From: Candidatus Krumholzibacteriota bacterium
GTDB taxonomy: Bacteria > Krumholzibacteriota > Krumholzibacteriia > JAJRXK01
Direction of reading: 5' to 3'
NCBI GenBank assembly: GCA_963764625.1
Contig: CAVXTH010000005.1
Coordinates: 320,001-384,000, forward strand
Length of the DNA: 64,000 nucleotides
The position numbers were made by a program, and so were the translations under genes. The notes under the pieces were generated by a model. That model saw only the letters and a list, made by a program, of their open reading frames with translations. It made no database searches and was not told the DNA's origin. Within the stretch, counting starts at the first letter, position 1. Every line of letters starts with the position of its first letter. This document shows positions 1 through 64,000 of the stretch, in pieces.

Positions 1-1171
1 ATGGCCAAAATGCCGTGGGGCTTTAGATGGGCTTTAGCCAGCGCGAAGAACTCCTCGCTCACCAGATGGAAGGGAATCGAGGAGGAGCCGAAGGCATCCA
101 CCACAATGAGGTCCCACCTCTGCTCGCTCTCGCGCAGAAAGTGGCGGGCATCCTCGATCGCGACCTTCGCGTCCTGCGGACGCAGACCGAAATACTCGCG
201 CGCGGCGTGCACCACGCTGGGATCGATCTCCACTGCGTCGACTTTCCATCCGGCCTGATGATACGCTTGCACCACCACTCCCCCTCCGAGTCCCAAGACA
301 AGCATCGCGACCGGGCTCGGGGTGGATGAGCTCGCAGGATTCCAGGACCGGAACGTAGCGATGGTGGCTCTCTCCCATGCCCAGGCCCGCGATGGTGTGC
401 ACGCCGCCGTCGAGCAGGAGATAGGTGCCGTCCTTGCGATCCAGAACCCGGATCTCCGAGTACGGCGAATCGTGCAGCCACACCAGACCTTCCGGGAGGG
501 TACGTGCGTGGGTCAAACCGACTCCTCCCCCCAGCGCCGCAAGTAGACAGAGCACGGCGGCGAAGACCCCATCGGCACGAGCGCCGAATTTCCGGGAATG
601 CCAGAAGGCGAGAGCTGCGGTAAGCAAGAGAACCACCGCGACGAGAATGGTGAGATGAAGTACGCCCAGGTAGGGGATGAGCCAGAAGCCGGTGGCCAGA
701 GCGGAGAACACGCTGGCGATGGTGGAAACGGCGTACAGATTACCGGCGTCGCGGCCCACGCGTTCGACCGTGCGCGCCTTGAGGCGCAGGGCGTAGGGCG
801 TGATCATCCCCAGGAGCACCAGGGGGGGCGCGAAGAGCACCAGAGCCGCGCCCCAGGACGGCCGCGCGCAGATCCAATGGGCCCGTGGCTTGCAGCAGAG
901 GGTGCTTGACCCAGGGAACGACCAGGATCCACAGCCCCGCCAGCGCCAGTAGTCCGGCCACGCGCGCGAGCTTGGGTCCGCGGTCAGCGTAGCGCCCGCC
1001 CAGGGCATAGCCCAGACTGAGCGCGGCCAGGGTGACCGTGATCAGAGCGGACCAGAGGTACAGGGAAACCCCAAAGAACGGCCCCAGAATGCGGGTGCCC
1101 AGGATCTCCAGACAGAGCACGCAGGCACCGGACACCGAGACGAGAAAGTAGAGAAAAGGGATGGAAACCAT
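1..1171 (-). CDS. Fused MFS-like/spermidine synthase family protein (frameshifted, runs off the left edge)
   Basis: N-terminal multi-TM segment (SGACVLCLEILGTRILGPFFGVSLYLWS) and AGNLYAVSTIAS motif, then SAM-methyltransferase motifs in a third frame (VEIDPSVV, EDARHFL, DLIVVDAF). Frame changes near 860 and 300. Confidence 0.85.
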
Positions 1172-1344
1172 GCGCCAAGAGCCTCGTTTCTTGGGAAAAA
1201 ATGGCGAATCTCAGACACTCGCGAAACACCAGAGAGTGACTCAGAGTGACACGAATGCCCGGTAGCTGGCAATCGCCACTTGAACCCCAGCTGCCGGGAT
1301 GCTCAGATCGCTCCCACTTTCGTCATCTCAACCTTCAGGTCATC

Positions 1345-2037
1345 GTGGATCTCAGGCGACAACCGCTCTCCCTCATTCTGCTGCTCTTCCTCTTGGGAGG
1401 AGAAACGAGCGCGGCCGCGCACACGCTGGTCACCGGAGTGGAGCTGCGTGACACCACTCCCCCACCCACCTGCTCACCCGCCCTGGCCGCCGCCTTGAGC
1501 CCACGGTGCCTGGTCATTCGCAGCTACGGCGAGGATGTCCTGCGCATTTGGTCTGTGCGTGAACTATCCCTGACGAAGGCACCGTGGAGCGTCGACAAGG
1601 TGGCGTTCGGCGCGATCGCGGCCGGAGCGCTCGTCGGGGTGGTGGAGGTCAGCGCATCCTTTTACGACTACCGCGATCAGCCGGTGAAATTGGGCCTCTA
1701 CACCCTGCGCTACGGCCTGACCTCCGTCGAATCGGTCGGGATCGGGCATGCGCGCTGGCGCGACGCGCTCTTGATGCTCCCTCTGCAAAATGACCAGGAT
1801 CCAACGCACGTCTGGCCGCCGGAGGTTCTGCGGGCCCTCGCGACCGCCGAGGGTGAGAACGCCCTTCCCCGCCGCATGGCCCTGTTTCCCACCCCGGAGG
1901 GTCGAGGACCGGGCAAGGGCGAGCCCCCGAAACTCATCGCCAACGAGCTTCATCAACCCATGCTGAGTTTCTGGATCGGGGATGTGCACTTGAACCTCGT
2001 CGTGGCCGGATCTGTGTTCCTGAGCAACCAGGAATGA
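1345..2037 (+). CDS. Secreted hypothetical protein
   Basis: Within ORF 1246..2037. GTG at 1345 is followed by a signal-peptide-like stretch (RRQPLSLILLLFLLGGETSAAA) and a globular region (DYRDQPVKLGLYTLRYG). Start uncertain. Confidence 0.6.
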   Translation: MDLRRQPLSLILLLFLLGGETSAAAHTLVTGVELRDTTPPPTCSPALAAALSPRCLVIRSYGEDVLRIWSVRELSLTKAPWSVDKVAFGAIAAGALVGVVEVSASFYDYRDQPVKLGLYTLRYGLTSVESVGIGHARWRDALLMLPLQNDQDPTHVWPPEVLRALATAEGENALPRRMALFPTPEGRGPGKGEPPKLIANELHQPMLSFWIGDVHLNLVVAGSVFLSNQE

Positions 2038-2054
2038 GCCCGAATTCGGGCTCA
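2035..2054. repeat. Perfect 20-bp palindrome TGAGCCCGAATTCGGGCTCA
   Basis: Read directly from the sequence; overlaps the TGA stop of the upstream CDS. Confidence 0.85.
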
Positions 2055-2214
2055 AAGGACCGAATTCTCGCGGTTAATCCCCATCTTTCCCTTGTAGTCC
2101 GCCCCTCGACCTTCCACTATACAGCAGACGCTCCCAGCGAAGTTCACAATCGAAGCTCTCCCATATTCATCTGCCGTCGCGGAGGGACCAGCGCGGCGAG
2201 GAAGGTGTGAGCGC

Positions 2215-3841
2215 ATGTCCGGCCCCGCTGGTAGCACAGGGGACAGAGGACCGACTTTTCCCCTCGCCGCAATGAGCCATCTCTGCGAGCTCGTGCGCCG
2301 GTACAACCGGCGCAGCTACGAGCTAGTCCTCGAGTTCGACTGGAGCACCTACCCCCGGCTCCGGCGCCTCGGACTGGACCAACTCGATCCTTCGCAGCCC
2401 GAGATCGTTCGGCGAGAGTGCCGAGCCGCTCTCGAGATTGCAGTCGAGGAGCTCGAAACGCGCCACCCCGCCGCGATCGATGACGTCTCGCCCATTTCTC
2501 TCCTGCGACGCCACGTACTCGACGGCGACACCTGGGACGTGATCCGCGCCCAACGCAAGGAGATGGGCCTGGTTCGCCTTTCCGAGCGCACACTCAAGAA
2601 CCGTCAGCACGAAGCCTATCGACTCATCCTGCGGTGGGCGGAGAGCGAGTCACTCAGTGAGGTTCCCCAGCTAGATCTTCCCTTTCATCGGCGCAAACAA
2701 CAGCTCCGGCGCGCCGCCTACGCCGGCGGAATCATCATCCTGGTCGCCCTTGTTGGGCTGGGGGATGATGCAGGTTCCCCCGCTGCGCGGCACTTCCAAG
2801 ACACCTCTGGTTGGCACATCTCTCAAAGAGCAACTGCAGAGAGTCGACGCGCGGTACATCGGAGTTCCCCTGCGTCTCACGCAATCCGAGCGGGCGGGGA
2901 TTCCTCCCCTCCAGCAACTACTCCCTTCGGCTCGTTTCCCGGCGCTGGGAACACAGTTGGGAATCTTGATGCTGCTCCCGGGGCCGCCGGGTGGCGATCC
3001 CAGAGTTCTGTTGAGCACGAAGAAAGGCGGCTACGGGGGTGGCCGTGTCTGGCTCTGGGATGCAGTGGCCGATTCGTTCGTGTGGAAACTCGAGTGGAAG
3101 CCTCCACGGGATGAGATCTTCACGCACAGTACGCTTGACTCGACGGTGTACGACCAAGCGTGGGGAGTCAGCTCCGTGACTTGGCGCTCGGGGGCGCTCA
3201 ATTTGGGAACGCGCCTGGCCATTTGTTACCAACAGTTCTATAGCCCGTGTTTCTTCCTGATCGTCGATCGAAACAGCGGAGCGCCCTTGGCGCATTACAC
3301 GCATCCCGGGTTCATCTACGGTCCCTACCTCGCCGACCTTTCCGGTGACGGAAAGCCCGAGATCCTCTGCGCGGGCACCGACAACGCGCTCAACCGTCCC
3401 GACCTCACCGTTCTGGAACCCGACATGAAAAACGGCGCGGCCTCGACCTGCATGTGGAACAAAAAAGGGGAAGGCGCGCTGTTCCGGGTCCTCTTGCCCG
3501 CGGTGCGCCCCTTGGAAGAGTCCTTCGAGGATCCACGCCTCGCGGTACGTCCCATCGAGGATCGAAACTGGTCTCCAGGCAGTGGGCTCCTGAATCTGCT
3601 CGTCTGGGGCGGGGATCGGGATCTTGAGCGTGCCTACTTCGCCCATCTCTACCACGGCTGCGAAATCCACCCCGGCCACGGTTTTTCGGTCGGGGACCAC
3701 GCCGAGTACGCCTGGCGGAAGATCGGACTCGACTTCGCGAGTATGGAAGGCGAACTCGAGCAGCAAGTCGAGGTGGTTCGGGGTCCCCACTTCGATGAAA
3801 TCATGGGATCCGTCGTTCCACAGCTCGTGAGCCGGCACTGA
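2215..3841 (+). CDS. Putative membrane-anchored regulator: HTH-like N-terminus, one TM helix, FG-GAP-like extracytoplasmic domain (frameshift near 2760)
   Basis: ORFs 2215..3114 and 2750..3841 join at a G-run at the end of the TM segment. Sigma-region-4-like pattern LLRRHVLDGDTWDVIR...LSERTLKNRQHEAY; FG-GAP-like DLSGDGKPEIL. Confidence 0.6.
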
Positions 3842-3877
3842 TCGACGGCAACTTCAGAGGACATTCTCAGCTGGCAG

Positions 3878-3922
3878 AAAAAACGCCCCTCGGCAGAAGT
3901 CGCAGAACTCCCGCCGAGGGGC
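3878..3922 (-). terminator. Rho-independent terminator
   Basis: Minus strand GCCCCTCGGCGGGAGT-tctgcg-ACTTCTGCCGAGGGGC then GTTTTTT. The 16-bp stem is complete only on the minus strand, via two G-U pairs. Confidence 0.75.
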
Positions 3923-4237
3923 CCCAATTGCACGATATCCCGTTGACGATGCGCTCGACGGCTCCCGAGTCGAGATGCATCGGGGGGAAGTTGCACGTGC
4001 AGGGTAATAATGCAACTTCGCAAGGAATTAAATCCACTAATTCGGCGGGCAAGAACAGGCAGGACGTCCGTTCGCGGAGGAGATTCTTCGAATTGATCGG
4101 TTATTCGGGTGATTTTGATGCACTGGCATGCAGTCCAAAGTGCTTCGCTCGATGCAAATCCTCATTCTGGATTTACTTGTTCGATCCGCGACGCGTCAGG
4201 CACGGTGGAAGACGAATCTCTCCCCGGGAATCACCTC

Positions 4238-5380
4238 CTAGCCGTCGGCCGGCCGCCGGAGCATGTACGGGGTTGGAGTGAACGAGTTTTGGGGCGCTGT
4301 CAGACCCACCGCATAGATGTCCCCGTTCTCCGCTTCGGCCAGGCTCTGAAGCCTTACATCGCTGCTCTGCCACTCGATGGTGGTCTCTCCCGTCGAGTAA
4401 TGGTGGACCAATGCGCTGCCGGATTCTCCGCAGGCCAGATAGACGTCTCCGTTCGCGGCCACCAGGATGTCGTTGACCCGGTCGAGAGTTCCCGCCTCCG
4501 GGAGAACAAATTCCAGCCACTCGTCATGCACCGCGTCGTACTGCATCAGGAACGCCACGTAGTCATCTACGGCACCGGCGGAAAAGTCGGTAATGGCTCC
4601 TCCGAGCAGAAGGGCGCCCTGCTGGTTAAAGGCCACCGCCCGGAACTCGCGATTGCCACAGCCTCCGCATCCGAGCCCTTTCCTCAAGATCCACCCCGCG
4701 CCCTCGTCGGTGAGCAGTACGGAGAAGGGAGAATCCTCGTCTCCGTTCGCCCCGTCGTCGAATCCGCACCCGGCCCAGGTGCCGGAGTGCCACGCGAGAT
4801 CGACCAAGCTCTTCTCCTGCGGATCGCCGGGAAGGGGAATCGAAACCGTGGTCCAGCTTCCATCGGCCGTTCCCGAGAGTGCGAAGATGCTCGCCCCTCC
4901 CGGACCCGCTGCGAGGAAAGTGCCGGACTCATCGACGGTGACGGCCTGCAAGCCGCCATTCGTGGCCGGCAGGGCTACGCGCGTCCAGCCGGGACGCTCG
5001 GCCAAGACGAGCGGAGAGCCGGCGCTACTGATGTTTACGCCCACGATGACCCCCTTCCCTGCGCCATCGATGGCGACGGCGAGAAGGAAGTCGTCGGTAT
5101 TGACCGGAAGCGACTGCACGGACCAGTCCGCGCCATTGGACTCGAGCACGTAGTCAGGCTTGGCGCCGCTCGCTCCGGTCGAGCCCAAAGCGAGACCACG
5201 GGAGCCCTTGAAGGCGATGCTCGTCAGACCGCTCGAGGGGAGGGTATCGGGAAGCGAGACCTCGACCCACGGGCTCGATGCGGGCGGAGGACCGGTCGGC
5301 CCGTCGGAGCAGGCCACGGGTAGCATCGAGGCGAACAGGACGGCGAGCAGAAGCAGAGGGCGGGCGGAATCTAGGCGCAT
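4238..5380 (-). CDS. Lipoprotein, probable beta-propeller/BNR-like repeats
   Basis: 380 aa; lipobox (PVAC); RBS GGAGG; repeated W...L.AV-type blades. Confidence 0.7.
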   Translation of the reverse strand: MRLDSARPLLLLAVLFASMLPVACSDGPTGPPPASSPWVEVSLPDTLPSSGLTSIAFKGSRGLALGSTGASGAKPDYVLESNGADWSVQSLPVNTDDFLLAVAIDGAGKGVIVGVNISSAGSPLVLAERPGWTRVALPATNGGLQAVTVDESGTFLAAGPGGASIFALSGTADGSWTTVSIPLPGDPQEKSLVDLAWHSGTWAGCGFDDGANGDEDSPFSVLLTDEGAGWILRKGLGCGGCGNREFRAVAFNQQGALLLGGAITDFSAGAVDDYVAFLMQYDAVHDEWLEFVLPEAGTLDRVNDILVAANGDVYLACGESGSALVHHYSTGETTIEWQSSDVRLQSLAEAENGDIYAVGLTAPQNSFTPTPYMLRRPADG

Positions 5381-5576
5381 GGGTGACCTCCAGGAGAGAG
5401 GCTACGCGTGAAATCAGATGATTTCGACGCCAACAGGATACCGAGCCGTGCGCACCGCGCACAAGGGAAAGCCCTTTGCGGGGTCTTTGCCGGAAGTCTC
5501 GCGGCTTGAAGCCGAGCGTCCTTCTCCGCTATCATGAAGTCCCTGGTCGACGCTTCCTCAACCAGAAGGATGCGCC

Positions 5577-6707
5577 ATGTCATTTGCCCGCCGCGTTTTC
5601 AAACCGTCCCCTCTGCCACTGATATTCGTTTTCACTTTGCTGCAGTTCGGCTGCGGTGATGATTCCACCGGACCGGTGGACGTCACTTCGCCGCAGCCCA
5701 TATCCGAATTCTGGCAAGGCACCTACGAGAGTGCCGACCACAGTCAGGACGGCGCGTTTCTGCTTGACCTCGTGCGCACGGGCAGCGCGGTGAAAGGTCA
5801 GATCATGCTGCGCGATCGTGGGACGTCCGATACCCAGCGTCACCTCTTTCTGAGCGGCACGAGTGAAGGCGACAGTCTGCTACTGGGTTTGGACTACGAT
5901 TCCCATAGCTATCAGTTCACGTTCAACTTCGTGGGTGAGGTAGCAGGTGATTCGACGTCCTTTACGGGAAACCTCAGCCTACCCATTGCCGGACTCGCAG
6001 CTTCGGTTCAAGCGGAGAAGCAAGTTCTCGGTGAGCTCGCGGTCGATTCGAGCGAAGAGATCGACCACGACATCCACGGGCTCGCGGTCGCGGGAGACCA
6101 TCTGTGGATGAGTACGTTGGGTAGCTCGTACCTGGGAATGACATTTGCGGGTGTAGTCGATGACACGATCTCGGTACTTCTAGAAAATTACGCGCTGTGG
6201 ACGAGCGTTGGTCTCGCCACCAACGGCACCTCGTTCTGGGGAACCTGCCCGGTCACGGTGAGCGATGGGACGGATGTACACAACGTGGCCGACCTCATCG
6301 AGTTCGGATACGACGGCATGATCAACCAAAGGGTTCGGGTTCCCATGCGCGTGCCGGGACTGGCGTACGAGGGCAGCGCACTGTGGACGCTCGGACCGGA
6401 CAGCGAGGCTCTGTATCGTCTCGATGGATCGGGCAGCGTGGTCGAGACGGTTCCGATTTCCGTTCCCGACCTCATCTATCTCGAGTACGACGGAGAGTAC
6501 TTCTGGAGCGTGGGTTGGTTCCTGACGAATCTCTACCAGATCGATCGCACGGGAAAGACGGTGGCCGTGTATCACCTGCCAGACGAAGTGCTCGGGCCGT
6601 TCCCCGGCGGACTCGCGTTCGACGGAAGTAAGTTCTGGTACAGCGCGTCGCTGTCGTATCTGCGCGTGCCGGGGAGTTTGCTGTCGAGTTTTCATGTGGT
6701 GGAGTGA
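5577..6707 (+). CDS. Lipoprotein with C-terminal beta-propeller
   Basis: 376 aa; lipobox LQFGC; repeated GLA(Y/F)xGxxxW blades. Confidence 0.7.
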   Translation: MSFARRVFKPSPLPLIFVFTLLQFGCGDDSTGPVDVTSPQPISEFWQGTYESADHSQDGAFLLDLVRTGSAVKGQIMLRDRGTSDTQRHLFLSGTSEGDSLLLGLDYDSHSYQFTFNFVGEVAGDSTSFTGNLSLPIAGLAASVQAEKQVLGELAVDSSEEIDHDIHGLAVAGDHLWMSTLGSSYLGMTFAGVVDDTISVLLENYALWTSVGLATNGTSFWGTCPVTVSDGTDVHNVADLIEFGYDGMINQRVRVPMRVPGLAYEGSALWTLGPDSEALYRLDGSGSVVETVPISVPDLIYLEYDGEYFWSVGWFLTNLYQIDRTGKTVAVYHLPDEVLGPFPGGLAFDGSKFWYSASLSYLRVPGSLLSSFHVVE

Positions 6708-7022
6708 AGTCACTCGGTGATGATCTAGCTTTGATTCGGCGTGAAGGACCTCTCACGCGAGATGTGAAACCACAAAAACGGACCTTCAGCTCCGCAGATT
6801 GGTTCGTCTACTAGAGTAACTGCATTGCTGCGATTGGCTGCCTTCCTTGACATGAGCGTGCCAGATAGTGTGTAATCGTCGTTGACACAACTCGGCCCCG
6901 GCTCGCTCCCGACCGAGACCCCTCCCGAAAGGCCATTCACTGGCCATATGGACCAGCTGGCACGCGACGGACGTCGGTTGCGGTGTTTGGCATTCTATCA
7001 GTATGAGGTCTAGGAGGCACCG

Positions 7023-7418
7023 ATGAGTACTTCCCGCTTACCGGTGAAGATGACTTTTCGCAGCTACTGGTTCCGCACCCTCGTGAGTTCTCTTCTCCTT
7101 AGCAGCGCGTTTCTATGCACGATTCCGTCCGTAACCCAGGCGAAGATTATCTATAGCAACGATCGTCTCCAAGGAGACGTGGAGGCTAAGCTCGGGTAGT
7201 TCGAGCGGCGACCCGGGTGGCGGCGAGCTACTGGTTGGAAGCACAGATACATCTTCTCCGCCTATTGTGGTTCAGACTGCGTATCCAGACGCCACGTGTT
7301 TAATCAACGACAAGCAAATCCTCGCCAGCACGATACAGCGAGCCCAGACTCGCGTTGGTTTCTCCATTTCTTACGCGAGCTGTCTCGTCTGGTCCACATT
7401 CATGGATGGGGGCGCTAG
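7023..7418 (+). CDS. Small secreted protein absent from the ORF track: 58 aa as read (7023-7199), about 131 aa if two compensating indels are repaired
   Basis: RBS AGGAGG at 7012-7017, ATG 7023, signal peptide ending VTQA. The +1 frame continues SSSGDPGGGE; the original frame ends SRWFLHFLRELSRLVHIHGWGR with TAG at 7416-7418, directly before ATG 7419. Confidence 0.6.
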
Positions 7419-9857
7419 ATGAATTCTGATCTTGAGCGCGCCGTCATGCAGCTGGATGAGACTTCACGTGCGCTCCGTTCCAGACTCGAAGACTCTGCGC
7501 GCGGAACCTCGTTGAACGAGGTCGCTTCTCTCGTCGTACCGCTCACTACGGCCGGCCGCTTCAGCGATGCCATCGACTATGCAGAGCGGGCGTTTCGTGA
7601 GTGGGATAGACTTGAGCCGGGCCTTCGTAACGACATGGCGGTGCACTACGCCCTTGCACTGCATGTCACCGGGAATCGGAGAAAGCTGACCCGGTTCATG
7701 GCCGGTCCAGCAAGGAGCTTGAGCGTAGAAGCTCAAGCACGTATTCAGATCAAGTCGGCCTGGTCGGAACTTATGGGAGGTGATGATCGCAAGTCAGGTG
7801 TCACCGCGAGTTCCGCTCGACAGATCTGTGACCCGGAGGACTCTCAGCTCGTTCTGGCAGAGCTCATGTACCTGGAGGGCTATAGGTCGTTTTCGCGCGC
7901 TGGGGACCTTCATGCAGGCCGAGGAGAAGATCGATCTGGCCTGTGGTCTGTTCCGCCTCCACTCAGAGCAACTGCTACTCGCCCACGCACTTCAAGCTCG
8001 GGCAGAGATCCACTGGGGACTTGGGAATGCCGGATACGCGGAGTCACTCGCGACCAGCTCCTTGCGGCTTGCGGGATTGTTGGGCAACTATCGGACCGCG
8101 ACGGCGGCCCTCCGTCAGCACAGCATCTTCTGCTATCATCAGGCTAAGTTTGCTAAGAGCGCGAGCTCTCTTGACGCAGGCTCTCGGGTTCCACGCCCGA
8201 TTCGAGTGCAACGTAACCCCGTTCAGGTTGAAGACAGAAATAGCCCTCGCTAGACTCGAGTTACTGCTCGGAAATTCTACATCCGCGTCCGAGACCCTCG
8301 AGGAGGTCCGAGAACACGTTCCGAAGATGGATGCCATAGCCGCCGCCATGTGGCACGAATACCAGGGTATTGCCAAGGCGCAGCAGCTCGACTACATCGC
8401 CGCACTCGCGTCCTTCGAGGAATCCAAGAAGTGCCTCGCAGCTTCCGGAACCACGACTTACGAACTCGCCGAGGTGTACTGGCAAGAGGCCGAGGTTCAC
8501 CTCGCCATGCACAATCCACGGATTGCGCTGGACCTCGCCAACGATGCGCTCGAAGTCGTCGCACGAATGCGGAAACCGCCGTGAGTACGGGCAGATACTC
8601 CGCGTCAAGGCTACTGCCCTTGCCCAGCTCGCGCGCCCACAGGAAGCAATTCCTCTCTTGGAGGAAGCCGCCGTGGAATTGCGTGGTCGCAACAATCCGC
8701 TTGAGCTGGGCCGTACCCTGACGCAACTAGCGGGAGTTCTCGATCCTGAGTCCGCGGTCGAGAAGGCCAACGAGGCCCTCGCTATTTTCACTCGCCTACA
8801 ACTCTCCACTTTCGCAAACGAAGCCCGCCAAGCTCGCGATCTGGCCAGACTCCGCTTACAGGCCTTCCAAAGCGCGGAGGAGAAAAAGCACACAGTGTGC
8901 AAGGAAGGACAACTCGTTGCAGTGTCGCCCCGCATGAAAGAGGTACTCGCTGATTGCAACTTCATTGCCAGCTCTATCTCTCCCGCCGTCATCATGGGAG
9001 CTACTGGCGTGGGCAAAGAAGTGGTTGCTCGCTACATCCATGAACATAGCGAGTTTTCCAAAGGTCCTCTCGTGGCTGTGAACTGTGCCGCACTTCCGGA
9101 ATCTCTCTTCGAGCGCGAACTCTTCGGACATAAGAAGGGGGCCTTTACAGGGGCCGATCGCGATACCGCTGGTGTGGTCGCCGCCGCCTCAGGGGGAACC
9201 CTCTTCCTCGATGAAATCGGGGAACTCCCCATGGCGATGCAGGCCAAGCTGCTGCGTCTCTTACAGGAGAGCACGTACCGGCGGGTCGGGGATGTTACGG
9301 AGTACCACGCGGACATTCGGGTTTTGGCCGCTACGAATTGCGACCTCAGGAAACAAGTCGACGATAAGATCTTCCGCGAAGATCTCTGGTACCGGATCAA
9401 TGCCTTCGAGGTGCGAATTCCGCTGCTTCGCGAACGCCCCGAGGACATCGCGCCGTTGACCGATCTCTTTCTCGAGGAACAATCGAAGAAATTCGGGATC
9501 GAGTTCTGGATGGATCAACAGGTGCGTCGCCTCTTCGAACGCTACCCATGGCCAGGCAACGTGCGCGAGCTTCAATCGGCTGTGCGTGCCGGTGCCGCCC
9601 GCGCTCGAGGCGATGGTCGAATTCGGGTGCGGCACCTTCCCCACTCCCTGCGCGAGTCAAGGACCAAGAAGCCGACTCCGATCCTCTCGCTTCAACAGCA
9701 TCTCGAGGTCGAGGAACGCCGCATCATTCTGCACGCCCTGCGTCAGTGCAAAAACTCGCGCTCGCAAGCCGCTCGGTACTTGGGGATCGGGCGCAACACG
9801 CTCTACGAGAAGATGCAACGTCTGGGAATCGCGCTCGACAAGGAAGCCAAGGGCTAG
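7419..9857 (+). CDS. Sigma-54-dependent transcriptional activator with N-terminal TPR region (3 frameshifts)
   Basis: Walker A GATGVGKE, GAFTGA, LFLDEIGE, WPGNVREL, Fis-type HTH (AARYLGIGRNTLYEK). TPR-like helices spread over frames switching near 7900, 8160 and 8575. Confidence 0.9.
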
Positions 9858-9917
9858 GTCGCGCGGATATACTCGACCGTATCGGAGACTTTTATCGCCG
9901 GCTATAATCGACCATAC

Positions 9918-10542
9918 CTACTTCGTCTCCACCATCGCCTTTGCTTCCGCTAAGCTCATCTGCTTGTTGTAGAGTCTATCGTCGGTCTCGCTCAGGCCGC
10001 GCGCCTTGGCAAGATTCCCCAGGAACAACGGCCCGAATCCCAGTTCCTCGATGAGCTGCCGGGCAACCGATTCCGCCTTCTTGTCGGTAGCGACGAACGG
10101 AAGTACCCGCCGTTCTTCGAGCGGCTTGCTCGTGATCACCCTCATCGCGAAGGTGTTCCCAGAAGATTGTGTTGAAGACCTTGGCGAGATGCGTCGCGGG
10201 AAGCAGGCGGTGCAGGTACTCACTTTGGGTGAGTCCTTTGAGGTCGATGGCGCCGTCGCGCGAGGGATAATAATTAGACGCGGTCAGCAGCACTTTGCCC
10301 TCGAGCTCTTCGCGGGGCAGCTCGCTGAGCTTGCCGAAGGGAACCGCCTCGATGACGATCTCTCCCTTTCGCGCAGCTTGCTGCGCCGTGGCGGCCGAAA
10401 CTTTGGGTCCCAGTTTCGCGACCAGTTCACGGAGAGTCTCCGGACCCCGCGAGTTGGCGATGACCACCTCGTGGCCACTCTTGACCAAGAGACTCGCAAG
10501 CGTTCCCCCGATATGGCCCGCTCCGATGATTCCGATCTTCAT
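9918..10542 (-). CDS. NADPH-dependent F420 reductase family oxidoreductase (frameshift near 10110)
   Basis: MKIGIIGAGHIGG Rossmann motif, ANSRGPETL, SNYYPSRDG, KVFNTI; C-terminus in ORF 9918..10223. Confidence 0.85.
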
Positions 10543-10865
10543 GGCCCACTCTCCCTTTGAGGCTCTTTTGTTCATCTCCTTCAGGGTAAAGCGGAAACTG
10601 GGGTTCCTCCACTCTATCGCATCCGCAGCGCCATCTGATCGCCATTACCTCCCACCGCGAGCACGTCCGGGGGGGCAGAGCCCCAGATTCCCGTAGTCTG
10701 AGCGGTCACTCCGGTCGACATTTGCGTCCACTCCGTCCCGTCATACTTCATGCACTTCGGAGCCAACCCACCAGGAGCGGGCGATCCACCTCGCGACGGT
10801 CTCTATCCGCAGGGAGGCCCAGGCCCCGATTCCCGGGAGCGCGGGCTGTTCGGCAGGCAGCGCTC

Positions 10866-10918
10866 AATTTTAATTATATTAAGTTTAACTTGATTTTATG
10901 TATTTTCATAGCTATTAT
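10866..10918 (+). promoter_or_regulatory. Sigma70-type promoter with AT-rich palindromic upstream element
   Basis: TTGATT (10890)-17 nt-TATTAT (10913), 22 nt before ATG 10941. Palindromes TTAAT-tat-ATTAA and AAGTT-t-AACTT lie just upstream. Confidence 0.65.
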
Positions 10919-10940
10919 ACTCTGCAAAGGGAAGGTGCTC

Positions 10941-11294
10941 ATGGATATCTCAAAGGCCCGCTGCGCGGAATGCGACCGCCCCATGGAAGTCTCGCGGATG
11001 GTCTGTCCCCGGTGTGAGGTGCGCCTGGAGGGGGATTTCGAGATCCCGGCCCTGGCCCGCCTGTCGATCGAGGATCAGGCATTCGTCGTGGCGTTCCTGC
11101 GGCACCACGGCTCCATCAAAAAGATGGAGAGCCTGTTCGGGATCAGTTATCCCACGGTGAAGAACCGCCTCAACGCGATCGCCCGCCAACTCGACGAGAG
11201 CTTCAACGTCCCCACCCCCAACGAGCTCGTTCTCGACCAACTGGCCCGGGGAGAGATCACCGTCGAGGAAGCACTCGAGAGACTGAACCCCTGA
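10941..11294 (+). CDS. DUF2089 family Zn-ribbon/HTH protein
   Basis: CxxC...CxxC, then GSIKKMESLFGISYPTVKNRL and a C-terminal LARGEITVEEA. Confidence 0.9.
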   Translation: MDISKARCAECDRPMEVSRMVCPRCEVRLEGDFEIPALARLSIEDQAFVVAFLRHHGSIKKMESLFGISYPTVKNRLNAIARQLDESFNVPTPNELVLDQLARGEITVEEALERLNP

Positions 11295-11334
11295 TCCTGT
11301 GCCCAAGATCCGATCCCAAGGAGGAGAGAAGACC

Positions 11335-11742
11335 ATGTCCCGTGAACGAGCGAAGATTCTCCAGATGGTCGCCGACGGCACCATCACTCCCGAGGAAGCG
11401 GAGAAGCTCCTGAGTCGGCTGGAGGCTCCCGGATCCAGGGTGGCCCTCGAAGCAAGCGAAACGACGTCACGCAAGAGCAAGGCCGGAGCCCTGAAGTGGC
11501 TACGCGTGGTGGTCGATGGCAAGGACAAGGTCAATGTCCGCGTCCCCATCGGGCTCATCCGGACCGGCATCAAGCTGACGACCTTGATGCCGCCAAGTGC
11601 GAGCGAGCACCTCACCGAGCATGGGATCGATCTGTCGCAGTTGAAGAATCTCGACGGCGAGGAACTGATGGACGCATTGCGTGAGCTCACCGTCGACGTC
11701 GACTCCAAGAACGGTGACACGGTTCACGTGTTCTGCGAGTAA
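11335..11742 (+). CDS. SHOCT-like domain protein (typical DUF2089 partner)
   Basis: ERAKILQMVADGTITPEEAEKLL; KVNVRVPIGL; RBS AGGAGG. Confidence 0.8.
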   Translation: MSRERAKILQMVADGTITPEEAEKLLSRLEAPGSRVALEASETTSRKSKAGALKWLRVVVDGKDKVNVRVPIGLIRTGIKLTTLMPPSASEHLTEHGIDLSQLKNLDGEELMDALRELTVDVDSKNGDTVHVFCE

Positions 11743-11797
11743 CGCACGTCAGCATGAACATTTGGAATGGACTTCTTGTGAAAAGCTGGAGACACGT

Positions 11798-13652
11798 GTG
11801 ACCTCATCACCCCAACGCATTCCTTTGGAGGATTTCTTCCGTAAACCCGAACGTGCCGGCCTCGAGCTCTCCCCTTCGGGACGCTACCTCGCGTTTCTCG
11901 CACCCTACGAGCGGCGCCTGAACGTCTGGGTACGCGATCTCGAAACGGGCAAGGAACTCCGCGTGACCGACGCCACCGAGCGCGACATCGCCGGCTACCT
12001 GTGGGCGAACGATGATCGTCTGATCTACGTGCAAGATCGCGGAGGCGACGAAAACTACCGACTCTACGGCGTTGGACGCGACGGCTCCGATCCTCTCGAC
12101 CTCACCCCGTATGAGGGCGTCCAGTGCTCGATCGTCGACGAGCTAGAGGAGATCGACGACGAGATCCTCTTCATGATGAATCGAAGGACCCCGGAGGTCT
12201 TCGACGTCTATCGGCTGAACGTCACGACCGGGGAGACGACCATCGTCGCCGAGAATCCGGGTAACGTGCAGGGCTGGCTCACCGACCACGCCGGCCGGCT
12301 GCGCCTCGCCACGACGACCGACGGCGTGAACACCAGCATTCTGTACCGCGAAACCGAAGTCTCCCCGTGGCATTCGATTGCAACCTACGATTTCAAGGAG
12401 TTGGCTATCCCGCTGTGCTTCACCTTCGATGACCGAGCACTCTACGTTGCGTCGAACGTCGGCCGGGATCGCATCGCAATCTTCGAGTACGACCTCGAGA
12501 GCGGCCGCGAAGGCCGATTGATCTTCGAGCATCCGGAGGTCGACGTGTCGTCCCTGCTGTACTCCAAGCACCGGCGCATGATTACCGGCGTGCTCTACCA
12601 CACCTCCAAGCCTGCGCATCAGTTTTTCGAAGTGCGTGATGCCGAGATTCAGCGCTTCCTCGACGAGCGGCTTTCCGGACGTTTCAATCGCATCGTGTCA
12701 CACTCCAAAGACGAGTCTCGCTACGTAGTGCACTCCAGCAGCGACCGCTCGCTCGGCGATTATCATCTGCTCGAGTCACCCGAGGGCGGGGCCCTCGCGA
12801 TGCGCAAGTTGTTCGACGCTTCGCCCTGGCTGAACGAAAGCGAAATGGCTGCGCTCGAGCCGATCGAGTATCAATCGCGCGACGGCCTGAAGATCTACGG
12901 CTACCTCACCCGCCCGCTGGGGACAGCCGGCTCTGCGGTTCCGATGGTCGTCCTCCCCCACGGAGGCCCCTGGCACCGTGATTCCTGGCGTTTCGAACCT
13001 GAGGTCCAGTTCCTCGCGAACCGCGGCCACGCCGTACTGCAGGTCAATTTTCGCAGCTCGACGGGCTACGGCCGGAAGTTCAAGGAGGCCGGGTACGGGC
13101 AGTGGGGTCTGACGATGCAGGACGATCTGACGGACGGGGTGGCATCTGGGCGGTGAAGCAGCGGCATCGCCGATCCGCGACCGGGTTGCGATCTTCGGTG
13201 GAAGCTATGGCGGATACGCCGCTCTCTCCGGGTTGACCAAGACCCCCGAGCTGTACGCCTGCGGAGTGAGCTACTGTGGCGTCTCGAACCTCTTCACCTG
13301 GATCGCCGCAATCCCGGCTTACTGGAAGCCACTTCTGGGGATGATCTACGAAATGATCGGACACCCCGAGCGCGATGCGGAGCGGCTACGGGAGACTTCT
13401 CCTTTGTTCCACGTCGATCGAATCCGCGCGCCTCTTCTCGTGGCCCAAGGGGCCAACGATCCGCGCGTTCGCAAGGAGGAATCGGACCAGATGGTTACAG
13501 CGGTGCGTGGCCGAGGCGTCGAGGTGGAGTACATCGTCAAGGACGATGAAGGACACGGTTTCCACAATGAGGAGAACGTGTTCGACTTCTATCGTGTGCT
13601 GGAGCGCTTTCTCGAACGTCATCTCGGACCAGTGTCCGAAGGCGGTGCCTAA
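11798..13652 (+). CDS. S9 family peptidase (frameshifts about 13140-13210)
   Basis: [20 protein letters not shown] nucleophile motif near 13200, [14 protein letters not shown]. Confidence 0.92.
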
Positions 13653-13875
13653 CCCTACTCGCCATATCCGGTAGCACGAGGATGATCCGGAACCGACCCC
13701 CAGGCCGGGGCGTATAGACGAAACCTCGCATCGCTCGAAACTGCGGGGCTTCTCCCGCTTCCGGAGGCTCTTCGCCCTGACCAGAATCCTTGTCACACTT
13801 TGCGTTGCTCTGAACCTCAGTGCCTACTTCTGCGCTGTTCCGGCGTCGGCCACGACATTCTCGGGAGCGAGGGCC

Positions 13876-14499
13876 ATGGCGTACAGTGATGTTACAGGCC
13901 TCCTCAGCCAACAAAGCCTAGAAATCTTCGCCCTCGGCGGCGCGCTCACGGTGATGGGGCACCAGGTGGAGAATGCCAACGACGAGGAGCGCTTCCTCGA
14001 CTCGCCTAGCCTCGATGGTGTGTCCGACACGGGCAACGTCTACGGAAACGGCCTCACCATCGCGGGAGGCGCTTTGGGCCTGGTGGCAGCCGGCGCCTTC
14101 GCGCATTCGCCTCGGCTGGTGTCGGCCGGTGTCGACGTGGCGCATTCCTTCCTGCTGAGCGGCGCCCTCATCGTCGCGATCAAGATGGCGGCACAGCGTA
14201 CCCGGCCGAACGGCGGCAGCTACTCCTTTCCCTCCGGCCATACTGGCGTGGCCATGTCCGCGGCTCCGGTTCTGGCCTATCACTTCGGACCCGTCGTGGG
14301 AGCTTGTGCGTACGCTCTGGCGGGGGCCACTGCCATGGGAAGGATGGAGGACCGCTACCACTACTTGTCAGACGTCTTGTTCGGGGCCACGATCGGCGTG
14401 GTCGTGGGACGCACTGTAGTGCATGAGCGCAGCGGATCTGCGATTCTCGATCACCTGCGCCTCGCCCCCGGCGGCGCGGCCTTCACCTGCCCATTTTGA
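13876..14499 (+). CDS. PAP2 family phosphatase
   Basis: KxxxxRxRP, SFPSGH, GR...HYLSDV. The frame is open upstream with a signal-like stretch, so the true start may be near 13777. Confidence 0.88.
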   Translation: MAYSDVTGLLSQQSLEIFALGGALTVMGHQVENANDEERFLDSPSLDGVSDTGNVYGNGLTIAGGALGLVAAGAFAHSPRLVSAGVDVAHSFLLSGALIVAIKMAAQRTRPNGGSYSFPSGHTGVAMSAAPVLAYHFGPVVGACAYALAGATAMGRMEDRYHYLSDVLFGATIGVVVGRTVVHERSGSAILDHLRLAPGGAAFTCPF

Positions 14500-14530
14500 T
14501 TTGAGCTGAGCAGTGACGCATCGGGCCGCA

Positions 14531-16294
14531 CTAACGCAGTAGTGCAAGGCGCTGCACGAGCTGCTTCCCCTCCGCAATCATCTGCACGAAGTAGATGCCG
14601 CTTGCCACTGGGCGTCCGGAATCGTCTCGACCGTTCCAGCTGACCGCGCCCGCGCCGACCGGATACCGCTTCGCGGGGAAGCTATGTACCCGTCGCCCCG
14701 CCGCGTCGTAGATGCGAATCGTGGGAACCTGCGCGTGATCGAGCAAGAAGCGAATCTCGGTGCGCGGATTGAAGGGATTCGGGAAGGCGCCCAGGAGCAC
14801 AGTGCGCGTAGGCACTTCGTTAGCGGCCACCCTCAAAGTCTCCAACGGAAAGATCTCCTCCCCGTCCTGCATGATCCCCAGACCGTAACGCAGTTCACCC
14901 GCAGGAGCCGCTGTGTCGAGATACACCCCGCTCGCGCCTTGCCCGCGATAGAGCTCGGCGGAAGCGCTCTCGTCGAGCCGCCGCAGGAAGACCTCCTGGG
15001 TCCCGCTCAGCGACCACTGCAGCTTTACGCCTTGCTCCACTCGCGTCCCCGTGAAGCCCTGCACCAACACTGGGGTGATCTCGCACGCCGAATCGTAGGC
15101 GCCCATGCGGCCGCAGGCGCTGTTTTCGGCCGAGGCCGGAGAATGCGTACTCAAGGTGTAGTCCCCCGCCCATCGCGCACAGAAGATCGGAGGCGCGCTG
15201 ATGTTGTCGTTACTCTTGGTAACGTCGCCGATTCCACCACGCGTGTTTGGACCATCGATTTCCCAGAAGTCGTTGCAGCCCACGGATACGCTGGCAGGCG
15301 CTTCAACTGCAGCTGCCGGCAGGCCGATGAAGAGGTTGTTTTCGATGACTCCGGAACTGGGAGCAGTGGCCTCGATCATTGCGGGCAGCTGCTCAGGCGG
15401 GAACACATGATCCCAACAAGGGGTCATGACAGGCGCGTCGGGTACGGTGGTGTCCACAAAGGTGTTGCCTTGAAGTACCACACCACCCGTGGCCCAGATA
15501 CAATCCGTGACTCCCAAGCATTCATAGTCAAGATAGTCCGCGCTCTTGAATACACCGAAATGAGCCACGAGACAGCCAAACATCTCCAGCGATTCCGCAG
15601 AATCGATCAAGAAGGGACCACAATCGAGGAACCGGGTACCTTCGATTGTAACGGGAACGATGGCGACAATGGGAGATGACTGGTTTTGAAACTCGCAATC
15701 ACGGATCGTGATGCTTCCATCCGTGGTCCCTGAATAGGCATTGTAGTCTGGCGCGATACAGTTACCACCTACTGCAGCCCCTTCCGTAATACGCTCCCAG
15801 TAGTTCTCATGGAATGCACACCGCTCGAATAGGAGTTCAAAGTTGCCGCCGTAGGCAATAGGAGGACCTTGCCCGGTCCAGATATTCTCGAACGTACAGT
15901 CGGCGAAGCTCACCTTTGACGAACTCACGGTAATACGTCCCTCGCCAAAGCCACCGGTAAAGCCTATCTCACCGAGAATGAACCCCTTGACTTGGGCTTG
16001 CCCCAGATTGCTCGCGCCCATGCCTCCGAGCCGATTGGCGCCGAGTTCGCGGGAGAGGAGCGTGATGCCATGGCTCAGCTCCACGACGCCGCCGTCGAGA
16101 GTATTTGGCGCCACGCTAACACTGTCACCATCAACGGCAGCGGCCAGCGCAGCCTCGAGAGTGTAGTTCTCGGGAACCAGAAGCGTGGTGGCGTGCGTCA
16201 CACCGGGGACTGCCGCGAGGACCAGCGGAAGGAGGATCAGTGCGTAAAAAAAAGCGCAAACGCGGCCAATGAAACCAAATATCAATTTCACCAT
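14531..16294 (-). CDS. Secreted right-handed beta-helix protein with C-terminal FlgD-Ig/T9SS-like domain
   Basis: Signal peptide; CxFxxN repeats; NISAPPIFC; AFPNPFNPRTEI...WNGRDDSGRPVASGIYF. Confidence 0.85.
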   Translation of the reverse strand: MVKLIFGFIGRVCAFFYALILLPLVLAAVPGVTHATTLLVPENYTLEAALAAAVDGDSVSVAPNTLDGGVVELSHGITLLSRELGANRLGGMGASNLGQAQVKGFILGEIGFTGGFGEGRITVSSSKVSFADCTFENIWTGQGPPIAYGGNFELLFERCAFHENYWERITEGAAVGGNCIAPDYNAYSGTTDGSITIRDCEFQNQSSPIVAIVPVTIEGTRFLDCGPFLIDSAESLEMFGCLVAHFGVFKSADYLDYECLGVTDCIWATGGVVLQGNTFVDTTVPDAPVMTPCWDHVFPPEQLPAMIEATAPSSGVIENNLFIGLPAAAVEAPASVSVGCNDFWEIDGPNTRGGIGDVTKSNDNISAPPIFCARWAGDYTLSTHSPASAENSACGRMGAYDSACEITPVLVQGFTGTRVEQGVKLQWSLSGTQEVFLRRLDESASAELYRGQGASGVYLDTAAPAGELRYGLGIMQDGEEIFPLETLRVAANEVPTRTVLLGAFPNPFNPRTEIRFLLDHAQVPTIRIYDAAGRRVHSFPAKRYPVGAGAVSWNGRDDSGRPVASGIYFVQMIAEGKQLVQRLALLR

Positions 16295-16348
16295 CTCCGC
16301 ACCTCCCAAGACGAGATGAGGCGCGGGAGCCACGCACCAGTATAGCAC

Positions 16349-17767
16349 TTATGAGCCGGCGCCGGAAGCGGGCTGGGCAGCGCTCAGATCTTCCAGACTC
16401 ACTTCGGCCACGCTCTTCTGCAATTCGGCATACAGTTCATTGACGACTTCCCATGGCCGTGTCGAACCTTCCGCGCCTTCCAAGGGCATCGCGGTGCGAC
16501 TCAGCTCGAGAACCTCGCAAGCGGTAATCTGATCCGCGGGACGGGAGAGGGCATAGCCGCTGCGCGCGCCTTCGTGTACCTCGTGCACCAGGCTCGCCTT
16601 CATCAAAGGCCGAAGCAGCCGCAGCACCGCCGAAGGCGGCAACCGCAACGAGCGTGAGAGAACCCCAACCGTAGCTAACTGGCCTTGATGAAAGCACTCG
16701 GCGATGCGCGTCGCCAATGGCAACACCAGGGTGCGGTCGATCACGATGAGATCGCCCTCGAAGAAGCTGCGCCAGGCGAAGCGTCCCTCGCGCATCGCCT
16801 GCAGAGCGTAGGCCAATTCCAACCCAAAGAGAACGATGAGCCAGGTGATCCACAGCCACAGCAAAAAGAGCGGCAGAAGACCGAGAGCGCCGTAAAGAGT
16901 AGAGATAGCCGTGCGTCGCACGTAGAGCGAGAACAGCTGCTCGCCCAACCACCACAACACCGATGCCACCGAGGCGCCGATCATGGCCGCGTTCCACTGC
17001 ACCCGGGTGTTGGGCAAAGACACGTAGAGGAAGAAGAAGACAATCCAAATCGTGAGTAGAGGAACCACGATGGCCAAAATGGCCATGAGGCTCGATCCAA
17101 CCCCCAAGGCGTCTATGTTGCTGAGCATGCGCCGCTGTGCCACCTGGCCGATGAAGATCACCAGGGGACTCAGGGTGATCACACTGTAGTAGATCGGTAG
17201 TCGCAGATACGGGGGCCGGCCCGGGCCGGCTTTGTATATATGGTTGAAGGAGCTCTCCACCGTGGCCAAGAGTCCAGTGGCGGCCCAGATGAAAATGAGG
17301 ATGCCGACCAAACCCACTCCGCGAAAATCGACCGTTTCCAATTCACTGAGCACTCTCTCCACCTGATCGCCCAGGGTCTTGCGAACTTCAATGAAGCTCT
17401 CTTCCCGGCGCAGACTCTCCCCTTCGAGGTTGCGATGCGGGGTGGGAATGCCGGGAATAATGTCGTCTTGCTGCACGGGCTGGAGGATCCAGTTGACGAT
17501 CCCCTCCCTGAATTCCGACATCTCCTTGGGCCCGACGAAGGAGTGCATCACCACCAGACTCAGAACCAGGGTGGGCATGAGCGAAAAGATGGTGTGATAG
17601 GTGAGCGCGGCCGCCATGGTCGAGGCCCGGTCGCGCCGCAGTTCGATGGTGCAGTGCCGCGCCAGATCGATCCACCAACGCAAGGAGCGCTCTCGATCGG
17701 AGAGATCTCGCTCCGGCTTGCGCATGAGGCGCCGGAGAGATGGAATGAGGCGTTTCAACTTCCACAT
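16349..17767 (-). CDS. YihY/BrkB family membrane protein with C-terminal Rrf2-like winged helix
   Basis: AAALTYHTIFS, ESSFNHI, LYGALGLLPLFLLW; GYALSRPADQIT. Confidence 0.9.
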   Translation of the reverse strand: MWKLKRLIPSLRRLMRKPERDLSDRERSLRWWIDLARHCTIELRRDRASTMAAALTYHTIFSLMPTLVLSLVVMHSFVGPKEMSEFREGIVNWILQPVQQDDIIPGIPTPHRNLEGESLRREESFIEVRKTLGDQVERVLSELETVDFRGVGLVGILIFIWAATGLLATVESSFNHIYKAGPGRPPYLRLPIYYSVITLSPLVIFIGQVAQRRMLSNIDALGVGSSLMAILAIVVPLLTIWIVFFFLYVSLPNTRVQWNAAMIGASVASVLWWLGEQLFSLYVRRTAISTLYGALGLLPLFLLWLWITWLIVLFGLELAYALQAMREGRFAWRSFFEGDLIVIDRTLVLPLATRIAECFHQGQLATVGVLSRSLRLPPSAVLRLLRPLMKASLVHEVHEGARSGYALSRPADQITACEVLELSRTAMPLEGAEGSTRPWEVVNELYAELQKSVAEVSLEDLSAAQPASGAGS

Positions 17768-17979
17768 GGTTCGGGCGGCCGTCTCGTATGAACAGCCGAC
17801 CTCAGATTAGCCCATGGGGCCGCTCTGTCCACCAAAGAAGCTCGTTCCGGCGAGTCAGCTGCCGCTCTGGCTCTCGAATCCGCTTTTTCGGTGGCGGACT
17901 CGTCAGGAGGTCTACATAGTGTTGACTGCCCATGGTTCCGAGATCCTACTTCCCCGTGGATTCTTCAGAGGAGTATCTC

Positions 17980-18423
17980 ATGATGAAATATCTGACTACG
18001 TTTACCGCACTCGCTCTCCTTCTGATCGCTGGTTGTTCAGGTGGAGGGTCATCCGACAAGGCCGCGGACAATGCCCAGACCAACGCCGCGGCAGGAGAAC
18101 ACACGAGCGTCGCCGACATGCCGAAGCAAGCCATCGATTCTGCGAAAGAGGCAGCCGCCAAGACCGAGATCGCCTCGTTGCCCGAGGGCCAGGAAGTGAC
18201 GGTCAGCGGAAAGCTGGGGTGTGGCCACTGCAACTATCACGTGGGCACCACCTGCAGCGCCGCGCTTCAGACCGCCGACGGCGGAATCTACGTCCTCGAC
18301 GTGGCGGAAGATTCGGAATGGTTCCAGGACCGCTACGATGGCCTCGATCTGAAGGTGACCGGCAAAGTGCACCACGAGGGCACCCTGGTGAAACTGGAAG
18401 ATCCCAACATCACCAAACTCTAG
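17980..18423 (+). CDS. Lipoprotein with CxxC OB-fold-like domain (DUF6370-like)
   Basis: Lipobox LIAGC; GCGHCNY...TCSAAL; RBS GAGGAG. Confidence 0.7.
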   Translation: MMKYLTTFTALALLLIAGCSGGGSSDKAADNAQTNAAAGEHTSVADMPKQAIDSAKEAAAKTEIASLPEGQEVTVSGKLGCGHCNYHVGTTCSAALQTADGGIYVLDVAEDSEWFQDRYDGLDLKVTGKVHHEGTLVKLEDPNITKL

Positions 18424-18475
18424 CCTGAAATCCTGGGAATGCGGCTCGGAATCTCTCCCTAGGAGCGATGAGTTC

Positions 18476-19441
18476 GTGCGAATTTGCGCTGCGATCGACG
18501 TTGGCACCAACTCCATGAAGCTCTTCGTGGGAGACACACAAGCGCCAGCCTCTTCCAGCGCGGGAACAAAAGCGATTCGACCCGTGCTGGAAGATCTGGC
18601 GATCACCCGCCTCGGCGAGGGTCTTGCCCAGGCGGGATCCCTCACCCAAGCCGCCATCACCCGCAACGTCGAACAGCTCGCCCACTTCGTGCGGCAGGCC
18701 CGTAAGGCCGGGGCCGAGGAGATCGTGGCCGTGGGCACCATGGCCCTACGGGAAGCGAACAACGCCGACGCCTTCGTCGAAGCGGCCCGGCGGCGCTGCG
18801 GACTTACGGTCGAGATCATTCCCGGGGAAGAAGAAGCCCGCCTCTCCTTCCTGGGCGTTCTAGAGGGCCTGGGCTCTCTGGAGCTTCCGGCCTACGTCTT
18901 CGACATCGGCGGCGGAAGCACCGAGTTCATTCTGGGTCACGGGCGCGAGTTCACCGCGCGCACGAGTATCAACCTCGGGGTGCGCCGCCTCAGCGAAGAA
19001 CACCTGCGCGACGATCCACCCGCCTCCACACAAGTCGCCGCGCTACGAGCCAGCATCCGCAAGGCCTTGCAGCGCGTGCCCGCCCTGCTCGGGTCGCCCG
19101 ATCCCGTCCGCCGGCTGGTCGGCATCGGCGGCACCATTACCACCCTGGCCGCCGTCCAACTGATCATGAAAAGCTTTGACCCCCAAAGGATTCGAAATAC
19201 TCTTGTGACAAAGGTGGAGGTCGAGCGCCAAATTGAACTCTATGCGCGGCTTCCCCTGAGGGAGCGCCAGGACATCGATGGGCTCGCCCCCGACCGGGCC
19301 GACGTGATCGTGGCCGGGGCGTGCATCGTGGCCGGGGTTTTCGAGGTCTTCGGACTTGAATCCCTCACCGTCAGCGACCGCGGACTACGCCACGGGCTCT
19401 TTTGCGACCGATTCATGCCACCGCTCGAATTGGGAAACTGA
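18476..19441 (+). CDS. ppx: Ppx/GppA exopolyphosphatase
   Basis: AIDVGTNS, GEEEARL, DIGGGSTE, RADVI, GLRHG. Confidence 0.93.
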   Translation: MRICAAIDVGTNSMKLFVGDTQAPASSSAGTKAIRPVLEDLAITRLGEGLAQAGSLTQAAITRNVEQLAHFVRQARKAGAEEIVAVGTMALREANNADAFVEAARRRCGLTVEIIPGEEEARLSFLGVLEGLGSLELPAYVFDIGGGSTEFILGHGREFTARTSINLGVRRLSEEHLRDDPPASTQVAALRASIRKALQRVPALLGSPDPVRRLVGIGGTITTLAAVQLIMKSFDPQRIRNTLVTKVEVERQIELYARLPLRERQDIDGLAPDRADVIVAGACIVAGVFEVFGLESLTVSDRGLRHGLFCDRFMPPLELGN

Positions 19442-19473
19442 GCCGCGAACTGATCTCAATCCCGGAGAACCCC

Positions 19474-20118
19474 ATGGACATTCTCTTCCACCGCACCCGC
19501 AGGTTGGAGCGGCAGATCGACGAGTATCTCGACCTGGTCGTGCAGGGCGGGCTGATCTTTCGCGCGGCGGTCGCCCATTACATGGAGAATCGCCACGACG
19601 ACTTCGACGATCGCCTCAGCGATTTGCAGAAACTCGAGTCGAAGGCTGATGAGTTGCGTCGGGAAATCGAAACGCGCCTGTATACCGAAACTCTCTTGCC
19701 CGAGTCCCGGGGTGACATCTTGGGGCTGCTCGAGACCATCGACAAGGTCATCAATCGCTGCGAGGAGAGCCTCCAGGACTTCTCGGTGGAGAAGCCCGAG
19801 ATCATTCCCGAACTCCTGGATGATTTCCGCCAGCTCATTGCTTCCACGGTGGATTGCGTCGACAACATGGTCATGGCCGCGCGTTCGTACTTCCGCGACC
19901 CCAAGGCGGTAAGGGACCACATTGCGCGGGCGCGATTCCACGAACAGGCGAGCGATCGCAGTGGGGTGAAGATTCGACGTCAACTCTTCGCCGCAAAGAT
20001 CGACCTGGCGTCTAAGCTGCATCAACGCGATTTCTCGGTGCGAATCGATCGAATTGCCGATGGGGCCGAAGACGTCTGCGACCGCTTGGCGATCGCGAAT
20101 ATCAAACGCTCTCTCTGA
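19474..20118 (+). CDS. DUF47/PhoU-like phosphate transport regulator
   Basis: LESKADELRREI, IADGAEDVCDRL; directly upstream of PiT. Confidence 0.9.
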   Translation: MDILFHRTRRLERQIDEYLDLVVQGGLIFRAAVAHYMENRHDDFDDRLSDLQKLESKADELRREIETRLYTETLLPESRGDILGLLETIDKVINRCEESLQDFSVEKPEIIPELLDDFRQLIASTVDCVDNMVMAARSYFRDPKAVRDHIARARFHEQASDRSGVKIRRQLFAAKIDLASKLHQRDFSVRIDRIADGAEDVCDRLAIANIKRSL

Positions 20119-20174
20119 CAGCCAAGACCAACGGCTCGTCGATGACAAAGTCGCGAGCGAGTGAGGACTAGCCC

Positions 20175-21683
20175 GTGCTGTGGTTCTTTCTTCTGAGTGG
20201 CCTCTTCATGGGTTGGTCGCTGGGCGCCAACGATGCCGCGAACGTCTTCGGCACCGCGGTGAGCACCCGCATGGTGCGCTTCCGCACCGCCGCTCTGGTG
20301 GCCAGCCTCTTCGTGGTCTTGGGTTCGGTGATCGGCGGCGCCGGCACCACGCATACCCTGGGAAAGCTCGGATCGGTGAACGCCCTGGCGGGTTCGTTCA
20401 CGGTGGCCCTGGCGGCCGGCCTCACCGTGACCTGGATGACGCGTCTTCACCTGCCGGTGTCGACCTCCCAGGCGATCGTCGGCGCCATCGTGGGGTGGAA
20501 CATCTTCACCGGAGTGCCAACGGACCTCTCCTCGCTGGCGAGCATCGTCGGCACTTGGGTCATCTGTCCTGTTCTGGCCGCGATCTTTTCGATGGCGCTC
20601 TTCACGCTGGCCCGCCGTTGGTCGTCGAGCACACGAACCCACCTGCTGGCCATCCATGCGCGCACCCGCTGGGGACTCCTGGTGGTCGGGGCCATGGGAG
20701 CTTGGGCGTTGGGAGCCAACAACATCGCAAACGTGATGGGCGTGTTCGTGCCGGCGTTCCACCTCAGGAACGCGACCCTCCTACCAGGGATTCAACTGAA
20801 CAGCGCGCAACAGCTCTTCCTGCTGGGCTCTCTGGCCATCGGAATTGGGATCTTCACCTACTCGCGCGAGACCATGCGAACTGTCGGCCGTGATCTCTTC
20901 CGGCTCACCCCGGTGGCGGCGCTCGTCGTGGTCATCTCGGAGACCTTGGTGCTGTACCTCTTCGCCTCGGAGTCGCTGGAACATCTGCTGGCGTCCCATG
21001 GCTTGCCCACTCTGCCCTTGGTGCCGGTTTCGGCCTCGCAGGCGGTGGTGGGAGGCGTGCTGGGTATTGGTCTTTCCAAGGGGGCGCGCGGCGTCAATCT
21101 CAAGGTGTTGCGCGGAATCGCGGGAGGTTGGGTCACTACGCCCATCGCGGCCGCGGTGCTATGCTACGTCTCGCTGTTCTTCGTACAGAACGTGTTCGAG
21201 CAGAAAGTCGTGCGACCAGTGCACTACGAAATCTCCCCCGCGGTGCTCGAACATCTCGAGGGGATGGGCGTGAACACCTCACGATTGCCCGAACTCGATG
21301 GATCGAGAGTTCGATAATGCCCGCAACTTCCGAGCTTCGCTCTTCATCATCAAAGGGAATTCGCGCCGAACCCAGCATGCACGCCGTCTTCACCGCCGCT
21401 AGAATCCACGAAACCTACGTCGACTCCACCGTGGTCTCGGACGGAGCTGGTGAAGGAGGGATTCAGCGAGGAGGAACTTCGCGGTATTGCCGCGTTGCAC
21501 GGAAACCGATATCACCACGACTGGCAGCTCGACGTCGATCTCGCCCGGGTTTCCCCGGCCTGGCGTCCCCGTACGGGTCGAGGCGCCGCAGTGCTCAACA
21601 AAGGGCTCAAGCGGAAAGAAGCGCGCATCCATCGCGTGTTCCGCGTGCCCAGCGGCGAGAGCGAAGATTTCCAGGAAGACTGA
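20175..21683 (+). CDS. Inorganic phosphate transporter, PiT family (frameshifts about 21310 and 21440)
   Basis: GANDAAN and GANNIAN signatures, PVSTSQAIVG; soluble tail continues in ORF 21450..21683. Confidence 0.9.
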
Positions 21684-21718
21684 GTTTTTAGCGCGGCGTT
21701 TACGATCAGGCGGCGGGT

Positions 21719-22755
21719 TCATCCGCCCAGACGGATCATCTCGATCTTCTTGTGGTCGGCCGGATCGTAGCCACTCTCGCTCAGGATCGCCTCGAGCCGC
21801 TCCTCGCTGTAACGGTCGCCGCGCTTGACCCACACACCCTCGATCATCGCGCTCAACTGTGCGTCGGTTCGCTCCCTCGCGCATCGGACCACGAAGATCG
21901 AACCCATCCTGCGCGAAGAGACAGGTGACGAGCTTGCCGTCGGCCGTGAGACGAGCGCGGGTGCAGGTGCCGCAGAAGGGATCGCTCACTGATGCGATGA
22001 CCCCGAGAGTGGCGTCTCCCTTTTCACTGACGAACTCCATCGCGGGCGCGCGATCCTCTCTGCGCCCGTGCCTGCGCAGCTTCAACTGGGCCGAGAGAAC
22101 CCGCAGAATCTCCGCTTGCGTCATGGTGCGGCTGAGGTCCCAACCATTCGCCTGCCCCACGTCCATGTATTCGATGAAGCGCAGCTGCAGCGATTCCTGC
22201 CGGGCGAATTCGAAAAGGTCGACGATTTCGTCATCGTTCATCCCGCGCAAAATGACCGCGTTGATCTTCACCGGACCGAGCCCCGCCTCTTTGGCCGCGC
22301 TGATTCCGGCCAGGACCTGAGCGAGCTTTCCCCGGCGATTGATTTGCGCGAAGCGCTCCGGGCGCAGACTGTCGAGACTGACGTTTACCCGATTCAACCC
22401 CGACTCTTTGAGGCGACGCGCGCGGCTCAGGGGTGAGGAGGGATCCGTTCGTGGTGAGACTGATGTCCTTCAGACCGGGAACCTCGCGCAGCATGGCGAC
22501 CAGGTTCTCCAGGTCTTGCCGTACCAGCGGCTCGCCTCCCGTCAGACGCACCCTCTCCACTCCGTGCTGGCAGAACAAAGTGCTCAGGCGCGTCACTTCT
22601 TCATAGCTCAGAATTTCCCGTTTGGGCGTCCAATCGTACTCGTCATTGGGCATGCAATAGGTACAACGGAAATTGCACCGGTCCGTCACGGAGATGCGGA
22701 GATCTCTGAGAGGACGGCCCAGAGTATCGGTGGTCTCGGGTTGGTGGTTCGTCAT
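21719..22755 (-). CDS. moaA: GTP 3',8-cyclase MoaA (2 frameshifts)
   Basis: LRISVTDRCNFRCTYC, FCGTCTRARLTADG...CLF, C-terminal MIRLGG. Confidence 0.95.
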
Positions 22756-22798
22756 GGAGCCATTCTAACTCATCGGGAGAGAGGCGGAGGGCGGCAAA

Positions 22799-23548
22799 TC
22801 AGCTCACACCGCTCAACTTCGACTTCGAGAGCTCCCGATTCAGCATGGCGATGAAGTCGATGCTGATGCCCTTGGGGCAGACGGCCTCGCACTCGGTGTG
22901 GTTGCTGCAGGCCCCGAAGCCCTCGGCATCCATCTGGGCCACCATCTTCGACACCCTCTCCTTCCCCTCGAGCTTGCCCTGTGGCAGAAGCCCCAGATGG
23001 CTTACTTTGGCGGCCACGAACAGCATCGCGCTCGCATTGGGGCACGAGGCCACGCAGGCGCCGCAGCCGATGCAGGCTGCAGCATCCATCGCGCGGTCGC
23101 TCTCGGTCTTGTGGATCGGGGTGGCGTTGGCGTCCTGGGGGCTGCCGGTGCTGACGGAGACGTAGCCCCCCGCCTGGAGAATGCGATCGAATGAAGACCG
23201 ATCGATGACGAGGTCCTTGATGATGGGAAAGCCTCGCGCGCGGAAGGGCTCGATGGTGATCGTATCGCCGTCACGATAGGTGCGCATGTGCACCTGGCAG
23301 GTGGTCGTCTCCTTCATGGGGCCATGGGGCCTTCCGTTGAGGACCAGACTGCACATGCCGCAGATTCCCTCTCGGCAATCGTGATCAAATGCCACGGGAT
23401 CGTCACCCTCGTGAGTGAGTTTCACGTTCAGGTCGTCGAGCATTTCGAGGAACGACTGGTCGGGAGAGACGTCCTTCATCTCGTAGGTGACGAAGCCGCC
23501 CTTCACATTCGGTCCCTTCTGTCGCCAGATCTTCAGCTTGACGTCCAT
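22799..23548 (-). CDS. sdhB: Succinate dehydrogenase/fumarate reductase Fe-S subunit
   Basis: [34 protein letters not shown]. Confidence 0.96.
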
Positions 23549-25458
23549 CACTTGTAACTCCGTGTTGCGAGTTTCACGTTCTCGAACTCGAGAAGTTCCT
23601 TGTGAAGCTCAGGCCTTTCCCCTACTCCCTTGTATTCCCACGCGGCGACGTAAGCGTACTCTTCGTCGTTCCGCACCGCCTCTCCCTCGTCGCTCTGATG
23701 CTCCACCCTCAGGTGCGCCCCGCACGACTCGTCGCGCTGGAGAGCGTCGTAGCAGAGCAGCTCGGCGAACTCGAGGAAGTCGGCCACGCGATTCGCCTTC
23801 TCCAACGACTGGTTGAATTCGTCGATTCCGCCCGGCACACGCACGTCTTCCCAGAATTCCCCGCGCAACTCAGGGATGAGCTGCAGAGCTTTCTTGAGTC
23901 CCTCTTCGCTGCGCGCGAGACCGCAGTACTCCCAGAGGATGCGACCGAGTTTCTTGTGGAATTCATCGCTGCTGCGCTTGCCGCCGATGGCGAGCAGTTT
24001 GAGCATACGATCGCGCGCCGCCCCCTCGGCCTCGGCGAAGGCCGGGTGCGAGGTGTTCACCTCTTCGAGAGAAGTCGACACCAAGTAGTGTCCCAGGGTG
24101 TAGGGAATGACGAAGTAGCCGTCGGCCAGACCCTGCATGAGCGCGCTGGCTCCCAGGCGATTCGCGCCATGATCTGAAAAGTTCGCCTCGCCGAGCACGT
24201 GCAGGCCCGGGATGGTACTCATCAGATGATAGTCGACCCACAGCCCGCCCATTGTGTAGTGAGGCGCGGGGAAGATGCGCATGGGCACTTCATAAGGATT
24301 CTCATCGGTAATGCGCTGATACATCTCGAAGAGATTGCCGTAGCGGGCCTCGATGACATCCTTGCCCAACCGGCTGATCGCGTCCTTGAAGTCGAGATAG
24401 ACCGCGTTGCCTCCGCCAATGCCCCTGCCCTCGTCACAAACCTCCTTGGCCGAACGCGAGGAGACGTCGCGAGGGGCTAGATTGCCGAAACTGGGGTACT
24501 TGCGCTCCAGGTAGTAGTCGCGCTCGTCTTCGGGAATCTCGCCCGGTTTGCGGTTGTCGTTCACCTTCTTGCTCACCCACACGCGGCCATCGTTGCGCAG
24601 TGACTCGCTCATGAGCGTCAATTTACTCTGCCGCTCCCCGTGTAGGGGAATACAGGTGGGATGAATCTGCGTGTAACACGGATTCGCGAAGGCCGCGCCC
24701 TTCTTGTGCGCGCGGAACGCCGCGTTCACGTTGCAGTTCATCGCATTCGTGCTCAGGTAGAACACCGGAGAGAAGCCGCCGGTGGCGAGCAGAACCGCGT
24801 GCGCGGCGTGGCTCTCGATCTTCCCCGTCACCAGGTTGCGCACCACGATGCCACGCGCCTTGCCGTTCACGACCACCAGGTCGAGCATTTCGGTGCGGGG
24901 ATACATTTTTACTTTCCCCGTGTTGATCTGGCGGTTCAACGCGCCGTAGGCGCCGAGCAGAAGCTGCTGCCCCGTCTGGCCGCGCGCGTAGAAGGTGCGG
25001 GAAACCTGAGCCCCCCCAAACGAGCGCGTGGCCAACATTCCGCCGTATTCACGCGCGAAGGGCACACCCTGGGCGACACATTGATCGATGATGCTGTTGC
25101 TTACCTGGGCCAGACGGTACACGTTCGCCTCGCGGCTGCGGAAGTCTCCCCCCTTCACCGTGTCGTAGAAGAGGCGGAAGATGCTGTCCCCGTCGTTCGG
25201 GTAGTTCTTCGCCGCGTTGATTCCGCCCTGGGCCGCAATGCTGTGCGCGCGGCGAGGACTGTCCTGGAAGCAAAAGCTCTTCACTTCGTAACCGAGCTCA
25301 GCCAAGCTCGCCGCGGCCGAGGCGCCGGCCAGTCCGGTGCCGACGACGATCACCGTAAACTTCCGCTTGTTGGCTGGGTTGACCAGTTTCATGTCGAAAC
25401 GATGTTGGTCCCACTTTTCCTCGATCGACCCACCTGGAACATTACTTTGGAGTTTCAT
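23548..25458 (-). CDS. sdhA: Succinate dehydrogenase/fumarate reductase flavoprotein
   Basis: [35 protein letters not shown]; start MKLQSN at 25458. Confidence 0.97.
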
Positions 25459-25469
25459 GGCATCCCTTT

Positions 25470-26165
25470 CTAGTGAACTCTGCCGATGAGGATCGCCAGA
25501 GGGATGAGAATATTCCCGGCGCTCACGAGGACAGCGATTGCCACGGCTAGGGTGCGCCGCCACTGCTTGTGATTCGGATTCGCCACTCCCAGGGTCTGAA
25601 AAGCACTCCAGATGCCGTGATAGAGGTGCAGCCCAAGGAAGATCATGGCCACGATGTAAAAGGCGGAGACCCACCAGACGGAAAAGGTGAGCACCATGTT
25701 GTGGTGCACCTGACCGTGCGCAAACCCTCCGCCCGGGAAGAGACCTCCCGTGGTGAGATTGAGCAGATGGAAGATGATGAACGCGGCGAGAATGATCCCG
25801 CCCACGCGCATGGTGCGCGAGGCCAGAGTCGAGGAGACCGATTCGCGTTTCTGGTAATCCTGCGGCCGTGCCAGAGCGCTCATACGCCACACCGCGATGG
25901 CCGACCAGATGTGCAGAATTGCGGTAACGAGGAGTCCGATGCGGAAGATCCAGAGCACGTTGCCCCGGCTGAACACCGGGTACCCCACGGTCCTCAGAAA
26001 CTCTCCGTAGGCGTCGATCTTGTAAACGCCGTCGTGCGCGGGGACGAAGACCTTGAGATTGCCGAGCATGTGGATGACGACAAAGGCCACGAGTATGAAC
26101 CCGGTGACCGCCATCACGATCTTCTTCCCGATGGAAGACCGGTAAAGATTCACCACCCGCTGCAT
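25470..26165 (-). CDS. sdhC: Succinate dehydrogenase cytochrome b subunit
   Basis: [18 protein letters not shown], five TM helices with His ligands, [11 protein letters not shown]. Confidence 0.95.
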
Positions 26166-26352
26166 TTCTACTCCATACGATAAGGCAAGGCGCCGTAACC
26201 CAAGGGGCCATTACCCAAAGGGCTAGGTGCGGAAATTCGCCGGCGAATGAAGAGCGGAAACGACACTCGGCCCTGCATCACCGGGGCGGGTAAACAACTG
26301 GAAATATTGATCCTCGGAGCGACTTTAGGCAAGGATCCATTCGAAAAGGTCG

Positions 26353-27083
26353 TCAGTCTCCCCGTCGAATGCGGGGAATCAGCCGCGGCACGCGTTCACG
26401 ATACCTGAGATAGGATTCCCCGTGCACCACCACCAGGTCCCTCTCCTCCAACGGAAGCGCGAGAAGGATGTACAGAGTCCCGCAGATCGCCATGAACAGT
26501 CGATCGGCACTCATGTGGGCGGTGCCCCACAAGAGCAGAATCACCCCGGCCTGGATGGGATGACGAACCACTCGATAGAAAAGTGGGGTCACCAGCGGGG
26601 GCGCCGTGTAACCGCGTCCCGTCAGCGCCAGCAGCGGACGGCGCAGACCCATGAGATCGAGGCCATCGATGAGGGTGCTGGAGAGCAGGGCCACGAGAAA
26701 CCCCAGGGCCCCAACTCCGTCAGCGAGAAGAGAGAGCGGAAGATGCAGGCTCCAGATGGTTCCAGCAAGAGGCTGCCACAGGAACACTAGGGTGAGAGTC
26801 ACCGCAGCGGAGAAGAAGACGTACAGCGTTCGTTCGGGAAGAAATGGCGCGGCGCGACCGAGCCAGTTCTTGAAGGGGGTCCGCGCCATGACGCTGTGCT
26901 GCACGCCGAAGAACACCCAGAGGGCAAGATTCATCGCTAAACGGGCCCCCAACGGCTGAATCGGTCCAAGGAAGGGCGCTGCGGGGATCGGGACTCCCAC
27001 GAGCAAGAGTCCGAAGAGGGCCAAGGAGAGAGCGCGAGAGCGGCGCTGAAGAGTGCGCTTGAAAGCGACAACAGAACGGCCAT
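26353..27083 (-). CDS. Isoprenylcysteine carboxyl methyltransferase / methanethiol S-methyltransferase (MddA-like) membrane protein
   Basis: FGVQHSVMAR, ERTLYV, YRVVRHP, EERDL, YRERVP. ATG at 27083 is out of frame, so the N-terminus is uncertain. Confidence 0.75.
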
Positions 27084-27109
27084 GAGAGTCTTCCCGTGCA
27101 TTCGCGGGG

Positions 27110-27670
27110 TCAGCGCATCGACTCGTCCGTGGTGGTGGAGTCGCCCTCGAGTGGCCGCGGGGAATCGCCCAGCAAGGCCTCGATCTCAGCCGCGAGGCGC
27201 TCGCGGCTGTCGGGCCGATAGCCGAGGTGAACCGCAACCGCGTGTCGGCGCTGATCGATGAGGACGGCGGTGGGCAGACTGCTCACTCCGTACTCCCGCG
27301 CCACTCTCTTGTCCTTGTCGATCGCGACGTAGAAAGGGAGTTCCTGGGCCTGGCGATAGGCCTCCACCTTTTCGGCCATCTGTGGCAGATCCTGGCTGAC
27401 GGCGAGTATCCGAAATCCGCGTCCCGAGTAGCGCTGGTAGAGCTCGACGTATTCGGGCATGGCCTTACGGCAGGGACTGCACCAGGTGGCCCAAAAGTCC
27501 ACGAGCACGGGACCGTCCTTCACCAGCTCCGAGAGCTTGACCGATCCCTTCTCCCCCACGAGCGACAACTTGATCTCCGGGGCCCGGCCCAAGTCCTGGA
27601 ACTCCACTTTCGGAGTAGCGGTCTCGCTCGCGGGCAAAACGAACAGTAAGATCGCCAGTAGCAGATTCAC
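27110..27670 (-). CDS. TlpA-family thiol-disulfide oxidoreductase
   Basis: Signal peptide, DFWATWCSPC, cis-Pro loop SLPT. Confidence 0.92.
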   Translation of the reverse strand: MNLLLAILLFVLPASETATPKVEFQDLGRAPEIKLSLVGEKGSVKLSELVKDGPVLVDFWATWCSPCRKAMPEYVELYQRYSGRGFRILAVSQDLPQMAEKVEAYRQAQELPFYVAIDKDKRVAREYGVSSLPTAVLIDQRRHAVAVHLGYRPDSRERLAAEIEALLGDSPRPLEGDSTTTDESMR

Positions 27671-28470
27671 TTGCCCATCTCTTTCTCGGCCATGGCCCGA
27701 AGACCCACGAGGTCGGTATGGCTCGATTCGAGGATGTCCCCCAGATCGGACTTCGATCCGTCGGAGAACATGGTCTTGCGATGACCACCCGAGACCATGT
27801 CGGTGTTGCCTTTGCGGCGCTCGGCCCGCACTTCACCTTCGAGTACGCAGAGGCAGGTTCCCTCAGGGGTACACATGAGTTTGAAGCAGGTTCCGGTGAC
27901 CTCGATGATGCTCTCGGATGTGTTGAGGACCAAATGCGAGCCCGGAAAGCGCGGACCGGTGATCCATCCCACCGAGCCGGTTTCGATCGTACCCTCCATG
28001 CGGCGGTTGAACCAACGACCAGGCGCGTTGGGAAGCGACACGGTCGCTCCACCATAAAGCTCGGCCATCACGATTCCACCTTGCTTGAAATAGGCGCGGG
28101 AATCCTCCGCGATCTCGACTTTGGAGCCACCGTGCAGCAGGGCCCGAACCGCATCCGGATCGCTCAGGGCAACACTGACACCATCGATGGTGGCGTTGCC
28201 CTCGCCCTCGACCAGCGTCCAGGCGGGGCCGCGGTTGAGAAGCCCGACCATGAGCACCAGCACCGCGGCGGCGGCCAGAGGCACCGCGACACGAAAATAC
28301 CAAGGACGGAGTGGCGCAGCCGGGAGACGCGATTGCAGCTCTCCACTGACGAAGTCCTGCTTGAGCCGGGCTCGAAACGCTGGATCGGCCTTAGGCGCAT
28401 CGAGCCCCGCGAGCGCATCCTTCGCCCGCTGTTGCGAGGGACTCAAGTGCTTGTTCTCTTCCGTATTCAT
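27667..28470 (-). CDS. FecR-domain anti-sigma factor
   Basis: ADPAFRARL, one TM helix, IEVTGTCF...VLEGEV; start overlaps the ECF sigma stop. Confidence 0.8.
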   Translation of the reverse strand: MNTEENKHLSPSQQRAKDALAGLDAPKADPAFRARLKQDFVSGELQSRLPAAPLRPWYFRVAVPLAAAAVLVLMVGLLNRGPAWTLVEGEGNATIDGVSVALSDPDAVRALLHGGSKVEIAEDSRAYFKQGGIVMAELYGGATVSLPNAPGRWFNRRMEGTIETGSVGWITGPRFPGSHLVLNTSESIIEVTGTCFKLMCTPEGTCLCVLEGEVRAERRKGNTDMVSGGHRKTMFSDGSKSDLGDILESSHTDLVGLRAMAEKEMGK

Positions 28471-29099
28471 TCCCAAGTGTCCTCGAGGAGTTCCCCCAGC
28501 GCGCTGAGAGCGCGCGAATACCGCTTGCGGATCGCGCTGTAACTGGCTCCGACGATCTCCGCGATTTCCTGATGCCCCAGTCCTTGATAGTCGTGGAGAA
28601 CGACGACTTCGCGCAGGGCTTCGGGCAGACGGCGGATGGCCTCCTGAACCATCTTCTGGCCTTCCTTGCGCAGAAGCTCCCCCTCCGGAGTGGTGGTCTC
28701 TCGGAGCAGCGAAGCCCCCCATTCGGGTTCTTCATCGATAGAAACGGCGGCTTTGCTCATCTTGTGACCGCTGGAGCGAAAAAGATCGCGGCATACGTTC
28801 GTGGTGATGGTCAGGACCCACGGGGTGGGATTCCGATCGGGATCGATGCGATGCGCCGCCCGGTGAAGCTTCAGGAAGACCTCCTGGGTGGCGTCCTCCG
28901 CCGCCGGATGGTCCGACAGAAGGCGAAAGGCGAGACCGTAGATCTGGTCGAAGATCCGCTCGAAGAAGCGCTCCAGCGCCTTCGGATCGCGCCGACGAAC
29001 CCCCTCCAGCTCCTCCCGGGACCAGCGCGCCTCGTCCGGGGGCGCGGAGACCGGGGCAGACTTGGAATGGGCGTCTTGCGCTTCTGGGGTCATCGACAC
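28467..29099 (-). CDS. ECF sigma factor (sigma70 family)
   Basis: AEDATQEVF, WVLTITTN, LPEALREVVVL...QEIAEIVG. Confidence 0.93.
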   Translation of the reverse strand: MSMTPEAQDAHSKSAPVSAPPDEARWSREELEGVRRRDPKALERFFERIFDQIYGLAFRLLSDHPAAEDATQEVFLKLHRAAHRIDPDRNPTPWVLTITTNVCRDLFRSSGHKMSKAAVSIDEEPEWGASLLRETTTPEGELLRKEGQKMVQEAIRRLPEALREVVVLHDYQGLGHQEIAEIVGASYSAIRKRYSRALSALGELLEDTWE

Positions 29100-29105
29100 G
29101 AATCT

Positions 29106-29570
29106 TTACTTTTTGTTCGCCTTCAGTCCGTTCACCCAGGCTTCGAACGCGGCCTTGTCGGCCGCGCTGAGGCGCGCTTTCGGGTGCAGGGGAAGATAAT
29201 ACCAGAGCGGCATTTCCCCCTCGTGAATCTGTTCCTGGGCCTCCTGGAGCTTGTGGAGTGCCGCATCTCCGGTGTAGTCGGCCCAGCGCGAGAAGTTCAG
29301 GTGGTGGCGAGCCTCCTTGGCGTCGTAAGTCACCAGCCAAGAGGTCGGGGCGACGTGCGCGTACCAGGGCCAGCGTGTGTGGTAACTATGGCAATCATAG
29401 CACGAGCGCTGGAGCATGCTCGCGACCTCCGGCGGAGGAGAGAGCATGGCGAGCATGTCCGTGGACTCGGGTGCGGGGGGATTGCTCAGATCGGGCCGAA
29501 TCAACTGGGCCAGAGCCAGCAAGACCACCAACCCGAGCAGGCCGTTGCGAGCCAACCGGCGCTTTGTCAT
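29106..29570 (-). CDS. Haem-binding domain cytochrome c
   Basis: SCYDCHS, WPWY, HLNFS, GEMPL..Y..LHP. Confidence 0.9.
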   Translation of the reverse strand: MTKRRLARNGLLGLVVLLALAQLIRPDLSNPPAPESTDMLAMLSPPPEVASMLQRSCYDCHSYHTRWPWYAHVAPTSWLVTYDAKEARHHLNFSRWADYTGDAALHKLQEAQEQIHEGEMPLWYYLPLHPKARLSAADKAAFEAWVNGLKANKK

Positions 29571-29582
29571 CTCTTTATCCTC

Positions 29583-30773
29583 CTAGTAGCGAGCCATCGA
29601 GGGATCGACTCGTTTTGCCCAGGCTTCGATCCCTCCCACGAGATTCCGCGCATTCTTGAAACCGGCCCGGCGCAGAAAGGCCACCGCGTGCGCGCTGCGG
29701 ATTCCGTGGTGGCACATCACCACGGTCTCCCGGTTCGGGTCGAGCTCCGCGAGGCGCGCCGGTAGCTGACCCAGAGGAATGTGCCTGGCGTCGTCCAGAC
29801 GGCAGATCTCAAGTTCCTGCGCTTCGCGAACGTCCACCACCAGCGGCGAACCGGAACCTTGGCGCCGCTTGAACAACTCGTCCACGTAAATGTCGGCATG
29901 GGGCTTTGCGCTCGGCGTCGCTTCCACCTCGACTTCTTTCGGGCTTTCTGGCATTCCGCAGATCGCATCGTAATCGAGCAACTCCGTGATGCTCGGGTTC
30001 TCACCGCACACGGGACACTGTGGATCGCGCCGCAATGTGAGCGTCCGAAGATTCATTTGCAGTCCATCGAAGAGCAACATCCGGCCGATCAAAGGGGTTC
30101 CGATGGAGAGGATCACCTTGATCACTTCCATGCCCTGGATCGCCCCCATGATTCCCGGCAGGACGCCGAGAACCCCCCCTTCGGCGCACGATTCGACCAT
30201 ACCGGGAGGCGGAGGATCGGGGAAAAGGCAGCGATAGCAGGGACCCTTGCCGGCCCAGAACACCGAGGCCTGGCCCTCGAAACGCAAAATGCTGGCGTGG
30301 ACGTTGGGCCTCTTCAGAAACACGCAGGCATCATTCACCAGATACCGGGTTGCGAAGTTGTCCGAACCGTCGGCGATGACATCGTACTGGGAGAGAATGG
30401 ACCGCGCGTTCTCTCGCGAAAACCGTACCGCGTGTTTGATCAGTTGCACGTGGGGATTGATGCCCTGGAGGTGTTCGACCGCGGCATCGAGTTTCGCGCG
30501 GCCGATATCCTCGTCGGTGTAGAGAATCTGCCGCTGCAGATTGGAGATCTCTACCGTGTCGAAATCAACTAGTCCGATTCTTCCAACACCCGCCGCCGCG
30601 AGATAGATGGCGAGCGGCGATCCAAGTCCCCCCGCTCCCACGACCAGAACACTGCTCGCTTTGAGTTTGCTCTGCCCGGAAAGACCCACCTCGGGCAAGA
30701 CGAGATGGCGTCCGTAGCGGCGGATCTCCTGGTGGGAAAGCCCGTTCTTGGGGGCCTTCGGGGAGCGCATCAT
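29583..30773 (-). CDS. moeB: Molybdopterin-synthase adenylyltransferase with rhodanese domain
   Basis: RYGRHL, GAGGLG, SNLQRQ, CYRC, CPVC, CHHGIRS. Confidence 0.95.
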   Translation of the reverse strand: MMRSPKAPKNGLSHQEIRRYGRHLVLPEVGLSGQSKLKASSVLVVGAGGLGSPLAIYLAAAGVGRIGLVDFDTVEISNLQRQILYTDEDIGRAKLDAAVEHLQGINPHVQLIKHAVRFSRENARSILSQYDVIADGSDNFATRYLVNDACVFLKRPNVHASILRFEGQASVFWAGKGPCYRCLFPDPPPPGMVESCAEGGVLGVLPGIMGAIQGMEVIKVILSIGTPLIGRMLLFDGLQMNLRTLTLRRDPQCPVCGENPSITELLDYDAICGMPESPKEVEVEATPSAKPHADIYVDELFKRRQGSGSPLVVDVREAQELEICRLDDARHIPLGQLPARLAELDPNRETVVMCHHGIRSAHAVAFLRRAGFKNARNLVGGIEAWAKRVDPSMARY

Positions 30774-30776
30774 CGA

Positions 30777-31196
30777 CTACTCTCCCAGAAGGTGAGCGCT
30801 CACGCGACGGGTGTGCCCGTGCGAGCGATGTTCGCAGAGGTAGATCCCCTGCCATGTTCCCAGGGTGGGAGAGCCGTCATCGACTGGCAGACTGAGGCTC
30901 GTATTCGTGAGGGCGCTGCGGACGTGCGCCGGCATGTCGTCGGGACCCTCGATGGTGTGGCGAAAGATCGGATCTCCGTCGGGTACCAGGCGCGCGAGGA
31001 AACGCTCGAGATCGGATTGCACGGTGGGATCGTAGTTCTCCTGCACGAGAAGAGACGCCGAGGTGTGACGAATTTGCAGGGTGAGCAGGCCCTGTCGAAC
31101 TCTCGTCGACTTGACCCAGGCCCGCACCACCTCGGTGAAGTCGAGCATCTTCTTGCCCTGCGTGGTGAGCACAAATTCCGTGAGCTCCTGCCGCAT
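30777..31196 (-). CDS. yjbQ: YjbQ (UPF0047) family protein
   Basis: HTSASL..QEN.DP, EGPDDMPAH, LGTWQGIYLCEHR. Confidence 0.93.
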   Translation of the reverse strand: MRQELTEFVLTTQGKKMLDFTEVVRAWVKSTRVRQGLLTLQIRHTSASLLVQENYDPTVQSDLERFLARLVPDGDPIFRHTIEGPDDMPAHVRSALTNTSLSLPVDDGSPTLGTWQGIYLCEHRSHGHTRRVSAHLLGE

Positions 31197-31264
31197 GCCG
31201 ACTCCCGGTTCGAGGTCTCCGCAAGAGTATAGGGTAGTTCGACCGCTCATCAAGCGACGGGGAT

Positions 31265-31440
31265 GGCCGCCCCCTCACGAGCGTAGAGGCGCTTCTGTGC
31301 CCTTAGAGCAGCAAAGGCCCATCATCGGAGCTCGAGGCTTAGCCGCGCCAAAGCTCGCGGAAGCGCCTCTCCGCTCCGATGATGGGCCTTTTCCTACTCT
31401 TTCCGCACAGCCAAGCCTCTACGCTCGTGAGGGGGCGGCC
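31265..31440. repeat. 176-nt fold-back (rod) element with nested inverted repeats
   Basis: 31265-31290 is the exact reverse complement of 31415-31440 (26 bp); 31313-31331 of 31373-31391 (19 bp); shorter paired blocks between and inside. Confidence 0.9.
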
Positions 31441-31448
31441 CTCCTGTT

Positions 31449-33514
31449 CTACTTGGTCCAGCGGTCGATCCACCCGATCACTTCTTCGTGCCACTGGATG
31501 CTGTTCTGCGGCTTCTGCACCCAGTGGTTCTCGTCGGGGAAGTAGATGAACTTGCTGGGAATTCCCAGACGCTGGCAGGCGTTGAATCCGCCAAGGCCGC
31601 CGCTGAGTTCCACGCGATAATCGCGTCCGCCGTGAATGATGAGCATCGGGGTCTTCCAGTTCTGCACGAAGTTCACCGGGTTCTGCTTCTCGTAGTGCTC
31701 CGGATCGGTCCACGGCTTTCCCATGTGATCCCATTCAGGGAACCAGAGTTCTTCGGTCTGGTAGTACGCCGCACGCTCATCCAGATTGCCGTCGTGACTC
31801 ACCAGGCAAGTGAATCGATCCGGCCAGTTGCCGGCAATCCAGTTGATCATGTACCCACCGTAGCTGGCTCCCAGCGCCGCCACCTTGTCGCCGTTCATCC
31901 ATGGATAGCGCGCGAGCGTGGCGGCAAGGCCTTCCTTCAAGTCGGTCAGAGGCTTTCCGCCCCAGTCGCCACGAATGGCATCACAGAAGGCCTGCCCGTA
32001 GCCGGTACTTCCGTGGAAATCGACCATGACCGCGGCATACCCCGCGCCAGCGTAGGCCTGGGGATTCCAGCGGTAGTGGAAGTCGTTTCCAAAACTGCCC
32101 TGCGGTCCACCGTGGATGAGAAAGGCCACCGGATATTTCTTCGACTCGTCGAAGTTCGCCGGCTTGACGACATAGCAATAAACCTCGTCGCTGTCCGCAC
32201 CGGTGAAAGTGAACTGTTCGGGCTCACCCATAGCGGTCTGCGCGATTCTCGCATCGTTGATGTGGGTGATTCGCTTGTAGTTCTTTCCGTCGAGCTGAAT
32301 GGAATAGAGCTCCACCGGTGACTGCAAGTGGTCCAAGCCGAAGACGATGAGATCCTTGGCCAACACTGGACCACGCACGGTTCCCATCGAGTGCAGGAGC
32401 GTGTGCTTGCCGTTCTTCACATCGATTCTCCACAGAGCGACCTGACCCAGGTTCGCTCCATAGGCGTAGACGCTTTTACCCTTGGGCCCGAAGAGCAATC
32501 CACGGAAACTCCGATCGAAGTCCTGAGTGAGCGGGCGCGCTTGGCCCGCGCTCATGTTCGAACCGTTCCAGTCGCGCAGCACGATGCGCAGGCGATCCGA
32601 TTCGTATCCCGCGCGCTCCATGGCCAGATAGGCCAGGGTCTTTCCATCGGGCGAGAACACCGGCCCGGTGTCCCACGCGGGATTGTCGACCGTCAGGTTC
32701 TTTGGCGCTTGCGATCCGTCGATGGGCGCGACGTAGAGGTCGTAGTTCGTGGACCAGGCCTCTTCGCGTCCCGCGGTGCACATGGAGAACACCAGGGCCT
32801 TGCTGTCGGGGGTAAAGCGATCTCCTCGGGCCCGCCGAAGGGCTGGCTGGGGGTGTCTCCGTCGAGGGAGGCACTCACGTCGACGCTCGGTCCGTGCTCG
32901 ACCGAACGGGCGAAGAGGTGACTGCGGCGTCCGTCCTCCCAGGTGTCCCAGTGGCGGACGAAGAGGCGATCGTAGACACGTCCGGTGTAGGGACGATCCT
33001 CGATTTCCTTCAGCTTCTTCACGGTGCAATCCACGTCGGGGCAATCGACGAAGACCTCCATGGTGTAGGCGACGGTCTTGCCGTCGGGAGAGAGTTTGAG
33101 ATTGCCCACGTCGAGGGGTTCGTCGGTGACCGGCTCCGCCTCTCCCCCATGGGTCGCGATACGCCACACCTGACTCTTGCCGCTACGGGAGGACAAGAAG
33201 TAGATCCACTTCCCATCGGGTGACCAGAGGGGCGAAGTGTCGTTCTCGGGATTCGTGGTGAGCTGGCGTAAATTCGAACCGTCGAGGTTCACGGTCCACA
33301 GATCGCTACGTCCGCGGTTCGCCTCGAGGTCGGTGGTTCGGACCGAGAACGCCAAGGTGCTGCCGTCGGGCGAAGCCGCCGGGCTGCTGACTCGCTCCAT
33401 GGCCAGCATGTCGTGAACGCTGAAAGGATGAGTCTGTGCATCCTCTCCGCGGGCAGGAGTGAATCCCATGAATAGAATCATCATCGCCAAAACGAGGCGG
33501 CTCGTAGTACGCAC
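31449..33514 (-). CDS. Secreted S9 family peptidase (frameshift near 32820)
   Basis: Signal peptide, PD40-like repeats, IHGGPQ, GASYGG, GGRDYRV, DENHW. Confidence 0.93.
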
Positions 33515-33625
33515 CTTCAGCTCCCGAAGTGGTTGGAGAAAAGAGATCACTGATATACTCACGAGGAACCCGCGCAGACTAGAACGATCCACGAATTGGT
33601 TCAAGTACGCAGGCACGCCAGGGGC

Positions 33626-35705
33626 CTACATGGAGTCTCCCTCCGTCGTCTCGGGGCCCGGCTCCAGTTCGTACTCCAGCTGCGTGGGTGGCTCTGAGTG
33701 CGATCCTTCGCTCAGGTAGGCGGTGAGCCAGCGCAGCATCCTCAAATTGTAGTCGTAACGTGCTGCACACTTGCGATTGCCGTGACCTTCTCCGGGATAC
33801 AGAACGAGGCGCACCGGAGTCTCGGTTCTGGTCTTGATGTGGCGGTACAACTCACGAGCCTGCCCCACGTCGACCCGTGGATCGTCCTTGCCGTGCACGA
33901 TCAAGAGCGGCGTGCGGGCCTGTCCCGCGTAGTAGATCGGACTACGCTCGAGGAAAAGGTCCCAATTATCGAACGTTCGTTTGCGTTGATGAACCAGGAA
34001 CATCTCCTCGGGAATGTCGCTGGTACCGAACTTGGAGATCTCGTCGCTGATTCCGGCGAACATCACGCCGGCAGCAAATCGCTCGGTGTATCGGGTGCAG
34101 AGCCACGCCGTGGCATACCCTCCATACGAGCCTCCGGTCACCCCGACTCGGTCCTTGTCGACCAGACCGGTCTGGATGAGGTGATCGACCCCGTCGACGA
34201 GATCGTTGAACTCCGCGCCGGCAAAATCTCCGTGATCCGCCTTCGAGAAGGGCACCCCGTAGCCGGTGCTGCCCCGGTAATTCGCCATGAACACCGCCAT
34301 GTTACGCCCCGCCGCTACCTGCCCTGGATTCACATAGCGCGTCACCCATCCATTCAAGTGGTGGGACTCCGGCCCCCCGTGGACGTAGAGCACGAGCGGA
34401 TAGCGGTGCCCGGACTCCTCGTCCAGGGGATGAATGAGTACGCCCTCGATGTTCTGCCCATCACGCGCCGCGTAGTGAACGACCTCTTGCCGGGCGAGAT
34501 CGACCTCGTCGAGCCAGGAGTTTGAATGGCTCATCCGGGTTGGATTCTTGTGCTTGCGATCCATGACGAAGACTTCACGCGGATACTGGGGTGAGTCCCC
34601 CACGCAGGCGAGGGTATTCCCGTCGCTCGAAACCTGCACTCCTTGCAGAATGGGACCGCCCGTATCGACGAGCACCTTCGGCTTTCCCTCGAGATCAACT
34701 TCTCCCAGCTGCGTCCAAGCCCCGATTGAAGCGGTGTAGAGGACCTCGCTGGCGTTCTTCCAGGCAATCGAGTTCACTTCGCCCGTTTCGAAGAGCCCGG
34801 GAAGAAGATCACTGAACTCACCGGTATGCGTGTCAGCGAGCATCAACCGTCCGGGCGAAGGATCGTGAAGATCGATGCTGAGCAGCATGGCCAGGTGGCT
34901 TCCGTCCGGACTCCACTTTACCGCGCCGACCTTACCGGGATTCTCGACTTTCTGCAGGATCTTCCCCGTCCTTGCGTCGATGATGCGGATTTTCCGTTTC
35001 ATGTAATGGTCATCGATCAAGGGGGTGGGCGCGATCGCCACCGCCAGGCGTTCGTCCACCGGGCTGTAGCGCAAGAGAGAGGGATTCCCCTCGAGAGGCA
35101 ACATCGCGGCTGCTTGCGCTCCCGCCGCGGGATCGAAGTCGGCCACGTAGATGTGGGTGTACCGCAGATCCTCTTCGTAGATCTCGGGCGCGATACCCTC
35201 CTTCTTCAGTTCTTCCTTCCGCTTCGACTTCTCGTCTGCGGCTAGAAACGCCACGCGCGGCGTTCCCATTGAATGCGTATGACTGAATGTCGGTCTCGTG
35301 GGTGAGCACGCGATGGGCCTCTCCCCCGTCGAGCGCGATCGTGTAGAGACTCTTTGCCTCATCTCCCTCTCTCTTGGCGAGAAAGGCGATCTCGCTTCCG
35401 TTCAAAATCCAGCGCGGCTCAGCCACCCTCACCTTGCCCGCCACATAGGGACGCGAGCTCCCGTCACGCGTGTCGAGCACGTGCAGCTCGACCCATGCGG
35501 GTCCGTCTTCCTCCGCAAAGGGGACGCGTGGAACATCGAGCGTGTAGGCCACCCATATGCCGCTGGGCGAGACCTGCACCTCCCCCACCGTCTGCGTGCT
35601 GGCCACCTGCTCGGGAGTGAGCGGCTCGGCGATACCTGGCCCTGCCCAGGCGAGGAGAAGCAGCAGAGAAATCCACATCGCGGTTCGAACGGAAAACTGA
35701 CGCAT
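33626..35705 (-). CDS. Secreted S9 family peptidase (frameshift near 35260)
   Basis: Signal peptide MRQFSV...GIA, VHGGPE, GGSYGG, GKDDPRV, GEGHG. Confidence 0.93.
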
Positions 35706-35776
35706 GGCTCTCGAATTCCTTTCCTGGGTACGATGGAGGTAACGGGGCATAAGGTTATCACCGCAGGCGACGAGGC

Positions 35777-35796
35777 AAAAGCCCCCGGAAGGAGGC
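35777..35796 (-). terminator. Possible Rho-independent terminator
   Basis: GCCTCC-ttcc-GGGGGC-TTTT just after the probable decarboxylase stop. Confidence 0.5.
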
Positions 35797-35806
35797 CGGT
35801 GGAAAA

Positions 35807-37247
35807 TCACTGGTCGACCTGCCGTGTCCTGCAGCAAGCGCCAAGTCTGCCGAAGGTGGGTCCGGCGGGTCCTCAGATTGCCGATGGCCAGACGCAAAGC
35901 AAACGCGCCGCGTACGATGGTATGGGACAGAAAAGCCTGTCCCGAAGCGTTGACCGTCGAGAGAATGGACTGGTTGTGCGCTTCGAGCGCTCGTTCGTCC
36001 GTCATTCCATCGGGGTGGTGGCGAAAGAGCACGGTGCTCATGGGAGCCGGAGCGAGCTGTTCCCAGTCTCCGCCCCCTTGATCCACGATTGCAGCTCGCG
36101 GGCGAGCTGACGTGATACCGGATGCGCGCCGCGATCCCCTCGCTCCCGTAGGCCCGGATCACCATCCACAGTTTCAAGGAGCGGAAGCGTCGGCCCAATG
36201 CCGGCCCATAGTCACTGAGATTTCTGGCGATTTTGTCCTCTGGGGTTTCCAGATAAGAGGGGACCAACGAGAATGTCCTGCGAAGAGTCTCCGCATCTCT
36301 GCAGAAGAGAACGCTGCAATCCATCGGAACGAAGAGCCATTTGTGCGGATTCACCACGAGTGAATCAGCGTGTTCGCATCCATCCAGCACCCATCGGAAC
36401 TCCTCGACCACCCCCATCGCGCCTCCGTAGGCAGCGTCAACGTGGAGCCAGATTCCTCTCTTCCGACAAATCCGGCCATGGCGCCAACTGGATCGACGCT
36501 GGTGGTTCCTGTGGTTCCTACCGTGGCGACCACGGCCATGGGCAGAGAGCCTGCCTTGACGTCGCCCGCGATCGCCCTCTTCAACGCGTCCGGGCGCAGG
36601 CGGAACTCGTCATCGACTCCGATCTTGACCACGCTACTACTTCCCAGACCCAAGAGGAGTGCGGCCCTCTCCACCGAGGAGTGCGCCTCCTCGCTGCAAT
36701 AGACGCGCAACGGGGGAAAAGAACGCAGTCCTCGCTCACGCACTTCTCCATTCGTGGCCTGATGCCGCGCCGCCGCGAGGGCGGCGATGGTCGCCGTGCT
36801 GGCCGTATCGTGGATCATTCCGAAAAGGCCCGCGGGCAGACCCAACATCTGGCGCAGCCAATCACACGCCACCATCTCCATTTCAGTCGAGGCAGGGCCA
36901 CTTCTCCACACCATCGCATTGTTGTTGAGTGCAGCGGACAGGGTCTCCGCGATGATGCCCGGGCCGCTTCCCGTGTTGGCGAACCACGCGTGGAACGAAG
37001 GGTGATTCCAGTGGGTGGTGGCCGGAGGAACGAGGCGCGCGAAATCGGCGAGGATCTGTTCCATGTCCTGCGCGTGCGCAGGAGGCTTCGGGGAGAGCTG
37101 CCGCGCGAAGTCGCCGGGCTCGATCGACGGGAAGACGTCTTGCTGTTCGATCGTGGCCAGGTATTCGCCGACCCATTCGGCCGCGGCCTGCAGATGTCGA
37201 GTGATCTCTTCCGGGGAAAGATCGCCCAGGTGCTCGTCGCGTTCCAT
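35807..37247 (-). CDS. Group II PLP-dependent (aromatic-L-amino-acid-like) decarboxylase (frameshifted)
   Basis: THWNHP, SGPASTEME, AHSSVERA, GTTGTTSVDP, NPHKW, RRFRSLKLW, LRLAIGN; at least three frame changes. Confidence 0.92.
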
Positions 37248-37309
37248 CGAGTCTCGCCCCCCAAGAAACCGTGAGTGGATCTCGGGGGAATTGTGCACCG
37301 GTCCGGCAC

Positions 37310-37346
37310 AAAAGAAAAGGCCGGCCGGGCAATGCCCGGCCGGCCT
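37310..37346 (-). terminator. Rho-independent terminator
   Basis: 13-bp perfect stem AGGCCGGCCGGGC/GCCCGGCCGGCCT followed by TTTCTTTT, 21 nt after the stop at 37368. Confidence 0.9.
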
Positions 37347-37367
37347 CAGGAACCGAAGATGATCTAA

Positions 37368-40300
37368 TTACTTGATCAGAGCCATCTTCTTCACGACCTC
37401 CGAATTCATGGTCTTCACCTTGTAGAGGTAAATACCAGTGGAGACGGACGCGCCATGGGTGTCCTTGCCGTTCCAGATCACAGTGTGGTCTCCAGCATCC
37501 TGGATGCCGTCGGCCAGAGTCGTGACCAGTGCCCCATGCAAGTTGTACACCTTGATGCTGACCTGTCCTTTGATCGGCATCGAGTACTTGATGGTTGTGC
37601 TGGGGTTGAACGGATTCGGGTAGTTCTGGCTGACCACGAGCTTCTTGGGAAGCACGCCGGCGCCAGTCGCCGTTCCGGCAGACTTGCCGAACGAAGCGAG
37701 AATTTCACCCAACAGATAGGACCGAGCAGTGTTCGGACCCGTCGAGGAGGGATTCGTGAACTGATCGCGGATGAAGAGCGGATCGTACGGGAAGGTGATG
37801 TCCACCTTGCGGAATCCGTTCTCCGTGCGATCCCAGTAGATGCTCGCAGCGTGGGTCGTCGGATAGAACGTACCATTCGGCTGCGTGAACTCATGTCCAA
37901 CCACCGCACCGGAACCACCGACGGGCTCAATGACGTCCCAGTCATTGATCACGAGGCAGCCACCATAGGGGCTGAAGTTGGTCACAAAGTATCCACCAGG
38001 AACCGCGCCAGTCGGCTTCACGAGCGCGGCGGTCTGGTCATCGAGACCGATCGACGTGTTCATGTTGCCGTTGACGAACTGGACGCCCAGCACAGTCGCC
38101 AGGAAGCCAGTGTTCGTTTGATTGGCCATGGCCTGCGCGAAGTTCTCACCGAAGTAAGCCGAGAAGCGGTCGCCATCCTGGGCGTGCCAATCCGTCACCA
38201 AGCTGACGTCATCGGCCCAGTCATTAGCGTTCACTCCCTTGTTACCATTGCTCAGGGCAGGCTCGGTGAGATTGCCCAGGGTGTAGAACAAGCAGTCATA
38301 TCCGGCCAACTGGCCCGCGGTCGCGCCGTGCTCGCCGGCGGAACCCAGACCGTTACCCATACCGGAGGACGAACCCTTCGTGGTGTAGGTATCGAAGTCG
38401 CGGCCTTCCAACATTCCGTTCTGCGCGAACGCCAGAAGCATCTCTTCTTCGCCACCGCGGTGCTCGAAGTCGTTCCACCACAGCGCCGAGGGCTGACCGC
38501 CACCGCCATCGATGGTCGGCAGGGCCCGCATCTGGTAGGCACGCGGGTACGTCGTGTTTTCAGCGAAGTTCAGGAAGTCGCTGATATCAGCCACGGTCCG
38601 GCTCACACCGGGAGTAGGTGACTGATCGTCCTGGAATTCCAGGTAGTAGTGAACGACGTCACCGGGGAACACCAGCGAGTCTTCATCCGCGTGCTGGAAG
38701 AGGCCGTAGCCCAGACCATCAGGCAGATCGAAGAAGTAGGTGTCCGGCACCGGAGAGCCACTGACCGTGCTCTGCTGACCATCGACATCGTAGGTGTAGA
38801 TCGGCCAACCGCTGTGAGCGGTATCAGTGGAACTTCCAGCCAAGGTGTAGTTGTTCACAACAGCAGCACCGTTCGCACGCACCGTCTGGTTGAAAACGGG
38901 GTTCTGCAGCTGAGCCACGTACATCTTGCCGAAGTCCGGCAAGCTGGAGCCCGGAATGATGGTCTTCACGTTGACGGCCAAGGAGTCCTGCGGGACGTAG
39001 ATGGTCGTCGAGGCACCCGTACCACCGATGTTGGCACCGGGGTCGAAACGGACGGCCGAGGTGGTCGTACCGTTCGGCGGGAAAGCATCGTTGAAGAGGC
39101 TGTTACCGGGAACGGTGATGACCGGTCCACCAATCTCAAACCTCTTCACGTAGACGTTATCGAAGTCAGGAGCGGGCGTTGCGTCCCCGCTGGGAGACCC
39201 AGTGAACGCAACCGCCGCATCACGGCCCATGAACGCGATCTGGACGGAGTCGGCTCCAGTCGTGACTTTGTCCGTGATGTCCAGAACCACGTTCGCCCAG
39301 TCGTTGGAGGGATGGTAATAGTGGTAGGGGTCATCCTGCCACGGAGTCCAACCACCGGATACCGGATCATGGCTACGGATACTCCAGCGCCAGAAGATCC
39401 AGTTCGGGGAAAGAGGCAGATCCACCCAGTCGGTGAAGCCCATCCAGAACCCACCATTGGTGGCGGGCTGACCGGCAGCGATGTCGATGACCGGCGAGAT
39501 GAACTTGTTGTACACACCGCCGTCACCCGCGGGGAGAAGTCCGCCCTGGTACTCGAACACGGTGCCCGCGCCCGGACCAGAAGGAATCCCGTAGGAGGTG
39601 CTTCCCACCGAAGCGGGAACCGGCGTCGCGGAGTTGTTCACACCGCTACCGTCGTTGATGAACGACAGCATCGGGGTGTTGTTCTCACGACAGACATCGA
39701 TGTCGCCCTCGACGAAGGCCGCGATGATCTTCGAGAAGTCACCGTTGAAGGTGGAAGGAGTCGGCACCCAGCCAGCGGTTCCAGTAGCGGAACCGTTGTT
39801 GATACCACTGATGTCACCTTCGGGCTCGTCGACGATCGTGGCGCCCTCCCAGTCAGCGTTGCTGACCAGGTTGCCATCCACGTAGACATTGATGTCGTCG
39901 AGGAAAGCGCCACCGCGTCCGGCGGAGGGGCGACCATCTTCGTCCGACCAACCACTATCGGAATTCGCCGCGATACGCAGCTGGATGTGGTCGTGGCTAC
40001 TGCCATCAACAACGTAGTCAGCCGTGTGATAGACGATTCCGCCGGAGACACCGTCCTGCGCAGGATCGCTCGAATCGAAGTAGCGAGCCTTGTACTGCCA
40101 AGGCCGGAGTCCCTTGGTTGTCTAATCCGTAGGTCGAAACGTCGAGCGCAGCCACGGTGTTCCAGCCTGAGTCCGCCGAGTACCACTCGAACGTCAGGAA
40201 GTCACAGCAGGACTCCAGATCGGCCTTGTAGTATGCGGTAAACTGGACGGTGGCGTCCGCGCCGGACGTATGACTCGTGGTGCTCATGTCGAAGTCGAGA

Positions 40301-40827
40301 ATGAGCCAGTCCTTCCACAGGTTTCCGTAGCCGGTGTAGTCCACCGCGCTCGCGGGCTCGTGGTGAGCAGCGACAACCTGGTTGGGGTTCCCGGTTCCGG
40401 GATCAGGGAAGAGACTGTCGACAGCGACCCCTAACATCGTAGACCCACCATTGACGGTCGAACCATGCCAATGAACTGGCGGCTCGGTCAGGTCTTCCGA
40501 AGTCCATCCCTGCAGCTGCGGAGATCCGCCAGCCAGGAAGGTCTGAAACATGCCGTCCGGCCAGGGCGACGGAGACGCATGCGTGTTCGCGTTCGTAAAG
40601 GAGGCTGGCCCTCCGTAAATGTAGAAGGTGTCCGATCCGGCCTTCGCGAGGCCGTTATTGACACCCGAGTAAACTTTGGAAATCTGATTGCCATTCTGGT
40701 CCGCGTACTTCAGCGGCCCTTCGTGGTTCGTTGCCACGGGGCCGTTCCCCCCGTCGACGGCGAAAGCAGCGCTTACACCGAAGACAGCGAGGACGAGGCA
40801 CAACGCGAGAATGCTAGTTCTCTTCAT
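37368..40827 (-). CDS. Large (about 1150 aa) secreted protein with C-terminal FlgD-Ig/T9SS-like domain (one frameshift near 40110)
   Basis: Signal peptide MKRTSIL...AFA; DLESCCDF and SDSGWSDED motifs; QNYPNPFNPSTTI...WNGKD...STGIYLY. ORFs 40018..40908 and 37368..39881 join by one shift. Confidence 0.88.
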
Positions 40828-41149
40828 GCTTGGTCCCTCCCACGTTGATTTCTCAACGACGGTCTGGATTTCAAACTGAGTGAAAGCGTCATGATGCGAG
40901 CACGACACCCCACGATGAGAAGCACGGTCAATGGGCCCACGTTCCCCGCGGTTGGAACCGCGGGTTTCAAGGACGGGTATGGAGTCTAGCTCTTCCGAAA
41001 TGAAGCGCCTTTCTCCAGCGTCGAGTAAGGATCCGGCCTGAAAGAGTGGTGGAACGACATTTCAGGGAAAAACATACATCCCGTTCCATTTACCGTAATC
41101 GCCCCCTCCGAGATCACGGTGGGGACGAAGCTGCTGAGTCGCCGGATGA

Positions 41150-41179
41150 AGTATACCGCAAACCCTTGTGTCAATTCAA
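41150..41179 (-). promoter_or_regulatory. Candidate sigma70 promoter for the large secreted protein
   Basis: Minus strand TTGAAT-18 nt-TATACT; implies a leader of about 315 nt. Confidence 0.4.
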
Positions 41180-41310
41180 GCAAGAGAATTCCGCTGGCCC
41201 CACCAGGGCCTTTGAGGTATTCAATGGGGCAGGGCAAGGAGGAGGCAAATCTCATAGCTTCATACAATTCAAAGGATTAACTCATCACTCGAAACGGGGA
41301 GAACACTGGG

Positions 41311-43344
41311 ATGCAGCAGCAAGGGACCTTCGGCGTCATCGGGGCGGGTAACATGGGAAGCGGAATCGCTCAAAAATTGGCCACCGAGGGCTGCCGGGTG
41401 GTCCTGGTCGATCTGGACCGGGCCGCGGTCGAAGGGGGCATCGAGAGAATCCGAACCCTGCTGGGTGAAGCGGAGGAGCGCCGTATCTTCAGCAGCCAGG
41501 AGGTCAAGAGCATTCTGGATCGCATCCATCCCACCTGCCGAATCGAGGATTGCGCCGAGTGCGAACTGGTGATCGAAGCGGTGTTCGAGGACCTGGAGCT
41601 GAAACGCAAGCTCTTCGGGCAACTCGACCGGGCCTGCGGGTCCTCCACCCGCCTGGCCACCAACACCTCGTCCTTCTACGTGAAGGATCTCGCGGCCGCA
41701 ACGAAGCGAGGCGATCGCGTGATCGGGATGCACTTCTTCTACCACCCGGCCAAGAACCGCTTGGTCGAGGTCATTCCGCACTCGCAGACGAGCGAGGAGA
41801 CCAGAAGCTGGGCCTGGGGCTTCGCCGAGATGGTGGGCAAGACTCCCATCCACTCGGCCGACCGGCCCGGCTTCGTGGTAAACCGGTATTTCGTTCCCTG
41901 GCTCAACGAGGCGGTGCGCCTCCTCGAGGAAGAGGTGGCGTCCCTGGCCACCATCGAAGCCGCCAGCAAGAAGGCCTTCCGGATCGGCATGGGGCCCTTC
42001 GAACTCATGAACGTGACCGGGGTGCCCATCGCATGGCACGCAGCCACCACCCTGGGAAATGAACTCGGCCCCTTCTACCAGCCCACCACCATGCTCACCG
42101 CGCAAGGGGAGAGCGGCAAGAACTGGGATCTGGAAGGAGAGGTGGACGAGTCGAAGTTCGAAGCGGTGGCCAACCGGCTCCTGGGCGTCAGCTTTCAGAT
42201 CGCCGGCACCATGATCGACGAACGAGTGTGCAGCATAGAGGACTGCGACATCGGCGCCCGGGTGGGGTTGCGCTGGAGCGAGGGTCCTTTTCAGCTGATC
42301 AATCGCGATGGCCTGGACCGGGCGCGCGGGCGGGTCGAGGCTCTGGTCGAGCGGTATCCCGACCTGGGGATGCCCGCCATCTTGAAGCAAGCCAAGGGGC
42401 CGTTCAGCTTCGAATTGGTGAAGACGAAGGTGGAGGACGGGCTGGCCGAGATCACCCTGAATCGCCCCGACGCGCTCAATGCCCTGAACGAGGAAGTGGT
42501 GGCCCAGCTCTTCGAGGCCTTCGACGAAGTAGAGGGGCGCGACGACGTATCCACCATCGTTCTGAGAGGTGCGGGAAAGGCCTTCGTGGCCGGGGCAGAC
42601 ATCCGCTACTTCGTGAAGCGCATCGAGGCCAAGGACTTTCAAAGAATCCAGAAGTTCACCGAGAAGGGACAGGAGCTCTACCGGCGCATCGATGAGAGCG
42701 AAAAACTGATCATCGCGCGTCTGGATGGGCTCAGTCTGGGAGGAGGCAGCGAGCTCGCGCTATGCGCCGATTGGATTCTGGCGACCGAGAAGGGCAGCAT
42801 GGGGTTTCCCGAGACCGGGATCGGCATCTATCCCGGATTGGGAGGAACCCAGAGAACGCGGCGCAGGGTCGGCCCCGAACTGACGCGCTACCTCTTGCTC
42901 ACCGGCGATTCCGTGGACGCCCAAAGCGCCCTGGCCATGGGGCTCGTGGACGAGGTGGTTTCGATCGACCGGGTCTCCGAGCGAATCGCGGCCCTGCACG
43001 CGGCCGGCAAGTCCGCGCTGCCCGCTTCCGGGACGAACGCGAAGCTGACGCCACGGCTTGCGGCCCTGCGCGATTTCTTCGGCGAAGCGGATCTCGAAGC
43101 GATGCTCGCCGGCGAAGCGCCGGCCCAGGATCCCGCGGTGGAAAAGGCCGCGGCCAAAGTAGCCCGTAAAGCGCCGCTCGCCTGCCGGGCAGTCGATGCC
43201 CTCATCGAGCAGGGGCAGGAAGCGGGGCTCGACGCTGGACTCGCCGCGGAGCTGGCCCACCTGGAGGAGATCTTCCGCAGCAAAGACGCCTACGAAGGCC
43301 TCAGCTCGCTGGGCAAAAGGCGTCCCGAGTTCAAGGGGCGCTGA
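41311..43344 (+). CDS. 3-hydroxyacyl-CoA dehydrogenase / enoyl-CoA hydratase fusion
   Basis: GAGNMGSGIA, NTSS, GMHFF, PGFVVNR, then LNRPDALNAL, AFVAGADI, GGGSELAL, PETGIG. Confidence 0.95.
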   Translation: MQQQGTFGVIGAGNMGSGIAQKLATEGCRVVLVDLDRAAVEGGIERIRTLLGEAEERRIFSSQEVKSILDRIHPTCRIEDCAECELVIEAVFEDLELKRKLFGQLDRACGSSTRLATNTSSFYVKDLAAATKRGDRVIGMHFFYHPAKNRLVEVIPHSQTSEETRSWAWGFAEMVGKTPIHSADRPGFVVNRYFVPWLNEAVRLLEEEVASLATIEAASKKAFRIGMGPFELMNVTGVPIAWHAATTLGNELGPFYQPTTMLTAQGESGKNWDLEGEVDESKFEAVANRLLGVSFQIAGTMIDERVCSIEDCDIGARVGLRWSEGPFQLINRDGLDRARGRVEALVERYPDLGMPAILKQAKGPFSFELVKTKVEDGLAEITLNRPDALNALNEEVVAQLFEAFDEVEGRDDVSTIVLRGAGKAFVAGADIRYFVKRIEAKDFQRIQKFTEKGQELYRRIDESEKLIIARLDGLSLGGGSELALCADWILATEKGSMGFPETGIGIYPGLGGTQRTRRRVGPELTRYLLLTGDSVDAQSALAMGLVDEVVSIDRVSERIAALHAAGKSALPASGTNAKLTPRLAALRDFFGEADLEAMLAGEAPAQDPAVEKAAAKVARKAPLACRAVDALIEQGQEAGLDAGLAAELAHLEEIFRSKDAYEGLSSLGKRRPEFKGR

Positions 43345-43365
43345 GCTTCCCCAACGAGCGCGGGA

Positions 43366-46300
43366 TCAGCGCGGCGCCGCCTCGCTTTCGATTTCCAGGT
43401 GGAAGCTCTGCGAACTTCCGCTCAGATCCGGCAGGTACATGCCGAAGATGCGCGCCACCGGCACCTTGAAGGCGCCCGGGCTCTCGGCGCGCAATTCGTG
43501 AGTGAATTCGTGTTCCCCCTCGCTCAGATGGCCGAAGAAGAAGACGTCGCCCTCGTCACGCACCTCGCGCCTTCCGGAGAGACTGCCGTTCGCGAACCAT
43601 CCGCTCAGGCGCTCCACAGCTTCGCACCCCGCGGGACGTGGATCCTCCACCGCAACGTAATCCAGTTCGCGGTGCGCGTTCAGTTTCAAGCGAACGCGAA
43701 GCCGGTCACCACTCTTGACCTGCGCCCCGTCCTCGAGAGGCTCTTCGAGCAAGATCACGCTACCGCCGAGAGTGCGCTGCGGCACGAGCCGCGCGTACTC
43801 CCGCCGCACCGACAGCCAGTTCTCGGTGACCGCCGGTCGCTCCTGCGCCGTCCAGGTGTCGAAGGAAAGGTTCGCATAGGCGCTGCCTTTCCCCTCCAGG
43901 CTCAAATCGACGCGGCCTCCCGCACTCTGCAAGGCGCTCACGTCGATCGGCCAAGAGCCTCCGGCGTCGAGCAGATTGTCGCGGGTGACCTTGATGCGCA
44001 GGACTTCCTCCTGCCCCACATGTGCGCTCAGCGTGAAGGAGGGATCGGTCTCGCCTTCAGCCCGCGCGAAGTCGCAGAGCGCGAAGATGGCGTGCGCCGA
44101 GGCGCGTGTGCTGTCCCAGCGCTCTCCCTCGCGGTTCGCCACCAACCAGCGCGCGGACTCGCGGGTCAGGGGATCGGCGGGCGCGAGTTCGAGCAGGGCC
44201 TGCAGCGCGAAGGAAGTGGCCTCGACCGCTCCGTCGCCGCGCCACCAGTAGCCTCGTTTTCTCCCCCAGTGCGCGGTCCCGTACTTCTGGTCTCGCTGCA
44301 CCGATTCCCGCAGCTTTGCCAGCACCAGAAGCGCCTGTTCATGATGTCCGCTGCGCTGCAGATAGGAAGCCAGAAGGGCGCGCGCGTAGTCGCGCAGCGA
44401 ATCGCGTTCCTCGAAGAGCAGTTGGGCGAAGCGCGCCATCGTCTCGTCTTCGTTGAGGGCCAGGTTGCGCGTTTTGGGGACCGCCCCGGCCCGATCGACC
44501 TCCGCCAGCGCGTGCAGTGCGTAGGCGAGATCGTCCGGGTTGTTTTCGAGTGAGGGAAGCAGCTGGCGCAGTCGATCGCGTCCTCGCCGCATGACCAACG
44601 CCGCCACCGTCTGACCACTCCTCTCTGCCTGCGCGAGAGCCAGCAACGCATAGGCGGTCAGGTAGGGTTGGCTCTCGTCCTGCGACCACCAACCCCACCC
44701 TCCGTCGGGCCGCTGCATGCTCGCGATACGGGCCAGGCCCTGCGCGATCTTCTCGTCGAGCTTCGGATCGAAGCGTGAGGTCGAAACGCCGAGTTCTCGG
44801 GCCGCGGCACGCACCGCCAGTGCGGGCACGAAACGCGACAGAGTCTGTTCGGTGCAGCCGTAGGGGTAGTCGGCTAGATAGGGCAGCGCATCGACGCAGG
44901 CCGAGAGAACACCGGGCGAGACGGTAAGCACGGCGCGACTCAGATCGTCGCGGCGCTGCGTGGGCAAGTCCAGCTGCAGGCTCTGGCGTTCCTTTCCCGT
45001 GCGCAGCTCTTTCGCCGCGACCACGCGCAAGGGAGTGCCCCAGGGATAGACTTCGACGGTGCGCACGAAGGCGTCGGAACCCTGCGCACTTCTCGCCTCG
45101 ATGGTGACCCTCACCCGGCGCGGGCTGACCACGATGCTGCCGCTTTCCTCGTCACGGCTCAGGCTGAGCCTGGCTGCGTCTTTCGGCACTCTCGCCACCA
45201 AATCGACGCTGGCCTGTCCCTCAGCGGGAACGTGGACCTGTGCATCCTCCTGCTCGAGCTGCAGACCCTCGGCCTTCAGATGCAGGCGCGCGTCGATGGG
45301 AGTGGACCGTTCGTTGTGCACGGTGGCCGTGAAGTGGAAGCGATCGCCTTCGCGGAAGATCCGCGGGTGGTTCAGGCGCACCATCAGCTCTTTGTGGGTG
45401 TGGGTCTCGGTCTCGGCCTGACCCCCACGGTTCTCAGAATCCAGCGCGAGCGCCCAGGCGTTCCAGGTGGTGAGGTTGTCCGGTAGGGAGACCTCGAGTT
45501 GTGCGGTGCCGTCCTCATCGGTCGTCACCATGGTGCGCCACAACGCGGTGGTGCGGAAATCGCTCCGAAGGTCGACGCTTGGCTGCGCCCCTGAGGGCGC
45601 GGAAGACGGCTGCAGTTTCGGGAGCTCGGCTTGGGTATCGGAGGACATGGCAAGGGCAGCCGGAAGTCGTTCCGCCAGGTCGGCGTCCTGGCGAGAATTC
45701 ATGTTCGCGACACCTCCCATCGCGGAGCCCTCGAATCGCCGATTCAGTTCAGGGCTCTCGACCTGCGCCGACGCCTCCTCCCGGCTCGCGAACTCGCGGT
45801 ACGAACCGAAGAATTGCGGCGAGAGCGTGGGGTAGGGCAAACCGCGCACGGGAAAGCTTTGGAGAATGCGGTTCAGGTCCGGCTGCGGGCGCGGCACGAG
45901 TTGCAGGATCGCGTCATCCACCACCGCCACCGTGAAGCTCGTCCGCACGGGCTGGCCCTCGAGGTCCGTCGCTAGGACACGAAGGTGCGCCGTGTCGCCG
46001 GGTCGGTAGTCGGTGGAATCGAAGGCGAGCTCCAGCTTCAAGAACCGTTCCTTGGCCGGGGTCTCCACGCGCAGCGTGGCTTCCTGGAAGCGATAGTCCC
46101 AGGCGGCGGCCGCGCGCAGATTGAAATAGGGCCGGTGGGATGCATCGAGAGGAATCTCGAGCAGGCGCGCGTTTCCGCGCAGCTTCACCACTTCGCTCGT
46201 CGTCTTGGCGCCAAAGCTCTGGGTGAGGTGTACCGAAATGCCGGGACGCTCGCTCACGATCAGCACCCGCGCGACATCGCCCAAGAAGGCATCCTGTTGC

Positions 46301-49083
46301 GCGATGAGTGTGAGCCCGGTGCCCCCGCCAACCAGGAGTTTCTCGCGCGGGTCGGCGCAGTACACCGCGGTCTCCGCCTGCACTGCGTTCCCTCGTGTGT
46401 CCTTCGCGGTAAACCGAACCGCGTACTGGCCGGGGTTTTTCGCCGCGAAAGTAAACCAAGCCTCTCCGCTTGCATCCACCGTCAGGTCCTGATCGTAAAG
46501 CCGCTCCATGGACGCGTTTTTGTCGGTAAGCCAGAGGCTGCAGACTCCCGTGATCGCGGCCGCCCGTCCCATGAGATCTTCGACGTGCACGCGGACTTTG
46601 GCCGAATCGCCCGGCGCGACGATATAGAGCGTCGGCGCCAGCGAGGCGTAGACTTCCTGCGCACCCACGCGCAGCCGTGCCGTGTTCGTTTCCTCCCTGC
46701 GACTGGCGTCGGTGACGCGGGCTTCGATCGAATATTCGAAGCGTCCGTTGGGCGCTTCGGCGGGAGCCTCCGTGGGAAGGGTCAGCTCCGCTTCGCCCTT
46801 TTCGTTCAAGCTGAGTGTTTCTCGTAGCACTTCCTGTCCGGGGGCATGTCCTGGCCAGGGGCGCAGCGCGCGATCGGTTTGGCCTTGCAGGTAAAAGGGC
46901 ATCGGCCGCCAGATCTCGTAGTAGGGGTTTCTGTGCACCACCACTTCGGCGCTGCCCTGGACCGCGCCGCCGAAGAGATACTCGGCCGACACTTTCACTT
47001 TCAAAGTGTCGCCGAGCACGTAGCGCCGCTCTCGGTCGAGCTCCACCTTCACGCGAAACTCGGGTAGACGGTATTCATCGACCTGGAAACTCCCGTAACA
47101 GAGTCCCGTTCCTCCGGAACGTACCTGCACCGAATACGCTCCCAGGGCAGGGCGCGAAGACAGAGGAAAGACCATCTCCAGCGCACCATTCGCGTCGAGG
47201 GTCTGCGTTTCGTGCAGGACCTCGCTCCCGTCGGGCGCCCGCACCACCAACTCGACCGAACGCGGCTTGGGCAGCTCCAAGCTTCGTTCGGGCAGATTCG
47301 CGCGCCGAAGCAGGGCTTGCAGATGCACCGTCTCGCCGGGCCGATAGAGAGGACGATCGGTCAGGATGAACCCACGCCATTCGTAGGGTTCCTGGCTCGA
47401 CGGCGAACCCACATAGACCGGCGCGCTGAGGACCACGGGATGTCCCCGAAGCTCTCCCACCGCCAGGATCTGCTCCTGATAGTGGACATCGGGCAGAGCC
47501 TTGATCCGGCCCAAACCATCGGCATCGAGTTGGACTCTGGATTCTTGGGAAGACCATTTCCTTCCCTGCGTCATGAAGTAGCTGCGCACCAGAAGTTCGG
47601 TGGTTCCGCCCAGGGAGCTGCCATCCATCTTCGTCAACCAGAACTCGATTTCCCCGCTGGCCATGGGCGTCGCCAATAGCCCCAGATCGGTGACCTGAAC
47701 CAAGAGATGAGAGACGACGGGTTGGGAATCGCCACTGTTGTTCATGCTGTCCGAGGGCTCCGATGCCCCAGTGGGAAAGCGTGAGCCCCGGAACACGGCC
47801 CAATACAGGCCCACTCTCAGGGGCTGAAGTACCACGGTGGTGTCGCGCGGGACGTGGGATTCAGCGGCGCCTTCCCGCGCGGCGATTTCCTCTTCATCCT
47901 TCCGCTCCAGGTGGTAGACGAGAGTTCCGGCGCCATCACGGTAGCGAGGCCCCAAAGACAGCGGATTCGATTGCGGGCCCCCGTCCGTGAGGGGAAGAAG
48001 ATCCTTTCGCGGATCGATTTGGCGCAGCTCCAGCCGCCATTCGCGCAGATTGCGCCACTGGAGGTGGAGATTGTGGAAGGAGCCGGGTCGGTACAACTGG
48101 GCCCCACTGAGTTCCGCCTCTGGCTCTACCAGTCGGTTCAAGATCTCGTGCGCCGCGCGCGCGTCGTCGGTCTTGGTCTCGCCCAGATCCGCCGCGAGCT
48201 GGGCCTGGCGCACCGCCTCTTCGTAGTGGCGCAGCGTCTCCTCGGCGGCCGCCAGCACCAGATGGCAACGCGCCGCGAGTGCGTCCTCAGGAGAGAGCTT
48301 CAGGACATCACGCGCGATCTCCTGTCGAACCTCGAGTTCCTCGGAAAGGGCCGGCGCTTGCTCCGCCGTATACCTGATGGGCGTGGGAGCTCGGCCACTC
48401 AACAGCCGCTCCGCGAGCGAGAAGAGAACTTCCCGCGGTGCGGGCGCTCGGAAGAGGTTCCTCCACATCCGCAGGTAGCTGCGGTCAGGAGTAACCCATC
48501 GAGTCCGATCCCCGAGAGCGGCTTCGAGCAGCGCCGCGTACGCGGTCGTGCTCTCCTCGCTGATCGTTTGGGTCTCCCAGTAGGCCGCGGCGTCGTTGAA
48601 GGTGCGACCGCTGTCGGAGTTGGCGCCCTGAATTCTCACGATCTCGGTTGCGACGCGCGCTCCAGGGCGATCCATTTCCTTCTGTTGCAGGAAAAGTCGA
48701 GCCTGGAGCAGGAGCGCGTCGAGATCCTGTGTGTCTGGGTTCTCCTGCGCCCATCGCAGTTGAGCCGCCAGACGCCACGATTCGCTTTCGCGCGGACGCC
48801 AGTTCGGCGCTTGGTTTCGAAGAGTCTCGAAAGCATCGAGAGCGGCGTGATAGAGCTGCTGCTGAAAGAGCGAACGTCCTTCGTCGTACAGCGCTGACGG
48901 TTTCTCTGGCATCGAGTGGGCCGAGGAGGTGCCCGAACTCCCCTGGGGTGCTTCGGCGCTGGGGCTTCCCGCCCCGAGCAGGCCGATGCCGCTCAGCAGA
49001 AGAATCAACCCGAGAAATGCAAGACGATGCCGGCCGCTGGATCTAGATCTCATCTCCGCTCCTCCATTGGGTCCTCGGGTCAT
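43366..49083 (-). CDS. Alpha-2-macroglobulin family protein with TPR-like N-terminal extension
   Basis: TDRPLYRPGETV, EYRLPEF, LRSDF, LPDNLTTW, thioester YPYGCTEQ, EDPRPAG; start uncertain within 49053-49104. Confidence 0.95.
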   Translation of the reverse strand: MTRGPNGGAEMRSRSSGRHRLAFLGLILLLSGIGLLGAGSPSAEAPQGSSGTSSAHSMPEKPSALYDEGRSLFQQQLYHAALDAFETLRNQAPNWRPRESESWRLAAQLRWAQENPDTQDLDALLLQARLFLQQKEMDRPGARVATEIVRIQGANSDSGRTFNDAAAYWETQTISEESTTAYAALLEAALGDRTRWVTPDRSYLRMWRNLFRAPAPREVLFSLAERLLSGRAPTPIRYTAEQAPALSEELEVRQEIARDVLKLSPEDALAARCHLVLAAAEETLRHYEEAVRQAQLAADLGETKTDDARAAHEILNRLVEPEAELSGAQLYRPGSFHNLHLQWRNLREWRLELRQIDPRKDLLPLTDGGPQSNPLSLGPRYRDGAGTLVYHLERKDEEEIAAREGAAESHVPRDTTVVLQPLRVGLYWAVFRGSRFPTGASEPSDSMNNSGDSQPVVSHLLVQVTDLGLLATPMASGEIEFWLTKMDGSSLGGTTELLVRSYFMTQGRKWSSQESRVQLDADGLGRIKALPDVHYQEQILAVGELRGHPVVLSAPVYVGSPSSQEPYEWRGFILTDRPLYRPGETVHLQALLRRANLPERSLELPKPRSVELVVRAPDGSEVLHETQTLDANGALEMVFPLSSRPALGAYSVQVRSGGTGLCYGSFQVDEYRLPEFRVKVELDRERRYVLGDTLKVKVSAEYLFGGAVQGSAEVVVHRNPYYEIWRPMPFYLQGQTDRALRPWPGHAPGQEVLRETLSLNEKGEAELTLPTEAPAEAPNGRFEYSIEARVTDASRREETNTARLRVGAQEVYASLAPTLYIVAPGDSAKVRVHVEDLMGRAAAITGVCSLWLTDKNASMERLYDQDLTVDASGEAWFTFAAKNPGQYAVRFTAKDTRGNAVQAETAVYCADPREKLLVGGGTGLTLIAQQDAFLGDVARVLIVSERPGISVHLTQSFGAKTTSEVVKLRGNARLLEIPLDASHRPYFNLRAAAAWDYRFQEATLRVETPAKERFLKLELAFDSTDYRPGDTAHLRVLATDLEGQPVRTSFTVAVVDDAILQLVPRPQPDLNRILQSFPVRGLPYPTLSPQFFGSYREFASREEASAQVESPELNRRFEGSAMGGVANMNSRQDADLAERLPAALAMSSDTQAELPKLQPSSAPSGAQPSVDLRSDFRTTALWRTMVTTDEDGTAQLEVSLPDNLTTWNAWALALDSENRGGQAETETHTHKELMVRLNHPRIFREGDRFHFTATVHNERSTPIDARLHLKAEGLQLEQEDAQVHVPAEGQASVDLVARVPKDAARLSLSRDEESGSIVVSPRRVRVTIEARSAQGSDAFVRTVEVYPWGTPLRVVAAKELRTGKERQSLQLDLPTQRRDDLSRAVLTVSPGVLSACVDALPYLADYPYGCTEQTLSRFVPALAVRAAARELGVSTSRFDPKLDEKIAQGLARIASMQRPDGGWGWWSQDESQPYLTAYALLALAQAERSGQTVAALVMRRGRDRLRQLLPSLENNPDDLAYALHALAEVDRAGAVPKTRNLALNEDETMARFAQLLFEERDSLRDYARALLASYLQRSGHHEQALLVLAKLRESVQRDQKYGTAHWGRKRGYWWRGDGAVEATSFALQALLELAPADPLTRESARWLVANREGERWDSTRASAHAIFALCDFARAEGETDPSFTLSAHVGQEEVLRIKVTRDNLLDAGGSWPIDVSALQSAGGRVDLSLEGKGSAYANLSFDTWTAQERPAVTENWLSVRREYARLVPQRTLGGSVILLEEPLEDGAQVKSGDRLRVRLKLNAHRELDYVAVEDPRPAGCEAVERLSGWFANGSLSGRREVRDEGDVFFFGHLSEGEHEFTHELRAESPGAFKVPVARIFGMYLPDLSGSSQSFHLEIESEAAPR

Positions 49084-49288
49084 GTTTCCTTCAAAGCCCT
49101 TCATTCCCCTCTACCCTGGTGGAGCCCGGACTATTCCCCGCCGTCTCGATTTCCCTCTGCACGGGCGCGAATCGCCACGAAGAGGCCATTCCCGCTCGCC
49201 GCAGCCCCTCCTAGGGCTTAGACTGTGGCACCAGAATTCGCCAATTCCATCCGTGGCTTTTGATTTCGCATTTCGAGGAGACCGATCG

Positions 49289-50323
49289 ATGTCCCCAGCC
49301 TCTACTTCCTGGATCCGCATCTTCGCCAGCGCGCTTGTCTGTCTCGCGGCAATTCCAAGCGCGGCGAAGGACAGAGAGTACAGCAAAGAGGTTCCGAACA
49401 AGGATTACAAGATCTGGGAGTTCGATACGGGCCAGGGCTACTCCATGCATCTTTCGGGCATCTTCTGGGATCCCGGCGAAGGCCGCCGTCTCGCGTGCCT
49501 CCCGCCGGAAGACCTGGACTCTTCTCTCTATTTGAAGACCATGAACGGGCAGAAAGGTTGGGCCTACTGGTTCGCGGACCAGCACTGGAACTTCTTCGTC
49601 GCCGATCTTCCCGGAACCGAGAAGACAGTTCCCTCGCCGAATCCCGACATCGTCAAACTCACCGAAGATGCGGTGGCGGCCACCTACAAGCTGGGAGTCG
49701 CTACGCAGCCCCGCGCCTTCTACGCCCAGGGACTCGGCGCCGCGTTCTGCATCAAGCTGCGCTCCACCACTCCCAATGCGATTCCGGCTGCGATTCTTCT
49801 CGACCCCATCGGAACCAAAGGGATGCAACCGAAGATTACCGATACGGTGGAGCAAGTCGCTTCCTGGGACGACAGCCTGGAGGAACACCTCTGGGTGAAA
49901 TGGGGGCTGGGCCCGCGACCCGGCAAACTCTACCCGGATTCCGATTTGGGAGAGGAAGGGTTTCGCGCGTTGATGGAGCACTACGATCACAACGCTCCTC
50001 CCTTCTGGGCCACCGTATTGACCGGGCTGCAAACCTGGATGGAAATCAAAAACCCCATGAACATCGCCAACTGGCCGGTTCTGTTGGTCCGTGGACCTCA
50101 TCCCACGCCGGAGATGGACGCTCGTCGTGAGGCGGTCAAGGCGTGGCTGTCTGAGAACGGCGCCTCGATCGAAGAGATGGATCTGGGGAAGGAGGGGCCG
50201 CCCGGCCTGAGCAACTTGCCGATGGCCGGCGCCAAGGCCGATTCGGTCGCGGCCCTGTTCATGGAATGGCTGAAGAATCTGCCGAACAATCCCGACTTTC
50301 ATGCCCCGAAACCCCAACCCTGA
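49289..50323 (+). CDS. Secreted alpha/beta-hydrolase-fold protein, catalytic residues apparently absent
   Basis: RBS GAGGAG; signal peptide; GWAYWF...VADLPG; YAQGLG at the nucleophile elbow; ILLDP. Confidence 0.6.
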   Translation: MSPASTSWIRIFASALVCLAAIPSAAKDREYSKEVPNKDYKIWEFDTGQGYSMHLSGIFWDPGEGRRLACLPPEDLDSSLYLKTMNGQKGWAYWFADQHWNFFVADLPGTEKTVPSPNPDIVKLTEDAVAATYKLGVATQPRAFYAQGLGAAFCIKLRSTTPNAIPAAILLDPIGTKGMQPKITDTVEQVASWDDSLEEHLWVKWGLGPRPGKLYPDSDLGEEGFRALMEHYDHNAPPFWATVLTGLQTWMEIKNPMNIANWPVLLVRGPHPTPEMDARREAVKAWLSENGASIEEMDLGKEGPPGLSNLPMAGAKADSVAALFMEWLKNLPNNPDFHAPKPQP

Positions 50324-50330
50324 GTCTTTC

Positions 50331-51041
50331 ATGGCCAACTGCGTCATCGATATCGAAACCAGTGCCCTAGACGAGGCGGAGGTCGCGTCCGCTCTGGTGG
50401 AGAAGCTGAAGGCGGCGGCGGAGGACGACGAGGACTGGCGGGAAAAGCTCGCCCTCTATGCTCTGGGCGCATCGGTGGTGACGATCGGACTCTACAGCCC
50501 CGAAACCGGGCGCGCGGCGATGCTCTACGACGACCGGCACGGGGCGATCGACTCCATCGGGGCCATGCCGCGAGTGGATCAGGTGACGCTCATCGGCGGG
50601 GACGAGCGGAAAATCCTGGAAGAGTTCTGGGGAATGGTACCTAGCTTCGGCTGCGTCGTGAGCTACAATGGGCGCGGTTTCGACGTCCCCTTCCTCCTGC
50701 AGCGCTCTTTGATCCATGGGCTGACGGTGAGCCGCAATCTCATGCCGCCGCGCTTCTCATCCATGCGCGAACACATGGATCTGGCCGAAGTGCTGAGTCA
50801 ATTCCGCGCGACGCGACCCTACGGGCTCGAGGCCTGGTCGCAGGCCCTGGGGGTGAAGAGCCCCAAGGAGGGCGAGGTCAAGGGGGCGGAAGTGAGCGCC
50901 GCATTCCGTGAGGGACGAATCCGTGAGATTGTCGAATACTGCCTGCGGGACGTCGTGGCTACCGCGGAGATCGCGGCAAGAGTGAGTCGAGACTGGGGCA
51001 AGGCATTGAACTTGCCGGCGATTCGCTTCAACGACGGCTAG
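50331..51041 (+). CDS. RNase H-like 3'-5' exonuclease (DEDDy, PolB-exo-like)
   Basis: VIDIET, YNGRGFDVPFL, HMDL, EYCLRDV. Confidence 0.88.
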   Translation: MANCVIDIETSALDEAEVASALVEKLKAAAEDDEDWREKLALYALGASVVTIGLYSPETGRAAMLYDDRHGAIDSIGAMPRVDQVTLIGGDERKILEEFWGMVPSFGCVVSYNGRGFDVPFLLQRSLIHGLTVSRNLMPPRFSSMREHMDLAEVLSQFRATRPYGLEAWSQALGVKSPKEGEVKGAEVSAAFREGRIREIVEYCLRDVVATAEIAARVSRDWGKALNLPAIRFNDG

Positions 51042-51062
51042 AAGGAAGAGAATCCACCGATC

Positions 51063-51953
51063 ATGGATCCCACTCTGCTCCCCGCTCCCCTTGCTCGCTG
51101 TCGAGAACTGACGGTTCGTTCTCCCAACCACCTCCACCATGCCGCGGAAAAATTCGAGGAGAGCACCCGTTACGATTTCTTTCTCAGCGCCTACGCGTGC
51201 ATGCGAACCCTGGATGATCTGGTGGACGAGGAGTTTCTGCGTCTTCCATCGAGAGAACGTGCGCAGCGTCGTACTGATGTTCTCGACCGGGTGGCCGAGT
51301 GGGAAGCTCAGGTGACGGCCGCCGCCAGTGGAGAATACCGCGCGCGAGACGACGGCTTCGAGCCCCTGGTCTTCACCGCGCTGAATTCGTGTCTCGGCGC
51401 GAGTGATCTGGGAAGCGGGCCCTTCTTGCGGCTGGCGCGAAGTCTACGGCGCGACGTACGCGAGGAACGGCTCGCCACCTGGCAAGATCTTCTCGACTAC
51501 TGCGAGGGAGCGGCGGTGGCTCCCGGAGCGGTCTTCCTCTACTTGCTCGCGGCACGGGAGGACGATCGCGGCCGGCTCAGACTCTCCCCCGAGATCGAGG
51601 TGATGGAGGAAGCGCGCGACCTGGCCCACTTTTGTTATTTCACGCACATCGTCCGCGACCTGCGAAAGGACGCCGCCTCGAGCACCCAGCTCCTCACTCT
51701 GCCGGACGAGCTACTGAAGCAGTCGGGCTACTCTCGCGCGAGTTTCTCGCGCGCGGTCCTGCAGGGCGACAAGGGAGTGCGGCCGGTGATACTCCAGATG
51801 CTGGGCGAAGCCGAATCGGCGGGAGCCAGGGCGCGCGAGCGGATGGAGGCGCTGCGCCGCAAACTGCCCGTGGGCAAGAGCGCGATCCTGGACTATCTCT
51901 TCGACCTCTACCGCGACGCCCACGAATCCGTTCGGGCAATCTGGTCCAACTAG
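51063..51953 (+). CDS. Squalene/phytoene synthase family protein
   Basis: YACMRTLDDLVDE, TWQDLLDYC, THIVRDLRKD. Confidence 0.8.
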   Translation: MDPTLLPAPLARCRELTVRSPNHLHHAAEKFEESTRYDFFLSAYACMRTLDDLVDEEFLRLPSRERAQRRTDVLDRVAEWEAQVTAAASGEYRARDDGFEPLVFTALNSCLGASDLGSGPFLRLARSLRRDVREERLATWQDLLDYCEGAAVAPGAVFLYLLAAREDDRGRLRLSPEIEVMEEARDLAHFCYFTHIVRDLRKDAASSTQLLTLPDELLKQSGYSRASFSRAVLQGDKGVRPVILQMLGEAESAGARARERMEALRRKLPVGKSAILDYLFDLYRDAHESVRAIWSN

Positions 51954-51986
51954 AGGCTTTCTCACACCGGCCCGAGGAGCTCGAGC

Positions 51987-53201
51987 GTGACGCAATCGGA
52001 GAATCTAGCGGACGTCCTACTTCATGGAATGGCTCACGGCGGAGAGGCCGTGGGGCGTATCGAGGATGGTCGTGCGGTTTTCGTGGCGGGGGGAATCCCG
52101 GGCGAGCAGGTGCGGGTACGCATCCTCAAGGAACAAAAGCGCTGGGCTCGAGCGGAACTGGTGGAAGTTCTCAGCCCGAGCGAAGACCGCGTGGAGCCCC
52201 CCTGTCAGTACTTCGGAGTATGCGGCGGTTGTCAGTGGCAACACATCGCCCTGAACCGACAGCGCGCCCTGAAGCGTGAGATCGTACAGGGGCAGATTCG
52301 TCACCTCGGAGGAATGGAAACGATCAGCGTCGAGGAGACGCGGGCCGCGGGTGAACCCGACGGGTTCGGCTACCGCAACCACGCCACCTTCGCGGTCGAT
52401 GCGCAGGGCCATACGGCCTACCACCGCGCAAAGGGACGCGAGCTCGTGCCCATCGATCGCTGTCTGCTGCTGCACCCCCTTCTGCGCGAGGGCCACGAGG
52501 CCCTGCCCCTTCTGCCGGGCTTGCGAAGTCTCGAGCTGCGCGCTGGCGTGCGTACGGGACAGAGATTGGTGATGGCGACCGGCCAAGTCGACCCCGCTCC
52601 GGTAGAGGAAGCAGCGGCGCGCGGAGTCCACCTGCGCGGTCCGGGGGAAGGAGAAATCACCGAGATGGTGCACACCGAGAGGTACCGCATCTCCTCGAAG
52701 TCGTTCTTTCAGGTGAACACCGATGGTGCCGAGATTCTCGTCGATCTCATGCTGGAAATGCTGGACCCCTCACCCGAAGACCAGGTGCTCGATGCGTTCG
52801 CGGGCGTCGGGCTCTTCACGCTTCCCCTGGCCCGCAGGAGCGCCCGCGTGTTCGCGGTGGAGCGGAGCAAGGCGGCGCTGCGCGATCTGCGCTTCCTGGT
52901 GAAAGGTCTCCCGGTGCACGTGGTGGGAGTGGACATCGACCATGCTGGCGACCAACTCCCCCCGCGAGTGAATCTGGCGGTGGCCGACCCCCCACGCGAG
53001 GGACTCGGCGAAACCAACGCGAAGCGACTGGCCCAGATGCAGCCCCGGCGTCTGGTTCTGGTGAGCTGTGATCCCGCCTCCCTGGCCCGCGACCTCAAGA
53101 ATCTCAGCGAATCCGGGTACGTTCTACAGCGCGCCGTCCCCGTCGATCTCTTTCCCCACACCTACCACGTGGAGACGGTCGCCCTCTTACGGCGCTCCTG
53201 A
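51987..53201 (+). CDS. rlmD: TRAM-domain RNA (uracil-C5)-methyltransferase
   Basis: TRAM domain, CxxxxxCGGC, SFFQVN, DPPREG, VSCDPASLARD, FPHTYHVE. Confidence 0.88.
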   Translation: MTQSENLADVLLHGMAHGGEAVGRIEDGRAVFVAGGIPGEQVRVRILKEQKRWARAELVEVLSPSEDRVEPPCQYFGVCGGCQWQHIALNRQRALKREIVQGQIRHLGGMETISVEETRAAGEPDGFGYRNHATFAVDAQGHTAYHRAKGRELVPIDRCLLLHPLLREGHEALPLLPGLRSLELRAGVRTGQRLVMATGQVDPAPVEEAAARGVHLRGPGEGEITEMVHTERYRISSKSFFQVNTDGAEILVDLMLEMLDPSPEDQVLDAFAGVGLFTLPLARRSARVFAVERSKAALRDLRFLVKGLPVHVVGVDIDHAGDQLPPRVNLAVADPPREGLGETNAKRLAQMQPRRLVLVSCDPASLARDLKNLSESGYVLQRAVPVDLFPHTYHVETVALLRRS

Positions 53202-53315
53202 GCGGCGCGAGCGGCACGATTCTTCCCTGTCGTCCTCTCTTGAACGTTTGCACGCGCTGGCGACCTCGCTCGCGGGCGCCGCGCAACGCCGCTCGCGGAG
53301 AGGACTGCTCGGCCC

Positions 53316-54467
53316 ATGGATTCGCTCAACTTATTCTCTGATAAGCCATTAGAGGCGAAGAAGATCGGCGCGGCACCGCGACGCCGGCGCCAGAGACCCA
53401 TCTGGCAGATCCTTTTGGCTTCGGCGCTGGTCCCCGGTGCGGGTCACATGCTGTTGGGCAAAGTGCGAGAGGGAGTCGCGATCCTCCTTCTCTGCGTGCT
53501 GACCCAAATCATGGCCTCCCTGGGGTTCGCGCTGGGTTGGGTGGCCATTTCCTGGATCGGTTTTCGAACCGGAGGCGCCCTCTACCTCTTCGCGGTGGCT
53601 GACGCCGCCCTGCTTCGCTACGAGAAGGCCGACGGACGCAGCGCCCAGTATCCCGAATCACCGCGAAGGGTGGCGTTCTGGAACTTCGTGGGCTACGGCG
53701 CCGGTTACGAGATCCTCGGGATGCGCGCGTGGGCCCTGGGCGCTGGCGGCGCCGGATTTTTGACGCACTTCGCCCTGGCGATCCTCTGGCCGCAACTCGC
53801 GATCGTAGGAGAAGTCATCCTGGTTTCTTCCGCCATCCATGCCTACTTCCAAGCGTACGCCGACAAGCGACAGCTCTCCCGCCTGCCAGACGACACCACG
53901 CCGCACTGGCTACGCCGATCCCTGCTGATCACCTGCGTCCTGACGCTCGCCATCGCCGTGGCGAGTCAATGGGTGGCCTTGCAATGGCGCGACAGCATGC
54001 ACCTGCAACGCCAGGGCGCGGTGGCCATCGAGCCCTTCTACGACAATCCTCATTACGGTTTGCACCTGGAGATGCCTTCCCCGGGCTGGGAATTCCTTCA
54101 ACCTTCGGGTGACGAGCTCTTCTCCGCCGCTCATCTCACCGAGAACGCGATGATGAGTCTGCGCATCGCACCCCGAACTCCCTTCACCTGGGACAATCAG
54201 CTCTGGGCCCAAAAGGTTTTGAACGATGCGCGCAACGAGGGCTGGAAGCTGCATCTCACCCAGAGTGAGCCGTCCCAGCTGGGAACTCTCCCCGCCTGGT
54301 CACTGAGTGCCGAAGGCACCTGGCGCGGCGGCAAACGCGTGGTGCGCATCATCACCGCGGCGCGTGGGCTTCAGCACATCACACTTTGGTATGAATGGTC
54401 GCCCTCCAAGAGCTCCCTCGCCTCGACGGAAGTGGGACAGATTCTCGCCAGCATGCATCTGCACTAG
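53316..54467 (+). CDS. Membrane protein with C-terminal PsbP-like domain (hypothetical)
   Basis: SALVPGAGH, several TM helices, YDNPHYGLHLEMPSPGW. Confidence 0.6.
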   Translation: MDSLNLFSDKPLEAKKIGAAPRRRRQRPIWQILLASALVPGAGHMLLGKVREGVAILLLCVLTQIMASLGFALGWVAISWIGFRTGGALYLFAVADAALLRYEKADGRSAQYPESPRRVAFWNFVGYGAGYEILGMRAWALGAGGAGFLTHFALAILWPQLAIVGEVILVSSAIHAYFQAYADKRQLSRLPDDTTPHWLRRSLLITCVLTLAIAVASQWVALQWRDSMHLQRQGAVAIEPFYDNPHYGLHLEMPSPGWEFLQPSGDELFSAAHLTENAMMSLRIAPRTPFTWDNQLWAQKVLNDARNEGWKLHLTQSEPSQLGTLPAWSLSAEGTWRGGKRVVRIITAARGLQHITLWYEWSPSKSSLASTEVGQILASMHLH

Positions 54468-54634
54468 ACTCGGGAATTCGCTTCCGCGTCAGCGCTTGAA
54501 TTCTCTTCTCATCGCAAACTCCACGCCCCTCTCGCTTGCGCGACGGTGACAGAAGTGCCATCTAGGTCTAGGATGCGGCGATACCCCACGTCCACGTGGT
54601 TCGAGCGGCATCGTGCTTTTCAAGAGGCGGACGG

Positions 54635-56260
54635 ATGGCAACTGCAAGACGAACGAAGACGAAGACCAAAGTGAGCAAATCGCGCGGTGCGAAGGCGCCG
54701 CGCACTCTCGCTACCGCCGAGAGCATGGCCAGCCAACAGCGCGAGATCTCGGTGAGTGAATTCTTCACCAAGAATCGCCACCTCCTGGGTTTCGATTCGC
54801 CGACCAAGGCTCTTCTCACCACCATCAAGGAAGCGGTCGACAACTCGCTGGATGCCTGCGAGGAGGCCGGCGTGCTCCCCGAGCTCGGGGTGGAAATCCT
54901 TCCCGCGGGGGAGAACCGGTACCGGGTTATCGTCGAGGACAACGGGCCGGGCATCGTGAAGGCACAGATTCCCCGCATTTTCGGAAAGCTCTTGTACGGC
55001 TCCAAGTTTCACCGCCTGCGGCAGAGCCGTGGTCAGCAGGGAATCGGAATCTCCGCCGCCGGAATGTACGGACAGCTCACCACCGGCCGCCCGATCGTGG
55101 TCGAAAGTCGAACATCGCGGCGCACAACGGCCCATCGTTACGAACTGGTGATCGACATGCTCAAGAACGAGCCGATCATCAAGAAAGAGAAGGAGGTGGA
55201 CTGGAAAGAGAAGGCGCGGGGCACGAAAGTGGAGATCGAGCTCGAGGGCGTCTACAAGAAGGGCCGCCACGGCGTCGACGCGTACCTGCAACAGACGGTG
55301 CTGGCCAATCCCCATATCTCGCTCAGCTACCTGGCGCCCGGCGAGAGCGAACCGCAGATCTACGAGCGAGCGTCCACCAAGCTGCCCGACGAGGCGATGG
55401 AGATCAAGCCGCATCCCTACGGAGTGGAAGTGGGGATGCTGATGCGGATGCTCAAGGACACCAAGAGCCGGCAACTCAAAGGCTTCTTTCAGAGCGAGTT
55501 CTCGCGGGTGGGGCCCAAGACCGCGCTCTCGATCATCGAACCGACCGGTTTGCAACCCACCACCTCGCCACGACGCGTATCCATCGACAAGGCGGAGAAA
55601 CTCATCGAGGGCATCCGCGACACCAAAATTCCGGCGCCCTCGGTGGATTGTCTCTCTCCCATCGGCCAAGAACGCATGGTGGCCAGCCTGAAGACCCAGA
55701 TCGAAGCGGACTACTACGAAGCGGTGACGCGAAGCCCGTCGGTGTACCGCGGGAATCCCTTCCAGGTGGAGGTGGGAATCGCCTACGGTGGGCAGCTGGA
55801 CAAAGAGGATCTCATCTCGCTTTTACGCTACGCGAACCGCGTGCCCCTGCAGTACCAGGCGGGTGCGTGCGTGATCACCAAGAGCGTGATCGGCACCCGC
55901 TGGAAATCCTACGGACTCCAACAGAGCCGAGGCGCCCTGCCCACCGCTCCCATGCTGCTCATGGTGCACCTGGCCAGCGTCTGGGTGCCCTTCACCAGCG
56001 AGAGCAAGGAAGCCATCGCGAATTACGACGAGATCAGCAAGGAACTGCGGCTGGCTCTGCAGGAAATCGGCCGCAAACTGGCGCGCCACATTCGCCGCGG
56101 AAAGCGCGAACTCGACGCAGCCAAAAAGAGGGCCTACATCGAGAAGTACATCCCTCACATCGGATTGGCCCTGCAGGAAATCCTCGGCCTCTCCGATCCT
56201 CAGGAAAAGAAATTGGTGAGCACACTGACCGATACGATGTACCGGAGCCGGCAGACCTGA
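54635..56260 (+). CDS. top6B: DNA topoisomerase VI subunit B
   Basis: [59 protein letters not shown]. Confidence 0.97.
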
Positions 56261-56304
56261 CGCAAGAGAGCCCCGGCCCGGTCCAGCGTAATGGAGGCGG
56301 AACA

Positions 56305-56961
56305 ATGGCACGAATAGGAGTCATGATCTCTGGATGTGGTTTTCAAGATGGAGCCGAGATTCAGGAATCGGTCTTCACCCTGCTGGCACTCTCGAAGCGA
56401 GGACACGAGATCGTACCCATTGCGCCCGACATGCCCCAGCACCACGTGACCAATCACAAGTCGATGCAGAAAGTGGACGGCGCAACCCGCAACGTGGCCG
56501 AGGAAGCCGCCCGGATCTTCCGCGGCGCACCGAAGTCACCCGCCGAAGCGGGACAACTCGACGCCCTCGTCATGCCCGGCGGGTTCGGCGCCGCGCTGAA
56601 TCTGTGTAATTTCGCCGAGAAGGGCACCGAGTGCGAAGTTCAACCCGCGGTCCGTCAGCTCATCCGTTCGATGGTCGAGGCGGGCAAGCCGGTGGGTGCC
56701 TGGTGCATCGCCCCCGCGCTGCTGGCCGCGGCCCTGCGCGGTGAGCCGAGCGTGCAGCTCACCATCGGCAGCGACCCGGGCACCGCGCAAGCACTCGAGC
56801 AGATGGGCGCCAAGCATGTCGACTGCAAAGTCGATGCTTGCGTCGTCGACCTCGAACACAAGATCGTCTCCACTCCCGCGTACATGTACAAAGCGCACGT
56901 CCACGAGGTGCAGGCCGGGATCGAAAAAGCGGTCGCGGCCCTGGACGAGTGGCTGCGTTAG
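56305..56961 (+). CDS. elbB: ElbB / ES1 DJ-1-family glyoxalase
   Basis: SGCGFQDGAEIQE, PGGFGAALNL, CIAP, STPAYM. Confidence 0.92.
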   Translation: MARIGVMISGCGFQDGAEIQESVFTLLALSKRGHEIVPIAPDMPQHHVTNHKSMQKVDGATRNVAEEAARIFRGAPKSPAEAGQLDALVMPGGFGAALNLCNFAEKGTECEVQPAVRQLIRSMVEAGKPVGAWCIAPALLAAALRGEPSVQLTIGSDPGTAQALEQMGAKHVDCKVDACVVDLEHKIVSTPAYMYKAHVHEVQAGIEKAVAALDEWLR

Positions 56962-56975
56962 GAGGAATTTCATCG

Positions 56976-58064
56976 ATGGCGAAGAAGAAGGTCTCAAGCC
57001 TCATCAAAGACGAGGCGAAGGACATCCACCAGAAGATCATGGCGCGCGAAAGCCCTTCCTTGAAGATGCCGGTGCGCAGTCTGGCGAATGTGACCTACCG
57101 GCCCGCGAAGGGTTACTTCCAAATGCGGGGGAAGACGAAGGAGAGAACCCTCACCGTGAATACGGTGAAGACCTTCGCCCAGAGCCTCCGCATGATGTCA
57201 CTCTGCAAGCAGCTGGTGGAGACCGACGACATCGCCACGAAACGTGAGGCCTACTACGTTTCGAAGAACTGGGACGACGCCCGTTTCAACGAACAAACAG
57301 AGAGCGATACGGTGATGGATGACGTCGAAGCCCTGTTTCGCGTCAATCGAGAACAGTTGGGCTTCATTCCCGAGGAGAAGGGCGGCGACGTCGCCGGCAA
57401 ACTCATCGTGATCGATCGCGACCGAGAGACCGGAGAAGAGCTGCGGATCGACTGTACGCGCTTTGGAAGCGGGGCCTACAGCATTCCCTCATCGGTGGAG
57501 GAGCTGAAGTTCGAAACGAAGGCCAAGTTCGTCCTGGCCATCGAGACGGCCGGGATGTTTCAGCGGCTGGTGAAGCACTCCTGGTGGCGAACCGCGAATT
57601 GCATTCTCATCAGCATGGGGGGAGTGCCCACCCGCGCCTGCCGCCGCTTCATCCGCCGCTTGAGCGACGACAAGAAGCTCCCGGTGTACGTATTCGTCGA
57701 CGGCGATCCGTACGGCTACGGGAACATCTACCGCACGCTCAAGGTGGGGTCAGGCAACGCAGCGCATCTCAACGAGTTCTTCTGCGTTCCCCAGGCGCAT
57801 TTTCTGGGGGTGACCCCCCAGGACATCATCGACTATAAACTGCCGACGCATCCTCTGAAGGATGTCGACATCAAGCGCGCGAAGGACGCGCTCAAGAACG
57901 ATCCTTTCATTCAGCACTACAAGCCCTGGCAGAAGGCCATCACCCAGCTCATCAAGATGGGAGTGCGTGTGGAGCAGCAAGCTCTCGCCAAGCACGGGCT
58001 GAACTACGTCATGGAAGAGTACTTGCCGCAGAAGCTGGCGAATACGCGCGCGTTCTTGCCCTGA
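56976..58064 (+). CDS. top6A: DNA topoisomerase VI subunit A (Spo11-like)
   Basis: TKREAYY, QTESD, AIETAGMFQRL, GVPTRACR, DGDPYG, EQQAL. Confidence 0.97.
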   Translation: MAKKKVSSLIKDEAKDIHQKIMARESPSLKMPVRSLANVTYRPAKGYFQMRGKTKERTLTVNTVKTFAQSLRMMSLCKQLVETDDIATKREAYYVSKNWDDARFNEQTESDTVMDDVEALFRVNREQLGFIPEEKGGDVAGKLIVIDRDRETGEELRIDCTRFGSGAYSIPSSVEELKFETKAKFVLAIETAGMFQRLVKHSWWRTANCILISMGGVPTRACRRFIRRLSDDKKLPVYVFVDGDPYGYGNIYRTLKVGSGNAAHLNEFFCVPQAHFLGVTPQDIIDYKLPTHPLKDVDIKRAKDALKNDPFIQHYKPWQKAITQLIKMGVRVEQQALAKHGLNYVMEEYLPQKLANTRAFLP

Positions 58065-58136
58065 GCCATAGGCGGCGGGACTTTGTTCGGGCCGCGCCGC
58101 TCTGCTTGGGACACGATCCGTCGTGGCGACGGGCGA

Positions 58137-58802
58137 TCAGGAGAACCGGGGGCCGGCTTCCTCGTCGTCCTCCGCGATGTCGGCATCGTCGATCACTTCA
58201 GCCTCATCGATCCCGTCTGGCTCACTCGAGCGCACCGTCTCGACCGGGGCGGCCGGAACCGGTTCGGGCTCGAATTCGGGTGGGGGCGCCTTTTCGCCCC
58301 GGCGTTCCACCAGCATCAAACCACCCCACGCAATGAGTCCCAGCGGCAGCAGGTAGCGCACCAGGAATCGCAGGATCGAGAGCACCAGCTTCACGAAGCC
58401 GGCGAGAATGCCCAGCGTGAACAGATAGCAAACGATAGAGATGCTGATGAGAGTGATCGCCGGACCGAGTGCGTCCTTGTTCTGGCGATCCGAAGCCGCG
58501 ACCGAGAGCAGCGCCAGCCCCGGTGAGAGGAGAAAGAAGGGCCAGGAGCTTTTGAATCCGACCCAGCCGATGCGCAACATGAAGAAGTGCAGGGCCAAGA
58601 GCGTGATGAGAACTCCGGCGCTGAGAATCGCCGCTTCCCGACGTCCCCGCGAGAACCAAGCCAGGAGCCCCACCCCCACCGCGAAGAGCAGGAACAGCCA
58701 GAGGAGGCTGAAAGCGTGCCAGTGTATGGAATGCCCCACCAAGAGCAGGATGCCGATCAAAATGAGGATGGGACCCGTTATCAGTTTGCCTCGGCCCGAC
58801 AT
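58137..58802 (-). CDS. Membrane protein (LiaF/DUF5668-like)
   Basis: GPILILIGILLL, WPFFLLSPGL, acidic C-terminal tail. Confidence 0.65.
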   Translation of the reverse strand: MSGRGKLITGPILILIGILLLVGHSIHWHAFSLLWLFLLFAVGVGLLAWFSRGRREAAILSAGVLITLLALHFFMLRIGWVGFKSSWPFFLLSPGLALLSVAASDRQNKDALGPAITLISISIVCYLFTLGILAGFVKLVLSILRFLVRYLLPLGLIAWGGLMLVERRGEKAPPPEFEPEPVPAAPVETVRSSEPDGIDEAEVIDDADIAEDDEEAGPRFS

Positions 58803-58909
58803 CGTTGCCACCTCCACGGGCAGAAGATCCGGACGAGCGGGCGGCCACGTCCGAAGAAATCGAGGAGATGGGACGGGTGCTCGCCCCATCTCCTGAGAAG
58901 TCTAGCCCC

Positions 58910-61906
58910 CTAGTGCGAGAGTCGCACGGGAATCTTGAGTTTGACTCCACCGTCGGCTTCGTCCACCAGGCGGAGCTCGCCGCCGTTGACGAATCCATCC
59001 GGGGCCTGCGGCGGGACACCTTCGGCCGTAAGCTCCACCGGAAGCTGCGCCTGAGGATAGACGCGGAACTGCGATTTCTCGCGGACCTTCCCGCTCAGAC
59101 CCACTTTCTTCGCGAGATGGAAGTTCTCACGCAGGCAGAATCCCCAATCGGCCTTGTCCTTGGCCATCGCAAACCCCGCATCGACTTTCAGGGTGTAGGT
59201 GCCCGGCGACGCGGGGTGGAGACCGATCCGCAGGGTTTGCTGGTTGAAACCATCGACCACCAGCGCCTTCCCCTTGGAGTCGTAGATGTTCACTGGAACA
59301 TCGGTCATGAGATTGTAGACTTCCTGGCTCATTTTCAAGGTGAAGTCGACGCTGGGAACCTCGTCCGACAACTCGAAGTCGTAGCTCCAGTGGTCGTCGT
59401 TCTTCACCTCGATCTTCCGTTCGCGCTGATAGCTGTCGATGCTGCCATCGATGTGGCCGGCGAAGACCTCGTCGAAAAGCGGGGTGATGGCGATTTTCGC
59501 TTCGGGTGAGGCAGCGGGCGCATCGAAGTCCATGCTCTTCAACACCGGAGGATCGACGGAGAAAGCCGAGAAACTCGCCTCGAGGTCGTAGACCGAGTCC
59601 CTGGCATCACTCCGAGACCCGCGCGCCACGATCTCCCATACCCCGGGCGTGAGATCCTCTCCGGAGAAATCGTAGTCCACCGATCTCTTGTCCCGGCTGT
59701 CAGCGACTCCCCGGAAGTACCCCTGCTCGCGGCCCGCGCTGTCGTAGAAAACGGGCCAGGCCAGGCCTTCCTTACCCTCGGGAATGTCGAGTTTCACGTG
59801 CATCGCGCTCGCGCCCGCGGGCACGCGCAGGAAGTAATGTTCGACCCCGCCGGCCTCGAGATGACGGGCACTCCACGAGCGGGTGTATCCCTCTTGCGGT
59901 CCAAACTCGTAGGGAGTGACGATCGTGACCACGATCTCGAAATCGTATGCGGCGTCGCCGCTGCGACCGGTGCCCTTCGACTGCGCGAAGATCCGGCCCA
60001 CGTGCATACCGGGCTCCTGCAGCTCTTGTCCGGAATAGCTGGCGCGAATCGTCTGGTCGCCATCGCCGTTGATGTAGGTTTCGTCACGATCGAGATGGAT
60101 CCACGGGACCTCGGACTTCAGGCGCCAGGCGCGATAGAACTTGTTTCGCGTGTCCTGGCTCACCCAGTCGGGAAACCGCGGAGTGAGCGTGAAGCTCTGT
60201 TGATAGCCATCGTGGGGATACCATCCTCCGCGCCAATACGCGGCCGGAGCCTTGCCGTCGGGTTGGAACGGCGCTTCGGTGCGAATCTGGATCACGCTCA
60301 GCTGATCGGGCTCTCCCGCGTCCGAATAGGCACGAGCCGCATCGAACGCGCGCGGCAAGTCGACCACTCCTCCGCCGACTTCGATCGGGGTGTAGCCGGG
60401 CAGACGCTTCCCCGTATGCCGAAGCGCGCGTTGGATGGTTCCGAAGTTCCAGCTCTTCCCCTCCTTGGAGAGACCCGAGAGGATGCAGGCTACGCTCCCG
60501 GTGGTCATGGGGGAAGCCATGCTGGTGCCGTTGTAGCGGTCACGGTTTCCCCACAGGGGAACACTACTGCTCGCTCCGCCCGGTGCGGCCACGTCGGGTT
60601 TCGCGAGCTCTCCTCCGCGGCTGCTGAAGACATAGAGCTGATCGTGCTCGAGAGTGGCTCCGTAGAGCTCCTTCGCCATGGCCTTGGTGAAGAGAGCTCC
60701 CGCCGCGATGACTCCATCGGCCGCAGCGGGAAGCCCCACGGTCGAGATTCCCGGCCCGCTGTTCCCCGCGCTGTTCACGATGACCAGCTTCGAGTGTTCG
60801 TCGAGGACCTTGTCCAGGTAGCGATCCATTCGGGCATCGCCCTCGATTTCGCTATCGATGCCGTAGCTCATGTTGATACAGCAGGGCATCTTGTATTCTT
60901 CCATCCACTTGGCGGCGTAATCGTAGGCCTTCTTCATCGACTCGGTCGTCGTGCTGCCTCCAGCGAGCAGGTTGTTCCCGATCTTGAGGCTGTAGACGTA
61001 GGCTCCCGGCGCAACGCCGTTGAGACCCTTTTGACCGTGCACCGAGAATCCCGAAGCCATTCCCGAGACGTGGCTTCCGTGTCCTCCATCGTCGTGATGC
61101 AGATTCAAGTGCGGTGAGTCGTCGCCGGTGAGATCGAGGGCGAAGGTCATGCGGTCGCGACTCTTTTCAACCGCCTGGTCGCGAAAATGGAAGCCCTGCA
61201 GATCGGTCGCGTAGTCGCGCAGGATGGTCTCGTCGTCGAGATGCCCATCGCGATCGATGTCGATGACGCAGAGCCAGACGTTCTCGCTGGCATCGGCTCT
61301 CGCTTCGGCCGCGGCCGCGTCCTTCCCCCAGGACTTGCGCAGCGTGACTCCGCGACCCTCTCCCAGTTTCTCCACCGCTTTCGCGCGCGGCGCGGAGTAC
61401 ACCACGACGCCCCATTGATCATCGGTGCTTCCATTGTCGTTCAGGTCGGTAAGGCTCTCGCTGTTGAGAAATTCCGATTCCTTCAGGACACCGGTCCAGA
61501 CCCGTTGCGAATCGGAAGGCGCCACCGCGAGCGAATCGAAGCCCTCGAGCCTGAGGCCGTCGGCGACCTCGAGCACGCGCGGCGTCTGATTCTCCACCCA
61601 CTTTGCTTTCTTCAACTCGAGCTTGCCCTGTCCGGAGAAGTCGCGGGCGCCGATGACCTTCACCTCTCCGGTAGAGGTCGTGGTGAGCCCGGGTGTCCCC
61701 ATGTCCACCCCGGTGTCCAGGACGAAGATGACCACTCCCCGTCCGTCGTAGGTGGGATGCGCATCGAGAAATGCGGGGGCCCCGATTTCTCCGACGGGAA
61801 GAAAAGTCCAGGAGTCGGCGGGCTCCGCCGCAAAGGCGGAGAAGGAGACGCCGAGAACCACCAGGGTCACCAGCGCCGCGAGACGAGTCGGAGAAAGAGC
61901 ACGCAT
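58910..61906 (-). CDS. Secreted S8 serine peptidase, tripeptidyl-peptidase II-like
   Basis: YDGRGVVIFVLDTGVD, large insert before HGSHVSG, NGVAPGA, SAGNSGPGISTVG, NGTSMASP. Confidence 0.9.
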   Translation of the reverse strand: MRALSPTRLAALVTLVVLGVSFSAFAAEPADSWTFLPVGEIGAPAFLDAHPTYDGRGVVIFVLDTGVDMGTPGLTTTSTGEVKVIGARDFSGQGKLELKKAKWVENQTPRVLEVADGLRLEGFDSLAVAPSDSQRVWTGVLKESEFLNSESLTDLNDNGSTDDQWGVVVYSAPRAKAVEKLGEGRGVTLRKSWGKDAAAAEARADASENVWLCVIDIDRDGHLDDETILRDYATDLQGFHFRDQAVEKSRDRMTFALDLTGDDSPHLNLHHDDGGHGSHVSGMASGFSVHGQKGLNGVAPGAYVYSLKIGNNLLAGGSTTTESMKKAYDYAAKWMEEYKMPCCINMSYGIDSEIEGDARMDRYLDKVLDEHSKLVIVNSAGNSGPGISTVGLPAAADGVIAAGALFTKAMAKELYGATLEHDQLYVFSSRGGELAKPDVAAPGGASSSVPLWGNRDRYNGTSMASPMTTGSVACILSGLSKEGKSWNFGTIQRALRHTGKRLPGYTPIEVGGGVVDLPRAFDAARAYSDAGEPDQLSVIQIRTEAPFQPDGKAPAAYWRGGWYPHDGYQQSFTLTPRFPDWVSQDTRNKFYRAWRLKSEVPWIHLDRDETYINGDGDQTIRASYSGQELQEPGMHVGRIFAQSKGTGRSGDAAYDFEIVVTIVTPYEFGPQEGYTRSWSARHLEAGGVEHYFLRVPAGASAMHVKLDIPEGKEGLAWPVFYDSAGREQGYFRGVADSRDKRSVDYDFSGEDLTPGVWEIVARGSRSDARDSVYDLEASFSAFSVDPPVLKSMDFDAPAASPEAKIAITPLFDEVFAGHIDGSIDSYQRERKIEVKNDDHWSYDFELSDEVPSVDFTLKMSQEVYNLMTDVPVNIYDSKGKALVVDGFNQQTLRIGLHPASPGTYTLKVDAGFAMAKDKADWGFCLRENFHLAKKVGLSGKVREKSQFRVYPQAQLPVELTAEGVPPQAPDGFVNGGELRLVDEADGGVKLKIPVRLSH

Positions 61907-62034
61907 GGGTACCTCCAGAGCATGCACGCGGGAGGATAAATCGCGAGTTTCGCATTCGAAGGTGGTACAGAGGGCCCTCTCACGCAAGACGCGGGGGCCG
62001 GCGGCGCATCCGCCAAAGCGCAGTGGGCCGATGG

Positions 62035-62277
62035 CTATTTCGTTCCGCGGAGACGGCCGCCGACGAACTGACCGCCGAAGAACGCGGCCAAAAGAAACGG
62101 CACCGACGAGAGATGCCAGCCAATTCCCGAGAGGATGCGCAGAGTCACGACCAGAGGAACGGGAATGTGCACCGCGAGAAACCAGTTTCGGGAGAACTTC
62201 ACCGTCCGCGCGCGCCAGTAGCCGAAGGGCAGGTTCAAAAGAAAGACCGCCAGCGCGACCCAGAGAAGCCTCGTCAT
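62035..62277 (-). CDS. Small membrane protein (80 aa)
   Basis: NLPFGYWR...KFSRNWFLAVHIPVP...GQFVG; RBS GGAGG. Confidence 0.75.
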   Translation of the reverse strand: MTRLLWVALAVFLLNLPFGYWRARTVKFSRNWFLAVHIPVPLVVTLRILSGIGWHLSSVPFLLAAFFGGQFVGGRLRGTK

Positions 62278-62323
62278 GATCGTTCGAGCCTCCGGTTCCG
62301 CGGATCGGCGTGGGCCTGGACGT

Positions 62324-62550
62324 AGAAAGGCCGGTAACTCGAGGTTACCGGCCTCTCCCATGGAAATGAACCAAGCATTTTCCACCAAGGGGACTCGACG
62401 CCTATCTTCGGCCGGCGCCCCGGCCGAAGACTCGTCGGCCGTGCCGCCACGACCGTTCTTTGGGTGTCCCCTCGGCGGTTCAACTGTCCCCCTTGAGATA
62501 CAGTCGACGCCGGGAGGCTTTGGGCTCCAGCCGCGGTCGGCTCAGCCCGA
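62324..62550 (-). ncRNA. Candidate structured RNA or leader ending in a terminator-like hairpin
   Basis: Five or more stems; plus-strand A-C mismatches read as G-U pairs on the minus strand. Boundaries approximate. Confidence 0.5.
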
Positions 62551-62648
62551 AGTCACCCTAAAGTGTTGCATGCCAAGTATTTCCGGAGCTTTGTCGAGAT
62601 TGGTAGAAAGAGCCTCGGATCGCAGGGCACTCAACGTGTTCTTGAAGT

Positions 62649-62665
62649 ATCACAAGTCGTGCCAG
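62649..62665 (-). promoter_or_regulatory. Candidate sigma54 promoter
   Basis: CTGGCACG-actt-GTGAT: consensus -24 element, correct spacing, GA instead of GC at -12. Confidence 0.4.
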
Positions 62666-62865
62666 TGTGAACTCTCGCGCCGAGGCCGGTCTGGGGCGCG
62701 CGGCCGGGGAAAGAAAAATCCGTCTAAGCCCTTCAGCGCCATCAAGTTGAGCTCAGGCCTCTTCCCCCGCCGGAGAGGCGGCCCCAACGCCGGCCTCTCC
62801 GCCGGACTTCATGAAACTGTCCTCTGGGGAGTGCATTCCCGTTCCACGCGGGGGTAGCCCGGTCT

Positions 62866-63993
62866 TCAGGCGTACGCGCGGATGCGATAGGAATTGTCGC
62901 GGATGGCCGGCGTGAAGCCGGCGTCCAGGATCATGCCGTTCAGCTCTTCCTTGCCCAAGCGGAAGCTCACCCCGGCCTCGCTCACCACGTTCTCCTCCAT
63001 CATGGTCGAGCCCAGATCGTTGGCCCCGAAGAAGAGAGTGAGCTGGCCGATCTTCTTGCCTTGGGTGACCCAGGAAGCCTGAAAGTTGTCGATGGTGTTG
63101 AGCGCCAGGCGGGAAATCGCCAGGGTGCGCAGATAATCCTGGCTCCCCTTGAACGCGCTGACCGGCAGCTTCGCCAGCTGCTCGGGCTGCTTCTCGGTCA
63201 TCGGGGTGAAACCGGGTTGATAGCTCCAGCAGATGAACGCGGTGTAGCCACCGGTGCGGCTCTGGCTCTCGCGGATGCGTAACAGGTGCTCGACCCTCTC
63301 GGGCAGGGTCTCCACGTGCCCGAACATCATGGTGGCCGAGGTACGCATTCCCAGAGAGTGGGCTTCCTCCATGATGGCGGTCCAGCGGGAGGCGCTGACT
63401 TTGGTCGGAGCCAGGATCGCCCTCACGCGATCGTTCAAAATTTCCGCGCCGCCTCCGGGAATGCTGTCCAGCCCCGCCTCCTGCAGCTCGGCGATCACCT
63501 GCCGGGTGGGCATCTTGAAGAGCTTGCCGAAATGTTCGATCTCGCTGGGACTGAATCCGTGGATGTGGATCTCGGGGAAGTGGGACTTCAGATCGGCGAG
63601 CGTCTCCTGGTACCAGGAAAACGGCAGGTTGGGATTGTGCCCTCCCTGCAAGAGGATCTGTGAGCCGCCGATGGCCCGCAGCTCTTCGATCTTGCGATGC
63701 AATTTCTCTCTGGAGAGCACGTACGCTTCGTCGTCGTGCTTGTGGCGGTAGAAGGCGCAGAAGGTGCAGTCGACGTAGCAGACGTTGGAGTAGTTGATGT
63801 TACGGTCGATCACGTAGGTCACGTGCTCAGGGTCGCAGCGGCGCAGACGCAAGGTATGCGCGGCGCGCCCCAGCGCGTGCAACTCCGCGTCTTCGAAGAG
63901 GCAGAGGATTTCCCCTCCGGTGAGCGTTGCCCCGTCGACCGCGCTCGAGAGGATGGCATCCACGCGGGAATCGCTGCTGTAGGTCGTCGCCAT
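62866..63993 (-). CDS. mqnC: Cyclic dehypoxanthinyl futalosine synthase
   Basis: TYVIDRNINYSNVCYVDCTFCAF, LLQGG, PGGGAEIL, QASWVTQG, GANDLGSTMMEENVV. Confidence 0.95.
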   Translation of the reverse strand: MATTYSSDSRVDAILSSAVDGATLTGGEILCLFEDAELHALGRAAHTLRLRRCDPEHVTYVIDRNINYSNVCYVDCTFCAFYRHKHDDEAYVLSREKLHRKIEELRAIGGSQILLQGGHNPNLPFSWYQETLADLKSHFPEIHIHGFSPSEIEHFGKLFKMPTRQVIAELQEAGLDSIPGGGAEILNDRVRAILAPTKVSASRWTAIMEEAHSLGMRTSATMMFGHVETLPERVEHLLRIRESQSRTGGYTAFICWSYQPGFTPMTEKQPEQLAKLPVSAFKGSQDYLRTLAISRLALNTIDNFQASWVTQGKKIGQLTLFFGANDLGSTMMEENVVSEAGVSFRLGKEELNGMILDAGFTPAIRDNSYRIRAYA

Positions 63994-64000
63994 GATCGAT

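Follow-up and report, generated by a model that had tools for sequence, protein, structure and literature searches.

A small gene for a predicted secreted protein coupled to a TPR–sigma-54 activator in Krumholzibacteriota: a candidate ligand–receptor cassette

In Krumholzibacteriota, a small gene for a predicted secreted protein and the gene of a sigma-54 activator with an N-terminal TPR-type solenoid almost certainly form a real, conserved cassette. Since the pair recurs throughout the phylum and both genes co-vary between strains, the sequences suggest an undescribed ligand-and-receptor signalling module. The cassette was analysed in a window of 64,000 nt, the whole stretch of DNA under study, which lies on contig CAVXTH010000005.1 (GCA_963764625.1); all coordinates are positions in this window. 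The genomes G002, G003 and G004, used for comparison, belong to the same genus as that of the window.

The small gene and its activator

A first-pass annotation of the window had reported the sequence AGGAGG at 7012–7017 and an ATG at 7023 that opens a signal-peptide reading frame, and both are present. It had also read a Ser/Gly run with G-D-P-G-G-G-E at 7207–7227 in the +1 frame after TAG 7197, and a frame 0 that is open from 7200 to TAG 7416–7418, abuts ATG 7419 and encodes an aromatic/basic tail; these features are likewise found. Its suggestion that the pieces make up one protein of about 131 aa agrees with G002, G003 and G004, each of which has a single open ORF of 131 codons with its parts arranged in the same way, running up to or into the start of the activator. 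Relative to G002 and G003, the window has single extra bases near 7187, 7296, 7338, 7909, 8154 and 8561, and lacks three bases at 7209. The features of the cassette are as follows.

6847–6876, forward strand: possible sigma-70-type operon promoter (TTGACA at 6847–6852, 18-nt spacer, T-G-TAAT at 6871–6876)
6880–7011, forward strand: conserved leader of about 130 nt, with a CCTCC stretch and a 22-bp imperfect palindrome at 6960–6981
7012–7017, forward strand: ribosome-binding site AGGAGG, five bases upstream of ATG 7023 and shared by G002 and G003
7023–7142, forward strand: small gene, part 1, frame 0; predicted Sec-type signal peptide of 40 codons (basic N-terminal end, hydrophobic core, small-x-Ala)
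7143–7186, forward strand: small gene, remainder of the frame-0 stretch, as far as the first extra base (about 7187–7190)
7188–7300, forward strand: small gene, part 2, frame +1; Ser/Gly run, G-D-P-G-G-G-E at 7207–7227 and beginning of the variable linker
7304–7342, forward strand: small gene, linker, flanked by the second extra base (inferred position between about 7296 and 7309) and the third (about 7338–7343), probably read in frame +2
7344–7418, forward strand: small gene, part 3, frame 0; aromatic/basic amphipathic tail at 7350–7415 and stop codon TAG at 7416–7418
7419–8877, forward strand: activator, N-terminal TPR-type solenoid of about 485 codons, read in frames 0, +1, +2 and back to 0
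7419 to about 8350, forward strand: strain-variable part of the solenoid, its first ~310 codons
8916–9413, forward strand: activator, sigma-54 interaction (AAA+) domain with Walker A and GAFTGA (PF00158, E = 1.7e-62)
9429–9674, forward strand: activator, AAA+ lid domain (AAA_lid_14; PF25601, E = 2.3e-18)
9702–9857, forward strand: activator, Fis-type HTH_8 and stop codon (PF02954, E = 8.4e-14)

The small ORF is evidently a real, conserved gene. The small-x-Ala site of its signal peptide, whose layout is the same in G002, G003 and G004, ends at residue 40 (7140–7142), and frame 0 then stops at TAG 7197–7199. The G-D-P motif column is invariant in alignment A1, and the tail has a dN/dS of 0.13 between G002 and G003. 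A profile search among 1.84 billion representatives gives 106 clusters at E <= 1e-3, nearly all of 100–135 aa. The median length of 105 family representatives is 120 aa (range 81–192, with few members below 100 aa); G[DE]P is present in 101 of them and a signal-peptide-like N-terminus in 102, the latter by a crude rule of our own and not by SignalP. In Pfam and NCBIfam, none of seven small proteins comes near a cut-off and the window pieces have no match either, while an ESM Atlas search with the small protein gives no usable match. The AF2 model has helices at residues 9–33 and 108–130, the latter with a pLDDT of about 78–85, and disorder from 34 to 107, so that the small protein is predicted to be largely disordered with a terminal helix. 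A PEP-CTERM or other C-terminal sorting signal was considered and ruled out: signals of the PEP-CTERM type have their conserved motif next to the C-terminal tail, while the motif here lies 45–60 residues from the tail. One contig from RNA run X18 matches the window at 8887–9134 only, outside the small gene, and may reflect DNA carry-over.

The activator (811 codons, 7419–9857; 811–817 codons in orthologues) has its ATG directly after the stop codon of the small gene, and the two genes are, judging from their sequences, translationally coupled, with the small gene first. The reading frame of the solenoid shifts because of the extra bases near 7909, 8154 and 8561. The earlier assignment of the N-terminus to the TPR type holds: AF2 folds the N-terminal 485 residues of the G003 orthologue into a 24-helix TPR-type solenoid (pLDDT 91.6), and searches with Foldseek and PDB profiles both lead to TPR proteins. 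Among the top Foldseek neighbours are LGN/PINS, APC5, Tom71 and MalT domain III, all of them binders of peptides or ligands, and the TPR likeness in both searches is generic. The Pfam families TPR_12 and TPR_MalT are weak in the window pieces and clear in the intact G003 protein, whose PF00158 match has an E-value of 2.4e-63.

The remainder of the protein is that of a bEBP, with an AAA+ Sigma54_activat domain, a GAFTGA-type loop and HTH_8, in a genome that has rpoN (a 489-aa open frame on contig 9; DNA-binding domain E = 1.3e-64). All 40 complete activators checked have a GAFTGA-type motif, G-[ASC]-[FY]-[TS]-G-A. None of the NCBIfam equivalogs, among them NorR, PrdR, RtcR, PEP-CTERM PrsR, NifA and NtrC, scores above its curated cut-off; the best is NorR, with 325 bits against a cut-off of 476, and all matches span the AAA+/HTH part alone. 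The genome also encodes Omp85 and SBP_bac_5 (Opp-type binding proteins).

Upstream of the small gene, the TTGACA/TGTAAT element is conserved in the window, G002 and G003; a consensus promoter scan did not list it, since position 2 of its second hexamer is not A. In the three-way alignment of the same sequences, the leader is better conserved than the coding DNA. RNAalifold pairs the leader CCUCC with GGAGG of the ribosome-binding site, with no covariation across the three sequences, and such pairing could occur in the transcript. An Rfam search of the leader gives no match. Pattern scans find no convincing sigma-54 promoter consensus near the cassette: the window holds two one-mismatch matches, which is chance level, neither of them upstream of the operon, and the exact pattern occurs at one of 70 loci. 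TGGCAC at 6958 was rejected as a sigma-54 promoter, having the wrong spacing to TTGC and not being conserved in G002 or G003.

Conservation and co-variation of the cassette

The first-pass annotation expected a small ORF to stand consistently beside homologues of the activator, and this is true at every locus examined. Among the 20 best matches in the phylum with open frames of about 790–870 aa, all from distant loci (frames of about 980–1060 aa and those cut by a contig end being left out), an ORF with a signal peptide and G[DE]P lies directly upstream in 20 of 20. From the side of the small protein, 17 loci found with the motif of one subfamily (A5) are all followed by a long ORF that starts at or overlaps the stop of the small ORF; 14 of these long ORFs are complete (847–944 aa) and three are cut by a contig end. 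The genomes G005, G007 and G009 have the same pairing, and G012 has a 75-aa variant of the small ORF. A second activator class of about 1020–1060 aa has an upstream ORF with a signal peptide at 10 of 10 loci, with an acidic G-D-x-D-D in nine and an aromatic/basic tail in nine, and the genome of the window also holds a copy of this second-class cassette. Among 50 neighbouring ORFs at seven loci there is no third conserved gene for a protease, exporter or importer. In G001, the neighbouring gene matches at only 27%.

Co-variation of the small ORF with the TPR domain had also been proposed, and it is seen in one pair of strains with a sharply bounded block and in a correlation across cassettes. 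L041 and G003, the two members of this pair, share 96–100% identity in the 4.2 kb before and the 1 kb after a divergent block of about 1.1 kb (L041 4199–5325), within which the DNA identity is 32–58%, with one window at 71%. The block covers exactly the C-terminal half of the small protein and the first ~310 codons of the activator, starting immediately after the conserved motif and ending inside the TPR domain. In the small protein, 65 of residues 1–66 are identical while residues 67–131 have 26% identity; in the activator, the identity is 33–53% over residues 1–310 and 99% over residues 311–660. The L041 block is about as distant from those of G002 and G003 as is the block of G004. A second, partial case is provided by an X1 contig that is 97% alike over 6811–7262, is replaced over 7262–7369 and is 85% alike over 7369–7493. 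A ligand-plus-sensor block appears to be swapped between near-identical strains. The block is known from one clean and one partial example, and one tract of recombination might by chance have crossed the gene junction. Over 29 cassettes, a partial Mantel test controlled for the AAA+ domain gives r = 0.35 (p = 0.0005) between the C-terminal half of the small protein and TPR residues 1–310, and r = 0.13 for the N-terminal half, values that are inflated by shared ancestry, related sequences not being independent. The C-terminal half of the small protein is the fastest-evolving part in all close pairs.

Possible modes of action and known systems

The reading that we prefer is a cognate ligand–receptor pair, whose chances, whichever the route, are a little better than even; direct cognate binding of the small protein and the TPR domain, taken by itself, is fairly probable. 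In the mechanism proposed here, we infer binding, export, cleavage and re-entry as well as the sign of regulation and the regulon. The product of the small gene would start with a Sec signal peptide. About 22 residues past the putative cleavage site it would have an acidic G-D-P/glycine ‘leader’ motif, followed by a variable linker and, at the C-terminal end, an aromatic/basic amphipathic helix. The variable C-terminal half of the protein would act as the cognate ligand and bind the solenoid at its variable N-terminal ~310 residues; this binding would gate assembly of the AAA+ ring and hence sigma-54-dependent transcription. In the outside-in route, the one that we consider likeliest, export of the protein would be followed by cleavage at the conserved motif or close to it. 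The C-terminal part, whole or as a fragment, would then return to be read by the TPR domain, resulting in self-signalling with RRNPP-like logic and a sigma-54 output. This particular route is put forward tentatively, at less than even chances, and the need to pass back across two membranes counts against it. Its strongest form, a phylum-wide self-encoded pheromone processed at G-D-P, with a hypervariable C-terminal part sensed by the TPR domain and strain-specific pherotypes under balancing selection, is somewhat unlikely; if true, RRNPP-like peptide–receptor pairs would for the first time extend beyond Firmicutes and connect to sigma-54.

A variant of the cognate-pair model, which we consider unlikely, needs no return of the ligand. 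The unexported small protein would lie extended in the TPR solenoid and hold the activator off (or on) until Sec export removes it, so that the activity of the activator reports export capacity or envelope state. Analogous logic is known from FlgM/sigma-28, ExsE/ExsC and the TPR chaperone co-activators IpgC and SicA. Such a switch would be consistent with the close translational coupling, in which the small gene comes first, with the predicted disorder of the ~90-residue mature part, with the absence of a conserved importer or protease nearby and with the nearest folds of the solenoid, which include LGN/PINS and APC subunits, holders of long extended peptides. The co-varying parts are also long: a receptor part of ~310 residues and a ligand block of ~65 residues would fit a long extended interface better than a peptide of 5–10 residues. 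An internal pair gives no obvious reason, however, for old and sharply different alleles in one species background, although these might partly reflect avoidance of cross-talk between paralogues, there being up to four small-protein matches per genome. No case is known to us in which a Sec substrate works as a secretion-coupled partner switch.

It is quite unlikely that the two proteins make no direct contact. The small protein would then be a co-transcribed secreted or envelope product (surface, adhesive or antimicrobial), or simply the first gene of the operon, evolving fast under outside pressure, and the 5′ divergence of the L041 activator would be a recombination tract running on. The speed at which the C-terminal half evolves in all close pairs and the single clean block case are in keeping with this explanation, as is the aromatic/basic amphipathic tail, since such tails are common among membrane-active peptides. 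Against it, the adjacency at all 20 + 17 + 10 loci, in two activator classes and several families of the phylum, persists while every other neighbour changes, which is hard to explain other than by functional coupling. The block also begins right after the motif and ends within the TPR domain, with 99% identity beyond, and the stop/start overlaps indicate a fixed stoichiometry.

The first-pass annotation had likened the cassette to RRNPP systems (Rap-Phr, NprR-NprX, PlcR-PapR, PrgX, AimR-AimP). The gene, its adjacency to the activator, the TPR fold and the co-variation are in favour of this likeness, while the sizes of the receptor and the pro-protein are not. The RRNPP signature given in PMC10075063 comprises a receptor of 250–500 aa and a propeptide of 10–100 aa. 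RRNPP propeptides leave the cell through Sec, the mature peptide binds to the TPRs of the receptor, and the two genes are direct neighbours. The genes are direct neighbours here too, but the receptors have 811–867 aa or about 1020–1060 aa, and the pro-proteins of G002, G003 and G004 have 131 aa. Both systems place a pro-protein with a Sec signal beside a cytoplasmic TPR receptor that controls transcription, here a predicted signal and a putative receptor, with the ligand part towards the C-terminus, possibly several diverged pairs per genome, and strain-level co-variation of ligand and receptor, as in the pherotypes of PlcR-PapR, which co-vary between strains. The TPR-domain profile also reaches RapJ, RapF and NprR at E = 1e-8 to 7e-7. 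Nevertheless, the closest TPR folds are LGN, APC5 and MalT domain III and not RRNPP receptors, and the output here is an AAA+ sigma-54 motor with a Fis-type HTH, whereas RRNPP receptors have an HTH or act as phosphatases. In the present cassette the small gene comes before the activator gene, to which its translation appears coupled, and the hosts are diderms of a candidate phylum. The conserved mature length of about 80–90 aa and the variable receptor part of ~310 residues are also unlike the 5–10-residue peptides and small pockets of RRNPP systems.

Other systems share single features with the cassette. In PspA-PspF, NifL-NifA, HrpV-HrpS and FleN-FleQ, a sigma-54 activator is likewise set by a separately encoded protein. 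PspA, NifL, HrpV and FleN are cytoplasmic partners acting on the AAA+ domain of the bEBP, whereas the putative partner here begins with a predicted signal peptide, and it is an N-terminal TPR solenoid that provides the co-varying surface. The comQXP and agrBDCA loci are specificity-cassette polymorphisms within otherwise near-identical genomes, and have a similarly sharply bounded, deeply diverged block over the signal-specifying and receptor-sensing parts; their proteins are unrelated to those of the present cassette, which offers one clean and one partial pair known from sequence alone. STAND regulators of the MalT/AfsR type also combine a long TPR-type solenoid sensor with an ATPase module. 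Structurally, the solenoid comes closest to MalT domain III (1hz4) when scores are normalised by target (TMt 0.76); Pfam gives a weak TPR_MalT match, and AfsR is matched by the TPR-domain profile at E = 4.5e-10. These regulators differ in having a NACHT/NB-ARC-like STAND ATPase, a C-terminal sensor, a sigma-70 output and no adjacent secreted partner.

Peptide signalling through cytoplasmic TPR receptors is regarded as a trait of Firmicutes and their mobile elements. In a literature search that covered non-subscription journals, no account turned up of a TPR-bEBP that has a secreted partner, nor any work linking Krumholzibacteria to sigma-54 or quorum sensing. The cassette appears to tie an unannotated family of small, predicted exported proteins to a putatively TPR-gated sigma-54 activator throughout an uncultured phylum. 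If the pair binds, bEBPs would gain a regulatory input of a new class, a TPR solenoid that takes a protein or peptide as its ligand. The pair would also provide a route to finding cell–cell or envelope-state signalling in diderm bacteria, and the natural G003-type and L041-type allele pairs would make specificity directly testable. According to PMC10075063, RRNPP search tools use size limits, and the Krumholzibacteriota cassette falls outside them.

Frame breaks in the assembly

The local indel rate that the first-pass annotation had invoked is real. In public salt-marsh short-read contigs, which cover five of the six extra-base sites (the one near 7296 has no coverage), there is one letter fewer at 7187/7190, 7343, 7909/7912, 8158 and 8563, and GGA is added behind 7209. 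Four genes neighbouring the cassette have frame changes relative to their orthologues as well. Because these contigs lack the extra bases and the neighbouring genes are also frameshifted, the frame breaks of the window are most likely assembly errors. TAG 7197 was ruled out as a read-through or recoded stop codon, since the orthologues have a change of frame and not a sense codon at this place; the short-read contigs, which drop one base there, contradict recoding as well. The practical lesson is that the small gene is invisible in the assembly solely through what appear to be single-base insertion errors.

It is very improbable that the operon is a decaying pseudogene pair in this genome and that the six extra bases are genuine mutations, even though the assembly has six frame-breaking single-base insertions within 2.8 kb and the short-read contigs that lack them are 90–99% alike and may come from other strains. 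The same type of break is found in the four unrelated neighbouring genes, and the second cassette, on another contig of the genome, is broken likewise. All six changes are +1 insertions, three per gene, so that each gene returns to frame 0, and the protein read across the breaks is conserved (66–83% identity to G003). Near-identical contigs also lack the extra letter; an X2 piece covering 8452–8764 differs from the window in three other letters and one gap.

The gene pair and its conservation

The pair consists of a small signal-peptide gene and, directly downstream, a gene for a TPR-sigma-54 activator, placed in the window as follows:

7012-7017, plus strand, ribosome-binding site AGGAGG, read from the sequence
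7023, plus strand, ATG start of the small gene, read from the sequence
7419-9857, plus strand, activator gene, 813 codons

In three other species of the genus (genomes G002, G003 and G004) the activator is intact, with 811-817 codons, and one open 131-codon ORF lies directly 5' of it, its stop abutting or overlapping the activator start. The order of parts in these ORFs (signal peptide, G-D-P/glycine motif, linker, aromatic/basic tail) matches the single protein of about 131 residues proposed in the first-pass annotation.

A profile of six TPR domains has matches in 206 of the 208 phylum genomes, often several per genome. The set compared comprised the 20 best loci from distinct genomes among hits with open frames of about 790-870 aa, leaving aside longer frames (about 980-1060 aa) and two truncated by a contig end. 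At all 20, the activator (796-867 aa) is directly preceded by an ORF of 97-128 aa that starts like a signal peptide and contains a G[DE]P-type motif, and whose stop often overlaps the activator start. G005, G007 and G009 are organised alike, and in G012 the small ORF is a 75-aa variant. A subfamily-motif scan, run on a single genome for each GTDB species, yielded 48 stretches, of which 17 are relatives (ten labelled Krumholzibacteriia or Krumholzibacteriota, five unclassified and two 'uncultured Fibrobacteraceae'). In all 17 the long ORF begins at or overlaps the small-ORF stop; 14 are complete (847-944 aa) and three are cut by the contig end. The GAFTGA-type loop is kept in 40 of 40 complete activators checked. 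A second activator class is longer, about 1020-1060 aa, and carries TPR_12/TPR_MalT and Sigma54_activat domains. It too is preceded by a signal-peptide ORF, at 10 of 10 loci; an acidic G-D-x-D-D motif occurs in nine of these ORFs and an aromatic/basic tail in nine. The expected adjacency of small ORF and activator thus holds throughout the three sets, while no other neighbour is conserved across the loci compared. The pair is a conserved cassette.

Individual loci have their own features. In G006 (L021), two tandem signal-peptide and G-D-P ORFs (2700-2978 and 3096-3449) precede one activator, with a PAS-sigma-54 activator upstream and a subtilase downstream. Four loci of family f4 (L032, L033, L035 and L039) have a second, shorter sigma-54 activator (572-617 aa) near the cassette on the opposite strand. 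The window's own genome, G000, has a second cassette outside the window on contig 9 (piece L046), with a signal-peptide ORF at 753-1066, split by a frame change that puts its G-D-P-containing part in the other frame, and a longer TPR-sigma-54 activator at 1159-3999 (open frame ~1036 aa). Proteins ending in FlgD_ig or Por_Secre_tail lie near several cassettes (window 14534-16348, L016 11657-13324 and L022 7452-8456, all on the minus strand). Both domains are of the C-terminal sorting type, which makes a type IX-like secretion route probable for the lineage.

The small protein and the receptor domain

Between G002 and G003, dN/dS of the small gene is 0.13 in the tail (codons 110-131) and 0.57 in codons 1-66, where dS is unusually low at 0.32; the linker is saturated. 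Pfam and NCBIfam gave no match anywhere near cut-off for any of seven small proteins. A word-indexed search with six members as query returned six proteins, two of them named Candidatus Krumholzibacteria. In a full HMMER search of 1.84 billion representatives, a 22-member profile reached 106 clusters at E <= 1e-3, 12 of them at <= 1e-10, nearly all 100-135 aa long. Feature counts on 105 representatives, from which the fragment in the window and an outlier of 576 aa were excluded, gave a signal-peptide-like N-terminus in 102 (by a crude home-made rule) and G[DE]P in 101, at a median of 22 residues past the putative cleavage site. The profile matches 57 of the 208 phylum genomes, with up to four matches per genome, an undercount because it lacks the small-ORF types of the ~1020-1060-aa activator class. 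AF2 (24 sequences) predicts for the G003 protein a helix at 9-33, an unstructured stretch at 34-107 (pLDDT about 50) and a helix at 108-130 (pLDDT about 78-85). The gene is real, and the family it comes from is undescribed.

The N-terminal TPR region that had been claimed for the activator is recovered by AF2 (26 sequences) as a 24-helix solenoid (pLDDT 91.6, pTM 0.88). Its Foldseek matches are TPR superhelices, among them APC5, LGN/PINS with bound partners, Tom71, OGT, APPBP2 and MalT domain III (TMt 0.76), with no RRNPP receptor among the matches listed. A PDB profile search likewise gives generic TPR matches, with RapJ, RapF and NprR at 1e-8 to 7e-7. From both searches the domain is a TPR domain of generic likeness.

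Co-variation and possible signalling routes

The small proteins of G003 and of L041, a metagenome contig that serves as its strain-level comparator, are identical at 65 of the first 66 residues and 26% identical over the remainder. Their DNA is 96-100% identical over 4.2 kb upstream and over L041 5326-6325, and 32-58% identical, with one window at 71%, over L041 4199-5325. This divergent block begins right after the G-D-P motif and takes in roughly the first 310 codons of the activator; at that point activator identity rises from 33-53% to 99%. The distance of the L041 block from G002 and G003 is about that of the G004 block, so it is an old allele in a G003-like background. For the window's own species, a contig of X1, a public short-read salt-marsh metagenome run, is 97% alike over 6811-7262, replaced over 7262-7369, 85% alike over 7369-7493 and 96-99.7% alike further on. 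Over 29 cassettes (excluding L021 and L029, which were parsed wrongly, and L035 and L036, which were left unparsed), the distance of the C-terminal half of the small protein correlates with that of activator residues 1-310 when AAA+ distance is controlled (partial r = 0.35, p = 0.0005), weak support because related sequences are not independent; r is 0.13 for the N-terminal half. The co-variation with the TPR domain for which the first-pass annotation proposed a test is seen in the block and, weakly, in the correlation.

The data are consistent with a cognate pair: the variable C-terminal half of the small protein would meet the variable N-terminal repeats of the activator, while export, and perhaps processing, would be the role of the conserved signal peptide and the G-D-P leader. 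An outside-in signalling loop is the favoured route because of the conserved signal peptide, the disordered pro-region, the pherotype-like allele blocks, the several diverged pairs per genome and the Opp-type binding proteins, which are present in the genome with Omp85 and rpoN. It is favoured only tentatively, because the block implies a long interface, genes for processing or import do not accompany the cassette, and the cell is bounded by an outer membrane (Omp85). A secretion-coupled internal switch is a doubtful alternative, and it is unlikely that small protein and activator make no direct contact at all.

In logic, the cassette is closest to RRNPP systems. Of the RRNPP-like logic first proposed, the signal-peptide ORF adjoining a TPR activator stands; the TPR likeness is generic, and the cassette falls outside the two size criteria among the five RRNPP signature criteria of PMC10075063. 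Its receptor is a bEBP and not an RRNPP homologue. No description of a TPR-bEBP with a secreted partner was found in the literature outside subscription journals. The trans-regulators of bEBPs known to us are cytoplasmic. The cassette is regarded as a variation on a known type of system in which the small-protein family is new.

Frame breaks and surroundings in the window

In the window (G000:C5:320001-384000, from a genome of 9 contigs and 3.57 Mb), frame 0 of the small gene encodes a basic N-terminus and a hydrophobic core, with a small-x-Ala site at residue 40; it ends after 58 codons at TAG 7197-7199. Beyond this stop, a Ser/Gly run with G-D-P-G-G-G-E (7207-7227) lies in the +1 frame, while frame 0 reopens at 7200 and runs to TAG 7416-7418, which abuts the activator ATG at 7419. 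The activator homology passes through frames 0, +1, +2 and 0 again; its C-terminal piece matches Sigma54_activat (E = 1.7e-62), AAA_lid_14 and HTH_8, and its middle pieces match TPR weakly. In a DNA alignment the window has a single surplus base close to each of 7187, 7296, 7338, 7909, 8154 and 8561, and it lacks 3 bases at 7209. The six +1 insertions fall three to a gene, so both genes are in frame 0 again by their ends. Short-read contigs from public salt-marsh metagenome runs holding 30-60% of the stretch's sampled words have one letter fewer at 7187/7190, 7343, 7909/7912, 8158 and 8563, and GGA added behind 7209; around 7296 the sequence is either uncovered or replaced in them. Four neighbouring genes (2542-3838, 9921-10596, 10875-11739 and 11783-13637) also switch frame, once each against the G002 and G003 orthologues, and the contig 9 cassette is split likewise. 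The extra bases are most likely residual assembly insertions, in keeping with the local indel rate suspected at the outset, and a true pseudogene pair is very improbable.

The frame-changed neighbours include an F420_oxidored-type gene, a DUF2089 gene pair and a Peptidase_S9 gene. Since the frame-broken part of the contig has roughly one indel per 1-1.5 kb, ORF calls there are unreliable. The 175 bases 5' of the small gene (6847-7022) are more conserved than coding DNA among the window, G002 and G003, and contain TTGACA and T(G/C)TAAT with an 18-nt spacer between them. Scans near the cassette gave no -24/-12 site. RNAalifold pairs a CCTCC stretch in the leader with the GGAGG of the ribosome-binding site, with no covariation visible in three sequences. 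The leader also has an imperfect palindrome of 22 bp (6960-6981), which might act as an operator, perhaps one bound by the HTH of the activator itself. Two proteins of ~380 aa, at 4238-5380 (minus strand) and 5577-6707 (plus strand), have lipoprotein-like or signal-like N-termini and no Pfam family; their synteny with the cassette extends to G002 and G003, not to G004.
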